From: Penicillus capitatus
Lineage: Eukaryota; Plantae; Chlorophyta
Direction of reading: 5' to 3'
Length of the DNA stretch: 64,000 bases
Assembly (NCBI GenBank): GCA_965649825.1
Contig: OZ287696.1
Span: 2,233,724 to 2,297,723, forward strand
Shown: positions 1 to 64,000 of the stretch, piece by piece
Numbering within the stretch: the first letter of the stretch is position 1
Layout: every line of letters begins with the position of its first letter
Made by a program: the position numbers and the translations under genes
Notes under the pieces: generated by a model
Told to the model about the DNA's origin: nothing
Databases searched by the model: none
What the model saw: the letters and a program-made list of their open reading frames with translations, nothing else

Positions 1-274
1 GCAGTAATTTGCAAAAAGCTAACGAAAAGCAAATCCAGCAGCTGCAGTCATGGCAAGCACATATAGTCGTTCCAATAAAACCTGAGAAAAAAAATGGATT
101 CGATAGATCACATCAACCGATACGCATGCAACTGGTACCCGGTTGTTATGAGCCAGAATCAGATGTAAGTGTCTTAAAGGCGTTCACAAAGGAAATGTCA
201 AAAGACGAAAACCTCGTATTGTCTTTCTATTTATTTACATGATGTGACCATCATCATTGTCGCGTTGTCGGTTG

Positions 275-392
275 ACGACGAAGGCTTATAGCTTACAGAA
301 GACTGTTGAATCATTAACAATCCGGATTATATACGCGTCGAACGTCACATCAACGCGTCTTCGTCGTCAGCTGCACGAAGGTGGACAGCTGT
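275..392 (-). repeat. Dispersed ~120-bp repeat, copy 1 (inverted relative to 54456-54581)
   Basis: Reverse complement aligns to 54456-54581 through the blocks acagctgtccac-ttcgtgcagctgac, agacgcgt-gatgtgacg, acgcgtata, caacagtctt and ccttcgtcgt. Confidence 0.8.
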
Positions 393-1847
393 TCACTGAC
401 AATCGTGTCGCTATCATCATGACTTATTAACATCTCTCGACACCGGTAATTTTGAATGAGAGCCTCCTGCAAGTGGATATCGAATGCCCTTAATCACCGT
501 GAAGGCAAACGGTTTGCAAAACGCGAGAAAATGTGATCGGAACAGGCAAACGGGTTTTGCTGAAGGCCAACACAGACGGAACCGGATTAGACGAGTGAGA
601 GGTACGTTGTTAAAGGCAGACAAACGCATCATTGAACTCCAATCCATGCATTTTGTACAAGTCGGCCAAAAAAGCTTCCAACGCTGCTGACCGGTGTGAA
701 CTCCGTATGGTGTGGAACCATGGTAGTCACATTGATGACAAGGGACGGGAAAGATGGCAGTTTGATGCGACAGACAATACTGATGGGATGCTGCGATCGA
801 AGGAATAAAATCAGACTCCATGATGAATTGTGTGGCAAAACGTTTTGGTTTTTAAAGATTCACTGCGTAGCACCAATGGCCGATGCCAAACACGCTCGAC
901 CGAATGACACCGGTAAAGGCTGCTAATCCGAGCCCTGTATGACAAATTGGCAGAGAGCTTTCAGATATGAAGCAGTGTCTAACTAAAGCGATTCGGCTCA
1001 CGATTGAAAGTGTCCGGCAGAGATGGCCTTATGGATATGTAGTTACCTCTCATGCGCCCGTAACCACTGAAAGTGGTCGAGCCGTTTCATAACCATCCTG
1101 GCGCGCGAACCATCAGTTGCGACATATGTCGGCTCCCCTGGCCAAATTCCCAATAACAATCGGCTGAGGTTATTGACGGGAATGGGTCGGATATCGTGCG
1201 CCGCGGTTGCGCACACGCGTAAAGGCGAACGGAGGGAACAGTGTTGAGCCAATGCAAAGACTACTTACACGGTGCGTCCAGTCAGCTAAATACCCTCGGC
1301 ACCCGCGGACTGCTACCACGTCAGGAAGCGGACAGCGTGCCTGGTCCGCGGGGCCACAATCGTTGTCCTATACTCGTCAGTTATTAAATTTGCGTTAGAG
1401 TTCGCAGCTGTTAGGCCAGTAGATTAGGAGATCCTTAACCATTGGGGGTATTTAAGGCTGACATTAGCTTGTAATTTAACTCGTGTTCGTATCTCAGCAC
1501 CCGATTGCGTTTCCGTTCGTTTGCCGCACCTGTTACGACTCGTCACTTGAACGCATTGTAACTGTGAGAGGTAGCTGGTTCCGCCTCGGGTCTTCTGGCG
1601 AGGAAACGCTGCTGGCGTGCCAACCGTCCTTGTGGCGCCACGCCAGCAGAACATCACTGGAACGCATGACGCGAGGTGTGAGTGACGATGCGCTTACATA
1701 ATGATGTGACTCTCACACTGCTGGGTATTTAAACGGAACTGCCCTGTTGTGTTCGTCCTCTAGCTATGTAAATAGCATTGCCGACGGAGTCCCCTGCGCG
1801 ACTCGCTATCCGGTCCGGACTCGGCCGCCGGGTCGACGTTCACACGG

Positions 1848-3719
1848 GTGGCGGAGATTTTCCAAGGACTCGGAGCCGTGCAATACGCCGACGATCTCCT
1901 TGTTGGCGGTGTTACCCCAGAAGAACTCTGCAACCGCGTCCGCAGCATTTTTGCGCGTTTTCAAGAGTTTGACCTCAAGGTCAACCTTGCTAAGACAGAG
2001 TTGCTGCTAACAAAGGTCAAGTTCCTGGGAATGGAACTGTCGCACGGATCCTGGACCCTGACAGACTATTTCCGCAGTCGTTGGGCACAGCTCGGAGAAG
2101 TGACACACTGGAAAGATCTCGAGCGCCTTATCGGGGTGCTCTTATACCTAAGGCGAACCATTGTGGACCTCGAGAGACTAATCGCGCCTCTCCGACAACT
2201 GCTTTCCCAGGCCAAAGCCTGGAAACAGAACGCCGACTGGTGGGCCCAAGCCCGACGGAAGGTCTGGGAAGTATTGCTGCGAGCACTCGACCGACAGGTG
2301 CTTCTCGAGCTGCCCGGCCTCCGACCAGTGCGATACGTCCTCGAAACGGACTGGTCCGGAGAACACGCAGGATACCTGCTGTGGGCAAGGGGGCGCGGCC
2401 GTGAACACCTCGTCGACCTCGGTAGCAAGGCCGTACCAGAAACGACCTCCTCGTTCCTCGGGGAACTGAAAGCGATCGTTTGGGCCTGTCAGGCAACAAA
2501 GCCGCTGCGAGGTGACTTTCCCCTACTCATCCGGACGGACAACCAAGCGGTCGCCGAACAACTGAGCACCAGCACGCCAAGTCTCAAGGACAAGAGAGTG
2601 CTGCGCCTACTAGGATGGCTCCTAGGGAATGAAAACTTCATTGTCGAATTTATTCCCGGGGCAGAAAACCAAGGCGCGGACCTCCTATCCAGGCCCCGTA
2701 AGGGAAAGGGTGTGGCTGAGGTGTCTCAGGCAACGGCGGGCCCGACGCGAGACCAGCTGAGGCAGATCAAGAAGGCTCACGGGGGGCACTTCAACTGGCA
2801 GACGACGCTAAGAAACCTCAAGGCGATAGGAGCGGATTGGCCGGGAATGCGAGCACAGGTTCGACAGTTCGTCCGGGAATGCAGACAGTGCCAAGCCTAC
2901 GGCCGACCCATCCAGCGACCCGTTTGAGGCTCGTGGGACTGCCCCTGCCCCAACGACACGAACTTTTGCGATTTCTTGGGGCCACTGCGCTGGGAAAAGG
3001 AGGACCCCGACGTGTACATATTCGTGATGATCGACGGCTTTAGACGATACATCTGTCTGGGCGCAGCCGCTGGCCCAACCACCGAGGCGGCAAAAGCAGG
3101 CATCCGCAAGTGGCGACATCACTTCGGATCTCCTCGTCGCCTGGTGAGTGACCAGAGTGCGGCCTTCGTCTCTACAGACTTTGATGAATACTGCAGTCGG
3201 CATCACATTGAGCTGGCCTGCTCCCCGGCATACGCTCATTGGAGCAACGGAATGGCCTAAAGGGCCATTGGTACCATCTTGGGTCGCATCCGCAGGGAAG
3301 GGCCAAGCGCACCCTGGCCTGCCCTCATCCAGCGCATTGAAGAAGCATATAATCGCTCATGGCACTCCGCCATAGGGTATGCCCCAAGGCTTCTAATGAC
3401 AAGCGAACGGCCCGATGGCACCAGGCTCTCGAACGCAGAACTGGAGAAGATCAGAGAAAGGGCGCAAAAGCGCTCGGACGGCCAGCGCCAGAAGAGAAGA
3501 ACGAGACATGAGCGGACCATCCCGACCAGACGGGAATTGCGAGTCGGAGACGAGGTGGCCTTTCAGATACAGCGCCCTGAAAGCAAGCTTGCGCCGCAAT
3601 GGCACTTTGGCTGGCGCATACACAGGATGCTGACTCCGCACCTCGTCGAAATCGAGACTCTGGACGGCAAGGTACGCAAGTCTTGTCACGCGCATCAGCT
3701 GCGGTTGCTGCGTGGATAG
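1848..3719 (+). pseudogene. Ty3/gypsy-type pol (RT C-half, RNase H, integrase), 5'-truncated, with two in-frame stops
   Basis: ORFs 1848-2927, 2976-3260 and 3279-3719 share one frame. RT motif QYADDLLV...KVKFLG; RNase H ETDWS...GELKAIVWA...IRTDNQAV...ENQGADLLSR; HHCC zinc finger (HGGH...CRQC); integrase FCDFLGP, LVSDQSAAF, SNGMA*RAI; C-terminal LRVGDEV...KLAPQW. Stops are TGA 2925-2927 and TAA 3258-3260. Confidence 0.93.
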
Positions 3720-3817
3720 GGCGCCAGGTTGCGGCGCCCGATGGATACTGGCGGATAGCTTCAAATCCTATAGAGTTCGCAACGGTTGGCGACGGGTATA
3801 CGTTTACGCAGGAGAGT

Positions 3818-3908
3818 TCCCGGTGGTTGGGTGACAGCTTCCCCCAGCAGGGCGAAGCTCCCGGTGGTTGGGTGACAGCTTCCCCCAGCAGGGCGAAGCT
3901 CCCGATGG
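3818..3908 (+). repeat. 41-bp tandem repeat (2 exact copies plus a partial), each with a hairpin
   Basis: tcccggtggttgggtgacagcttcccccagcagggcgaagc at 3818-3858 and 3859-3899. Internal stem agcttc-ccc/ggg-c-gaagct. Confidence 0.95.
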
Positions 3909-3989
3909 ATGCCGTGAACTTCGAGTGAATCATAGGATAACCGCCAGTCAGAGCGCGCGCTGGGCACGCGTCCCAGGAGGTTACGTGGG

Positions 3990-3996
3990 TATAAAA
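3990..3996 (+). promoter_or_regulatory. TATA box upstream of the retroelement ORF at 4034
   Basis: gggTATAAAAgg, about 40 nt upstream of ATG 4034 and downstream of the tandem repeats. Confidence 0.6.
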
Positions 3997-4033
3997 GGAC
4001 CGCCCGCACCGGAGTTTCACCATTCGCTCGCAT

Positions 4034-5050
4034 ATGTCTTTTGCCTTGTTAAGTTTCTTATCACTTGTTCTTACCATCATCTTGGGAACAGTCGCTACTT
4101 CGTGGACTGCGGTGGCGCAGGAGTTTTGCATTGGCTTCTCGGTATTCTTGGCGTTTTACCTCTTCGAAGCATTGGTTACGTTTACCATGAAGAGAGAGAG
4201 AAGCTCGTCAACCTCGGGAGAAGACCTGACTCGACTCACTAGCCTCCGCCGCGTGGCCCCGGCCTCCTCCTCGGAGAGCCTGACGCCCGCAGCGGAGCGC
4301 AGCATGGCAGAAAATTGGTCGGCGGAAGTTAGGGAGCGCTGTCGCTCCTTGACTCTGGCCGACCTAATCGCTGAGATTGACAGGCGTCTCGAGGAGGGGG
4401 CCGGGACCATACGGACCGCAGTGGAGGCCCCCACAAACACAACCCAGCCAAGGAACGAGGCACCGCAACAAGACCAACGCGGAAGAAGCCGCGGGAAACA
4501 AGGGGCAAGCTCCTCCCGACAGGGAAGGGGAAACCCTCCACCGCCTCCTCCACCGCCCGTGCGAAGACCCCCTAGGCCAGCCTCTCCCCGAGACGTCCCG
4601 CCAGTGCCTGCTCTCTCGCGTCGGAACCCTGGACTACGCTACATCGTAGCGGGAGAGCTCGGGGAACTCGCTCTTCCACACCGATTCCTCGTGGATCCCC
4701 AGCTCCCCGGGCACGTGGTGGGACGGAGGACGGCAGAACTCCTCGGCCTTCGCATTCGTCCCGTCCACGGACCACTCCCACCTGGATTTGGGTTTACGGC
4801 AGAGGTGGTACAGGAAGACGGCGGGACAAGCGAGGCGATTGGACACGCATCGGCTCGTGTGAAGATTGGGTTCGAGTACCACATCATGGACTTTATGGTG
4901 GTGGCCGACAGAGTAGAAACGAAGCTGGGGCCGGAGGTAATGCGCCCCTTCCGCCTTCGAGGCGACCGAGTCAACCACGTGCTCTACCAAGCCGAGACCT
5001 CTCGGATCGGAATCCCGGATCCACGAACGGAACGCAACATCGCCCCCTAG
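4034..5050 (+). CDS. Retroelement-associated ORF: hydrophobic N-terminus, Pro-rich linker, retropepsin-like domain with degenerate active site
   Basis: Intact 338-aa ORF. RFLVDPQLPGHVVGRRTAELLGL resembles retropepsin FLVDTGA..S.I....A..LGL; downstream IGHASARVKIG...FMVV...LGPEVM fits the fold's strand pattern. GC-rich like the adjacent pol. Confidence 0.6.
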   Translation: MSFALLSFLSLVLTIILGTVATSWTAVAQEFCIGFSVFLAFYLFEALVTFTMKRERSSSTSGEDLTRLTSLRRVAPASSSESLTPAAERSMAENWSAEVRERCRSLTLADLIAEIDRRLEEGAGTIRTAVEAPTNTTQPRNEAPQQDQRGRSRGKQGASSSRQGRGNPPPPPPPPVRRPPRPASPRDVPPVPALSRRNPGLRYIVAGELGELALPHRFLVDPQLPGHVVGRRTAELLGLRIRPVHGPLPPGFGFTAEVVQEDGGTSEAIGHASARVKIGFEYHIMDFMVVADRVETKLGPEVMRPFRLRGDRVNHVLYQAETSRIGIPDPRTERNIAP

Positions 5051-5341
5051 GGGCTATCACTTTTCTGCTGTTTTGCTGCTAGGTTTAGGCATTAGGTGGG
5101 GTTTCTTTCGCTTCGTTGGCTTGAACAAAACGCAAGCCACATCGGAGTTCACGCAACGGGAATACGGGTGCGCCCATGTTAAAGAATGGCGCAAATCTGA
5201 CGAAACGATGATGGGACAACGCTGTAATGGGTACATTGCTGTCAATCGTGTCTTTCGCGTCCTTGGTTGCGCGACATAACCGTCGTCACTGAGTCGCGGA
5301 TAAGTCACGCTGACGGGGAGTGAGTTCTTGAGAAGTTCCTA

Positions 5342-5356
5342 GGAAATTTCTAGAAC
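5342..5356. promoter_or_regulatory. Perfect three-unit heat-shock-element-like motif inside a near-palindrome
   Basis: gGAAatTTCtaGAAc (nGAAn-nTTCn-nGAAn) within gaagttcctaggaaatttctagaacttc (5332-5359). Confidence 0.4.
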
Positions 5357-6469
5357 TTCATACGGAACTTCCTAACCTCATTGTGCATGTCATTGTGAAC
5401 TCACTCTTGAAGTTCACCTCCTTTTCCTGTTGTCACATCGAGGATGGAGTATTTAAGCCGGGCTCAGATACATAAAGCATCCTTTCGTTTAAACATCAAA
5501 GTTTACACTTGTGTTCTGAATCGCATACAGTTTGTAATAAATTGTCTCTTGGCTGCAATCACTGAATCTTCCAAACGTCGCCGACCCCTCAAGAACCGCT
5601 CATCACTCATTCCATTTTCAAGACTTCCGCTGCGCTTGTGAGATGAGTCATTCCGGAGACGTCGAAGGCCCGGTCCTGCTGAGTGTGCCGCCACCACCCG
5701 TTCACAAAGTAAGGGCGGAAAACATCGTGACGGAGGTCGGCAAGAAGGCCGGGAAAGACGAATCTTCACAGTAACATCGATCCTCAACATGGCCGCACAT
5801 CTTTCATCGCCTTGAACGCAACAATAGATCACGAACTTCACGACCAGAGAACGCCCAGCTGTTGACAACATCTTCGGTAAGAGGGACGCAAACGCCGATC
5901 TATTGGGAAGTCATGCCGTGTCGATGGCGAATGCGTGACAGTTTGTGACTTCTATCTTTCATCACGTCGAAGAAGAGTTCGCCTCGGTGTCTTCGTCTGA
6001 CCACCGATTCTGACAACATTCCTTCATGGCGATCTTGCGGCACGAATCCGTTTGACCGTGTTTGGTGAAGTGATGCTTTTAATAAGGTTTGTGTCACAGC
6101 AGACAGCAATCGTCAAAGGGATTGTAAAACATTTCATCATCCATTCGTTCATCTGAACATCCTTTCGCCCAAGTGCAGAAACGTGTTTCATACACTTAAG
6201 TCTGTTGCAAAAAACACCAGCATAACACGGTAAGCCAAAAAACAAAACCTCGTAACATTGCAGTTTTTGCACGACAAGCACACAGAAATCTGAGAAACTC
6301 CAACATTGCTTATGAAAAGATCAGAATCAGGCTATTAAAGTCAAAGTTTCACGTCAAAATTATTCGCACGGATATGATGAATCATTGATTGTCACCTCAA
6401 GGTTCCATCAATAAATACCCTAATGTGCGGTACCTGTCAAGGTGTCTCGAATATCTCTACGTTCATTCG

Positions 6470-7872
6470 TTAGTTGCCTTCATCTATCGCTTCTTCTTCG
6501 ATGAGGGGCAGACGCTGATATTTTTCATTGAATCGGTCTCTCTTTCGCGAGTCAGGAATCGTCACGAGGACGACCGAGATCACGATGATAAGAGCACCGA
6601 TACCAGAAATGTACGAAATTGTCTCGGAAAGTAAAATAATGCCTAAAACTCCAGAGAAGATCATGTTCGTCATCAAGAGCGTTGTGGTTTTTGTCGGCGG
6701 TCCAATCTGCATGGCCCGCGATTGGACAACCTGAGCAAACAAACCAACAACGCAAAGTACTGTGTAGAGTGAAAGTTGAAGAAACGAATTCTCTGCATTA
6801 AATGGGATGGGCGTTTCCGTTACCACAAACGGGACGCTTATGAGGAAGAGGAAAATGTGCATGCACGCTGTCAGATTCAGACTGCTCACGCTTTTGCCGA
6901 TATATCTATGTGATCTTTGAGAATGACCCATCCAGATCATAAGAGATGGAACACACCTGAGCAGGACAAAGACAAGTCCGGTAAGGATATTTGTCGCTAT
7001 GGCTGCCATGACACCGATCTGTCGACGGTTGCTATCCCACTCTGCATCATCATCAGTATGGCCACCAAAAAGTACAAGAGGTTGTGCCACAAAGATATTG
7101 CCCACAATACATCCGGCAATACCTATCCAAGAAAGAAGGCCTAAACTCTCCATACCAAGAAAACCAGACAGTATCGCGGCTACCACTGTATAGCACAATG
7201 AAAACGACAATCTAAGATTCAATCGATCAATCTAAGGTGGTCATACCTGGATAGCTGTTACATAAGAAGCTAGCGTCGGATAATGGAAGTTTGGATGTTG
7301 CTAATGTTTGAAAAAGGAAACCTGTGGATCCTAAGATCCCTCGGGCAATGACCAATGGGAGCTTTTTCTTGGGTTCGATGAGAGAAAGCTCACTGTACCA
7401 GCTCACGCAGATCAGAACCACACCGATAAAGACACCTCGGATTCCTGCAATTTGAAAAATAGAGGTTCTCTCGGAAAGGAGCTTGACACTGGTCAGTGAT
7501 AATGCAAGTCCAAGGGAGGCTGTCATGATCAAACAGACATAGCAGTTCCAATAGTAACTGTTCACACATTCGTGAAGAATCTATCAAACGTCACATCACA
7601 GTAGTTGAGCATCACGCACTTTTTAATGCTGTTTAGGGTTTGCGAAATCACGCCTGGAAGACTGTCGCCTATCGAACAAAGGAGCACGGCGATCAGTTTC
7701 GAAGCAACACGGCATTCTCTTCTGTGTGACCACCAGAGATATGTAAGGAAATGCTACCATTAGAATCGGCTGTCGTTAAAGGAAGCGTCGTGCTGTAGTC
7801 GATTCCTGTCTCGCTCGGCGTGTCTGCTACCGAGCCGGGGACCGTCATAATAACCTTCGTATTGGTCTCCAT
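6470..7872 (-). CDS. EamA/DMT-family membrane transporter (multi-exon)
   Basis: Multi-TM translation with motifs IARGILGSTGF, KLPLSDASFL, SRAMQIGPP, GVLGIILLSETISYISGIGALII. Short GT-AG introns link the frames; start inferred at METNTK. Confidence 0.8.
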
Positions 7873-8300
7873 TTCAACGAGAGATTCCGTTTTGTTTTTC
7901 TCGCGACAGCACGAAGGCACGTTACTAGTATATGAAATGATTAAATCCGGCTGTTCTGCTGCATCGACGGCTGAAGTATTACGACGCGCACCTCGCCTCT
8001 CCCAGTATCCCCATTCGATATAACAGTTGCCTAGAATACGTATCGGCCGTTCGTTGGCGTCACACACAACAGTGCGTTGTCGTCTCGTGTGTTTTGTTTG
8101 TCGGGCGACGTTGGGTCTGCCGCTTGCGCGTGGTGGTGTGTGGCGCTGAGTTTAACGGCATCCTTGTCGTTGACGATGTGATGGTGACGGACACATTAGT
8201 CAACCATTCCCTCATCGCTGGCTTCTTATACCAGTGTCTCCAGACCGCAAAAGCGTTGTTTCTTGTGCACCTCTGCTGCGCATTTTCGTTTGTTCCTTTC

Positions 8301-8525
8301 ACGACGGCGACCCGCGTGAACGACCAGCTGCACGGCGACCCTGCCGAAAAGAACTCCTGTGCTTCAAAAGAGATTCGTTACGGCGGTGGACGCGGCGCAC
8401 GTGCTTCGTTAGGTGGTTGTCCTTCGGTAAACACAAGCACGCATCGTCAACGAGTTCTCATAAGATCTCGTCATTAGGATTTGTTGCACACAGCTGGTGG
8501 TGGAAACGGTGCCTCTGTGCTCTGA
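8301..8525 (+). CDS. Non-AUG (ACG) spliced upstream ORF of VTC2/GGP, about 57 aa
   Basis: Exons 8301-8426 and 8478-8525 (51-nt GT-AG intron) translate to TTATRVNDQLHGDPAEKNSCASKEIRYGGGRGARASLGGCPS/DLLHTAGGGNGASVL*, matching the plant GGP uORF motif GGRGALPSEGGSPSDLLFLAGGG. Confidence 0.82.
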
Positions 8526-8548
8526 TTCGTATTCTTTAAACCTGTAGA

Positions 8549-9885
8549 ATGTATTTGTCGCGTTTATCAAATGTGCTTGCTTTGAATCAGCTCGGCCACA
8601 CCGAGGAAGACATGGACGGGGGTTCTGTTGCTCGCCCTCGTGGTCTCGTTAGTCAATGTGCCTATCGAAAGCTGACGAAGATCTCGGTCAAGAGTGACTG
8701 GGGCACTAGTCCTCCACGCGTTCGTTCCTTTGGCGAACTGAGCGACATCGAGAATATGTAAGCTGTAGAAAATGGTCCACGGTGAGAGACCTTTACCTTG
8801 TGGTTGACTCTAGGGTTATGGAGGATGATGTGTCTGAATCTGTCCTTGCTGTTGAGAGCCCCACGAAGATGACGGCAGGCGAAGATGCAAAGAGCATGGT
8901 CGAGCTTGTGATGCTGGCTATGTGGGAGCAATGTGCTGAGAAGGGTCTCTTCCGTTATGATGTGACAGCCTGCTCAACCAAGACACTTCCTGGACTCTAC
9001 GGTTTTCTCCTGCAGCTGAATGAGGGTCGGGCAACGAAGAAGAGACCAACGGAGTTCCGTGTCGACCGCGTTGTTCAGGAGTTCGACGAAAAGAAATTCA
9101 ACTTCACCAAAGTCTCTATGCAGGAAGTGCTTTTTCAGATTGATTTCAGTGCCTCCCACGAGACGGAGATTGATCCTGACGCCACAGCTGGCAGAAGTCC
9201 AGACTTAGTCATGATCAATGTCAGTCCCATCGAGTATGGTCACATTCTCTTGGTCCCTCGTGTCCTCGATAGACTCACACAGACGATCACTCCGCACACA
9301 ATGAAGCTGGCGCTTCAGTTTACGGCGGCGGTAGGAACTCCGTACTTTAGACTGGGATACAATTCATTGGGGGCATATGCCACCATCAATCATCTGCACT
9401 TTCAGGGTTACTATCTATTGGCTCCTTACCCAGTCGAAAGATCCCCGACAATTCCTCTCTCACATTCTTTTCTTCATTCTGAGCATATCTCCCTGTCGAA
9501 GCTGGCAGGATATCCCGTTCAGGGATGGGTCTTCGAAATGACAGAAGCATTCGATCAGGCAGTCCTTTCGATGGCAGAAGTTGTCGGACGTGTCTGCATG
9601 CAGCTTCAGGAAATGAACATCCCGCACAATGTGCTGATCTGCGACTGTGGAGCGCGAGTCTTCGTTTGGCCACAGTGCTATGCCGAGAAGCAGTCCATGG
9701 GTGTCGTTCCTGAGAAGCTCCTCGACACTGGTGTCAATCCAGCTGCATTCGAAATCGCAGGCCACGTGATTTTGAAACGACGTACCGATTACGAAGACAT
9801 GACGCAGAGAGATGTATGCGACCTTCTTTCTGCGGTTTCGTTGACGGAAGAGCGTTTTGAAGCATTAACAGAGTCCTTGACATGA
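8549..9885 (+). CDS. VTC2: GDP-L-galactose phosphorylase (ascorbate biosynthesis)
   Basis: Exons 8549-8757 and 8814-9885. Motifs GLFRYDVTAC, QLNEGRATKKRPTEFRVD, INVSPIEYGHILLVP, LGYNSLGAYATINHLHFQ (HIT), VNPAAFEIAGH. Confidence 0.96.
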
Positions 9886-9965
9886 ACATACTCGACCATT
9901 CTTATCGAGCACTTCAGCTCTGATCATGAATCGTTACTTCGCTGATTGCCTTCAAAGGCTGCAGA

Positions 9966-10876
9966 CTATCCACCGGTTTAACAGATTTGAGTTTGGTGTA
10001 AGCCTAGATGATTGAAACCGCACACCATACGGCGACATGAACCACAAGACCAAGGGTACACCTCTTGGGGCGAGAGATTTTGGACAGCGAGGACTTTGTG
10101 CCGCGTCGATGGGCCTTTCGTTACGGAGAGCTGTGTCGATCGACAGCCCAAGATCTTCCCAAAAAGCTTAAGCACTTCATTGCTGGCCTGTTCATGCGAA
10201 ATGCTGCTGATGACAGAAACGCGTATGGCATCGGCTGAGATCTTCAGCAACGAGGCTCTGGTGCCTTTGTCTTCGATCTCCAACGTAATCTGACATCCAT
10301 CATCGCCGACGGGTACAATACAGGGTGGCACGGGTGGGACACCAGATGTGTCCACCGAATGGCTCGTGGCAAAGGTACTCACAGCTTGATCCATGACATA
10401 GAGATACCGTCCCTTCTCTTCCGACCTACCATCCATGCAGCACTTAGACAAGAGACGTATGCTTCGGAGAGGGAGTGAGATGCCGATAAGCAACGGGAAG
10501 GATGTCAACAACATTCAGTCGGTACTGTTTCTCTACATTCCCGTTCCGCCTACACTCTTGTCGTCCTCTCACTCTGATCACTCATATGAGGGCAGCGAAC
10601 CGTCGGATGAACTTGACACCGCCATCCGTCGTGCGGAGTTTGACCAAATGGCGTTCTGTATCAATGACGATCGCGTTGTCTGTCTTTCTACGTGGAAGGC
10701 GTTCGATTTTGCAGTCTGCATGTATCAAGGCATGTCTAAGGGAAGGATGTGGGTTGGTTGGTGCCTGTGATGAAGGCAGGTTTGCCAGAGTAGCGACAGT
10801 AGTAGACGCGAAGGTCTTCACTTTTGTCGTCGACGCGTTCGTCACTTGCAAATGTCAACGTCGACCGTTTCGGCAT
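9966..10876 (-). CDS. STEEP1/UPF0428 + DUF167 (UPF0235) protein, At5g63440-like
   Basis: MPKRSTLTF..LRVYYCRYSG..LPRRKTD..EKQYRLN..VPPCI..EIEDKGTRA..RVSV..KILGCRSTQLSVTKGPSTRHKVLAV. Four introns, two apparently GC-AG. Confidence 0.88.
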
Positions 10877-11017
10877 TCTCAGACTGCCTGCCGGCAACAC
10901 GTCTATATGCACGAACACACTGACAACAGAAACTAGCTGTCACATCACACAGTGCTCGCTCCAATATCATCTCCAAGGCTGTGGAGAGATGTTTGAGGCG
11001 TCGATGGTGTCTGACAA

Positions 11018-12247
<1,230 letters not shown>

Positions 12248-12382
12248 TTACGAACGATTCCACGACAGTAGTCGTTTGGAACTGCACTGAATAACGGACA
12301 TCGCCCAAGTCAGCAAACACTGTCGCTGTGCCGTCACCCCTATCTCTCTTCCTTTCCACTGCTGTCACTTCAGGGACGACGA

Positions 12383-12745
12383 ATGACGAGTACGATGGTG
12401 TGGCACGAGACGGACGTGGAGGAAGGCAGTAGACCACGGCAGGAACCCCCAAGGCGCCTCAATAAGAGTCACGGGTTTTATCGATTCATTGTAAGACGCA
12501 GAATACAGGACGGGTGGCATTCAAACGAGACGAATGGTGTGATGCAGATTCGGAATCAGCATTCGCGCAAAGATTACGAAGAACAGCAGCAATCTATACA
12601 GAAAACGGCATGCGATAAAGCACCAGCTGCCGCAGCAACTGCCCCAGAGAAGAAAAGAGAAACCCTCGAGAAGAAAACGGTTCGCATTCGACCCGGATTC
12701 GAAGTCTACAAGCCTCCGCATGCACGGCCGACGGCCTCACAGTGA
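12383..12745 (+). CDS. Possible small hypothetical protein
   Basis: 120-aa ORF with a charged region and C-terminal EVYKPPHAR. No family recognised. Confidence 0.3.
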   Translation: MTSTMVWHETDVEEGSRPRQEPPRRLNKSHGFYRFIVRRRIQDGWHSNETNGVMQIRNQHSRKDYEEQQQSIQKTACDKAPAAAATAPEKKRETLEKKTVRIRPGFEVYKPPHARPTASQ

Positions 12746-12819
12746 CGGCGGAACTGCTATTGGGAGAAGAAGCGTGACGTATCTTAGCCGATGAGCTCGG
12801 CTTCTCAATTTTCCACTAC

Positions 12820-13954
12820 TCAAGCACAGCACGATGACAAGGGCAGGTTTTGAGTATCGTGGGACGAACGGCTGTCAGTGTTATCGGGGTTGTGATGGGA
12901 CTCGGTGGGATAGTCTGGAGCCCGTCTGCTGATGAGAATGCTCGCTGATGATGATACGCTGCTGTGAACGGAGTCCTTCTCTTTTGATTTTCGCATCAGT
13001 CTTCCATCTCGTCGCGTCCATCTCGCACTCCATGCAGACGCATGGGAAACAGACTCTGATGCATTCTCACTCAAATGCTCACACATTCTGTGCAAGAGTC
13101 TTACCGTCTCTGCTTGGATGATGTGACCCGGTGGATGCTGTATGATGCTGGTGCTTCTCTTCTCCATTCTGCACACCGCTCTGCAGATTGTCTGATGATG
13201 GGATGCCACGGAAAGCTGTCATGAGATCTGTATATCTCCAGATGGACACCAGTCCCACAACAACGGCCAAGATGGTCACAATGCACGTGCACGTCACATC
13301 ACTGCGGATCACGGATGCCTTCTCTGACAGAACGGGCGTATTCGATTCTGGACATCTATCATCAGATCACTTAATCGCGATGCGGATCTATGCACCTCTG
13401 TTTATCTGCTCTATTTCGCGAGGGATGAGTTCAAGGGGGACATGGATGTCTTGAACCGGGCCTGGGGGAATTGCACTGGTTGGGTCTTGGACATTCGCTG
13501 TTCTCACCTTTCGTATAACGCAAGACACCTTTCCATTCGTACACGTGTGTTGCATTCCGCATATACATGCAGTGCAGAAGAAGAGAGAACGGAAATCGCC
13601 GGTGCATCATTCCACCACCAAATGCCGACGGAAGACCACGCATTTGAACAATCCATTCCACATCACACAAACGCCGATTCTCACACAAAAAGCGATCGCG
13701 AATACATCGCCCTTCACATGACGCCGCCCACAAGTATCGCAGATCACAATGCACCTCTCCCAATTGCGCATCCGACGATAGCTGCCTGTTCCACCACACA
13801 AGCCTTATCGCATCCTTCACCAATGCCGTTTGTCTGTCGACATGTTTACGATCACGGCAGCGTTCATGCTTGCTGGGTGTTTCGTAGTGGCGAGAGCGGA
13901 GATCAGTCCAATGGCCAGAGAGAAGACGAATGCCCTTTCGATATCTGCCACCAT
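12820..13954 (-). CDS. Hypothetical secreted/membrane protein (multi-exon)
   Basis: Signal-like start MVADIERAFVFSLAIGLISALA, Cys/Trp-containing internal exons, and a TM segment CIVTILAVVVGLVSIWRY. Exon joins are uncertain. Confidence 0.4.
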
Positions 13955-14055
13955 CGTCGACAAGACGTCGTACCAGATGCATCATCTCCGATAGGATGAT
14001 CCGCTGCCCGTACTTTTGGTTTTTCGATTCCGCTTTCCGTCCAAACGCGTGAATC

Positions 14056-14657
14056 ATGGCCAATCCACCTCCACCGCCACGGTCATCGCAAGTGGGGATG
14101 GAGTACATCGCTGTTGTGTGGAAGGTGCCATTCAGGGTCCCAAAAACGACGATTGTCTCAGTCGGACGCTCTACGGGACAACAGTCAGTGCCGCTTTCGG
14201 GTCGTTTCTCGGCGCACTGCGTTCCAACTGGCAGGTGCGATCCAATAGACATGCTCGGTAGGATCCACCTCATTTCTTCGCCGTGCAGGATATGTCGGAC
14301 CAGATGACGGCGAGACTCGGCCAGGCCTTGGCGAAGACGGGCGGGGCGATGCTGACATATGGTGTCTTTCTTGGCGGCGTTGGTCTCCTCTACTGCAGTA
14401 CGGACTGCTTTGTGGAAAAGATTCGCCAGAAGAAGGACTATTGGAATGGCTTTTCGGGTGGACTGGCCGCTGGTCTGGCCGTTGGCATGAAGACCAAGAG
14501 TCTAAGTGTGGGCGTCGGATCGGGATTCGCCATGGGAGCACTCTCTGTACTGGTGGACGCCTCGGGTCACTCTCTATATGGCGAAGGCCTCCTTCCAGAC
14601 GATGGATCGATTCCTCGCCGCAAGAAATACAGTCCGACGGTGCGCGTCGATGGATGA
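14056..14657 (+). CDS. NDUFA11: Tim17/22/23-family protein, complex I subunit B14.7/NDUFA11-like
   Basis: Exons 14056-14091, 14136-14234 and 14289-14657. IRQKKDYWNGFSGGLAAG is the Tim17-family motif; NWQD...LVDASGHS resembles At2g42210. Confidence 0.75.
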
Positions 14658-15177
14658 GCGTCGATGATGGCAAGAGCAAAACGATACCTGCTGCATGTGC
14701 GTGTGCATAACTGAGGATGGGTGGGGATCATGAATGGGACGGATCAATCGGATGATGTTGGGTCATCTGTGTTTGAATGCCTTTACACGAACGTTCCGCT
14801 TTTGCACAGAAGTGTGGAATGGGTATCATTCCTTTTCATACTCTCCCATCAATAGGTAACAACCGCGTCACTTGAGTCCATGATTGATAGACAGAATCAA
14901 TATACCGAAGATGTCATTGCATCTTGAATGAAGAGATCAAGAGTACTTCAAACGCGCAGCTACAATAGAAAAGAGTTTCCAGAACTGGCTAAATTACAAC
15001 AGCCACACAGCGTGTCGTTTAATGAGACATGTTCAATGTCATCGCCGAAACGGAGGCAACAGAGAACAGGGTAGATACTGTGCTGATAGACCGTCGGATT
15101 CGATGTGCCCTGATCAGCTCGAAATGCAATGGTCTATCATGCAGTAGACTCCTTTTGAGCGATCCTGGGTGTTTCGT

Positions 15178-16683
15178 TTATTGCCAGATGCCCATATAAC
15201 AGCCGCGGAGGCCCATAGGTAAGGGACCACCACAGATGAACAGACGTTGGAGACCCGGATCCCAGCAGTGTGCATAGAGGGCATTGTGGACAGCCACTCC
15301 TTCAAAGTATTCTCGATAGAATCCCTCTGTATCGAGCCACCCGCGTCCAACTTCGAGATGATTGTCTGTGAGAATCTTCTTCTCCCTGTCCTGGGAGATT
15401 TCCAGATCCACAAAGTCCATGGCTCTCATATCAAAAAATGACAGCCATCCGTTGCCAGAGCCGCACGAGAGGAGATGGTCTTGAAATTGAAGCGACCGTA
15501 CGGAGTAATCTGGCTGCAGAAGTTGCACCTCCGTGTAGGCGCGTTTCATCCGAATGTCCATGAGGATGACGTAATCTCTAGTCCCTGCGGCCGCTTGGTA
15601 TCCTTGCACTGCCAGACAAGCAAGCTCCTGACTGTGATCCCGTCTTAAGGATTGCTAGAAACGAAAGGGTCACATCAGACACGATGGAACGAAAGAGTAA
15701 GCGCGGCTTAACCGTAAGAATTCCACGGAGATCAGTTGGATCCCACACCCGCACGTCTCCATCTGTGCTGAAGCTGATGATGCGGTTCGGTTCAGGAGTA
15801 TACTTGACATCCCTCACTTTCTCCTAGATGGGATAAAGAGTGAGCATCGTGCGAGGTGATGATGATGTGCTTGGTCATCGACCTTGTGGACACAGCGCGA
15901 GTAGAGCGCTTCATGTACCACGTGACCCCTGTTGGGATCAATCTTCCATAGACGTAATGTTTTGTCCCGTGATCCTGTCACGTCACATCAGTCACACTTT
16001 CTCACACATGATTATTCAAACCTGTCACAAGATGCACATCTGTGACCCAATCTAGGCCAAAAATCCAATCTTGATGTGCCTAACAAGCCGTCATTCCTTA
16101 AGTACATTCACATTCTCAAAAGAGTGAGATGTCACACCTTGAAATGCTGAATAGAGCCAAATGTTTTGGCACAGAGAACACTGCATAGGGTCGAATCTGC
16201 GGCGCCAGTTGCCAAGTACTTTCCCGACGGGTTCAGTGCAATGGAATGAATGCCTCCAGGATTCGTATGTGGATGCTGTCGTGTCATGTCCCTATTCATT
16301 TGTTGCAGCCCAGGCGAGATCATCTGATCGATCTTTCCCGTCTCGGCATTGATTCTCAATAAACATCCACATTTGGTTGCCACTGCAATCTCTTCGTGAT
16401 TTAGCCATGTCTAGCATCTCACAACGCTGCTGGCACAGCGGGATTCATAAAAGCTGTCTTACGGCCGAAAAGGCCTTATCAAATTTCCACTCTGCACAAG
16501 GCAGCTCTTGTTCTTCAAAGCATCCAATACGACGCACGAAGAGTTGACTTAAGATCTCTTTCCGTGCGTGAAACCTTCGACACGTGTCGTTGTTAAAGGA
16601 TGAGATAGAGAGGGGAGAATGCACTTGGGTTTTCCTCCGATGCTCGTGTCTCTGAGAAAACTCAAAACTGTCGAGGAATCCAT
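15178..16683 (-). CDS. DCAF12: DCAF12-like WD40 protein
   Basis: DKAFSA/TWLNHEEIAVATKCG, GGIHSIALNPSGKYLATGA, SVRSLQFQDHLLSCGSGNG, C-terminal LFICGGPLPMGLRGCYMGIWQ. Confidence 0.85.
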
Positions 16684-17176
16684 TTTTGTATGAGGGACGT
16701 GCTGACTGACAGCTGCGGATTCGACAGGGTGCGTTTGCATCAAATGACGGAGGCGTTGATTTCTATAACACGAAAAAAGAAGTTGCTGTTCAGACGGTCG
16801 AACATGATGCAGTGCACATCGCTCGCTCTCGCCGTCCTCCGAACAAACAAACAAACGCGCTCCGAACGCACGAACGCACTGATGCACGAATAAACGAACG
16901 AACGCACACACGCACACACACGAGTCGCGCTTCATGCAACACGACTCAGCTTACATGCCACCCAATCAAATCATTAGAGCTGGAATGAGCGCCTTTAACG
17001 TACAGTTTTGTCAGATCTGCGATATAAATCTCGCAGTCAGCAAAAACTTTGAGCGAAGGAATGACGCAATTGGGCGCCCACCCCATGAGTCATCGCATTC
17101 GTTGGCACATGTTTTGAGGAGAGCCAGCCAAACATGGTGGCCATGAGTGAGTGCTGATGAAAAAGCACAGACAGTT

Positions 17177-18699
17177 TCAACACATGTATCCAGTTTCAGA
17201 GCTCATTGATGCGATTTCGCTCTCAGCAACTAGATCAAATGAAGAGAGATGGCCAACGGGGCTACATTGGAAACTACGGATATCGCCAGTCTTGTAATTT
17301 GCCTGCCGAGATGCGCCTCGTTCCTCAGTTTTATTCAGATATTGCGCTTTGAATGCAGCTATTTCTTCGTCTGTCAACAAATCCACATCATCAGAGTCAT
17401 TCCACCCCAACGAACGCAGAAACCGCTCTTCCTCAACAGAAGGAGGTCCGACGGTCAGCCATGGCTCTTCCCCCTCTGCTGTGGCTTTCTGTCCCAGCAC
17501 CAAAGACATGTCTGCCGGTGCGCTCCCCTTGGCCACCAACTTAAAAGAGTGACATGAAGAATTATCGAAGATCTCACCACCACCACCACTACCAACATGA
17601 CGATGACCCATGAGTGTACTCTCCTTCAACGGTTTATTTTTCTGTAAAGATTCGAAGAATGTTTTTCTGTCCTGCTCTTTGGATTTCGTATCGGTGATCG
17701 GATCACGAAAACCATTCTCGGTGACGAGCCCTTCGTTCTTCAGTACTGTATTGGCGTTGATGTTGTTTCCGAAGGACATCTGCATAGAATGGGCTTCAGA
17801 CTTTGCCATGCAAGGTGTCGTTGATCCAGGAGATCTCCGCCCTACGGGAGGTGTCATTGGGGACATGTTTGATCGACGTCCCCTCGGTGTTGGCCTTGAT
17901 GGAACCACAGGAATCAGCTTCTTGCTCTGCTCGTACTGAATTCTCTGTATTTCTGCAGCATTGTCATCGTCGTTCCCATTCTGAGCATCGATCAGCCGAG
18001 AGAAATCCGTACGAACAGAAGAACCAGCATCCAGGCCACGACTTTCTGGAGAATGACGCACAAATGATCGATGGCTCTCCGGCAGATCGGCCAGACGTGA
18101 ACTTCTCCCAGTCTGCTGCGATTGCTGATGTTGCTGTTGCTGTTGTTGGGTGAAAGATCGACATGAAGACCCGCTGTCCGAAGATAGACTACTCTACAAG
18201 GCACACACATATGTGAGGATAGATCTCATCAGAGATCCATCACGTACGAAATGACTAGATTCGGGCATTCTTCGTGCACTCATGAATTCCCAGGCGCTGG
18301 GGGAACGCGTGTGATGACTTTTCTCCGTTATGAGACGAGAAGGGACACACTGAATCTCGCTACGTGTACGCCGGAGATATGCTCGAGAACCACTGGGTCG
18401 AACCTCTCCACGTTCGTCCAAGAATTCGCGTGGACGATGTTGACAGTACCCGCCACCACCACTACCACCGCGGGGTCGCGTCCCATGCTCCTCAGCCATC
18501 GGTCCATGTCGTAATAGCGGCTGGACGCAAGGGACAATCGTACGCACGTCACGTCCACTCGTCTTCTCTACACACAAACACATCCTACTATTCCAACACA
18601 GCCTCAGGACTGGTGACTGTACGCACTCTGAAGGCGTGGAGCTATGGCGCGGGATTGTAGCCATTGAGGAATGAGAGCCGGTTCACTGGAGTCCAGCAT
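17177..18699 (-). CDS. Plant At1g36990-like / vasculin-like low-complexity protein
   Basis: N-terminal MLDSSEPALIPQWLQS and C-terminal EEERFLRSLGW...LLTDEEIAAF are the motifs conserved in this family. Confidence 0.7.
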
Positions 18700-19142
18700 A
18701 ATAACAGGTCAAACGCATTGGACAACACGTCCGTCCGTGTCTACGTGTGTGCGCTGTCCACTCCTTCCAAGAATATGTAAAACAAAACGGAAAGACGCGC
18801 GGTCTTGCGGTCAAGGCGCGTTCGACGGGTAACTATAGCTGCCGCTGCTGCTGTTGTTGGTATCTCCTCTTCTCGTCGTCGTCGCCGTCGCGTCGTAAAC
18901 GTGGTCGGTCGGTCGTTCGTATTGTGCTTGTTGAAACGCTCTTGCAAACTGAGGATAAGCGACTTGACTGAATAGACGTTATGTGTAGTGACGGCAGGCG
19001 GTCGGTCGTTGCACGAGTTGAATACGCACAGAAGTTCTGGCGATGGAAACACGGAAAGATTAGAACGCCTCGATGAAAGTTAAATCGCGGAAGACGGATG
19101 TTCAGGGCTTTTGTTGACATGATGTGACAGCGATGGTGATGC

Positions 19143-22100
19143 TCATTTACACATGATGTTTAACTTGAAGCCCTGGACAAACAGATCCGTTACCTGACCG
19201 TCCGGAACCTTCTCGCATACGTATACTTGATACAAACCTGGCATCACACAACACAAACCAAATCTACAGCCACGCACACATGGATCATGACGCGATGAAA
19301 TGTCCGAGGGGAGGGACTTGTGATGAAAGCGAGGGGCATCTGAGGTGACAGGGATGTTGGAGGTTTGTCCAGTAAGCAGGATACCGGCATCGTTGAGTCC
19401 GCTTTCCCGTCGGAAAAGAATGTCCGAATGCATCCCGCCTTCATCGATCCGTTCGCTGCACAGTGTGATCGTCACGTTCTCCAAGGCACTGCCGTTGTGA
19501 CTCTCGACCAGCGCTTCGCAGCTGAGGAATTCGCCGATCTCTGTCTGAATGCCCCACACTTCTCCGTTGGGTCCTTTAGGCTCAGATGGAATATCCGATC
19601 GACCGTTCGTCGGTTTGCCAAGAGATGCGTCGTAGTCTGGGGCTGGAAGAGACCAGGCATCTGTTGGGTCTTCTATCAGTGTCGATTCTATGATGGAACC
19701 TGCATCCTTCACAATCGGCATCGTTTCTTTCAAATCGATGAATCCCTTCGTGTAGGGCTCGGCTAGACGGACAGACAGTGTGACATAAGCAGGGACAAAG
19801 GATGCCAGTAGTGTGGGATTCAGAATGCGCGAAATGTGTTCTCTGCGAATCGGCACCGTTCCTTGCGATCCGTAAGCTGGATGCAAGGAAAAGACGGGAT
19901 CATGAGAAGGCGATTCGTCGTTTTCGGTGAAGGTCGGCTGATGGACGACGCTCTGCCAATAACCACAGAGATGCGAGAACATCCATTGACAGGCAAGGGC
20001 CTCGATCCTTGTCGTTTCGCCATCCATCGCATCGACTGGCATGGCAGGAATGGGACAGGAGACTTGGACTGCCTGTCCCGGAACGACCGAATGCGATTCC
20101 GGTGCCGGAGGCGGCTTCCATTGCTGGGAATGAAAAGACTGACGATCCGGTACTTCGCCGACCCAGACACAGAGCACCTGAGTGTCGTGATTGGCGATCG
20201 TTGCCCTCAAGACAGCTTCGCTGCGAAAATGGTAGACCATATCTCTGCTGGTCTCCATCGATCGCCCTCCACTACCCTCTCGGCGTCTGAAATCCTCCAG
20301 ACGGTCCTTTAGTGACGACCGTCTTGACAGACTGTTCGTCGATGATTCTTCCATGCCTTCGGACGACCGTGTATAACTCACATCATCTGAGAGACTGCTC
20401 TCTGAATGACTGGACGATGATTTCAGCAGTTTGTTTAGGATGCTCTTCGTTGCGGAACGGCAGACGTAGAATGGAACGTAGTGCTGCGAGATCTGCACGG
20501 TGACGATATTGGCAGATGGCAGAACATGAAACGAGAGAGGGGCGTTGAGTTCGCGGCCAAACATAACCGATGCCGCATCTGAGTGCTGCCCTCCATACAG
20601 CAATCGTATCTGCCAGAACCCGCCGCTAGCGACAACATGACTCCGCATTCTTTGCCAAAGTGCTCACCTCTGTTGAAATGGGCTTCCTTGATGTGACCCC
20701 GGCGCCCGGTATCTTGTGACTGACCACGACACGCACAGGCAGCTCGAGAGTGCCATTCGAAAAGACCGGTAGCTTCTGCTGCAGTGTGGCCTCATCTGCC
20801 TCCAGTGTGAGATGCGTTTCGGTCCCTGCAACGGCTTTCTCTTTGCTCGATCCTAACAGTTTCGCTCGCAGCACTGGATAGCGTGAGATATTTGTGACTC
20901 GGAGTTTGAAATCCAATTGCTGTCCAGCTCTAACCGTCACGATCAACATCTTATCTTTGTCGGCGGAAGCAGGACCAACAGGGCGTGAAGCATCTTCGAG
21001 CGTAGATGGCCATGTCTGTTGAGAATCGACTTTGAGAAACTGCCATTTTAGCAGGGGCATGGATGGAAGAACATCCAACTCCACGACCATGTTTTTCTCC
21101 GTTCCCCATTCCGGATCAGCCAAACGGATCCCGTAGGATCGAGGGACTCTGCGAAGACTGGCAACAAATCGCTGCAGCCATGTAATCCCATACAGTGTGA
21201 CATGACAGCCAATCACTCTCAAAGGACCGGCGACTTGAGGCACAAGGGCCAGAGAGACGCGTGTGGGTTTGGTCTTGGGAGGCAGACTGACACCGACAGA
21301 GATCGGCGCAGCTCGACTCGATTCGCCTTCTGTCTCTTCGATGCAGAGACAGAGGCGATCGATTTTGAGATGCACGGAACAGGGATTTGAAATGTAGACT
21401 TCTAAACTGCATTCCTCTCCCACCACCCATCGCGACATATCCTGCTTCTCGTTCCGAGCATCGGATTTGCGTTTGGCTGCGTAGGGATTAAAGATGAAGG
21501 CACTCTCGGAGCCTTCCTCTTTTGTGCCCTTCTTGTCCATCAACTCATCACAAATCTGTGGCCTTAGCTGATCTGGCAAGTGGCAGATGTTGCGAACCTA
21601 GACACGAGACAAGGAGAGTAGATCGATGGGAGTGATGACAGTGTTGTGTGCCTGAAAGAAAGGAGGCGGGCCCAGATTGTGTCGGGTCTTGTCCGTTGTC
21701 GATAGCTGACTCGATGCCCGTTTGAGCACATCCATCAGCATCTGCTGCCTTTCCTGTGTGATATAACTGTAGGAATCTCGCAGCAACATGGCCGCCGATT
21801 CCCAGACAGTAATCTCCATGCCGGCTTTGGAGGCAGTGGAAAGAATAGCTTCGGCCATGGCCTTGTGCAAATCTGGCCAATACGGTGTGGCAAAGACGTC
21901 TCTCGTTAGGTAGGGAACACCTCTCTGCAGTTCAAGAATATCTGTACACAGCTCTGACTGCACATACCCGACAGATCTATCCTCGAATGGTGCCCTATCT
22001 GAAAAGACTGCTCACTTTAAGAGCCAGCGAAATCAGTGCCACATCGGATGTCTGCATGAGATGGACGGAATCCAATGCCTGCCAGATGAGGAAGGCTCTC

Positions 22101-24119
22101 TTGCGTTTCAGACCCAGTGCCTTGAGAATCTACAAGGAAGCTGCTCAGTGGCATGGACAGGCAGATGTGGTCGACGTTGGACACTTCGATGACGAGATTC
22201 ATCCGATCGAATTCGGATTTGAGTCTCGGCCACACTTCTAACACACGTGTGACGGTGCTATTGACTCGAAGCTTGGCATCCTTTCCTTTAAAGGCAAGGA
22301 GCATTCGGATGGTCTTCATCTGCACTTCGATCAGCAGAGGCAGAATCCCACGACGCATGTAGATGCTTTCTGCCTCGTTGTAAAAGGCAATCACCTGCCA
22401 TTGGAGACAATCGTGCAAGATCACGCACAAATGGCTATTCCTTGACGGACCTGGTTCAGCAATTCTGGCACCTCCCTTATGGCATTCCACATGCGTTGAT
22501 CTCCGTAACCTATGCCGCATGCATCGAATACCGATTCCTTTGCCAGATCCATCGCATCTACGGCCAACAGATTTTCCACTGTCATTAAAAACGTGCCAGT
22601 CGACGTGTAGGAGAGGATGGAGTGGAAGATGTGTGACCAGCTCCGTTGTGTGAGAGCGCTTCGATAGTATCCATGCCGTTAATCGAACTAAGGTCCACAC
22701 GACATGCATTCGATCGACTCCACATAGACGATGCGCACTTTCTCTTAGGAATCGCGTCTGTCTCGATCAACGCCTCCAAGACCTGCAGAGTCCATAGAGT
22801 GCGTGCATTGAGTGAGATGCCTAATGTCGCTGCGGACCGACCTTGGCTTCTGCCATGCCTTCAACAGCGGCGGCTCCCCATACGGCATCGCCACAATAGC
22901 GTGATAGCTCAACACATGTGTTATAATGCTCGTAAGCATCTCTTGGTGATCCGGCCAACATGCTCCAATCCCCAAAGAGCTTTTGCATCCGGGTGTGTCG
23001 GCGCCTCAGGCGCACCTCCTGAAATACCACACATGCATTAGTCAAACGCGCACGCGTTTGCCACGTCGCTGTACATCTTCTGTTCCAAGTCTCTTGGTGA
23101 TTTCATCGGTGACATTGGCGTAGCCAAAGATCTCTGGCTGATCCATGACAGTGGTCAGGCTCAGCATCCCGACGGAGAGATTCAGCATCCCTTGTTGCAG
23201 CTCCATCAGCAAATAAGCCGCGAAATCGTGCATGAACACTTCGACATTGTGTTCGAGTTCCGTCGGACTGCCTAAAGACATCCAATGCCTCTCATAGGAG
23301 CATCCCAGTAGACGGACGCATCACTGACATTTGGGAAACATGATGAGATGCTCCTTCTGTCGTCCGTTCTGACTCATCTCATCATCGACTGGCTCAAACG
23401 CAAAGCACCGTACCGTCACCGAATTAGGAAACTGCCTGGATCCAAGGCGATATCCTTCATTGATGTGACAGGTGTGATCCCTCACTTGCACATCTTCTCG
23501 AACTCGGCATAGGCTTTTGGAATGTCTGGTGAACTCGGGCAATGACACAGTCCAATGACACCCAATACTGCTCGACTGGCATAGAGACATGCCAAGGAAC
23601 TCTGCTGCAATAACGTTCCCTGCAAGAAGACAACAAACACATCGATCGGCACATCGTTGTTGTGTCTTACCGTTAAGAATCTGAAATTCAAGCATCCTTT
23701 ATTCCACGGCAGATACTTGAATGGGCTTTTCTGCTTTTCGTGGTGAAAAGATCGCACGGTCGATAATCGTACCTAACAGAGCACAGAGGGACATCTTGTG
23801 CAGGTGTATGTGTGTGAGGGGGGAATGGCGAAGGGAATGGGTCATGAGGAAGGAGAGAGGTAGCCTACCCCCAATTCCCCCATCGTGGCGCATTTCTTTC
23901 GCAAAGAAAGGGGATCGTTACGCACGTGACGGTATTTCTGGACCAGGGCTTCGTAGTCACGAAGGGCGCTTTCTGGAACGGCCCCCACGGGCAACAGCGC
24001 CTAGACAGAGCGCCACAAAGACAGGTCATCTCCATGCTCACACCACAGGAAGGAACGCCACGCACGACGCGGATTTCGGAGGAAGAGAGAACGTTGAGTT
24101 CCTTCTCGATGAGCTTCAT
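19143..24119 (-). CDS. TRS120: TRAPP II subunit TRS120/TRAPPC9 (multi-exon)
   Basis: EIRV/ALLPVG, SFHHEKQKSPFKYLPW, VLGVIGLCHCPSSPD, VRCFAFEP, QKLFGDWSMLAGSPRDAYEHY, WGAAAVEG, WVVGEECSLEVYISNP. Confidence 0.92.
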
Positions 24120-24282
24120 CGCTAAGGCAGAGACGAACGTACACACACGTTAGGGATCGATTCCCGAACGAACATACGCCTAAAAACCGCTGCTCTGCAT
24201 CGAAGGGGGCGACCATCGTCGTACGTATAGGTGTGCGTGCGTTCGTACATACCTGCTCTGTACGTCATCGACCATCTCTACC

Positions 24283-25173
24283 ATGGGCCGAAGCAAAAAC
24301 GATTCCTCGGCGTCTGGAACACAAGATGTCACGGTGTTTCTCAATGTTTATGACCTATCCGAGCAGAATGATTATCTATACTGGTGTGGCTTCGGCGTCT
24401 TCCATACGGGTGTCGAGGTTTTTGGCTCCGAATTTGCTTATGGAGGTCGGACGGTCGTGTCATAACGATATCTTTGGCATTTCTGTGACGCAGGACACGA
24501 TTTCGATGCGTCCGGTATCTTTGCAACGGAGCCCAAGAAGCCTCCAGGACCAGGTAGGTATGAGGGTACAAGAATTTGATGTGACGTGTCTGCCATATCT
24601 ATGTAGTGGAGTTTCGCAAGAGCATTCCAATGGGCGCCTGTCGTCTCAGCAACAGGGAAGTGAAGAGGTTGATCGTGGAGATGGGCAAGGACTATCGGGG
24701 AAATGCATATCACCTGCTTCAAAAGAATTGCAACCACTTCGCGAACGAACTCTGTCAGAAACTCGTCGGCAAAAGTGCCCCGACCTGGGTCCACTTCTCA
24801 CTCTTTCTCATTGAGTGACTGACTGAGCAAACGACTTTCGATGCATGCTTAGATCAATCGCCTGGCCGGCCTTGCTGTCTTGTGCCACTGTTTTCTACCT
24901 GCCACATGGGTACCTCCTCTCAATACCCCTAGTCAACTACCAGAAGGAGGTTCCTGCATACATGTCACTCTTTCTTGTGTGACGGTTCACAGTATCTGGA
25001 TGTTAGATGTGATGCGAACAACGGAGCATCAGACACTGCTCCGTGCTCCACGTTCCGATGCCTATGCCGAACCAGAAGGCATGACCACAACCGCCTCGGA
25101 CGAGTCCTTTCCGTCAGATCTACAGAGAGATTCCAGTTTCGAATCGGAGCTCCCCGTCGTCATCAATGGATAA
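24283..25173 (+). CDS. DeSI/PPPDE deSUMOylating isopeptidase
   Basis: VFLNVYDLS, GVFHTGVEVFGSEFAYGG, YRGNAYHLLQKNCNHFANELCQKLVG, INRLA. Confidence 0.93.
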
Positions 25174-25407
25174 TAAATTTAATATACCCCAGCAATATAA
25201 CCGCAATTAATGTGTAACCTTCTTCAAAGATGGCCGGTGCAGATGGATCCTTTGGAGTGTCCTCGTCCAATGTTCTATCCCTGTTCTTTCTTCAAGTCTC
25301 TCCCTGTCTTGATGGATGGTGATGAAAATTGCGGTCGGCCGTTGTAGAGAGATAGACATTGTATACTTGATCGTCTGATCAGCGTTGTTGTTGTTGGTGG
25401 TGCATCG

Positions 25408-26684
25408 TTAGATATAGTTGATGGGACCTTCCAGGCTTCCGGTGGAGAACTGTCGCACGATCGGTTCGTCCGTCGTCCTGAATTGCTCCGTTGTGCCTGC
25501 AACGTCACGACGCGTTTCTGCATCGCGAGATGGGTGATGGTAATGATGTGACCTTCCCATGCCACGACGCCATCGTGCAGGAAAATGAGACGATCGACGG
25601 CGCGACGAATCGTTGAGTACTGATGTGTGACCACGACATAGCTTCGGATACTCAAACCATTCGTAGATGTCTCTTCTGGATCATGCATCCTCCGCATGAG
25701 ATCTTCGATAACCGTCGAGGCAACGGGATCCAACCCAGCCGTCGGTTCGTCATACATCAGGACCTAGACGCATAATACATATCGCTCGAATGTATTGGCG
25801 GTGATGGAGGTCACACTTGCTCACTCTTTGATCGATGGTCACGAACAATAGCACGAGCCAATGCCACGCGTTTCTTCATTCCACCCGATAACTGAGATGG
25901 ATACAGGTGCTCCACTCCCTTCACGCAACGTCTGAGCGTCACGAAATGTGTGAGAGGTCACACTTTGAGGCCGACTTTTCCCAAACAGTCCCGCACAAGC
26001 ATTTCGATCTTGGCCTTGCGCAGCCGGGAATGCTCGTAGAGCAAGAAACCGACATTCTCTCCCACCGTCAACGAATCAAAGAGGGCACCACTCTGAAACA
26101 CCATGCCGATACGGAGTCCTTCCGAAGTGGTCATATCCGACAGCAGTCCCATTCTTCTCACTCCTTTGATCAAAATCTCACCCTAACCCACGCGACCCAG
26201 ATCCCATCGCAGAAGGATCGATCGTATGGATCTTGCCTCATCTGGTGCTAACAGTCCAGCCATCAGGCGCAACGTTGTCGATTTGCCTGATCCCGATGCG
26301 CCAATGATTCCAACCGCCTCGCCACGGTAGATCTTGAAACTCGCCCCACTCAAGATCCTCTTCGTTCCGAAGCTCTTATGCACATCGCGTAGTTCGATCA
26401 GCACTTCTCCTTTTCGTGACGTCTTCGTCTCGGCGAACATCGACGCCGTACCGTTGGCATTTTTCGACGAGGACAACGACTACAGCCACAAAGCCGCGTG
26501 TTGACGAGAGACGCCACAGATGCGTGGGCGTGACGTTGTTCAGAGGTGTCGAGGATTCGAGACTGCTATTGTTGTTGCTGATGCCGTGGACGAGACATCG
26601 GTGACGGTGTCGATGGCCAACGCTTCTGGTCAAGGCGAAGGGCGCGACCCTTGGGACACATGGTCGATATTGCATCCACTGCAT
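25408..26684 (-). CDS. TGD3: Plastid lipid-import ABC ATPase TGD3
   Basis: Transit-like N-terminus, Walker A GASGSGKST, IGMVFQSGALFDSLTVGENV, LSGGMKKRVALARA, YDEPTAGLDPVAS, C-terminal QFSTGSLEGPINYI. Confidence 0.93.
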
Positions 26685-26708
26685 TCTAACGTCATTTGTG
26701 CAACGATC

Positions 26709-29700
26709 ATGTCGGAAAGCGACGAAGCGGCATTGTTTGCCGAAGCTCGTACACGACTTTATGAGAACGGCCGTCTGCGTTCGGCGTTATGGGATGAGAC
26801 GGGAAGAGTGACGGAAGCTGTAGGGAAGCCAGGTATCCATCGCCTCATAGAAGCATGCTTTCGTCAGATGTGGTATCAGATGTCGTGGAGCGTCATGCTT
26901 CGACGCTGGCGGCGCTGATACTGGAGGCCAATAGCTGCGTTGCTGACCGGGCCCTGCGGCGCGGCGTCGAGCGCGTTCTGCGTCGCGCCCTACGTCAGAC
27001 AACGTTTTTTAAGACCTTCGCCGGGGCGGTTGTTAAGTATGGTTCCACTCACCCACGGGGAAAGAGTGAGAGCTACTACTTAGCAAAATGGATCGTATGG
27101 ATCATGAGGCGACTCTCGCTGCCCGAAAGCCAAAAACCGATTTCGAGACTCCTCCATGTCGCCGGGCGTTGCTTGGATCGACTGCAAGAGCGCGATTTTG
27201 GACGGGCTGCTCGACGATGGCGGCGGCTGGCGGCTACAGATGCGGCATTCCGCAATGAGATGTGGTCCATCGCTGTCGAAACGGGATCGACGTCGCTTTT
27301 GCGATTGGTCTGCGATGCTATCGCCTCTTCGGAGCGCGATCCCCTTCGTCCTGCATTGCTCACACACTACTGCACGAATATCCTTGCATCGAAGACTCCA
27401 CCCACTCCTACCGCCATCTGTGCCTGCAGATCTCTCATAGGATCACTGACTCGGACAGAGTTCGCCGAGACGGTGCTTCCGGCATTGACCCGAGCACTGC
27501 GTCGAAATCCCGAAGTGGTATTGGACATTGCGTGTGCTCTGTTCCGTGATCTGCATTTGGATGTGAGTCTCTTTGGATTGGAGTTGCAGAAATCTCTTCT
27601 CTCACTCATTCGTCACACCAGTGCCACCGTTCAGGCAGACGCCTGTGATGTCCATTCAGCCATCGCAAAGCTCATGAGTGATCGAGACGTTCTGCAACAA
27701 ATGGTCTGTACACTCGAAGACATCGTGAGTGGAAAGAGTGAGGGAAAAGTGAAGAACATCCATGAACGGCTCTCTTTGATCAAGTCCATTGGCGGACTCT
27801 CAGCTTCGCCATCCAAGAAACCAGAATTCAGCTGTCACATCACCACCTCTTTAGCCGCATTATATGAACAAGAGGGTACGCGATGGGACCCTGTCGGAGT
27901 AAGGGAAAGTGGTTATCTGTAGTGAACGATGATGTCAAAGCAGAGGTGCTGAGAAGTACAGGCTTGTGGATGCGATCCTGTCACATCATTGCCGAAGGAG
28001 TGATCAAGATGATCAACGTCGCCTTGGCTGGAAAGGACGCCGTGCGGAACGCAGCATTGGATGCACTGACATCGTGCCGCGACAACACCACCCTCTTCTC
28101 GACAGTCTGCTGACCCCATCCACCTTATCCACTCTATCAACGGTGTCCTCCTCTGCGTCAGGGAGTGCCCTTAGTACCTGCCCTATGTCGAGTGGTGGAG
28201 ATGGGATTGGCTAAACCGGTACATCGTGCAGAGGGCGCATCGGCCCTTTTGCTTCTGGCTTTCATCTCCGCTTCCAATCCTGACTCTGGTTGAGCGCGTC
28301 CCATCATCTTATGGACCGATGGCAAAGACATGTGTGTGGCCGTTGCAGATGACATGATTGAGAAGGCAGATATCTGGAGGCATGCCCTTGCGCCATCTTC
28401 ACCCTTTTTCGATTCGGCTGTCCTTTCAAAATTCTCTGCCCCGACGTGCGAAATCCTGGCGTCCCTCTGCCAACAGCTTCTGCTGCTTCATGTTGTCCGT
28501 GTTGACAGCACACCAGGTCCGAATCCATCCCTCTCTTCTGTTGTATCATCCAGACGTGTGCATGCTCAGGATGTCTCGAACAGCTCTCTCGAGTCTTGGT
28601 CGTCCTCTGTCTCCATGGAAGCACATCTGTGCGAAGGGCATCGTTTGCTGCCGTTTTGCGTTGTCTCGGATCATCGTCCTCCCTCATGCTCAACTTCTTG
28701 GATGCCTTTCAGTATTGGATGCAGTACATGCCAGATATCACGATTCTTGCTGTCTGCCTCTTTTCCAGCAGTCACATCATGAATGGCCTGCGCTTGCAGA
28801 GTGAGAGTGGTGATGGGGATGTACGCGTGGCGCAGAGGGATATCCGTCGACGCTATTCTGAAGCCCTGTCACATCTGCTGCCTTTTGGAATGGATCTCAG
28901 CGGTCCAGTCTTGGCAAAGCTTCTCCTGGCAGCGCATCATCCCTTGATGCAATCTCCCAGAGATGCAGGTGCCACATGGGCCGCTTTCCTCAAGAGACAT
29001 CCAGATATCGTTTCCACACTCGAACGTGAGCATCTCACGAGTCGCCTCCGCATCACAGATGGTGGATGGACAGATTCGCTGGAAGAGATTGTGACAGAAC
29101 TGCAGAGTGAGATAGGACTGAAGAGTAACGATTCCAATCAGGTAACCGCCGCTCTTGTGGCCATCACCACCTGTGCCCGGCGCTTTCCTGCCGAGATCTT
29201 GACACTGCTCTCTCCCTTTCTGCATGAACATCTGGACAAGTGTGTCTGCAACCTCTCTGGTGTCAGAGCCGTGTGGTGGATGTGTTCACAGGTCCGCTGC
29301 AGATGACTTGACAGAACATGACATCTTGATCTTTAAGACGCCCGTTGGCAAACTGTTGGCCGAGTTCGAACAGACGGTCGTCATTGTCCCGGACACCAAG
29401 AAAAAACAAAAGAAAAAGAAACCCAAAGGGAGATATCGCGTGAGGCATTTCGATCATAGCCCCTTTCATTTTAGCCATATTCCTGTGACTCTAGCAAGAG
29501 AAAGTGGCCTTTGCTGAGCAGTCCGATTCTTCTGAAGAGGAAGAGACAGAAACAGTCCTCAAGAACAAACCAACAGAAAAAACCAAGCCTGCTGCCCGAT
29601 CAAAGAAATCCGGCCACTTGGACGCTGCCGAGAGACAGATGGCCTTCAGAGAAAAACAACTGCAGGAAGAAGCCGAAGTACGCCTCTCCTTCAAATCCGG

Positions 29701-32700
29701 CCACTCTTGATCATTCTGATCTCCCTGTCTTCCAGATTCGAAAAGCAGTTATGGATATCCAACGGAGGTTGGAGATTGGACTGAAGACTCTGGCGGCTTT
29801 GATTCAAGGAAACATCACGTTCGCTGCCGACCACATTGAGCAATTCTCAGACTTTGTCCTTCCTCTTCTGACCTCCGAGCTCGTCGGTTCGTCCTTACCG
29901 AATACGAGCGTATGCAGAACGGGTGATGGAGTTGCAGGAGAGGGAGCCGCTTTTGAAGTAGCAAAAGCTTTGGCCATGAGCCTACCCGAACCTCTCCATC
30001 TGATACCCCTCGATGTGGCCGTCGTCTTGCGAATTGTCTCACTCCATGAGCACAATGGATCGATCTCTTACGAAGAGATCCTGCAACACAGTTCTATGCT
30101 ATCGGTCATGCAGGGCATGAGTGCGCTCGAAACGCAAAGTACTGAGAAACCTGCCGCTGTCCGTATGTGCTGATGAATGGCGATGCAGGTGGTGGTGCTT
30201 TTTTCTTACTTGTGCCGATTCTGAGAATTGCCTTGCGCTCGGTGCACTCTCCTTTCTTCGATGGCGCATTAAAATGTCTGACGGATCACTGTGCGCCTGG
30301 AGAGCGTCTTCCACGATCAGCGATCTTTGATCTCCTCTACCTCGTTCTCTCGCACAGCCCTGCCCTAAAGTCTGTCTTCTCCCATTGTCCATTCACAGGA
30401 GCTCAATGCGATGTCTTCTCAGAAGTACCGTCGTGGGTGCTCTGAAACAGCTGTGTCTGGATCTGCTGGATAATGAGCTGTCCGCTTTGCTCGAGGGTCT
30501 GCTCTTCGCCAGCCCTGCTGTCCGTGCGGCTGCCTTGGAGGCATTGTCTCTAGTGCCGGCCTTAACAACCGGGATGTCGCTGGAAGATGACAAGATTGCT
30601 TCTCTGTTGCTCTTGGCATGTCATGACGTCGATCCACAGAACGCCACACGTGCTCAGGAGTTGCATGCAATCTCCAGAGCATCTATTACAGAAGAACAGA
30701 TGGATATCTTGTATCCACTCATGGGACACGAGACAGACGACATCCGCCATGCAACGGTCGGAGCATTGGGCGAATTTCTGGAAACGCACCCACGCAAAAC
30801 GCAACGGCTCATCGTCATGGTCATCGACACACTCAAAGGTCGAGGCCCTCTGCCATCCACCTACACTTCTATGTCTGGTTCAGGTGATTGCAGTCGAGAG
30901 TGGTTTCTGGGCGGTGCTCTGTTCTTTGAGTTATGTGGGAAGCTCTTTGCGCCGGCTCAGACCAAAATGGCCGTCGATTTTCTCTTGACTCATGGACTGA
31001 CCCATCCTGACGATGTGATCCGTGAGAAAATGGTCGTTGCGGGACTGGCTCTTGTCGATGCCTACGATCCCCGCGATCTCGATGTTCTCTTTGAACTGGT
31101 GGATCAGAAACTGGAAGAAGCAAAGGATCACGAACGCAACACCACAACCGATGATCACATGCGAGAAGGCGCCATTGTTCTGCTGGGCTCATTGGCCAAG
31201 CATCTCAGCCCAGATGACACACGTGTCAAAGACATCATTGCCAATTTGCTGGACGTTCTCTCCACCCCTGCCGAATCCGTCCAGCGTTCCGCATCCATCT
31301 GTCTATCTCCGCTAATGGCCAAATGCCAGTCCGATGCAGCATACGCGACTGAGATCGTCACGAGGCTGAAGAAACAAGTGGCAGAGGGGACAGACTACGG
31401 ACAGCGACGCGGAGCTGCCTATGGCGTTGCCGGAGTGGTCAAAGGATGCGGCATCAGTGCTCTCAAGAACTACCAGATCATGGATACACTGATGGCCTAT
31501 GTTGAAGACAAGGCCAATGCAGCAGCACGGGAAGGGGGCATCTCGGCATTCGATTGCTTGAGTCAGCGACTGGGGAAGCTCTTTGAGCCATACGTCATTC
31601 ATATTCTTCCCATTCTCCTGACCTGCTTCGGAGATGCAGCTCTGTCCGTGCGCCAGACCACAGCCGAAGCATCCAAGACCATCATGCACAATCTCTCTGC
31701 TCCCGGAGTCAAACTCGTTCTGCCTTTGCTGATGAAAGGACTGGAGGAAAAGGCGTGGAGAACGAAGCAGGGGAGTATTCAGTTGTTGGGTGCCATGGCT
31801 TGGTGTGCACCTAAGCAGCTCTCGACCTGTTTGCCAGCAATCGTCCCAAAGCTCATTACTGTCTTGGCCGATCCGCATCCCAAAGTGCACTCCGCTGCCG
31901 AATGTGCTTTGGAAGAGGTCGGTTCGACGATACGCAATCCGGAAGTGCAACAGCTGGTGCCAGATATCCTCAGTGCCATTGCCTATCCCTCAAAGAACAC
32001 CGTGAGCTGTTTGGAGAAGCTTTTGGAATCGCGATTCCAGAACACCATCGACGCTCCCAGTCTGGCATTGATCGTTCCAGTGGTGCATCATGGACTGAAA
32101 GACAGGACGGGAGAGAACAAGAAACGCGCGGCCAGAATTGTCCAGAATCTTTGCAAACTGGTGAACGATCCCAAAGACATGGACCCCTACATTCACCTTC
32201 TGCTGCCCGAGCTCAAGAAAGGCATCGTGGATACGTTGCCGGACGTCCGTGCCCAGGCCTCCAAGGCATTGAGTGGACTGATGTATGACATGGGTAAAGA
32301 GGCGCTTGATGAAGTGATGCCCTGGCTTCTGGAAACGCTGGAATCGAAATCTTCTGCCGTCGAGCGATCCGGTGCCGCTCAGGCCGTCGCCGAAGTGCTG
32401 GCCGTTTTTGGCGATGCCTATTTTGAGAGTCTCTTGCCAAAGATCTTGCAGAACTGCTCTTCAGCGAACGCCATTCTCCGCGAAGGTGGCATCGCCGTCC
32501 TGCGTTTCCTCCCCTTCAGCATGCCAGATCTCTTCCAGAGCAAACTGGACGTCGCCCTCCCTTGCATTCTGGATGGACTGGCAGATGAGAACGAATCGGT
32601 ACGGGATATCAGTCTGGGAGCTGGACGGACATTGGTCGATGTCTATGCTCAGACATCGCTTCCTGTCATCTTGCCAGCTGTCGAGAAAAGCCTCTTCCAT

Positions 32701-35568
32701 GCCAACTGGAGAATTCGACAGAGCTCCGTCGAGTTGCTCGGCAATTTGATCTTCAAAGTCGCCGGGACGTCGGGGAAGATCAAACTCGATGGAGGATCGG
32801 ATGATGAGGGTCCAGCCACACAGAGCTGTGGACGAAATCTGATCAAGGCTTTGGGACTTGAACGCCGCAATGCCGTTCTGGCAAAGCTCTATATCGCACG
32901 GTCGGATGTCCAACACCCTGTTCGCACAGCAGCCTTGCACATTTGGAAGACCGTGGTGGTGAACACGCCCAAAACGCTGATGGAGATGTTAACTGCCTTG
33001 ATGGATTTGATTATCGAGATGCTGGCGTTTGGTGAAGAAGACAGTCGACAGACCTCGGCGCGTTGCCTGGGAGAGCTCGTTCGCAAAATGGGCGACCGAT
33101 TTCTGCCCAAGATCATTCCGATCATGGAATCGTGTTTTTCGTCTGAGAGCATCGAGACGAGGGAAGGGGTGTGTTATGGACTGAGAGAATTGCTGGACAG
33201 TCTGAGCAATGCACAGATGGCAGAGTATCTCCCTGTTCTGCTGCCGACGATCCAATCCACCTTGTGTGACGAGAACTCCGCTGTGCGCATCTCCTTTCCT
33301 CTCTGTCATCATCATCTTGTTTTCAGGTTCGTGAGGCGGCGGCTGTGGCATTCGATGCTCTGTTTAAGGCAGGCGCCAGTTCCGTCGTGGAGTCCGTGAT
33401 TCCAGACCTTATGCACAAACTCGAGCAGGAGAAGATGAGTGATCAGGCGCTGGAAGGATTGAGAGTGATCTTGTCCATTCGACCTCACACTTTTGAAAAC
33501 ATGATTCCGAAGCTCCTGAGAGATCCCACGACGTCACGAAGACTGACGGCATTCGGTGCATTGGCAGAGGTCGCGCCTGGAGCATTGAGAGCACATCTGG
33601 CGTTTCTCCTCAGACATCTGATGAAGATCGGCAGCGAAACGAGCGACGCCACGGAACGCATCACAGCCGCCAGAGAAGCTGGGAAGAAGGTACGGCTTCG
33701 TTCTCTCCTGACCACCCGATCAGGGTCTGGATGCAGGTGATGCGCGTGTACCCTGAAGACCACCTTCAGTCTCTCGTGGCCGAATTGAAGAAGGGTCTGG
33801 AAGACAGTTCCCTTCGCCTCTGTGCCTCGATCTTGATAGCAGCATTGGCCGATGCTCGGCCCATTACGGATTACGTCGAGTCGCTCTTGCAGTCTTTGGT
33901 TTCTCTTATGAGTGAGGAAGATCCTGTCGTCTTGACGGAATGCTGGAAGGCAATGCGGTCCGTTGCGGGAACCGTGGCCAAAGAGATGCGCCCAACCTTC
34001 GTTCGGTTTGTCACTCTTTTTCTCACTCTTTATTTTGACGGCCATTGCATTTCAGCGTGCTCAGCGATGCCGTCGATACGGCTAAAGAGAGAGAACGGAG
34101 AAAAGACCCATCAAAGACTGCCATTATCGTTCCAGGCTTCTGCCTTCCCCAAGGCATCGCCCCTATTCTGCCTTTCTATATCGAAGGCGTCCAGGCATCC
34201 CCGTCTTGTCATGTGTGCAAAACCCGTTGACGATATGTCATATAGGGAGCATCGGGTGATCTGAGAGAATCGTCTGCTACAGGATTGGGCGATTTGGTGT
34301 TTGTCATGGATGCTGCATCACTGAAGCCCTTTGTCGGGTTGATCATGGGTCCACTGATCCGCATCATCAACGATCGTTTTCCATGGCAAGTCAAACTGGC
34401 CATTCTGAAGACGATGGGACAGCTGATCTCGAAGGCTGGGGATGAGATGCGCAAATTTGTGGCCGCCTTGCAGCCCATTTTCCTCAAATGTTTGCCAGAT
34501 CCGACAGAATCGATCCGAGACAGCGCCGCCAAAAATCTCGGCCACTTGACTCGATTGAGTCCACGTATTGACCCTCTGATCAACAACCTCGGCACTTTTG
34601 CTGTCAAAACGGAACCTCCCATGCGCAATGCCTATCTCACCGCTATGGCTGAAGCCCTGACAATCAGCGGCGAAAAAATCTCGCCGCCTGTCCTGCAGAA
34701 AACAGGGACCGTTCTTCTGGACCTTCTCTCCTCTACAGGTCATCTACCTGATGATGTGACAGGTGGATAACATGTGTATGCATGGTAGATGAAAACGAAG
34801 ACAACACGATTGCCTTGGCGGTCTGCTTTGGCAGCTTCTGCAAACACTGTGCGGCAGAGACCATGATCGATGTGTTACAGAAGCGGCTCTCAGAGAACGC
34901 AGCGATCTGGACAGAACGTCTCTTGACAGCGGTTCTGATGGCAACGATTGCGAAACACAGCACGCAACGACTTCAAGAAACGGAGCTCCTTCCACTCTTC
35001 ATCGAGGCCTTGACCAAGGTCTCCATCTCGCATACATGCCTCGTCCTTCACCTCTGTTTCTCAGTTTGCCAGAGATGACAGTATTCCTGTCAAGAAAGCA
35101 GCTTGTCGCGTGGCTGCTCGATTGTTCATGTCAGACAAGAGCGAAGCAGCATCCCAAGCTGCCGTCTTTGTCCTGGTCACCTGTCTCAGTCCCGATCAGA
35201 ACACGGACATCCATGAAGAAGGTCTGCACCTCTCTTCTGCATCCACGCGTCCATACCGACGGTGCTGTTCTTTAGCCCTGAAGTCCATTCAGTGGATCTG
35301 TGCCGATGATGCTGAGCGAATGAAAACGCATCTGAAAGAGATCGTCCCGTTGCTCTGTGCCATGGCTCGCGATGCGGCAGGTTCTAAGAAAGCTGCGTGC
35401 GAGACAGCCATTGCATTGATTCTGGATCTGGGCGACGGATTCGACACCGTGCATACCTTTCTGGCAGACAACCCTGGAGCGACAGCCAAATCTCTCCTGA
35501 CCGAGCCTTATCTTCGCAGAATCCAGCGGTTGACCAAACCCACCGAACACGAGAGCGAGACCTACTGA
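26709..35568 (+). CDS. GCN1: GCN1/ILITYHIA HEAT-repeat translational activator
   Basis: RRGAAYGVAGVVKGCGISALK, FEPYVIHILPILL, WRTKQGSIQLLGAMAWCAPKQLSTCLP, IDAPSLALIVP, WRIRQSSVELLG, GPLIRIINDRFPWQVK. About 20 short introns. Confidence 0.96.
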
Positions 35569-35574
35569 CAGATG

Positions 35575-35579
35575 TGTAA
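35575..35579 (+). terminator. Chlorophyte-type TGTAA polyadenylation signal
   Basis: TGTAA just after the GCN1 stop. The same motif follows the DeSI stop (25213-25217) and the PRMT10 stop (52704-52708). Confidence 0.5.
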
Positions 35580-35790
35580 ACACGCATCACATTGCATAGA
35601 AACGCACGAACAGCATCATCACGTCGATCTCGCTCCCCGCCATCACCAACCACTGCCCTTCGCCGTCTCTTTCATCGTCGTGGCATAGTTGTATGGGGTC
35701 TTCTGTCCTGGACAGAAATCAAGGCCAGCAGTCTATTGGTGCATGACAGCATCGCATGTTGACGAGAGTCCCTGTCGTTTGTTTAGAGAG

Positions 35791-37243
35791 ATGTTCATCG
35801 CTGCGTTGCGATGCGGCACTCGGGCTTTACGTGATCAACGCGCATTCGACGGAATCTGCCACGCATACCATGCCGTTGTCTATCGGCAAAACGGCAATCC
35901 CCAAGACGTGCTGTCGTATGAAGAGCTGCCACGGAAGGAAGAGATCGGCAAAGACGAGATCCGACTGAAAATCTTGGCCGTCATACAACAACACCGATCT
36001 TCGCTTCCCTGACGAAGGTCTCCGCGACAGGCGCCCCTAAACCCAGCCGATATCAATACGATCTTCGGATCGTATCCCTTGGCGCCTCCAGAAGACTCGG
36101 AGACGTTTCCACACATTCCCGGACACGAAGGCGTCGGATGCCTCATAGAAAAGGGCTCCGAGGTCTCTCCTTTTAGCCAAGTCACGATTACTGCAGGATT
36201 TGGATTCTGTGGTGAGGTTGAGGGACTGGCCTGTGGTGATTTGCTCATACCTCTGGCCTCACACCAAGGCACGTGGACGGAAGAGGGTGTGTACAAAGCT
36301 CGGTATTGGCACAAGATTTCAAACAGCTTTCCGATAGACATGGCTGCGACACTGGCCATCAAGTCTGAATCCTCTCGTGCCCACTCTCTATGTAAAGGCC
36401 TTCTGACACAGTCCGCCTACCGCGTGGTGTCTTATACATGATTTTGTGTCTTTGAATGCCGGAGATGTGATCGTGCAAAACGGAGCGACGAGTGCGGTGG
36501 GTCAGTATGTTATCCAGATGGCACGGGTGCTCGGTATCCAGACGGCCAACATCATCCGCAACAGGAACGTCCTCCACGTTTTCTCTCACTCTTTTAGTGG
36601 CGGCAAAATGTGTTAGACCACATCGCAAAGAAACGATGGAGTATCTTCAGTCCCTTGGGGCAACGATCGTTGCATCAGAAGACAACATCCGACCTGCCAT
36701 GTGTATGTCAGATGCATCGATGTCGTCATAGTGTGATATGAAAGAGTGAGATGGTATGTAGATGCAACTGATCTTCCTCTGGGGAGCTTAGGACTGAACG
36801 GCATCGGTGGCAAACACATCGGCCTTCTTACCAAACACCTCAAGTCAGAGATGGGTATCGTCGTTTTGCTCATGTCTGTGTCTTGTAGGCAGTCCTCGAC
36901 GGTTGTGACCTATGGTGGCATGTCCAAGCTGCCGCTATCGATTCCCAATGGCTCCTTCATTTTCAAAGATCTCACATTCAAAGGGTTCTGGTGGTCGGGT
37001 CACACATCGCAGAAGCTCGGCTTTCAACAGAAGGCGCAGCTCATCGATCGCATCGCCGATTTCATTCAGCAGCATAAACTGACCATCCGGTGAGCAGCTC
37101 TCTATCCACCAGAAGACACACGACTAGCCATGTTGATCAGGTGTAAGAGGTATGCACTCTCAGATTACAACGCAGCCCTTGCCGTACACACAGAGCCATT
37201 CAGAGAGAGCAAAATCCTCTTTATACCAGACACATCTAAATGA
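35791..37243 (+). CDS. MECR: Mitochondrial trans-2-enoyl-ACP/CoA reductase
   Basis: APLNPADINTIFGSYP, PGHEGVG, INPPTAW..DFVSLNAGDVIVQNGATSAVGQYVIQ, LGLNGIGG, VVTYGGMSK, FIFKDLTFKGFW. Confidence 0.93.
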
Positions 37244-38113
37244 CACTGTCTTCTCGCGTCAAGAAATCTGGATCTCTTTTGAATTTCTCCTCGAAACGCT
37301 TATACCATCTACACACGGGGCAAGTGCGAGTGGAGCGAATGGGGAAGAGGTAGGAGAGGGCACCGTTCGAAGACATTGGCAGGGACGATGAGCTTATCAC
37401 CGTTCTGTGTCGTGCCAAACGATCCCATGAAGGTGTAGAGGTTCATTGCCACACGTTTGGCAAAGTTGGCCTTGGAACCGACGATCGTTGCCTCTCTGCC
37501 CATCACTTCCGACATCGGTTCAACAGACAGACCAATCTGGGCGTCCCTTGTGCGCAGAGCTGTCTCTGTCCACTGCAACAGCACGGATCACAAAACAGCA
37601 GATCCCGGGAGCCTTGAGGCAGGACGAGACAACGCAGGTGATGTCGTTTTGGATACAAGAACAGAAAGATGGGCAGGATGTCTTTCATTTCGCCGTCCAA
37701 AACGTCTCCTTTTGCAAAATGACTGTCCCGGAATTCTCAGAAATCCAGAGATAATTAATTTTGCGTGGATATGGGAAGGCGCTGTGTGATCCTACCTGCA
37801 AAGGAAAGACCTCCGAGACACGATTGGCCGAAATGAAGCCACGATAGGACCAGTCATTGCCGCTCTTGATATAGAGACAGAGCGCTTGGTCGGGAGCCAA
37901 CTGAGTGGGATTGTTGAGAAACAGGCAGATATCGCGTACAGCTGTGAGGTCCTGAAACTTGTCTCCTACTCCCAAAACCTCCACGACAGTGTCAGGCATC
38001 TTGCCTGGGGAAGGCGTTGTCCATACCCAGTGGGTGGGGTCGATAGGTGTACACACTTCGTTCGTCAATGCACCGGTGTGGCCGATGAAGCACAGGCCGA
38101 ACAGAAACGACAT
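37236..38113 (-). CDS. HIKESHI: Hikeshi/OPI10 (DUF775) family protein
   Basis: FGLCFIG, ICLFL...LAPDQALCLY..DWSYRGFISANRVSEVF, AQIGLSVEP, FAKRVAMNLYTFMGSF, ERWYKRFEEKFKRDPDF. Confidence 0.88.
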
Positions 38114-38256
38114 GGCATCGGTTGAAGCGTTTGATGATATTTCAATTAAGTGCCGTAGCGTCGAGGGCCGCGGCTGCGCAGGGATGCGGGGGGCAGGGAT
38201 GGTTAGAGAGACAACGGCGTGTAAGGATGAGGGGATTTGTGGGAGACGGTTCCAAA

Positions 38257-39298
38257 ATGGCCGCCGAGTTTCATACCACAGATTTTGAGTGAGACATATC
38301 ATACCTCTTGTGACAGACGCACTGAGGACCACCTCATTACCTAGATGGGCAGAATTGTATCGAACCGTGGGCGGCACACTCGAACAGAGAGTAACCGTAA
38401 GGCCCCTGGGAAAGCAGAGGACTGTCTGATGTGACAGATGGTATTGCCAGTTGCCGGATCGAGATGTGCGGGAGCGATCGGGAACTGAGGCATGGGAAGC
38501 ATTCTATGTTACGCATGGCGAGCCGCGTTTCTTCAAAGAACGACGTTATCTTGCGCTTGCCTTTCCATGCCTGGAACAGGAAGATCCGCCGATCACTGTC
38601 CTGGACATGGGCAGCGGATATGGATCGTCAATGCTTCCGCTACTCAAGGCATGGCACGCTGCGTTCGACAGGACGCGTGAGCATTGCTGTTTGATGTGAC
38701 AGGCAAATAGGACCTGTCGCTGTCATGCCATCGATGCCAGTCCAACAGCACTCGCTCTACTACATCGAGCAGCTGAACGCGCAAACATCCCGTCCCATCG
38801 CTTCACGACGTCCTGCATGGACATCTCATGTCCTTCCCTCACGACACACTCTTTCCCGGCCAGAAATACAATGGACTATGCATTGATGGTATGATCGAGA
38901 TGTCCTATCTCTCTGTCTCCATATGCTGATGGACATGGGTCATGTCATAGGTCTTTGTTCTGTCTGCTCTGCCTCCCGATGCGATGCCCACGGCGCTGAG
39001 CAATGCCTATGCGCATCTAGCCATTGGTGGGAAGCTGCTGTTTCGTGACTACGGTTTCTGCGACATGTCACAGTTGCGTTACACTTCCGAGCAGATCCTC
39101 AGTCCACAGCACTACATAAGGAAGGACGGCACATTGGCCAGCTACTTCAAAAAATCAGATATCATAGAAATGGCAGAGGCTTGTGGTTTTGTCACAGAGG
39201 TCTGCGAATACCATTGCCTTTTACTTCGAAATCGAAGACAGGGACACGACATGAAACGTGTGTTCGTTCATGGCATCTTCCGCAAAAGCGAAGAATAG
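38257..39298 (+). CDS. METTL6: tRNA m3C methyltransferase METTL6/METTL2-like
   Basis: MAAEFHTTDFE, WEAFY...FFKERRYL, VLDMGSGYG, FVLSAL, GGKLLFRDYGFCDMSQLRY, YIRKDGTLASYF, NRRQGHDMKRVFVHGIF. Confidence 0.88.
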
Positions 39299-39505
39299 TA
39301 TCATTTGACTTTCTCCCGTCTTTAAGACGCCTCGCTGCTTTGCGGCCTATCCAGACAAAACACCCTTTCCGTGGCGGTTGATATTTCACCGTGCAGAATC
39401 CGAGGTTGCTCGTTGGCATTCTATCCACCTATGTGACCCATGTCTATCCCTTTGCTTAGATTCACTTTTTTCTAACAAGCGCCTATCGTTGTTCGCCTTG
39501 TTCAA

Positions 39506-41743
39506 ATGGCGTCACCGCCCAGTGAAGGAAAGTCCACAGCAGAGACGGCAATGCCAAAACCGCCCCTCCCTAGTCCCTTTGTATCTCGCAAATCAGAATC
39601 GTTTCGTGGAGTTTCGTACTCGCCCCCGGGCGAGGTAGACCCAGTCGCAACGCAGCAGCCAGAGACGACGACGGGAATAAGATCCTTTATTCAGAGTTTT
39701 TGGTCAGGCAGCGGTTCGCTCCCTGCACATGCACGTTCCGATTCGGTGGTGGACGAATTGGCTCGACGGAATTCTAGCGGAGGAGGGAAACGAAACGATG
39801 CAGAGCTGCCACCCAAAGCGACGCGCACCAGTTCGACGCCGCCGGCAGCAGTTGGATTGCCGAGTGTGACACTCGTGGCAACGGAAGCGCCGCCTTCGAA
39901 AGAAACGGAGACATCGGAAATGAATGCGGATACAACATCCGAACGGACAGCAGTACACCAACAGAGCTCGATTCAAAAGGAAAGTGTGTTAGAAAACAAG
40001 AAAGAGGAAAAACAGACCCTTACCACAGAGAAAGGTCCCTCATCTAACTAACCACAGCGAACGGTGCCGTTAGGGTGGCGTGATGATATGTAGGGGAAGA
40101 AAAGGTAGATACGGTACACGTAGAGAAGGCGATAGACCGTACTGGAACCGAGACGATGAATCCGCCTGAGGGGCTGTCTGTTGTGATGGGGGGTTCATCG
40201 GCGACGGAGGCCGCGGCTGGAAAGGAGAAGACATTTGTGGAAGAAGGCGAAAAGCCTGTGGCAATGGAACCTTCTGCTGTGGCTGAAACCCCGAAGCCGC
40301 CGATGCATGATGTCCAATCGCCTCCCACTGCTCCTGCTCCTGCTCCGACGGAACCGATCGAGAAATCCTCAACTGCGGAGAAAGGAACGGGCGTGACGGA
40401 GGGATCAGATCTGAACGAGAGTGCCCCAGTAAAGAAATCCGATTTGCGTAAGGCAGAAACGATGCCTAAATCTTCTCAACAACCAGGTCTCTTCCAAAAA
40501 ATCTTTTCGTTCGGCGGCCGATCAAGGGCAGAACCTAAACAACTCGTTAACAAGGAAGAAGTGGAGCCCGTGAAACCGACGGAGGCTGTCGTTGAGGAGG
40601 CGAAGATTCCGGGCGACGACTCAGCAAAACTATCCGAATCTTCCACTCCCGCCGACGATCCCTCTGGCAGTCGGATGCCTCCCGCCGTGCCTGATCAAAC
40701 GACGGCAAAGATCGCCAGCGACAGAACGGACAAGAAGACAGAAACGACACACGATCGTACATCTTCTGAACTGACGGCAACGGAATTGGACGCTCTTAAG
40801 TCGTCGTTTATGTCTGAGATGCGAAACAAAGGAATCGACGTTGAAGGAAAGTACACGAAGTGCGTGGACATCATCTCTGTTGTCGATTTCTGGATGCCAA
40901 CAGCGTGTGGTGTTGATTCAGGTCAAGTGTAGATTTTGATAGTCCATTGATGTTTCTTCTGGACCTGCACACATTCGCTGTCACACAACACGCATCCGTT
41001 CGTATGGAAGATGTATTAGAAGAGAAATTCGGAGCTGCTCACAAAGTACTTACAGCGTTTAGTGCAGCAACAGCTCGTCAGCGGGAATCACAGAGTCCAC
41101 AACAGATTAGTGGACAAGAGGAAACAGCGCCGTCTTCAGAACAAAAACCACAGGAAGAAGCCGAAGCTACGACGCCTTCTGCTTCAAACCCTACTAGAGA
41201 AGCGGCTAAGTCAAATAAGTTTGCTGAAGAAGTCGGCGATGAACATGCAACATCTGAAAAGCTCATTGAGCAGACGATTGTTTCTCAACCTCCTGTACAG
41301 ACAGGAGAGCACACTGTCTCTTCAAAGCCTGAAGAAATTCCACAATCGAGTGACAAAGCACCGACTAAGGAAACGTATGGACCAGGTTTGTTATGCTAGA
41401 CTCTCCAGTCGATGGAGTAATTGACAGCATACCTGTAGATTTAGTAGATACGGCTCAAGATGTGGTGTCGGAAGAACCCAAGAAAGAGGAGACCCAAGAT
41501 GGCAATGGCGGCGGTGGCGGCGGTGGCGGCGGATCTTCGTCTGAGCCTCGCGTGGAGAACAAGAAACCTCAAATCGTGGTTGACGGACAGGGGGAGCCGA
41601 AACCAAAGCCATCTCCCGTAGCATCCGCTCATGCTGTGGCGGCTGACTCTCCACCAGTAAGCGCGCCCTCTCATGACAAGAGAGCATCTTCCCCCCACCG
41701 ATCGACCTGCTTCATATGTTGTTTCTATCCTCGCGCCGACTAA
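39506..41743 (+). CDS. Large low-complexity Glu/Pro/Ser/Thr-rich hypothetical protein (multi-exon)
   Basis: Consecutive same-strand ORFs 39506-40051, 40156-40932, 40947-41399 and 41393-41743, joined by short GT-AG introns. It may extend into 41870-42170. Confidence 0.6.
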
Positions 41744-42350
41744 CCATTCCAGTCACCACACAATAAAGATATCTGTGCATATTCAGTCCTGGCCATCTTG
41801 AATAACACTCTGCCAACTGCTGCTCGGTTGCCATATCGTTTATCTTTCATCGTTAGGCCTTTTAGTCGTATTATTTTTTGGAGTATGATGACCTCATTGA
41901 CATGCTCAATTGCACGTGGAGAGAAGCCAAACTCACATTCGATTATCACGCGACCGAATTTCAAATGAAGAACTGCGATTGCATAAGTGGTATCATCTTC
42001 ATCTTCTGGACGTTGACCGTGTGTTGTATTTGTGTTGGGAAGCTGTCTATGAAATCTGTCATCGCTGAAGAAGCGTACCATACCATTTCATCCAAAGTGT
42101 CACATCTCTGTGGGGCAGAATCGGATTGTCTGTCAGTTGTTCGAATCTATATGAGACTTGTTCGTTAGATGGGTGGTGGTCCGTGTTTGGCGAGTCGTCG
42201 TCTTTCGTTCGTTCGCACTTTGGCTTTTACCATATCAACCAGAACGCTCTCTTCGTTGATCAATGAGCGAGATATACGATATCTCTATCGCAGTTATAAC
42301 GTGCACTCTCAAGGATGCGTGTAAACCATTGCACCATGAACTTCGTATTG

Positions 42351-43247
42351 TTAAAACGCAAGAGATCTCTGCTGATACCATTCATGTGACAAACAAAGAC
42401 AACGCTCAATGCTCTCGACGTCGAACACACCCGTCTGTACATAGTCTAAGCGCACGTCGCTGTCATCATAGGATGTGTGAGAGCAACGGTAAGTACTTAA
42501 GACGTCGCCATTGGCATCGACGACAACGGAGAGTATGGCGTCTGCAAACGACGCTTCGCGTTCGGTCGGGTCAATGATGAGGACGTCTTCGAAGCGCCCG
42601 ACCGTTAGTGCAAGAGGAATGGCGTTTAAGGCGATCGGCTTGCCATCGCCGAAGCCGACAACCATTTCGGCACGTTGATCAGCATCGATCTCGACGACGG
42701 GCAATTCCATTCGCTTCAATACGGCGATGCACGATAGCAGACAGGCATCGAATACGGCACCGTCTGCTTGAAGTACGGATGTCGCTAAGAGCAAACGAAA
42801 ACGCGATGTCGCGTTGGGAATGATGAAGTTCTCGTCGACAATGACGTCGGCGGCGCCGAGAACCGTCTGCAGTCGATGTGCGCATTGCTTCTCGAAAAGC
42901 ATTGCTTTCTGACGGGTCTCGTTGCACAAGGACGTCCACTCAACGGTCACTCCAACGCTATTGCCTTGTGTACTTTCTTCGACCAACAGCACCTGTCATT
43001 TCACGACCATCGCCGTTTGGGCTGCTCTCCTGTCGATGGGTCTTGCCGTGCCCGTCGTCGAAACGACCGTCGAGCCCAGGCGCGTCAGAACCTGTGCCTG
43101 TCCATCGTCGCTCTTAGACGTCGTTTCAACCGAAACCGCCCGCGCCTCGAGTAATGCGCGTTGTCCATCGAGTCGCTGACCTTTGCGAAACAGCTCGGCA
43201 CAGGACCATCGCGGAAACAAAACACGATTCAGCGAGACATGCGTCAT
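42351..43247 (-). CDS. RRP43: Exosome RNase PH-like subunit RRP43-like
   Basis: LFP...GQRLDG..RAV, TRLGSTVV, VLQADGAVFDACLLSCIAVL, PLALT, LIIDPTEREAS. Confidence 0.75.
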
Positions 43248-43281
43248 ATCTATCGAACAACAACGGCAATCCCATCCACGC

Positions 43282-44079
43282 TCACGCCAACACGAATTCA
43301 GCCGGACCGTATCGCAAACAGACGAGCGTATCTTTCCGTATATCTCGGGCCACACGGATCTCATCATCAAGATAGAGATTCTCAAACCTAAAAGCAGAAG
43401 CATGGACACGATCCATACATAGAGGGCGTAAGATCTGACCATCCCTTGCCGAAGGGCGGTATGCGAAACGGCTGTTGACTGCCTTCTTGATAGAAAGCCT
43501 TCTCGAAAACGAAATCCAGTCTCTGTGACGAGGCCACCTGAATCGAAGCATCGACGACGAAACGGGACTCCGGCTCAAATTCGATAATATTCTGTAGACG
43601 GCCGTTATCGACATCGACCACCTAACCAACCCCCTCGACACATCACTCTTTCACGCCGGAGCAGCTAGATCACACTTGGAAAACATCTCCAGGCGATTTC
43701 TTCACAAATCTGCAATTGTCCAGGATGAACAGCACTTCCTACAAGGGTGGCTGTTTGGGGTTTGAAGGATGGATGGTCATCCATCATGTGTGACTACCTT
43801 TTCGGTTGTCCATAACATCTGCCATGTGGCCGTGCTGTCAAGACCCGTCGTCTTTTTCCCTTCTCCATACGTCTGCAGCTTGTCCACGCACTTGAGAATT
43901 GCGTTTTTCTGCACTGGCGTCGTGTTTCTGCCGCGATTTGTGTCCTGGACGAGGCGGCGGAGTTCTTCGACGACAGGACGTGCCGGCGAACGTACAAACA
44001 TCTGTCCGAACGGTGTTGATTCCGCCCGAATCACAGTGAGCGGTCTCGCCATCGGTCGAGCCATCTGCGCACGTCGCAT
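43282..44079 (-). CDS. Plastid lipid-associated protein / fibrillin
   Basis: Transit-like N-terminus, TNRGRNTT, TWQMLWTTEK/EVLFI, LQNIIEF, PPFGKGW/FENLYLDDEIRVARDIRKDTLV. Confidence 0.88.
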
Positions 44080-44187
44080 CGTTCCTTACGACAGAACGTC
44101 ACATCCTTTGGTTTTCTACCCTCCGTGCTAGACCACCCCGTGACTCAGCGTTTCGTTTAGTGCCGTATCGTTCGCGTTGTGTCCCTG

Positions 44188-47186
44188 ATGACGATGGAGC
44201 GTGAAAACGAGGAGAGTTTGCTGGAAAGCCTCTCCGAGACACATCCACGAGGCCTTCACAACGAAGACGCTGCGTCTCGTCCACTCACTCAAGTAAACGA
44301 ATGAAACGACGACAAGGACGCGACGCGACGCGGCGAATGTTCGTTTGTACAGAAGCCCCTACTCAGTCCAGCTGAGCAGATTTTGGTCGGCACGCACCAA
44401 CAACCCACCACATATTCGTATCCAACGGCAGAAGCCGATAACTTCTTTGCCGCGACAAATCCCTATCTGTTGAATTCTTCAGACGTCGGCACTCTCAGTC
44501 GCAGTATGACAGCGCTCGGATTGTCCAATACGATCCCCGAAGAGCCGTCCGGTAATACCATGCCCTAAGCATGTGAACGTGATGTGACGGCTATAACGCG
44601 CCTGTAGATGTTGACTTGGACAGTAGTCCTCTGATGAACGCACGTCGCATCGCTTCGAAGTCTGCCATTGACCTGGTCGGTCTTAATGAGGCGGAAATCT
44701 TCGATGCGAATGCCTCGTTGGGTGGCGAACTCGGTGGCAGCGGTTTATCCTTGAACACAGGCAGGATGGAACATACGGTATCGAAGCCGCTGGATCATGC
44801 ATTCTCTTTTCAAGTCACATCGCTTCCGTCTCGTAGCATTATTGTCAGTAACCTCAGTGCGCTGCTGAACGACGAAAGCATTCAAATGCTCTTTCAAGTG
44901 GGTCACTCTTTCTCACACTTCTGGAAGAAATGCATGACGTTGGCAGATGTCTGGGGACGTCCAAACTGTTCGAATGGAGTACCGTTTGCAAGGCATTGTA
45001 CAAGTGACATACTACGACATCCGATGCGCCATGGCAGCGAAGGAGCAGTTGAATGGTATGGCAGTGGCAGACCAGTACTTGAATGTGCAATTTGTGACAA
45101 CCCCTGGCTCTGTCGGCTCTTTCACAGAGGTCTGTCACATCACTCTTCTCCTCCACATCAGGAAAACGTGCCTCTGTGTGTACAGGGCACACTGCTGGTT
45201 TTTCATATTGATCCAAAACTGGATGCTCAACAAGTGACGGCCCTTTTTTCGAAGTATGGAGAAGTGAAACGTGCCATCCGCATTCCGGACAAAGAAAATC
45301 ATCGTCTGATCGAGTTTTATGATCTGCGCCATGCCAATGCTGCTATGGACGCGCTCAATAGCGGAGAATCGACGCAGCTGTCGGCCAAAGTTCCAGGATT
45401 CTCACCGACAAGACTGAAACAAACCATGAGTCTGCAGCAAATTGCTGGGGAGACTGTGGAAAGCGAAAAGGTATACCAGGCAGACAGGCATCATGAAATC
45501 CGACATGCCGAGTGCACTTGTTCGTTTCAGGACGAAGACCAGGAGTCCAGGAGTTGGGATGGATCGGCTCAGGCGGTTCAGCAGATGGAGACACTCATGG
45601 GATTGAGTGACGGGCACAAACAAACGAACTTCATTCCGCTAAGCAACACAGGTTCGTCTTCTGCTTTGGAGGACCATTAAGAGAGTCGAATGGTGATGGA
45701 AGGTTTGACCAAATCCGTCAGCATCGGAAGCGGACTGTGCGATTCGAGACTGACCCTGGATTCGGGTCAGGAAACGCCAACGTCACGCGTAAACCGTGCC
45801 GTGCAGCTGACGCCTGAACTGGCAGAGGGATTGAAGATCTCGGACAGTGCGTCCAGTCTGGGCAGCGCCGTGTTTCCGGGACGCGGTGCAACGACGCCTC
45901 CGGGTTTCAATGCATCGCCCAAAGTTCAGGCGAACAGTGTGGGAGGAGGGTATGGGATGTCTGGTCTACTGGGAGGCTTTCATCAGCGCGGCATGTCCAA
46001 CAGCACAAGTGTGGAGACAGGACTCGATTCCTATGGACATACTGCACTTAACAAGCCTGTGCTCGAGTCTGGAGTGCCTTCCTTCTCTGCACAGCCGCAT
46101 TCTATGCCGTTTCAGTCAGGTCTTGGCTTGGGTATGGGCACTGGCGGCTTAGGCACAGGACAAGGAGGATATCTCCATCATCGACAGCAGCAGATGGATG
46201 CTGCATCGCTGTTGAATTCGCAAGGAGGGGATAGTTTGGTGCAGGCGATAGCTGCAGCTCAGGCGGCTGGATTGAACGTTTACGATATTCTCGGCCGGAT
46301 CCCAAATGCAAATTTGGCAACGATTTCTCAGCTGCTGGCAGCAAATCGAGGTGTTTTGGGACAGCCAGGTGCTGCAACGGCAAATCCATCGCTTCTGGGC
46401 AACATGAGTTCAGTCAATGCCGCGCGGATGTTGGCAATGCAGAATCTGCAACCGTCTGGATTTTCTGCTGGAGGTCTTTCCAGTCCGAGCTATGGACTCG
46501 GTGGCGTATCGACAGGCTCGGGCTTGGATCTGGGTAACATGTCTAAGAGTGCCAGTTCTCCTGCACTTCATGTTGGAAGTGAAGACCGTGATTCCTCTTC
46601 GCATCGTTTTGGCGGTCGGTTGAGTCGGAGAAATGTGGATCCCTTGATCGAGGCAGAGCGCCGTGCACAGCAGCAGCGACTTTATGCTCTAGACTTAGAT
46701 AAGATCCGTCGAAAAGAAGATAAACGGACAACTCTTATGATCAAGAATATCCCTAACAAGTACACGCAAAAGATGTTGTTGGCATCTATCGATGAGACAT
46801 TGAAGGGAACATATGACTTCTTCTATCTTCCAATCGATTTCAAGAACAAGTGCAATGTCGGCTATGGCTTCATCAATATGAGAGATCCTGAAGATATTAT
46901 TCCACTTGTGGAGAGGTTTCATAACAAGAAATGGGAACGGTTTAACAGTGAGAAGATCTGCTGCGTGGCATATGGTAGGATTCAAGGGAAACAAGCATTG
47001 ATCAATCATTTTCAGAATTCGAGCCTGATGCACGAAGATAAGAAGCATCGTCCGGTGTTGTTTGTAACGGAGGGCCCGAACAAAGGCGAACCTGAGCCCT
47101 TCCCGATCGGCTCGAATATTCGACCCAAGATTACGCTCAAAGAACGAGATTTCAGATCCCGTGAACGCAGCGGCCACTGGACTTAA
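44188..47186 (+). CDS. MEI2: MEI2-like RRM RNA-binding protein
   Basis: RRM1 and RRM2 (PSRSIIVSNL, VTYYDIR; GTLLVF, IEFYDLRHA) and diagnostic RRM3 DKRTTLMIKNIPNKYTQKML, YDFFYLPIDFKNKCNVGYGFIN, RIQGKQALINHFQNSSLM. Confidence 0.95.
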
Positions 47187-47672
47187 GCTAGTTTGATGGT
47201 GGATCTCTTTGTTCGTTCGTTCGTTCGTTCGTCACTAGTGGCCGTTGGGGATTTATGACATCTCTTCGTGGGTATTTTTTCCCCTGTTGTGTATCTCTGT
47301 TGTAGATTTTTGCATTTATTTGTCCTTTGATACGCCCTGATGAAGTGTGTCTGCTTGCATTCTTGGTTTCTTGCATCATGCGATGGAGGCGGCCTTACAA
47401 AGATAAAACAAAACAACGTGTTGCATGACTGGCATCTGGATCTGCATTTGAAGCCGTTCCTTACCATCTCGCTCTATTTTGGACATGATACCCTTATTCA
47501 AAGATTATTTGAGATCTGACAAGGCCTCGCTTCCCACCCAGATGCACCTTTTAGAAGAAAACAATTAAAAGGACTGCTTTTCATCGACAGACATCAGACG
47601 AATACACATGTAAGGTGTGTTATGACAGACAGACAGATAAACAGACTCCACAGAAACACATCCAGCCACGCA

Positions 47673-48309
47673 TCAAGATCGAAAACTGTTCCCTCGTCGC
47701 GCACGATTGAGGTAATCGTTGAGCATCCACGAACAGAATTCGAAATCGAGTGAGGCACTCATCCGTTCCATTTCGTCCTCGATGATCTCCCATTGCTCGG
47801 CCGTGAGGTAACAGAGAGCAGAAGATGTGAAGGAGATGCCGTTCTCCATGAGTGTTCCTTCAGGATCAGATCCGGAACGGATGAGTGTTTGGAGTGCCCT
47901 CCATAAGAGAGGATCGACATTGGAGCATCGAAATGGATCGATGAATGGGATGTCGGCATCGCCAAGCGGCTGATCGAAAGCATCTCTCGTACGCCATCCC
48001 TCATCTCCATCTCACACAACTGACCCATCTCTTCAGACGACGCAGCGTTTTACCTGGATCATCCTCCATCCTTTCCATACACAGTGCTTCGTAGGCCAGG
48101 TTGACAAGCGAGGCCAATTCCGTTGTGTCGCTCGACGAGACATCTGGATGCACGTTCTTCATTTTCTGCACGTATGCGGACCGAATCTCTCTTCGCGTTG
48201 CGCCTCGATGCACATCGAGCAGTTGATAGGGACAGGTGTCATCCGGCAGAGCAGGCGTTCTGGTGCAGTTCCACCTTTTCAACGATCGCGTTGTGTGCCC
48301 CGCGAGCAT
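47673..48309 (-). CDS. Plastid-type J-domain protein with a degenerate ferredoxin-like C-terminal region
   Basis: PYQLLDV...EIRSAY...HPDVS...VNLAYEAL (HPD motif). Second exon DAFDQPLGDADIPFIDPFRC. Confidence 0.8.
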
Positions 48310-48313
48310 CAGA

Positions 48314-49237
48314 ATGCCGGTGCGCGCACCGTGCTATCCCATTGCACAGACTTTGCGTTTCTGCATGCAGGGTTCCATGCGGTATGTTCGCACGCTAGCC
48401 GCGGCGCCACCGGATCCGCCACGATCTCTAGAAGTCACCCGTCCAAAACGCTCAGCTTCGCGACGGCTTCTTCGCAAGAGTGACCTCGAAAACAAACTCC
48501 TTATCACGCGCACGACTGGCCGGCAATTCGGCACTGTTGGTGAAGCCTGGGTCGAGCCACGACGTCTCTACGTCCAATCCTTCGACGTCATCCAGAAGAA
48601 GACGCTGTCATTGTCCAGCGAGAAACGCGGCAGCGTTGCCCTTAAGTACATTCGCGAAGTGGGTGATGTGGTGCTGATCCATGACGATCGCGATTTCACG
48701 ACCAGCTTCCTTGAAGCCGATCGCCGTCAAATCATCATTCCTGGATTGAAGCTTGTCCAAGACAATGGCACCTCCATCGGCCGCTGCGTCGATTTCGTCT
48801 TCGATCCCCAAACCGGTCGCATTGTCAAGCTCATCTTCCATACCGTCAATCTCGCCTTCGCCAAGAGTGGATGGTTTGATCAGTACGCAGTTAATGTACA
48901 GGAGATCTCACGTATCGTCCTGCCGGAAAAAATGATCTATCTACGCAACGAAGCCTCGTGGAAGAAAGTCGGAGTGGGCGAGTATCAGTTCTTGGCAAAT
49001 CTCGTCCCATCTTTCGCCGAAGAAGCCGATGACGACATCCGTTTTCTCGAGCGATCCGATTTGCAATCTCAGTATCAGACATTGCTGGAAGAGAGCCGCC
49101 GTCAACAGGCTGCCTATTATGCGCGTTATGGTCAGTCGAGGCGTCCATCAGCTGCGCGGCGACCTCGCGAGGACGTGCGGATCGATGATTGGATAAAAAG
49201 AGAGGAACGTGAAGAGCAGCTCTTCATGCAAGAGTGA
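48314..49237 (+). CDS. PRC-barrel domain protein (plastid/cyanobacterial type)
   Basis: LLRKSDL..KLLITRTTGRQFGTV..AWVEP, IREVGDVVLI, GTSIGRCVDFVFDPQTGRI. Intronless ORF. Confidence 0.8.
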   Translation: MPVRAPCYPIAQTLRFCMQGSMRYVRTLAAAPPDPPRSLEVTRPKRSASRRLLRKSDLENKLLITRTTGRQFGTVGEAWVEPRRLYVQSFDVIQKKTLSLSSEKRGSVALKYIREVGDVVLIHDDRDFTTSFLEADRRQIIIPGLKLVQDNGTSIGRCVDFVFDPQTGRIVKLIFHTVNLAFAKSGWFDQYAVNVQEISRIVLPEKMIYLRNEASWKKVGVGEYQFLANLVPSFAEEADDDIRFLERSDLQSQYQTLLEESRRQQAAYYARYGQSRRPSAARRPREDVRIDDWIKREEREEQLFMQE

Positions 49238-49304
49238 GATCATCATCGTCAGGGACACAGATGCGGAACCTTCTTGTTCAACATCACACATGGATAGAAG
49301 ATCT

Positions 49305-49553
49305 TCATTGCTGGTCGAGAATATCTCTCGGCGGTCCTTTGGCCAATTCTCCGCGCGTCGCTTCGATCTCTGCCACACGTGCTCTGGCGCGTGCGACGGC
49401 GCCGGACATGAAATAACCACCCCACGCACCGCCGGCTGTCCAAATGAGGTACTCCCACGGATAACGCGTTAGTGGAAGCTGACGTAGGGCATTGGTATAC
49501 ATCTGTGTCGTAAAGCCGAAAGCGGCACCAGTGAACACCCATCCCATCACCAT
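49305..49553 (-). CDS. NDUFC2: Complex I subunit B14.5b/NDUFC2-like (At4g20150-like)
   Basis: GAAFGFTTQMYTNALRQLPLTRYPWEY matches plant GALLGLGTQMYSNALRKLPYMRHPWEH. Confidence 0.85.
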   Translation of the reverse strand: MVMGWVFTGAAFGFTTQMYTNALRQLPLTRYPWEYLIWTAGGAWGGYFMSGAVARARARVAEIEATRGELAKGPPRDILDQQ

Positions 49554-49751
49554 GTCGAACGCACGACTCGGAAGGGGACGGACGGAAATCGCTAGAGATG
49601 TGACGTCGGGTAACGACAGCGGCAGAATGAACACGGGTCTGATATGACTTAATAAACAGCAATCAGTGCCTAAGACGATACACATTTAACAGAATAGATG
49701 ACTGAAGAGGCTCGGTCGGTCTCTTTATTAAATCTCCACAGTATCTGTGGT

Positions 49752-51136
49752 TCAATTCTGAAGCTCGGTGACCAAGGCGCCCCATTCCTTGGCGCTCTGA
49801 CTGGCGAGTTGGGCTTGAGACAATGCAAAATCTCTTAACACGGCTGACATCTCAACGGAGCGTTCTTGCTGAAAACGGGCAATCTCTCGTGACATTTTTT
49901 CGACGATGGCCTCGTAGGCCGTCTGCATGTTCTTCATCCGTGTCTCTGCTGTCTCCACTTCGCGTTCTGCCTCCAGTACTTTATCGTGTTTGGTCCCCGG
50001 TGCGCTACGGAATTTGCTGAGCTTTGCTTTCTGACTCTCGTGACTCGCCTTTGCGGCATTATAAGCGGCCAGAGCTGCTGTACGATCGGCAATGACCGCC
50101 TTAACGCTCTTCATGGTGCGCGTAAACTCCTTCATCGGTGCTTCAAAGCCTTCCGTCAACATCTTGCAACTCTCACGCGTATGCGATGACAATTCACCTG
50201 ATTCACACACTCTTTGCTCAGACCGTTTCAAGGGGGAGACAGACATTACCTGTGTGCTTGCCCAATTCTGTAAACGCTTCCTGCACGCGACCGTCTTCGT
50301 ACTTTCCAAGTTTGTCTGCCGCTTGGCCGAATTCTCCCACCGCCAAACCCAATTCGTTCTGCTTCTTAATGAGTCGCGCCGATTGACGATGCGCCTCGCT
50401 CAGATGCGATTCCAGATGTCCCAAGTACTCCTTCATTTTCAAATACTCCGGATCTTCACGATCGTCTTCGGCACCACGATGCAAGAAACTCTGTGCCGTC
50501 GTCAGTGTCCCTTTGAAGAACTTGTTCAGCTTCGTGCCAGCTCCGCCCTCTTCTTGGTTCATCCGTGCCACCGACATCGCCCAAACATCTTCCGTTGCCT
50601 CCAGGAAGAGTTTGAGCTCTTCGGCCTCGGAAAGGGCATCGTGGGCACAGACACGATTGATAAAGACTTGGAGGGCCTTTCGTCTCGATTCGATGAACTC
50701 TGTTGACATCTGGTATTTCTGTACGGCGTTCTTCTCGGGCAGCGGAGGGATGATGACTCCCTTGTACTTCTCTCGAAGCTTATCGGCGAGCCATGAGAAA
50801 TCGCGGAAGCGGCGTACGACTTCGAATTCGCCATTCGAAAACGAAGGGAGTGTTGTTTTGGTGCGAACGCGATAGGAGACGTAAGCCCCAACACCTTCGC
50901 CCTGTTTCACCGGGTCCGATACGACCACTTCAAAGGACGACCCCTTGGATGACTACACAGCACGGCCGAACCGCAATAGCAAACGAACGCACACACATGT
51001 TAAGCGTTACCCCTTCCCCGACGACAGACTCGTAAGCGGGCGGTGGACCGGGTGGAACAACACTTGGGCCCTGAGCAAAAGAAAAGACGACGTTGAGAGC
51101 ACGTCGTGGATGGCGGCGCACTTTGGATTCGGTCAT
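49752..51136 (-). CDS. SNX1: Sorting nexin 1 (PX-BAR)
   Basis: VSDPVKQGEGVGAYVSYRV, VVRRFRDFSWL, IIPPLPEKNAVQK, FIESRRKALQVF, REIARFQQER..RDFA. Confidence 0.95.
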
Positions 51137-51303
51137 GGTATTCGATGCGTCAAAGAGCGGCGCGCGTCGCGTGTTTGGTGAAAAATGCAGGAAGTACTAA
51201 ATGCAAAAATGAATGGATGCATCGTCACTTGGTATCGTTAACGCCATTTCTAGCTCGCGGCTTTTGGCGCCGACCCTGGTTACCAAACGTCATCGTCCGA
51301 GCC

Positions 51304-52625
51304 ATGGGAACAGTACCGCCTACTGAAACAGTGTCGCATCAGAGTGGCGACGCCCCCGAGAGCACAGACTTTGCCAACTACTTCTGCACCTATGCCTTCC
51401 TCTATCACCAAGTATGACTTGAATCACACATTGGCAAAGTGTGAGGAGTGAGTTTCTGTAGAAAGATATGCTGGAAGATCGCAAGAGAACGGGAAGCTAC
51501 TATGAAGCTGTCATGAAGAATGCGCATCTCTTTGAGGGACGCGTGGTGCTGGATGTTGGCACAGGCAGTGGCATTCTGGCCTTGTTTGCAGCTAAGGCGG
51601 GTGCCAGCAAAGTCTACGCCATCGAAGCGACAGATGTCGCTGTCCATGCTCGGACATTGATGCAAGCCAATAAGGCAGGATGGATGGTCAGATATCCATG
51701 CCGTTTCTCACCAGCTTCTTGTCTCAGGTCGCCGATCGCGTTGTCGTGATTCAGGGGACAATGGAATCGGTGGAATTGCCAGAGAAAGTCGATGTGATTA
51801 TTTCGGAATGGATGGGATACTTTCTTTTGAGGGAATCCATGATCGATTCGGTCATCGTGGCTCGGGACAAATTCCTTAAACCTGGCGGATCACTCTTTCC
51901 CAGTCATGCCAGCATGTATCTTGCGCCCATTCGCTCACAAGCAACCTACCTCCGCCTTCAGGAGTTCCAGGTGGTGCTAGTATCCGTCCGTCTTTGTGAT
52001 GAGGGAGATGGTGAGCATAGGGAGCAATGGCGGGATGGCATGCATTTGTGAGAGACATGCAGGAGTTCTATGGAGTGAATATGCACTGTCTGACCAAACA
52101 GTATGACAGAGAACAGCACGATTACTATCGATGTACGGCTCAGTGGAGTGAAGTGCATCCACATCAACTCATGGCGCCTCCTGTTCGATTCAAGAGCTAC
52201 GACATGCTGACAGTGACACTCGATGAAGCTAAAGTATCACACTTTCTCACACATGTGAGATCTGGAGATATGGATGTGTGCAGGCGCCATTGACGGCCGA
52301 GATGGAGTTTGAGATGCAATACGATGGCAAAGTGGATGCACTGTGTGGATTCTTTGATGTGACGTTTGCCGGTTCCCCTCAGAACCCGGCACAGCGTACA
52401 GTGCTGCTATCGACAGCTCCAGAGATGGATTCTTGCACACATTGGGGACAGCTGTCTTTTCATCTCTTCCCGCAGCTGCTGTGTCGAAGAGGTCATCTTC
52501 TGCCTCTGTCCGTGAAGATGACACGCAGAAGTGACAATCATCGATTGATGAATCTGCACGTTTCCATTCAGGATCCTCAGCAAAACAATGGGAAGGCATT
52601 GGAGTACGATTTCTTCATTGAATAA
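51304..52625 (+). CDS. PRMT10: Protein arginine methyltransferase 10 (type I PRMT)
   Basis: DFANYFCTYAFLYHQ/KDML, VVLDVGTGSGILA, VDVIISEWMGYFLLRESM, THWGQ. Confidence 0.93.
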
Positions 52626-52747
52626 GACAGCCGCCTATTGAGTGGACCTCGCATGTGAATCGTATCGTGCGAAAATCGGATCAGCAAAAAGCAAACGCAG
52701 AAGTGTAATTGGAAACGGTCGGATGAAGCATCTTTGCAAATAGCACG

Positions 52748-54077
52748 TTATTTCTCTTCTCTCGTTCGATGGCGAAGCCCAGCTCTTGCTAAAGACACAT
52801 CAGACAGTGAGAAGATCCGTTTGCCGTGATAAAACGCTGTGCCATCACATTTTGCGGAAGCGGATGGTGATCCAGCCATCGGATGAGATCCTCTTCCAGA
52901 AACGGATTCTGCTCGAGGCGGTGTTTTGCTTGACGCCGCCCTCTTCGTTTCTTCCCCTGCCAGCCAACCAGCAGACTTGTACAAAATCAATGCAACGACC
53001 ACAGAAGCAAAAACAAGCATCATCCCACTCATCATCCACAGAAACGATATCGAATCCGAGGGACGCAGGAGATAGAGCCATTGATCCAGCAGACCTTCCA
53101 ACACACAGCGATACATCACAGGGAGGAGGGGTCTGTACGGAATACCTAGGTGTTTCGTCAAAGAGATGGCGGCGGCATAGATCTTTGGAAGATGTCCAGT
53201 GTATCTGGGAGTCAGCGTCATCTCAATGCTTTCCAGTGGCGCCGTCTCGTCTTCTCTGTAATGCTCAATGAGGACAATCTCAACCATCACGCGATTCTGG
53301 AAACGCATCAGCAGTCGTGCTGGAAACTTCCACAGCCTGATATCACAAACTGCCCTCATTGCTCAAGATCATGCATGACATTCCATTTTTATCACTTAGA
53401 CAAAAAATGCGAGTAATCGTGTACAGGTTGTCCGGTGACAGCGACGAAAGATTCGTGAAGTTTGGCTCCCCCTTCCGATCGTAGCACCGTTTGCGCATGA
53501 AAGACTTCAGGATCTTTATCTTCCTTTTCGAGCGTCAGTTGCAGAATGATGTCTACCTGTAGACACAGGAAATTGATTTGGTGTCGTGCAAAAGGAGAGG
53601 TACGTCATCTCCTGAATGGAAATAGCGCCGAGGACGATCTTCCTGTTGGATGCTTGGCAAAGATGTGATGTCTGACAGTCTGAGATGCATGGTCGCATGC
53701 TCTGTTCGAGTATCGAATGTGACGGGAGTTTTCACAGACGTCCATGACGGACTCCATCTCCTGTTTCAGCATTTGACGTCACGTCAGGGCGAGGATTGGA
53801 TATACCGAACACCCGTAACGGATGTCAGAATAAGAACACCCCAAGTGGCAGAAAAGAGACAAGGAATCAATGCAGTATAGGCACAGCAGACGGCACAGTT
53901 CTGCAAAAGACGACGGAACATTGGCTCGTTTTTAGTTGCGTGAATAAGCGGGATAAACCAGAGATCTTTTTGCTGATCAGGTTCATTCAAGTCGTGTACC
54001 GATAGCTTGACGTCGATGACGAAACGGTTTTTTGATGGAACGACGTCATGTCTTATCATTACGGCATAGACGACCAT
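52748..54077 (-). CDS. SEIPIN: Seipin-like lipid-droplet biogenesis protein
   Basis: Two TM segments flanking a beta-rich lumenal part; EHYREDETAPLESIEMTLTPR...LPKIYAAAISL resembles the seipin core. Exon joins are partly uncertain. Confidence 0.55.
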
Positions 54078-54455
54078 TCGTGGCCAAGGAGTTTGGACTG
54101 AATGGCACATTTATCTCTCTTGTGCAAGGATTTCCCAAGCAGTCAGCCCTGCATCCGACGCCCAGTCGCGTTCGTTGGAACGTGGTGCATTTCTGCCGTA
54201 GGTGTCACATCAGATGCGTCGCAGTGATCCAGACAGCCCTGCGAAATCGAGGCGGAAGTCCGCCGCGGCGCCACAAATGTACCACCGTGGAGCGTGTTTC
54301 GCTGCAATGTCGGCGACGCAGGATCGAAGACCGGTATCGCTCATCCTTGGTCCATGACTGTCCCTCGTAGCCCTCGAGCAGAGACGTAGGTCGCCAGCAG
54401 GGTGCCGAGACAGAGGGTCGTCAGTCGGGGACCAACGTGTCACTCGTGTCAATGG

Positions 54456-54581
54456 ACAGCTGTCCACTTTCGTGCAGCTGACCGCGGAGACGCGTCGATG
54501 TGACGCGTGTGTACGTTCTACGCGTATAAATCCGAACATTAAACGACACAACAGTCTTTGTAACCTGTAAACCTTCGTCGT
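54456..54581 (+). repeat. Dispersed ~125-bp repeat, copy 2, promoter-like module
   Basis: Homologous to the reverse complement of 275-392. Contains palindrome ggacagctgtcc, two CAGCTG, three ACGCGT and TATAAAT. Confidence 0.8.
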
Positions 54582-57500
54582 TACTTTGTCGTTAACCGCG
54601 TGGTTCATCGACAGCGTGACAACTCGTCGCTTCCGTCGTTGACGCGCCGCCCACCTCACTACACGGACACGGCCTCGCTGGCGACGGGACCGCATTCGCA
54701 ATTTTTGAAGGCGTTTTACGCCACCCCCGAACTCGGCTGAAAGCACGCGGAAGTTTCGGAGTTGGGCCCTCCGATCTGTCTCATGTCGCGTAATCCCAGC
54801 GCTTGGGCCAGCGTCGCAAACGATGAGGCTGCACCGAGCGAGACGCGACCGCTGCCTGTCGGCCAAGTTGCTCTCACGGCGACTCCCCGACGTCTCCCTC
54901 GTCTTCCTGCCATTCGTCCGTGACGACTTTCTTGACGACTCTTTGCGAGTCTGACGGACCGAGGCATGCTGTTCTTTGACGTTTCTTGACAAGACGACGT
55001 TTTCTTGCCCATTCATTGCAGGTTTTGTGGCAAGTGCACGTGGTAGACTGGTGTTATTCAACCGTTTTCCCTTAATTGCCTCACTCACTCTCAGCGTGTC
55101 GTGGTACTGTGTAAATACTTAACTATCACACAGCACATGTCTCTGACGAACTTCGACACCCTTCATTCTTAGTTGACACAGTCTTTCTTCCTGATGGGAC
55201 GTGGTGCAGATTCTTTCCGACCGCATTTTTTGGCCGACTTCAGCTTACTCCGTTACCTTCTGGTTCGCGGGCAGTCCGTAGCGGAAAGCGGTTCTCTGAC
55301 GTCGAAGAAGGCGGCCGACGGTCAGAGTGAAGGCTTGCAGGAATGTTTGTGCGTGCGGGTGGAGATGGCTGACGACGAAACTGTATCGAGGCGAGAAAGG
55401 CAACATTTAACTAAAGTCGTCAAACGAAATCGGTTAAGAGAGATTCCCGCGGGGCTAGGAGAGGTCCTTACTCCTGGCGTCGGAGAAAAAATACAGCAAT
55501 CGTCTACGCACGGAGGCAGTCGGAAGTTATTCTCGTCCAGACCCGTCCTTATGTCGGTCTGGTTAGAAGAGTGTTTTCCGGCGGTTTTTACAAAATCGGC
55601 TGCCCGAACTTCTTGGATGTTTTTTTTTCCATTTCCCCTGACGGGGCGTGGCACATGTTCATTCAAACGCCATGTAAATGAGGAATTATATATATTCTCA
55701 GTTGACACAGACGTGGTCGTCGCTTGTAAGATCTTTCATCTTTGAATTCCTAAATCCTTTACCCACAAGTATCCCTGCTTCTATATTCATGGATCCCTAT
55801 CTGTCCACTGGTCGGTGTGAAACTTGGAGGCCGCTATAGTACTTAGAACATCGCTCTGTTTGTATCGACAAACCCCGTCTTTTTTATAACTCTTTCATTT
55901 CAAGAACATAGTCTCTCGCGCCGGCCGATGCAAAAGTGAGTTATGTCTCGAAACTTAAAGTCAGTCTGTAACACAACATACTTCTCTTCCCATTTTGAAG
56001 GTTCGGAGACGAAAATCGAATCTCTATTCCGATTTATATCTAGACCATCATCATTTTGGCCCATGTGGCACATTTAGATACTCCTCGCCTGTGATACTCA
56101 GCGACCTTTCCGATGCTCTTGTTCGACCTCCGACAGTTTCGCTCTTCTATGAAGCAATGGCAGTTGAACCGCTGCTGCTTGCGAGGCTGCAATCCAAGAT
56201 TGCTTCCCCGATGGCATCTGACGTGCAACGAATCCTTCGTTGAGCACCGATCGCATTCTGCTTGCTCGTTTCGTACAATGGACAAGGTACATACTGCAAA
56301 GCATTTCAGGCTGCCGTTGGACAACACGAAGGGTCCAAATGGCAGTCCAAGGCTCCAGCATGTTCTCATAGTTGTCCGACGAAACGATCAATCCTTGAGT
56401 CGACGGTAAGTATCAGACGGATTCAATTTAAACATATCCGCGGCACCAATTTTAGAACCATCCGTTTTCTTTATTCATCTCGATATACAGAGAGCATTTA
56501 GCATGCGTCGACGACACCAGATATTTGTTCAGGTACTGATGATGAATACGGGTGTGTCCAGCTAATAAACTGCCACTCCGCTTCACTCGGAGCCTCTACG
56601 CGGAAACTACATACAGATAAACAGACACGTCTCATTTAACCAATGCATGGACATTTAAATCGTGCATCCGCCGGGCGAACGCACGTAACGCATTTTCTCC
56701 TCCGTTTATTCGCTGCCTGTCTGTGCTTCTGACGTGTCGTAGTTCTCGACCATCCACATTTTTCTCCACACAATGCCTCGTTGCGAAACACGTTGCAGAT
56801 GCGCCATCGGTCTTTGCGGTCTGGACTGCCCATGCCAATTACATTGTCTGTGCAAAACTGGTTCTCCTACGGAAATCTACAACGGCCCGTGCGGCTGTGG
56901 CCACTGCGACAAATCGTGCGCTGCTTGTAACAGAACGTCCGAGGAATTTCGTCGCAAAACCATGCTTGGACGTGTCAGAGGAGGAATTGTCCTTGCCTCA
57001 ATATTCGCAGGCACCACCTTCGTGGTCATCCGCAGAAGAATGAACCGCGCACAAGTAACCACGACGAGCATTTTTTCAAACACAAATTCTTATTCCATAG
57101 GCTGCCTGAGTCGCTCGTCGAAAGAAATTTTCCGCAGCCGTAGATATCGCAGAGTACAAAGGAATCGATGGTGTGGTTTACTACGACCTCGATGTTTTTG
57201 TCGGTCGGCGTGGAGGGCTGAGCGAAAGCACTGCCGGCCATCGCATCTTCCGTACACGCATTTTCACCTAGGCCTTGTATGATAGAAGAGAGTTAGAAGT
57301 TTAGGCCGCTGCGGGCGCTACAGTTGTTGCTACATTATGAAATGAATTGCGTACAAACAACGTTTACCAACACCACGGCCTCGCTCGCTTAGGGAGAAAA
57401 GTTGCGGCCGGCTCGCGTCTTACCTCAACGTGGCACGAGAGGACACCGAGGCAGAGGCAGTCGCTGATGCACTCTGAGCACAGTCGAATATTCCAGATGC

Positions 57501-57683
57501 GCAGGCACGTCGGCTGATACAGGGAAAAAAGAACATGTGGCATGCAGACAGGGTGAATGCGTTGTTGGGCTTGGTAGAGTGGTTCTTCCTCGCTCGCCCG
57601 AAGATTTTTGTCTCGTGGCTACAGCGCGACGCGAACGACTCGTGAACTGCTGCTGCATGAGAAATGCGCCGAGTGGACCGTCG

Positions 57684-58617
57684 ATGTCCGCGGAAGCTGC
57701 TGAGAACCCAACATCGCATGACCCATCAGGTTGCGACGTGGAGATGCCGATTAAGTCACCTCTTTCCCGAGGTGGGCAAAATCCACCGCGCGCTGGGCGA
57801 GAAGCATAGTAGGGAATACTTACCCAGATTCTGATGGCCTGTCATCACGTCGAGTAGAATCTAAAAGTGTCGCCGCCGGATGGCTCGGCACCCTACATGC
57901 CCCTCAGCGAGATTCGGTCGAATGACAGACAGCAGGAAGCATACTGCCGGGTCCTGTCTCAGTAGAACGAGCTCTACGCAGAATGTCGCCGCATGAGAAC
58001 GCAGGTCACACAGGCTCTTGTCCTACACGAGCAGTGCTCCGTGGAGTGGGACGACCCCTCTGTGTCCTCGAAACAGGAGCTGTTTCGCCGCAGGGAGAAA
58101 GCTGCCAAGGAGCGCACCGGCAAGGCAGGTTCAGGAGGGAAGCACAGACTCCAGGATCCGCCTCCGAAGGAGGTGGAGTTTGTGAATCCGGACTTGGAGG
58201 AGTACCTCCTGGCATCGCTCGAGTCGATGCACAAGAGACTCATCCCAGACTGCAGAGTCTGATCTCCGCTGCGATGCACGTCCACGTTAAGAGCTTGTCG
58301 GATCCAGACTCCCGGCAGCGCCACGCCGTGAAGCGCCTTGCCATCGACCAGAGAAACGACATCACGAGACTGGGCATCGCTCCCAAGCGACTGGCGCGAG
58401 ACGGCAGTGGAGCGAAGAGGTACAGAGCCGTCGAAGCGACGACCGGGGTCTCGTCCTCCACGAAGGATGCTGGATGCCGTTCGTCGAGCGTCCCTTCGAA
58501 GATGAGGAGGCGTCAGGATGGGAGACGACTGCCGACCACGTCCTGCGTCGTCTGCCGAAAACGACTTTCGATCTGAGCGAAGCAGAGGCGAAGCAGACGA
58601 TGCTCTCGGACAGATGA
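57684..58617 (+). CDS. Hypothetical protein (multi-exon)
   Basis: Spliced reading MSAEAAENP...NELYAECRRMRTQVTQALVLHEQC...KHRLQDPPPKEVEFVNPDLEEYL. The 3' exon frame is uncertain. Confidence 0.5.
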
Positions 58618-58675
58618 CGACGGCCAAAATGACTTACTCACTCGATTGTTCTACGACGTCGACGGCGCCATTCTC

Positions 58676-59633
58676 ATGAAACGTGTGGCCCTTCGGCTTT
58701 CATCCGACGTGCGACGCCTGACCTCTGCGCGATCCCGAGACCTCGCCAAGCGGCGTCGACGGCCGCTCTCGTGTCCCCCGGTCTTCCCGAAGGACGGATC
58801 CCCCGAAGAGACGACTCTGCTCTCGGTGCGGCTCCGTGCCCGAGCTGGAGTTCGCCAGAGGGACTGCGGCGCGTGACGACTACGACGCCATCTGCGTTCT
58901 CGGAGGCGGCCACTCGGCCGACGGAACGCATCCGCCCTGGGTCTCGCGGCGACTCGAACTCGCCCGACGTCTCCTCGAGCGCCAGGCCGGTCCCGCCGTC
59001 CTCCTGTGCGTCGGTAAGCGATTCCCTTCGGACGTCTCCTTCGGAGGTATTTGTGCAGGGGGAGGAACACCGCACAGGCCGCCGCTGTGCGACGAGCACG
59101 GCTACGCGGTCCATGAGGCGACGCTGCTCGCGGCGGACCTGATCTCGCAGGGCGTCGATGCCCGACGACTCCTAAAGGAGTATGCCTCCTACGACACCAT
59201 CGGCAACGCCTACTTCACAATGACGTCCCACGCCATCCCTGCGAAGTGGTCTCGCGTGGCCGTCGTCACCAGCGAGTCCCACATGCCGAGGTCGAGAGCT
59301 CTCTACACCGACATCTTCAGCCTGGGGAGCGCTCACCTGCCAGATTCGTACCGTCCTGCGATCACCCGATCTCCTGCCGATCTCCTGCAACCTAGGTTCC
59401 TGCTGGAGTTCTTCGCGGCCTCGGACGAAGGCGCCCTGTCTCCTGAGGTGCTGGAAGCGCGGCGCGCGCGGGAGGCGGCGAGTCTCGCCGAGTGGAAGCA
59501 GAACTTCGCGAAGATCGAATGCCTGGCAGACTTCCACCTCTGGCTCTACGCCACCCACAGGTGCTACGCCGTGGCTCGGCAGCACGAGTTCGCATTCTCT
59601 GACATCGGCGACCTCGATCGACTGACCTATTAA
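58676..59633 (+). CDS. DUF218/YdcF-family protein
   Basis: DAICVLGGG, RRLELA, GGGTPHRPP, EYASYDTIGNAYF, VAVVTSESHMPRSRA. The start exon is uncertain. Confidence 0.88.
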
Positions 59634-59643
59634 ACAAGTTGTG

Positions 59644-61012
59644 TTAAAGGCGAAACTCTTTCGACTGGACAGGTTCGTTTCCCGATCCCCGTCGCCACGT
59701 TCCCGGCATTTGGTCCTCGTCCGTCGCGTCCATCCTCCACTGCTCGTTGAACAGGACGGTCGACAGATACCGTTCGCCGAAGCTCGGAAGAACGACGACG
59801 ATCAGCTTGTCCCGGTTCTCCGAGCGCAGCCCGACGCGCAGGGCGGCCTCGACGGCGGCGCCGGACGAGATGCCTGCCAGGATCCCCTCCTCCGTCGCCA
59901 GTCTCCGCGCCATGGCGATCGCTTCCTTGCTCGACACCTTGATCACCTCGTCGATCAGGTCCCTCCTGAGGACCTTCGGAACGAATCCCGCGCCGATGCC
60001 CTGGATCTGGTGGTAGCCTGGCCGGCCGCCGGACAGGACGGCGCTCTCGGTCGGTTCGACGGCGATGAGCTGTATCCCCGGGTTCTGTTCGCGCAGGAAC
60101 TGTCCGGCTCCGGTGATCGTCCCTCCGGTCCCGACGCCCGCCACCAGAATGTCGATGGCACCGTTCGTGTCGTGCCAGATCTCCGGCCCCGTCGTCTCGT
60201 AGTGCGCCTGAGGATTAGCCGGGTTCTCGAACTGCTGCAGCATGTAGGCTGAGGGCAGCTGCCTTCGGATCTCCTCTGCCTTCTGGATGGCCCCTCTCAT
60301 TCCCTAAGGCACCACACCCTGTCCGACCCGCCGAGCGCGGCCGGTTCACCTGCGATCCGTCCGTCAAGACAAGTCTGGCGCCGAACCCCTTCAGCAGAAC
60401 GCGCCGTTCCGTGCTCATCGTGTCCGGCATCGTCAGGACCAGATCGTACCCCAGAGTGGAGGCAACGAAGGCCAAACCCACTCCGGTGTTGCCGCTCGTC
60501 GGTTCCACCTACTCCACAGATTCTCCACCCAAAAAACGGCTGCGAGGTGGCTCGCACGAGTGTCGTGACTCCCGGCTTGATCCATCCTCTCCTCTCCGCG
60601 TCACGGACCATGCTCAGCGCGATCCGATCCTTCACACTGGCCACCGCAGCCACGACATCACTTTGCAGAATCGCGTTAGGGCTCGTGCCTCTTGCAGGGT
60701 TCCATGGTCTCGAGCTTGGCGGCGATCTGCGCGAAGCTGGTCCTTACCACGCGGTTCAAGAACACCTAGCAATCGTCGGCTGCCGGTCCGTGCGAACGGA
60801 AGTCATACCGTCGGCGTGTCCCCTATGGTGGCGCACACGTCGGCGGAAAGCTTTGCGCTGCCGTTGCGTTTGATGTCGGCCGCGAGCCCACCGTCTGCTT
60901 CGCTCTGGCCTCCGATCTCCATCCTCGGCCGCAGACGCGCGCGTCGAGTACTGTGTCCAGCTTTGTGACTCGAAACTTTCGGTGAACCTTTCCACGGAAG
61001 GACAGTCCGCAT
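59644..61012 (-). CDS. OASTL: Cysteine synthase / O-acetylserine(thiol)lyase with organellar presequence
   Basis: [73 protein letters not shown]. Confidence 0.96.
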
Positions 61013-61095
61013 GATGCAAAAAAACGACAACCCGTACAGGAGAACGAACGCACGCGTTTTGGCAAAGATGATGACGACTTCCATCACTGAGGCGT

Positions 61096-62750
61096 CTAAT
61101 TCACCTCTTTGATCAGCGTCAGAGTCTTGCCCTGGTCCCAAAACGGAAAGTCCTTCTTCTCCTGTTGCAGCTTGAACGTCTTTACCTCACTAATCGTGGC
61201 TCCTTCACGGGCTAACTCCATCTGCCTAGCCGCATTCTCCCTATAGCGCTGGCTATAGGGATGGCACTCGACGGAGAGGGCCCCCTTGCGCTCGTCGGAG
61301 TTGAGGTTTCTCACCAGATTCGACAGCTTCTTCCAAGCACGCTCCGTCCTGATCTTTGCGATAGGGTAGTACACCAGGCGATAATAACGACCCACGTCGA
61401 CGTTCTTAATGGAGAGTGGCTTGAACATTCGACAGTATCTGGAAGAGACTCGGCAGGAGTATGAAGATGGGCAAAGACTGACCTGTTCACCCGAATATGC
61501 AGTTTGCGCTCCCTGACAGTCCACCTCAGCCAGTCTCCGTCCTCTTCAATGTCTCCGCCCCCGAAGATTGCCTTCATGTGTTCCAGGAGAGATCTGTCGT
61601 CTGACAGCAGCCAGAACTTAAGCTGGATGCGGAAGTACGGGAAGGTGCCGGACTCGACTAATCGTCCAGCGAAGAGTCCATAGCTGCTGTCGATCCAACC
61701 CATGAGCCACTTGTTATTGAGTTGGGGCCTCCACTGGCACGTCTCCTTGAAAACAAATCCCTCGTCCTGCCAGACGCCCAGGTCCTTGTAGCGCTGCACC
61801 CATTCCCTGAAGGTGTCCCTGGACCGTTGGAGGAAGAGATTGCCATTGAGCAGATGGATGATACACGGTAGGTGCTTGTCGTCTTTCACGTAGAAGATCT
61901 CTTTGGTGTCGTCGGCGTGGCCGAAGTGTAGAAGGGAGCGGATCTTTCTGAAGAACTGTTTGTCTGAATGGTGCAGCGCGAAGTAGGGACGCCCGTTAGG
62001 GCCGACCTTGAATGGGAGCTGTGCCTCCGTGATGCCAATGAACCACTCAGCGAAGTGCGTATCCAGATGGTCTTTGTTGTCGGGTTGGACTTGGTGAAAG
62101 GCCTCAAGGCTGGGACGGGACAACGGCAGACTTAGCGGATCGTTGCTCCGATCTGGACGAGGTGGTCTAGGCGACCCGTGTCTCAGTTCCAAGTCCTCCA
62201 GGGACCCTACACTCTCTTTCTCGCTCTCTTCGAGCTTCACTAGCTGAGAGTCCGTGATTTCCATCTTCTCGGTTTCTTTGTCGACTCCGTCAGCTTTCCT
62301 GAGCTGGTGTACAATCGAGCGGACCATCCGATCGGACGATGGATCGCAGTGGGAGAACGGCAGAACTTTGAAATTCGCGAGCCGTTTTGTTCTCTCCGGT
62401 GTCTCCCTGTGCATCCTTCGCAGCCGCTTGGCATCTCTTTTCGTTGCCTTGTGCTTACGGACGAGGTCGACCGCGAGGACGCTCTCTTCCGGCGAGTGCG
62501 TTCTCCGATAGACTCGCTGCCGGATTTCTTCTTCATCTGCCTCGACGTCCTTTGCCTGATTCTTCACCTCCAACTTCTTCGCGTAGCCGTAAAAACGCTC
62601 GTCTGCGTCTTTGGGTCCATCGTCTGCTTGACGCGCGCGACCTCGCGCGAAGGAACGTGAAGTCGTTGCCGTCTTCGTTGCTAGTCGATCCCGCAGACCG
62701 CTGCCGACATTCCATCCCGTGAAGTCGAGGAGACGGCAACTCCTGTGCAT
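61096..62750 (-). CDS. Nuclear, intron-containing double-motif LAGLIDADG protein with a long N-terminal extension (~536 aa)
   Basis: Exons 62750-61483 and 61438-61096 (44-nt GT-AG intron). Motif 1 FAEWFIGITEAQ..F..D...I...LHFGH; motif 2 WLMGWIDSSYG..F; spliced C-terminal RYCRMFKPLSIKNVD. Confidence 0.85.
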
Positions 62751-62976
62751 CAGTTCGGACTCTCCTTCAATGCGGCGTCACGTCGAGAGACTCGTGCACT
62801 CAACTATCCGACGCTGTAACATCAACGGGTCATCGCAGTCACGCGCGGATGCCGTTTTCGAATGCAGAGTCACTTCTCCCTGCGTTTGTGTTGATGTTCC
62901 GAAAAAACATGTCTGAGCTTCTTTAAAAGCGAATCTGCGCAAAATCCTCGACTAGTAATAGGTTAAAAACGTCTTC

Positions 62977-63324
62977 TTATCGAGAAACATCAAACAACAA
63001 TTTGTCTCGGTCGTCGGATTCGCGAAGAGTCGTCAAGAACACGTCACAGTCGCACATCGCTTGCTTCCAAACTTCCCAAAGGAGCAAAATCTTCAGTTCG
63101 TCGGGATCTGCTTCTACCGCCCTCCTGACATCAATTAGTGTTCGCCCCTCCGTTAAGAAGTATCCATTCAGCTCTCTGAAGTCCTGCACAACCCGGATCT
63201 TTTTCTTCCTAAGATTCAGGAATGGCATCAAAGGACTCAGAAACATCCGCATACCTGGAGAAACCCTTTCGATGTACCCGAGTTCTCCATAGCGGCGGAG
63301 TTGTTTTCTGAGATCTTTACTCTT
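62977..63324 (-). mobile_element. Degenerate Ty3/gypsy RT remnant
   Basis: Extending the ORF upstream gives LRKQLRRYGELGYIERVSP...SPLMP...KKKIRVVQDFRELNGY (RT N-terminal motifs). The AT-rich, stop-riddled sequence up to 64000 is probably the decayed rest of the element. Confidence 0.8.
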
Positions 63325-64000
63325 TTACTCTTTTCCATGTGTCTATTTGTAGGTACACTCTTGTTAACCACCCATCAGGGGATACTGTGTTCTTGGCGGC
63401 TCGTTAGTTTTGACTATACATGTCTCCATCAAATGTAAAAACTTGTGCACGGTTAGGTCGAATCCCCTGGAAAAAGTTCAAGTGAATATTGCTTCAGCGC
63501 TGCTTCACTTCCACCAACAACTATCTTTTTTCACCTTGCAGAACCTCGCCGCAACATTTGATTGCCTCGTTTGGCATCTTCTTGACAATTACATTCTTCA
63601 ATCCAAAGATTCTGATGAGAATCTGATTAAGGGGGGTTGTCTTACTGGCATTATAAACTTAGGACTTCAACTCCCCATTCTATACCATAAGTGAGGTCGA
63701 CAACAAATTCTTCATGCGAGGTGTTAAGACTATTGTGCATCCACCTTTCAGATCGATCTTTCACGGAATTGAGTGTTTTCCATTCTTAAGGTTTTCGAGA
63801 AAGCTTCTTACTAAAAAGTAAGCCTACAGTGTTTCCTGATTTTTTAATAAAAACGAACGATCATTGGGACCCTCCATTTCTGAGATATGATGATTTCCCT
63901 CTTGTTAACTCGCCGGTGAATTTGGGTGTTGCTAGCTAACTCAGTTTCTCGAAGACATTTCAAAACCTCTCCCTCGTTTTTTCCATGTCCTTCCCAATGT

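What the first reader, a model, noticed from the sequence alone, without database searches (positions are those of the whole stretch)
8301..8548. Land-plant-type non-AUG ascorbate-feedback uORF upstream of an algal VTC2, split by an intron
Seen: removing a 51-nt GT-AG intron (8427-8477) creates an ACG-started ~57-aa peptide ending GGGRGARASLGGCPSDLLHTAGGG, which stops 23 nt before the VTC2 ATG. Known: land-plant GGP/VTC2 mRNAs carry a conserved ACG-initiated uORF (GGRGALPSEGGSPSDLLFLAGGG) that mediates ascorbate feedback on translation. Inference: this control predates the chlorophyte/streptophyte split, and is invisible to ORF callers because it is both non-AUG and spliced.
Basis: partly seen in the sequence, partly recalled or inferred. 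Interest (0 to 1): 0.8.

Follow-up and report, generated by a model that had tools for sequence, protein, structure and literature searches.

The report
Vitamin-C feedback uORF in a green alga
The leader of this green alga's vitamin-C control gene (GGP/VTC2) carries the same small ACG-started regulatory reading frame known from land plants, here cut in two by a 51-base intron, and the same peptide lies upstream of GGP across green algae, so the element is far older than the "mosses to angiosperms" range in the literature I could read.

Summary
Removing the GT..AG intron 8427-8477 joins two in-phase pieces into a 56-57 codon frame. It ends at TGA 8523-8525, 23 nt before the ATG (8549) of a GDP-L-galactose phosphorylase gene.

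A profile of the peptide core, built only from other organisms, scores the spliced peptide at E=1e-12. The next unrelated fragment in the window scores E=0.7.

The same core (GGRG-x5-GG-x-PS | D-x-L-x-x-AGGG) lies upstream of GGP in Ostreobium, Bryopsis, Myrmecia, Tetradesmus, Dunaliella, Cymbomonas, Ostreococcus-like contigs, Marchantia and Moringa. It also occurs in 64 of 80 GGP loci from metagenomes, against 0 of 80 on the opposite strand.

In genomic DNA of Cymbomonas and the core chlorophytes an intron sits at the same codon boundary. Transcript-like contigs of relatives carry the peptide uninterrupted.

Synonymous sites are saturated while the residues are kept, so selection acts on the peptide.

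The likely start is ACG 8304, not 8301: it has A at -3 and G at +4, and ACGGCG is invariant in the three closest relatives.

Untested: transcription, splicing and translation in this organism, and ascorbate responsiveness in any alga.

No paper I could read reports an algal GGP uORF, but the founding paper was not readable.

The parts
8304..8306 (+). Most likely uORF start codon: ACG in context ttcacgACGgcg (A at -3, G at +4).
   Evidence: 'ACGGCG' is invariant in the alignment of the window with L002, L004 and L005. An in-frame ACG with A(-3)/G(+4) lies 22-32 codons before the core in 11 of 12 taxa compared.
8304..8426 (+). uORF exon piece 1. It has a variable N-terminal part (TATRVNDQLHGDPAEKNSCASKEIRY) followed by the first half of the conserved core.
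8382..8426 (+). Conserved core, first half: GGGRGARASLGGCPS.
   Evidence: Unspliced exon piece 1 alone scores 19.7 bits against a profile from other taxa.
8427..8477 (+). 51-nt phase-0 GT..AG intron splitting the uORF between Ser and Asp. If retained, its last codon (TAG 8475-8477) ends the frame before the second half of the core.
   Evidence: The intron position is the same in L004 (56 nt), L005 (44 nt), Ostreobium (121), Bryopsis (278), Cymbomonas (106), Myrmecia (95), Tetradesmus (129) and 12 metagenome loci. Its style matches the coding-region intron 8758-8813.
8478..8525 (+). uORF exon piece 2: DLLHTAGGG (second half of the core), then NGASVL and the stop TGA 8523-8525.
8526..8548 (+). 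23-nt spacer between the uORF stop and the main AUG.
   Evidence: Spacers in the other algae are 14-118 nt.
8184..8548 (+). Stretch with no ATG in any frame. It fits a scanned leader in which subunits that pass the ACG reach the main AUG.
   Evidence: There are 0 ATG in the 191-nt spliced stretch after the start codon (2.8 expected, P about 0.055), and a further 120 nt upstream (8184-8303) are also ATG-free.
8181..8183 (+). In-frame ATG 41 codons upstream of ACG 8304. It matters only if transcription starts upstream of it. ATG 8176 is followed at once by TGA.
   Evidence: It is not conserved: L002, L004 and L005 have no in-frame ATG.
8549..8757 (+). GGP/VTC2 coding exon 1 (starts ATGTAT, conserved in the relatives).
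8758..8813 (+). 56-nt GT..AG intron in the GGP coding region.
   Evidence: The joined protein aligns over 100% of its length to P0002.
8814..9885 (+). GGP/VTC2 coding exon 2 (GDPGP1_N and GDPGP1_C domains).

Best explanation
This is the chlorophyte ortholog of the land-plant GGP/VTC2 conserved-peptide uORF. It is a cis-acting translational brake in the mRNA leader of GDP-L-galactose phosphorylase, the enzyme that controls flux into ascorbate synthesis.

Proposed mechanism:
1. The 51-nt intron is spliced out.
2. Some scanning 40S subunits start at the weak ACG codon 8304, which sits in a strong context. The rest scan on through the AUG-free leader to AUG 8549.
3. Ribosomes that translate the 56-codon uORF make a nascent chain whose last ~23 conserved residues (GGRG-x5-GG-x-PS-D-x-L-x-x-AGGG) lie in the exit tunnel as the ribosome nears the end of the uORF.
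4. That ribosome stalls there, 20-40 nt upstream of the main AUG. It blocks following subunits and lowers GGP synthesis.
5. In land plants the stall responds to high ascorbate, which gives negative feedback.

Shown here: the element, its peptide-level conservation, its ACG context, the conserved intron position, and spliced transcript-like contigs in relatives.

Inferred from land-plant work: translation of the uORF, stalling, and ascorbate dependence.
For: - Position and anatomy.
- The downstream gene is GGP: one search returned 1,288 homologs, and named ones are called GDP-L-galactose phosphorylase. Precomputed domains are PF26216/PF26217.
- Match to a profile from other taxa: E=1.2e-12 only when spliced. 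Pattern hits are unique in the window.
- Same core upstream of GGP in Ostreobium and Bryopsis, in Myrmecia, Tetradesmus and Marchantia, in Cymbomonas, and in Dunaliella and Moringa.
- Survey of 80 metagenome GGP loci: 52 contiguous, 12 split, and 0 of 80 on the reverse strand. This includes contigs whose GGP is 77% identical to Ostreococcus tauri.
- Selection on the peptide: window versus the others gives pS 0.57-1.0, pN 0.06-0.26 and pN/pS 0.08-0.40. Invariant Gly/Arg/Pro/Asp/Ala columns use 2-5 synonymous codons, including both AGA and CGN for Arg.
- Start codon: ACG with A(-3)/G(+4) in 11 of 12 taxa, 22-32 codons before the core. ACGGCG is invariant among the window and its three closest relatives.
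- The leader is free of ATG.
- Splicing in relatives: L002/L017 and L020 are transcript-like contigs with an uninterrupted peptide. L015 is the spliced Dunaliella form.
- Land-plant mechanism: uORF-dependent, ascorbate-linked repression in reporter assays, as summarised in PMC11066809. Ribosome and disome stalling upstream of the stop of the Arabidopsis GGP uORF is reported in PMC13578316.
Against: - There are no RNA-seq, transcription-start or ribosome data for this organism. It is known only from a metagenome contig.
- If transcription starts upstream of 8181, an in-frame AUG would make a longer, AUG-started uORF.
- Ascorbate sensing by the peptide is still unproven even in plants (PMC11066809, PMC6191929).
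- Chlamydomonas is reported to lack ascorbate feedback in the physiological range (PMC9916717, PMC7020166).
- Two GGP transcripts 55-56% identical to the window's GGP (L018, L019) have more than 900 nt upstream and no recognisable uORF, so the element can be dispensed with.
- ATG depletion in the window alone is only marginal (P about 0.055).
Confidence: 0.78

Rival explanations
1. It is the same homologous peptide uORF, but in this alga it is a constitutive brake or senses something other than ascorbate, such as a GDP-sugar, redox state or light-linked signal. 'Ascorbate feedback' would then not apply.
For: Chlamydomonas lacks ascorbate feedback in the physiological range, and algal VTC2 is driven mainly by oxidative stress (PMC9916717, PMC11066809). 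Direct binding of ascorbate to the peptide or ribosome has never been shown (PMC11066809, PMC6191929). Core positions 5-9, 12 and 16-19 differ between algae and land plants.
Against: The invariant residues are the same from Ostreococcus-like algae to angiosperms. This argues for one conserved molecular interaction. The element is tied to GGP in every lineage examined.
Confidence: 0.17
2. The uORF is AUG-initiated at 8181 and about 97 codons long, and the ACG plays no role.
For: ATG 8181 is in frame with no intervening stop. Many algal lineages do use an in-frame AUG for this uORF.
Against: The three closest relatives (L002, L004, L005) have no in-frame ATG. L005 has ACG as its only plausible start. 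ACGGCG is invariant while the sequence between 8181 and 8304 is not conserved. In AUG-type algae the AUG lies 5-32 codons before the GRG of the core, not 68. The ATG-free stretch begins right after 8181, which suggests that transcription starts downstream of it.
Confidence: 0.04
3. It is not a regulatory uORF. It is either an alternative N-terminal coding exon of GGP, a free-standing micropeptide gene, or a chance resemblance.
For: The peptide is under purifying selection, as a trans-acting micropeptide would also be.
Against: A stop codon follows the core within 1-14 codons in all algae examined. The uORF frame differs from the main frame, and the spacer length varies from 14 to 118 nt, so the uORF cannot be fused to GGP. 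It always lies on the same strand directly upstream of GGP, with 0 of 80 control hits. Chance is excluded.
Confidence: 0.01

Closest known systems
Land-plant GGP/VTC2/VTC5 conserved-peptide uORF (ACG-initiated, ascorbate-responsive; Laing et al. 2015, as described in PMC11066809 and bioRxiv 10.1101/2021.03.25.436978)
   Same: It lies in the GGP leader. It starts at ACG with A(-3)/G(+4). Its length is 56 aa against 60-65 aa. The core GGRG-x5-GG-x-PS-D-x-L-x-x-AGGG is shared: 17/23 identical to Moringa and 16/23 to Marchantia. Selection acts on the peptide. The stop lies upstream of the main AUG.
   Different: It is interrupted in the gene by a 51-nt intron inside the conserved core; Marchantia genomic DNA has none there. 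The host is a chlorophyte alga, outside the published 'mosses to angiosperms' range (PMC7084844, PMC12559526). The tail after AGGG is shorter, and the stop is only 23 nt from the main AUG. The functional response is untested.
AUG-initiated versions of the same uORF in prasinophyte-type algae found here (Cymbomonas; Ostreococcus-like and high-GC marine contigs)
   Same: It has the same position upstream of GGP and the same core skeleton (GRG...G-x-x-P-x-D...GGG).
   Different: Those have an in-frame AUG 5-32 codons before the core and no ACG in Kozak context. The Ostreococcus-like and high-GC contigs have no intron. The window belongs to the ACG class, like land plants.
Other metabolite-responsive arrest-peptide uORFs: the AZIN1 uORF with its AUU start and ribosome queuing, the S1-bZIP sucrose uORF and the SAMDC uORF (as described in bioRxiv 10.1101/2021.03.25.436978, PMC13578316, PMC11062462)
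   Same: The logic is shared: a weak or leaky start, a conserved nascent peptide, a stall that blocks access to the main AUG, and feedback on a biosynthetic pathway.
   Different: The peptide sequences are unrelated. The S1-bZIP uORF stalls at the stop codon, whereas the Arabidopsis GGP uORF stalls upstream of it (PMC13578316). No family relationship exists.

Membership tests
GGP/VTC2 conserved-peptide uORF (land-plant type) | Lies in the 5' leader of a GDP-L-galactose phosphorylase gene, on the same strand, and ends before the main AUG | tested here: met
   The uORF is 8304-8525 and the main ATG is 8549. The downstream protein is GGP.
GGP/VTC2 conserved-peptide uORF (land-plant type) | Conserved peptide core (land plants: GGRGALPSEGGSPSDLLFLAGGG) | tested here: met
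   The window has GGRGARASLGGCPSDLLHTAGGG. It is 17/23 identical to Moringa cDNA L016 and 16/23 to Marchantia L011. The profile E-value is 1.2e-12.
GGP/VTC2 conserved-peptide uORF (land-plant type) | Non-AUG (ACG) start in a strong initiation context, a few tens of codons before the core | tested here: met
   ACG 8304 has A(-3)/G(+4), 26 codons before the core. Moringa, Marchantia and eight algal sequences show the same arrangement. Actual use of the codon is not testable here.
GGP/VTC2 conserved-peptide uORF (land-plant type) | Conservation at the amino-acid level rather than the nucleotide level | tested here: met
   pN/pS is 0.08-0.40 with saturated synonymous sites. Invariant residues use 2-5 synonymous codons.
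GGP/VTC2 conserved-peptide uORF (land-plant type) | No AUG between the uORF start and the main AUG, which permits leaky scanning | tested here: met
   There are 0 ATG in 191 spliced nt (2.8 expected, P about 0.055), and the 120 nt upstream (8184-8303) are also ATG-free. The statistical support for the window alone is weak.
GGP/VTC2 conserved-peptide uORF (land-plant type) | Present and uninterrupted in the mature mRNA | tested here: inconclusive
   There are no transcript data for this organism. Relatives support it: transcript-like contigs L002/L017, L020, L027 and Dunaliella L015 have the uninterrupted peptide, while related genomes have an intron at that boundary.
GGP/VTC2 conserved-peptide uORF (land-plant type) | The uORF is translated and stalls ribosomes | not testable with these tools
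   This needs ribosome profiling or toeprinting. It is shown only for Arabidopsis (PMC13578316).
GGP/VTC2 conserved-peptide uORF (land-plant type) | Represses GGP translation in response to high ascorbate | not testable with these tools
   This is reporter evidence from land plants only (PMC11066809). Chlamydomonas reportedly lacks the feedback (PMC9916717).

The most novel reading that the evidence does not exclude
The GGP arrest-peptide uORF is ancestral to all green plants and algae, and this has gone unreported. Three reasons would explain that. In Cymbomonas and the core chlorophytes a phase-0 intron cuts the conserved core in two. The start codon alternates between AUG (prasinophyte-type algae) and ACG (core chlorophytes and land plants). 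Algal leaders are also rarely annotated. On this reading, the intron could give algae a second control layer. Intron retention or an alternative acceptor, as in the Dunaliella isoform L014, yields an mRNA whose uORF lacks the DxLxxAGGG half and would escape feedback. Tiny genomes such as Ostreococcus would become simple models for how a ribosome senses ascorbate.
Probability: 0.45. Interest if true: 0.75.

Novelty: new member of a known kind. Interest (0 to 1): 0.6.

Why it matters
GGP is the main control point of vitamin C synthesis, and its uORF is already edited in crops to raise ascorbate. How the peptide, the ribosome and ascorbate interact is still unknown.

The papers I could read give the element's range as 'mosses to angiosperms' and treat green algae as lacking the feedback. 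The same peptide, under purifying selection, turns out to sit upstream of GGP across Chlorophyta, including Ostreococcus-like picoplankton. Three things follow:

1. The origin of this control moves back to the base of the green lineage.
2. The truly invariant residues are defined: G-R-G, G, P, D and G-G.
3. Small unicellular systems, and natural AUG/ACG and intron/no-intron variants, become available for testing the mechanism.

It is also a clear example of a functional coding element that standard gene callers cannot see.

Tried and rejected
- Pfam scan of the algal and Moringa peptides at E<=10 found no family.
- Rfam scan of the whole window found nothing.
- RNA-level conservation as the cause was rejected, because synonymous sites are saturated.
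- Chance was rejected.
- An N-terminal extension of GGP was rejected. A stop follows the core in all algae examined, the frame differs from the main frame, and the spacer length varies.
- ACG 8301 as the start was set aside in favour of 8304, on context and conservation.
- ATG 8181 as the start is judged unlikely (see rivals).
- My first strict patterns missed real variants: Ser for Ala before GGG, 'PM' or 'PY' for 'PS', and a 6-residue spacer. I had to relax them. The relaxed patterns still gave 0 of 80 hits on the control strand.
- Laing et al. 2015 (PMC4558653) and Vidal-Meireles et al. 2017 could not be read. Whether they examined algal leaders rests on my memory and on how later papers cite them.
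- Chlamydomonas itself could not be tested. Its VTC2 was not among the hits listed, and contig look-ups were exhausted.
- The organism could not be named. The closest named GGPs are Bryopsis (56%) and Ostreobium (54%).

Full report
**1. What is in the sequence**

I read 7801-9600 directly and translated it.
- The stretch 8301-8426 is a whole number of codons (126 nt).
- The stretch 8427-8477 is a 51-nt GTAAAC...CATTAG segment.
- The stretch 8478-8525 continues the same frame to TGA.
- 23 nt then separate this stop from ATG 8549.

Spliced, the frame reads (T)TATRVNDQLHGDPAEKNSCASKEIRYGGGRGARASLGGCPSDLLHTAGGGNGASVL*. Unspliced, it stops at the intron's last codon (TAG 8475-8477), before DLLHTAGGG.

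The downstream gene is 8549-8757 + 8814-9885, with a 56-nt intron (GTAAGC...CTCTAG) of the same style. It encodes a 426-aa protein. That protein has 1,288 homologs with GDPGP1_N/C domains, and named ones are called GDP-L-galactose phosphorylase.

The window is part of a 488-kb contig of an ENA metagenome assembly. The closest named GGPs are Bryopsis (56%) and Ostreobium (54%), which are bryopsidalean green algae. Unnamed sequences reach 61-67%.

**2. Not chance**

Two patterns built only from other organisms hit the six-frame translation of the window once each, at 8385 and 8478. Simulated windows gave 0 of 300 and 0.027 hits per window.

A profile of 29 distinct cores from other organisms was built with the window and its three closest relatives left out. 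It gave:
- spliced peptide: 44.4 bits, E=1.2e-12;
- exon piece 1 alone: 19.7 bits;
- exon piece 2 alone: 13.3 bits;
- best unrelated fragment in the window: 6.7 bits, E=0.74.

The full match therefore exists only after splicing.

**3. Close relatives**

Contigs carrying GGPs 61-62% identical to the window's were fetched.
- L002 and L003 are 1.8-kb transcript-like contigs. They have the peptide uninterrupted (...SGGGRGAKASLGGHPSDILRKAGGG...), with a stop 14 nt before the ATG.
- L004 and L005 are genomic contigs from one sequencing run. They have GT..AG introns of 56 and 44 nt at exactly the same Ser|Asp boundary.
- The intron sequences do not align with each other, while the flanking codons do.

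**4. Named genomes**

The same architecture lies upstream of GGP in these organisms:

| Organism | Group | Peptide core | Intron |
|---|---|---|---|
| Ostreobium quekettii | Ulvophyceae | GGGRGVRVSQGGCPS / DTLHLAGGG | 121 nt |
| Bryopsis sp. | Ulvophyceae | GGGRGASSSQGGCPS / DVLHCAGGG | 278 nt |
| Myrmecia bisecta | Trebouxiophyceae | AGGRGLRPSLGGCPS / DSLHLAGGG | 95 nt |
| Tetradesmus obliquus | Chlorophyceae | GGGRGASAATGGKPS / DVMHQAGGG | 129 nt |
| Cymbomonas tetramitiformis | prasinophyte | ARGRGARPSEGGSPT / DLLTLAAGG | 106 nt |
| Marchantia (genomic) | land plant | HGGRGATPSEGGRPSDLTYLAGGG | none |
| Moringa (cDNA) | land plant | HGGRGALPSEGGSPSDLLFLAGGG | cDNA |

Dunaliella tertiolecta has two transcript contigs. 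L015 is spliced (GGGRGTPTSLGGAPFDLLHLAGGGP*). L014 carries a 458-nt insertion at the same spot, within 1 nt. The insertion's 3' end is a good acceptor, but its 5' end is not a canonical donor. It may therefore be an alternative-acceptor form rather than simple intron retention.

**5. Unbiased survey**

A scan of JGI metagenome and metatranscriptome contigs with a GGP alignment returned 80 GGP loci. Relaxed patterns were applied to the upstream region on the same strand:
- 52 loci have the core uninterrupted.
- 12 have it split by a GT/GC..AG intron at the same boundary.
- 16 have none, and most of those have less than 350 nt of upstream sequence.
- The reverse strand of the same stretches gave 0 of 80.

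Positive loci include many land-plant transcripts. They also include contigs whose GGP is 77% identical to Ostreococcus tauri (AGRGGAAKEGAEPNDVTQLTGGG, no intron). High-GC marine contigs are positive too (TGRGSSSIADGALPYDVVHLAGGG).

Real exceptions are L018 and L019. Their GGPs are 55-56% identical to the window's. They have more than 900 nt upstream, which includes the 3' end of another gene, but no recognisable core.

**6. What is under selection**

Across the 23 core codons, the window compared with the eleven other sequences gives saturated synonymous differences (pS 0.57-1.0) and few replacements (pN 0.06-0.26; pN/pS 0.08-0.40). Invariant Gly, Arg, Pro, Asp and Ala columns use 2-5 different codons, and Arg uses both AGA and CGN. 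Selection therefore acts on the peptide, not on an RNA sequence or structure.

**7. Start codon**

In 11 of the 12 sequences an in-frame ACG with A at -3 and G at +4 lies 22-32 codons before the core. In the window this is ACG 8304 (ttcacgACGgcg), not 8301. 'ACGGCG' is invariant among the window, L002, L004 and L005, and in L005 it is the only plausible start.

The non-AUG start is not universal, however. Cymbomonas, the Ostreococcus-like and high-GC groups, and several other algal groups have an in-frame AUG 5-32 codons before the GRG of the core, and no ACG in Kozak context. Of 27 distinct cores in the survey, 11 have the Kozak ACG and 18 have an in-frame ATG.

The window does have an in-frame ATG at 8181, 68 codons before the GRG. 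It is not conserved in the relatives. The ATG-free stretch runs from just after it to the main ATG, which suggests that transcription starts downstream of it.

**8. Mechanism**

In land plants the uORF represses GGP translation. Repression is lost when the uORF is mutated, becomes strong when ACG is changed to AUG, and is enhanced by raising ascorbate (summarised in PMC11066809). Disome profiling places the stall upstream of the stop codon in Arabidopsis (PMC13578316).

The algal element keeps every sequence feature on which that model relies. In algae the stop follows AGGG by only 1-14 codons. The conserved 23 residues would therefore fill the exit tunnel when the ribosome is 14-118 nt from the main AUG (23 nt in the window), a good roadblock position.

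I therefore take the same cis-acting arrest mechanism as most likely (confidence 0.78). The ascorbate-specific part is less certain. The ligand interaction is unproven even in plants (PMC11066809, PMC6191929), and Chlamydomonas is reported to lack the feedback (PMC9916717, PMC7020166).

**9. Comparison and novelty**

All sequence-level defining features of the land-plant GGP uORF are met, so this is a member of that family. What differs is the host and the intron inside the core. The host is a chlorophyte. The intron is shared by Cymbomonas and the core chlorophytes examined. It is absent from Marchantia genomic DNA and from the Ostreococcus-like contigs.

Ten full-text searches and the papers read found no mention of an algal GGP uORF. 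Papers from 2020 and 2025 still give the range as 'mosses to angiosperms' (PMC7084844, PMC12559526). The founding paper and the Chlamydomonas VTC2 paper could not be read, so prior mention cannot be excluded.

**10. Verdict**

There are two refinements: the start is at 8304, and AUG-started versions exist in other algae. Function in algae is untested.

It is a new member of a known kind with real evolutionary and practical interest (0.6).

Noticed in passing
L018 1-980 and L019 1-931 (JGI metatranscriptome contigs): Two GGP transcripts 55-56% identical to the window's GGP have no recognisable uORF core in more than 900 nt upstream. Both instead carry the conserved 3' end of another gene (...EKFDSYLL.ASR...GTVPQDVM.DVTGQSTDS*), followed by about 300 nt of leader. 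They may be a uORF-less GGP paralog, or a lineage that escaped this control.
   Followed up: partly
L008 3677; L067, L078, L095 and others: Start-codon dichotomy. Land plants and the core chlorophytes with a recognisable start, including the window, have ACG with A(-3)/G(+4). Cymbomonas, Ostreococcus-like contigs, high-GC marine contigs and several other algal groups have an in-frame AUG instead. The ancestral state is ambiguous.
   Followed up: partly
L014 231-689 versus L015 192: The Dunaliella tertiolecta isoform L014 has a 458-nt insertion at the uORF intron site. Its uORF then reads on into unrelated sequence and lacks DLLHLAGGG. The 5' edge of the insertion is not a canonical donor (GC..CA or CC..AG), and the junction sits 1 nt off the phase-0 position seen elsewhere.
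   Followed up: partly
window 8040-8477 and 8549-8761: The gene calls stored with the metagenome contig list the unspliced first uORF piece as a 145-aa ORF and GGP exon 1 as a separate 70-aa ORF (L001 2223-2660 and 2732-2944). The stored GGP protein (P0001, 355 aa) is only exon 2.
   Followed up: yes
window 8549-9885 (protein): The session's Pfam scan returned no family for the 426-aa GGP. Yet the precomputed annotations give PF26216/PF26217 for it and all its homologs. This is probably a library-version difference.
   Followed up: no
window 6470-7565 (-), 9978-10514 (-), 10945-12239 (-): Neighbouring genes are an EamA-family transporter transcribed divergently from GGP, a PF02594 (PF1765-like) gene, and a multi-exon spermidine synthase. 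The GGP and PF02594 neighbourhood is shared with L004. Introns seen in this lineage are very short (44-56 nt).
   Followed up: partly
L011 3748-4101 (Marchantia polymorpha): The Marchantia uORF frame stays open for 117 codons and overlaps the annotated GGP start by 101 nt. Either a leader intron follows the core or the annotated start is not the one used.
   Followed up: no
L006 2681; L007 2539; L010 core: Ostreobium and Bryopsis have an extra in-frame ATG inside the uORF, between the ACG and the core. Tetradesmus has a Met within the core. Any initiation there would still produce the conserved C-terminal part.
   Followed up: no
window 8304-8504 and the relatives: The distance from the ACG to the end of AGGG is 46-50 codons in the ACG-type algae and 52-56 in the two land plants. 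This is about five ribosome footprints. It may matter if queued ribosomes promote initiation at the weak start, as proposed for AZIN1.
   Followed up: no

Follow-up and report, generated by a model that had tools for sequence, protein, structure and literature searches.

A nuclear LAGLIDADG protein of bryopsidalean algae that lacks the catalytic acids and is held by purifying selection

Gene structure and genomic setting

The window analysed here, a stretch of 64,000 nucleotides from Penicillus capitatus (contig OZ287696.1 of assembly GCA_965649825.1, positions 2,233,724 to 2,297,723), carries on its minus strand a two-exon gene (62750→61096) that encodes a protein of 536 amino acids. Exon 1 (61483..62750, minus strand), delimited from the open reading frame 61311..62750 and a splice model, starts with the ATG at 62750-62748 and comprises codons 1-423, ending in phase 2 within the Arg423 codon. 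Exon 2 (61096..61438, minus strand) supplies codons 424-536 and the TAG stop (61098-61096). The exons are separated by a GT..AG intron of 44 nt (61439..61482, minus strand), which lies at R423|Y424 within a helix of the second LAGLIDADG half-domain. The length of this intron is not a multiple of three, and its excision restores both the reading frame and the junction seen in orthologues: ..IRVNR|YCRMF.. agrees with the full-length Caulerpa and Bryopsis proteins, and the C-terminus of exon 2 (..TLTLIKEVN) aligns with ..YLTLIKEVD of Caulerpa. Introns of 46 nt (GC-AG in one case) occupy the same site in three paralogous or orthologous loci, and the Bryopsis orthologue has an intron of 331 nt at the identical position and in the identical phase. 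The first-pass annotation of the window, made from the letters alone, was thus right in placing a spliceosomal intron inside the domain. An in-frame TGA lies 9 codons 5' of the start codon and is kept in all four loci compared; therefore, a further coding exon upstream, which we considered, can be excluded. The ≈ 250 bp upstream of the ATG (62751..63000, minus strand) is conserved at the nucleotide level among the four loci and is a candidate 5'UTR or promoter. An upstream reading frame (62977-63252) was tentatively read as a retroelement reverse transcriptase fragment; it gave no Pfam match and this guess was dropped.

The neighbouring genes in the window encode GCN1, a Mei2-like RRM_2 protein, TRAPPC9 and cysteine synthase, together with a fragment of an LTR retroelement. 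The GCN1 reading frame shares 58-59% identity with nuclear proteins of Bryopsis, and the cysteine synthase gene, which lies downstream, carries an intron of 49 nt. The GC content at third codon positions (GC3) of the LAGLIDADG gene is 0.69, versus 0.23-0.41 in the reading frames of its organellar relatives, and the Bryopsis orthologue, BSKO_00238, is located on a scaffold of 11.4 Mb. These observations agree with the earlier proposal of a nuclear gene with GC-rich, nuclear-like codons. The gene is duplicated within the genome; the duplicates are segmentally duplicated loci that include cysteine synthase, not intron or intein homing sites, and no copy has a disrupted reading frame, with at least six lineages or copies represented. 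An Rfam scan of the window detected neither a group I or group II intron nor any other RNA near the gene. When the 536-residue protein was scanned against Pfam at E ≤ 1, LAGLIDADG_1 was the only match, with no PPR, intein or RNA-binding module such as RRM. Both scans bear out the first reading, in which no surrounding group I intron, intein or PPR tract had been recognised.

LAGLIDADG domain, catalytic positions and terminal extensions

Residues 207-469 (61300..62132, minus strand, interrupted by the intron) form a double LAGLIDADG domain, as judged by profile searches, an AF2 model and Foldseek. Included in this region is a family-specific lead-in, PLSRP (62112-62126, minus strand). On its own, the window protein scored 15.1 bits (E = 0.044) with Pfam PF00961, below the cutoff of 23.1, and a phmmer search of the PDB with the single sequence returned marginal matches only. 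The Bryopsis orthologue clears the Pfam cutoff with 25.7 bits. An unambiguous assignment required a family profile rather than a single sequence: the profile matched I-OnuI-type chains in the PDB at E = 3e-7 and, along almost its full length (profile positions ≈ 10-213), canonical double-motif proteins of ≈ 300 residues at E = 1e-28 to 1e-13. The AF2 model, built on an alignment of 98 sequences, had a pLDDT of 92.4 and a pTM of 0.88 and consists of two alpha-beta-beta-alpha-beta-beta-alpha halves; it replaced a poor model obtained with a shallow family alignment of 8 sequences (pLDDT 59.5; second half < 50). Using Foldseek, the model was aligned over ≈ 285 columns, with probability 1.0, to the monomeric LAGLIDADG enzymes I-OnuI, I-PanMI and I-LtrI. 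With two helix-headed half-domains joined by a linker, and with the profile match, the protein belongs to the double-motif LAGLIDADG_1 superfamily on both structure and sequence. The full double-motif domain of the first-pass annotation is therefore real; of the HMMER check suggested there, the part using the orthologue and the family profile succeeded, whereas the window protein alone stayed below the cutoff.

The first LAGLIDADG motif reads WFIGITEAQ (residues 236-244; 62019..62045, minus strand), with E242 as the structural acid at position 6 and Q244 (62019-62021) at the catalytic position. In this catalytic column (alignment A2), 77 of 88 organellar relatives have D or E and all 10 family members have Q. 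Close by, at a site where 93% of the relatives have Gln, all family members have His (H261). The two halves are connected by a family-invariant linker, CQWRPQLNNK (residues 338-347; 61710..61739, minus strand), in which every family member has the same C, W, P, Q and N; the relatives vary at these positions. The second motif, WLMGWIDSSYG (residues 348-358; 61677..61709, minus strand), has D354 as its structural acid and S356 at the catalytic position, followed by a one-residue insertion, Y357. Here E or D is found in 78 of 88 relatives and S, N or G in family members; the inserted column is empty in 88/88 relatives and is filled by one residue in all 10 family members. The first reading of the motifs held that their acidic residues remain. 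The sequences ITEAQL and WIDSSYG are indeed present, but E242 and D354 occupy the non-catalytic position 6, and the catalytic acids at position 8 are absent. The last acidic residue of each LAGLIDADG motif is needed for hydrolysis (PMC2758277). Because no family member retains either position-8 acid, canonical two-metal cleavage is lost and an endonuclease role is very unlikely.

The fold and the domain order are shared with the monomeric enzymes I-OnuI, I-LtrI, I-PanMI and I-SmaMI of organellar group I introns, as are the spacing of the motifs and the core residues FxEWFIG, LxNGN and WLxG. In contrast to these intron-encoded homing endonucleases, the algal gene is nuclear, lies outside any group I or group II intron, intein or free-standing homing-site reading frame, contains a spliceosomal intron and has long terminal extensions; the D/E of motif 1 has become Q, that of motif 2 S, N or G plus one inserted residue, and the active-site Gln His. 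Family members also share, without exception, several surface-type residues on beta-strands of the second half-domain that differ among relatives: R157, K172 and D198 (domain numbering).

The N-terminal extension measures ≈ 206-231 residues, in line with the ≈ 230 residues and the Arg/Ser/Thr-rich start noted at first reading; its first 45 residues contain 9 R/K, 4 D/E and 9 S/T. On the basis of composition and hydrophobic moment, the N-terminal 40 residues (62631..62750, minus strand) are presequence-like, being basic, with a net positive charge and few D/E residues, and Ser/Thr-rich with an RSF|A (R-3-like) motif, and may serve in targeting. The N-terminal segment GWNVGSGLRDRLAT is invariant among four close copies. 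A strongly basic cluster, RKHKATKRDAKRLRRMHRETPERTKR (residues 98-123; 62382..62459, minus strand), has a net charge of +6 per 20 residues and is kept as a block in Caulerpa-type sequences; judged from its sequence, it could be an NLS-like or nucleic-acid-binding tract. It is followed by an acidic stretch (residues 161-189; 62184..62270, minus strand) that ends in SLEDLEL and has a D/E-L-x-E-L block in common with the Bryopsis and Caulerpa homologues. The family-specific C-terminal extension (residues 470-536; 61099..61299, minus strand) is predicted to be helical and contains the conserved pattern ERK..HPY..Y....E(L/V)AR.G (alignment A3). A Pfam scan and a PDB profile search gave no sequence match for this extension, and a helix-turn-helix-like reading of its segment ..ELAREGATISEV.. 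was dropped, as neither search supported it.

Distribution, selection and ancestry

The family was found only in Bryopsidales: in Bryopsis, Caulerpa and Ostreobium, that is, in 3/3 bryopsidalean lineages that could be named, and on two metagenome contigs. An exhaustive profile search of 1.84 billion cluster representatives returned four below E = 1e-30, all of them family members, and a profile search of a word-indexed database of 5.8 billion proteins returned the family alone. Ostreobium and the organellar relatives were reached by the exhaustive search only, not through the word-indexed database. Annotation pipelines label the gene 'hypothetical protein', and Pfam misses most family members.

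Comparing the window copy with its orthologue gave an overall dN/dS ratio of 0.12, with 0.077 for the domain; in comparisons of paralogues, the domain value was 0.20-0.28. The homologues and the purifying selection acting on them answer the orthologue and dN/dS check proposed with the first-pass annotation. Together with the conserved intron and the presence in three named lineages, they make its claim of domestication well supported. The same annotation had named the lack of a LAGLIDADG match or of purifying selection as grounds for giving up its proposal; a structure and profile match and purifying selection were both found.

The closest relatives are intact reading frames in mitochondrial cox1 and nad5 introns and in chloroplast psaA/B introns, in agreement with the organellar group I intron type first assigned. 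In neighbour-joining trees, the family was monophyletic in 50/50 bootstraps and had a long stem. Its sister was the cox1-intron reading frame P0064 in only 23/50 bootstraps, and psaA/B-intron reading frames score about as high as the cox1-intron one. The phylogeny against organellar intron reading frames thus upholds a single family with organellar relatives, but the sister of the family is unstable, and the evidence that the donor was of the mitochondrial cox1 type is weak. PPR was absent from the family members and from all 108 nearest relatives scanned. Since the family is monophyletic, none of these 108 carries PPR and all the nearest ones are intact organellar enzymes, a transfer independent of the one behind plant OTP51 would be the parsimonious reading of the sequences.

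Possible function and significance

A close counterpart is OTP51, which occurs in land plants including Arabidopsis. It is a PPR protein encoded in the nucleus that contains two LAGLIDADG motifs, lacks the endonuclease residues and is required for splicing of plastid ycf3 intron 2 (PMC2758277, PMC8393795). The algal protein resembles it as the product of a nuclear gene with two LAGLIDADG motifs that has lost the endonuclease residues, apparently stems from an organellar intron reading frame and is kept by selection. It differs in lacking the N-terminal PPR tract, in its other N- and C-terminal extensions, in its restriction to Bryopsidales and in having intact organellar enzymes, not PPR proteins, as nearest relatives; any similarity of role is by analogy. 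That RNA folding can be a target of LAGLIDADG scaffolds is shown by the yeast bI3 maturase and the bifunctional I-AniI. The bI3 maturase acts without endonuclease activity. Both maturases are encoded inside the organelle by their own target intron, whereas the algal gene is nuclear and has no surrounding ribozyme (Rfam), so that its product would need to act in trans after import. Maturase activity of I-AniI is documented (PMC2647301).

Because the cutting residues are lost yet the gene is strongly conserved, the captured LAGLIDADG fold is probably reused as a non-cutting helper that binds RNA or DNA. The gene descends from a double-motif LAGLIDADG reading frame of an organellar group I intron. 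In the history that we favour, its transfer to the nucleus predates the divergence of the sampled Bryopsidales lineages, and it was in the nucleus that it gained the spliceosomal intron, nuclear codon usage, the N-terminal extension and a C-terminal one of ≈ 65 residues. Replacement has affected the two catalytic acids as well as the Gln residues next to them in the active site, and strong purifying selection keeps the saddle-shaped scaffold intact. The basic, Ser/Thr-rich N-terminus would be an organellar presequence, and the mature protein may bind intron RNA in trans, aiding its folding and splicing. As an OTP51-like maturase factor, it would have as clients the many introns of Bryopsidales organelles that lack reading frames of their own. 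The Ostreobium mitochondrial genome has 47 introns, with reading frames in just 18, and that of Caulerpa has 29 introns (PMC6944098). The analogy to OTP51 and these intron-rich mitochondria make organelle import and a maturase-like function plausible. We put the probability of the model as a whole (an organelle-derived nuclear gene whose nuclease-dead product is imported and acts as a maturase-like factor on intron RNA) at roughly 0.5. Its import step has to accommodate that the first 26 residues are unusually conserved across the four close copies and that the N-termini of Bryopsis and Ostreobium are unrelated to them in sequence. Its RNA step has to accommodate that Pfam found neither PPR nor RRM nor any other RNA-binding module.

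A bacterial parallel exists in WhiA, a transcription factor whose scaffold is a degenerate double LAGLIDADG fold and which has a recognisable C-terminal helix-turn-helix. The algal protein likewise combines a nuclease-dead double scaffold with an added C-terminal helical region; in contrast to WhiA, no helix-turn-helix was detected in it by the Pfam scan or the PDB profile search. WhiA was not among the top 50 Foldseek matches and no sequence relationship to it was found. In a possible, though less probable, reading, the protein is a sequence-specific binder of duplex DNA that grips its target with the LAGLIDADG saddle and has lost its nuclease activity, either a nuclear transcription or chromatin factor analogous to WhiA or an organelle nucleoid protein that, for example, occupies homing sites or organises DNA. 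The intact saddle fold, predicted with high confidence, the family-invariant R157, K172 and D198 and the missing RNA-binding module are all in its favour, and the basic NLS-like cluster followed by an acidic stretch fits a nuclear DNA-binding protein equally well. Against it, neither a helix-turn-helix nor another DNA-binding addition is detectable in the C-terminal extension, the extreme N-terminus resembles a presequence more than the start of a nuclear protein, and the sole characterised nuclear LAGLIDADG relic of the green lineage that the literature search turned up functions in RNA splicing. We consider it unlikely that the family as a whole is a sequence-specific DNA binder of programmable type and not a splicing factor, serving as a nuclear regulator, to which the NLS-like basic cluster and the acidic region would fit, or as an organellar occupant of homing sites that blocks invasion or cleavage; in that case, an algal order would have gone through a WhiA-like transition of its own.

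An endonuclease that is still active on homing or other specific sites in nucleus or organelle, like yeast HO, would fit the complete double-domain architecture, the closest solved structures, which are active enzymes, and the duplication within the genome. Both metal-binding acids, which hydrolysis requires as the last acidic residues of the motifs (PMC2758277), are absent in every member, the flanking active-site Gln is replaced and the duplicates lie in segmental duplications with cysteine synthase rather than at homing sites, which makes this explanation highly improbable. A decaying insertion of mitochondrial or plastid DNA (NUMT or NUPT), or an assembly or contamination artefact that keeps its reading frame by chance, might be suspected from the single-sequence Pfam score below threshold and from the metagenome assembly as source. 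It is effectively refuted: the frames are undisrupted, domain dN/dS values of 0.08-0.28 are far from neutral evolution, the intron keeps its position and phase from the window lineage to Bryopsis, and codon usage, flanking genes and the chromosome-scale Bryopsis scaffold with the orthologue are nuclear, not organellar. The telomeric homing-endonuclease relic of Ustilago maydis, a GIY-YIG gene that is recent, strain-specific and untranscribed (PMC7593156), also moved from organelle to nucleus and has active-site mutations; the algal gene, by contrast, is ancient, has been conserved throughout an algal order and evolves under purifying selection.

A literature search for nuclear LAGLIDADG genes of Bryopsidales and green algae found only mitochondrial reading frames and OTP51 discussed, and OTP51 was the only domesticated nuclear LAGLIDADG protein of the green lineage in the literature searched. 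The bryopsidalean family has apparently not been described before. It would be the second, probably independent, nuclear capture of an organellar homing-endonuclease gene in the green lineage, one made without a PPR partner domain and fixed across an ancient algal order with unusually intron-rich mitochondria. RNAi is functional in Bryopsis (PMC12961179) and, as this alga also has a genome and transformation-type tools, the family is experimentally tractable. It would offer a natural experiment in the conversion of a selfish endonuclease scaffold into a host factor, by way of D to Q, Q to H and E to S replacements, an insertion and new terminal modules.

The LAGLIDADG gene and its nuclear setting

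On the minus strand, an ORF running from an ATG at 62750 down to 61311 contains the 5′ part of the LAGLIDADG gene, and a second ORF in a different frame (61524 to a stop at 61096) contains the 3′ part. Removal of a 44-nt GT..AG intron (61482-61439, minus) fuses both ORFs into a 1,611-nt coding sequence for 536 aa; the coordinates of the first-pass annotation (61096-62750) were exact. The junction (..HIRVNR|YCRMFKPLS..) is at the same site as in the full-length homologues of Caulerpa lentillifera (..KVNM|YCRMFRPMS..) and Bryopsis (..KIKR|YCRMFKPLS..). A 46-nt intron occupies this site in all three related loci (L001, L002 and L003, from two metagenome assemblies), and a 331-nt intron of identical position and phase is present in the annotated Bryopsis gene. 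The window intron interrupts a helix of the second half-domain (R423|Y424). An in-frame TGA nine codons 5′ of the ATG, kept in all four loci, makes the assignment of the start codon secure.

Two further features of these loci were observed. The intron of paralogue P0003 (L003 7281-7326) has a GC-AG donor (GCCAGT) in place of GT-AG at an unchanged position. Upstream of the ATG, ∼ 250 bp (62751-63000, minus) are conserved at the nucleotide level in all four loci, seemingly to a greater degree than synonymous sites of the coding sequence. This block contains a TGACG-bearing segment and the conserved in-frame stop, and is probably a 5′UTR or promoter.

The window carries typical nuclear genes: multi-exon GCN1 (26855-33399, plus), a Mei2-like RRM_2 protein, TRAPPC9, DUF218 and cysteine synthase (59644-61009, minus). 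It also carries an LTR-retrotransposon fragment with reverse transcriptase, RNase H and integrase zinc-binding domains (ORF 1848-2927, plus). Proteins of Bryopsis sp. KO-2023 match the GCN1 ORF at 58-59% identity, and the next-best named matches are from other green algae and land plants. GC3 was 0.69 for the LAGLIDADG gene, 0.51-0.84 for its neighbours and 0.23-0.41 for organellar LAGLIDADG ORFs. An Rfam scan around the gene detected no group I or II intron and no other RNA family, and a Pfam scan of the protein detected no intein or PPR domain. The cysteine synthase gene contains a 49-nt GT-AG intron (60509-60557, minus; ..GVTTL|VEPTSGNTG..). Together with the 44- to 46-nt LAGLIDADG introns, this indicates that very short spliceosomal introns are normal in this genome. 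The GCN1 protein is 95% identical to P0162, encoded on the 929-kb contig of the second metagenome that carries L002 and L003; the two long contigs therefore come from closely related algae.

Cysteine synthase (PALP) lies 3′ of the LAGLIDADG gene on the same strand in all four loci, and the Bryopsis orthologue is not so linked. Candidate cysteine synthase start codons are located just ∼ 90-175 nt past the LAGLIDADG stop, the longer candidate adding an R/S/K-rich, transit-like N-terminus; the two genes could form a bicistronic or overlapping transcription unit. The window copy and L001 are paralogous loci, apparently on one contig. Their cysteine synthase sides are 94% identical over 3.8 kb (window 57386-61156 versus L001 7782-11565), whereas the LAGLIDADG genes are just 76% identical (61132-62943 versus 5799-7642). 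The switch in identity, within the final ∼ 40-60 nt of the LAGLIDADG coding sequence, suggests that the downstream block alone underwent gene conversion or was re-duplicated later.

Fold, ancestry and catalytic residues

Taken alone, the window protein yields only a marginal LAGLIDADG signal: 15.1 bits against Pfam LAGLIDADG_1 (gathering cutoff 23.1) and a best PDB match at E = 0.38. With a profile built from eight family members (alignment A1), the assignment becomes unambiguous. This profile matched I-OnuI-type structures at E = 3e-7. When 1.84 billion cluster representatives were searched exhaustively with HMMER, it matched 828 proteins at E ≤ 1e-3. Those in a tier at 1e-28 to 1e-13 are ∼ 300 aa long and align with nearly the whole profile; they have the canonical motifs FLEWFIGFSEGDGSF and WLSGFIDAEGCF and strong LAGLIDADG_1 scores. 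An AlphaFold model from a 98-sequence alignment (A2; pLDDT 92.4, pTM 0.88) predicts two αββαββα halves followed by extra C-terminal helices. Foldseek matched it to the monomeric enzymes I-OnuI, I-PanMI, I-SmaMI and I-LtrI over ∼ 285 aligned columns (probability 1.0, TM 0.52-0.66). Structure and descent both place the protein in the LAGLIDADG_1 superfamily.

The best-scoring relatives outside the family are encoded in organellar contexts: P0016 on a mitochondrial contig with nad4L, nad6, rpl5, rps3, cox1 exons and nad7, P0014 and P0064 adjoining cox1 exons, P0018 between psaA/B exons, and longer matches fused in frame to nad5 or psaA/B exons. The domain had been ascribed to the organellar group I intron type, and these cox1, nad5 and psaA/B contexts bear this out. 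Pfam scans detected no PPR in these relatives. In a crude NJ tree, the cox1-intron ORF P0064 was sister to the family in 23 of 50 bootstraps, which hints only weakly at a mitochondrial cox1 origin.

The four best non-family relatives (P0013, P0014, P0015 and P0016) are ∼ 500- to 650-aa ORFs with two tandem double-LAGLIDADG units, hence four motifs. Three were located (P0016, L004 8001-9599; P0013, L005 2784-4274; P0014, L007 2212-4161), and two of these, P0014 and P0016, adjoin cox1 exons in mitochondrial contigs. The second units of P0013 and P0016 have degenerate motifs (GFSEGSAQW, GYIDAKGSL) and may illustrate how a unit can become nuclease-dead naturally while still in an organelle.

At catalytic position 8 of motif 1, 77 of 88 relatives in A2 have D or E and all ten family members have Q. 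At position 8 of motif 2, 78 of 88 relatives have E or D; the family has S, N or G there and, directly after it, one inserted residue that is absent from all 88 relatives. A Gln beside the active site, 93% conserved among relatives, is an invariant His in the family. The acidic motif residues had been said to remain; this is true of E242 (ITEA) and D354 (WIDS) at structural position 6, but not of the catalytic acids at position 8. Hydrolysis is carried out by the final acidic residue of each motif (PMC2758277) and both are replaced, so canonical endonuclease activity is lost, a loss that predates diversification of the family. The gene also lies in neither an intron nor an intein, and in both respects departs from the definition of a homing endonuclease.

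Distribution and selection

Searches of 5.8 billion clusters at 90% identity and of the 1.84 billion representatives returned only a handful of close relatives. These are four copies on two metagenome contigs (488 kb, apparently including the window copy, and 929 kb), Caulerpa lentillifera g6543.t1, Bryopsis BSKO_00238 (annotated 'hypothetical protein'), Ostreobium quekettii evm.model.scf_2338.1 and a few Logan and JGI contigs. Every named source belongs to the Bryopsidales; the three genera represent the order's three suborders, Ostreobium being the early-branching one. Domain identity to the window copy decreases from Caulerpa (58%) through Bryopsis (47%) to Ostreobium (43%), and the family was monophyletic, on a long stem, in 50 of 50 bootstraps of the crude NJ tree. 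No description of this nuclear family was found in the full-text literature searched, and the Bryopsis genome preprint treats mitochondrial LAGLIDADG ORFs only.

The gene is under purifying selection. Against its 87%-identical orthologue, the window copy has a dN/dS of 0.12 for the whole gene, 0.077 for the domain plus C-terminus and 0.20 for the N-terminal extension; between paralogues, the domain gives 0.20-0.28. Purifying selection and the common intron position therefore rule out a decaying organellar insertion. Paralogue P0004 (L001, 7336-∼ 7870) has lost the usual stop and ends in a divergent 60-aa tail, within which a segment is tandemly duplicated (..STFM.GLK.STYDYSGKTFRS.. twice). Its dN/dS is the highest, at 0.36 overall and 0.5-0.7 for the N-terminal region; constraint on this copy may be relaxed, or its function may be diverging.

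Proposed role

The family retains an intact, constrained LAGLIDADG scaffold, devoid of catalytic residues and with lineage-specific additions. The N-terminus is basic and Ser/Thr-rich (9 R/K and 4 D/E among residues 1-45) with an RSF|A motif, followed by a very basic cluster (residues 98-123) and an acidic stretch (161-189). A PLSRP lead-in is family-specific and the linker C-x-W-x-P-Q-L-N-N-K is invariant in the family. The ∼ 65-aa C-terminal extension is predicted to be helical; the Pfam scan and the PDB profile search detected no homologues of it.

The likeliest role, to which we assign a probability of about 0.5, would be to act in trans, after import, as an intron-RNA chaperone or maturase, by analogy with OTP51, on which plastid intron splicing depends (PMC2758277, PMC8393795). 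Introns without ORFs are numerous in the mitochondria of Bryopsidales: Ostreobium has 47 introns, 18 of them with ORFs, and Caulerpa has 29 introns (PMC6944098). In the main alternative, the protein would bind DNA sequence-specifically without cutting it, in the nucleus or in an organelle. The succession of basic and acidic tracts in the N-terminal region and the conserved surface positions of the second half-domain fit this alternative equally well; we regard it as less likely. An active endonuclease is highly improbable, and a pseudogene or artefact still more so; both are effectively excluded.

Like OTP51, the putative chaperone or maturase is nuclear, with two LAGLIDADG motifs and no endonuclease residues; unlike OTP51, the bryopsidalean family has no PPR tract. 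Because its nearest relatives are intact organellar enzymes, the parsimonious reading would be a capture independent of that of OTP51.
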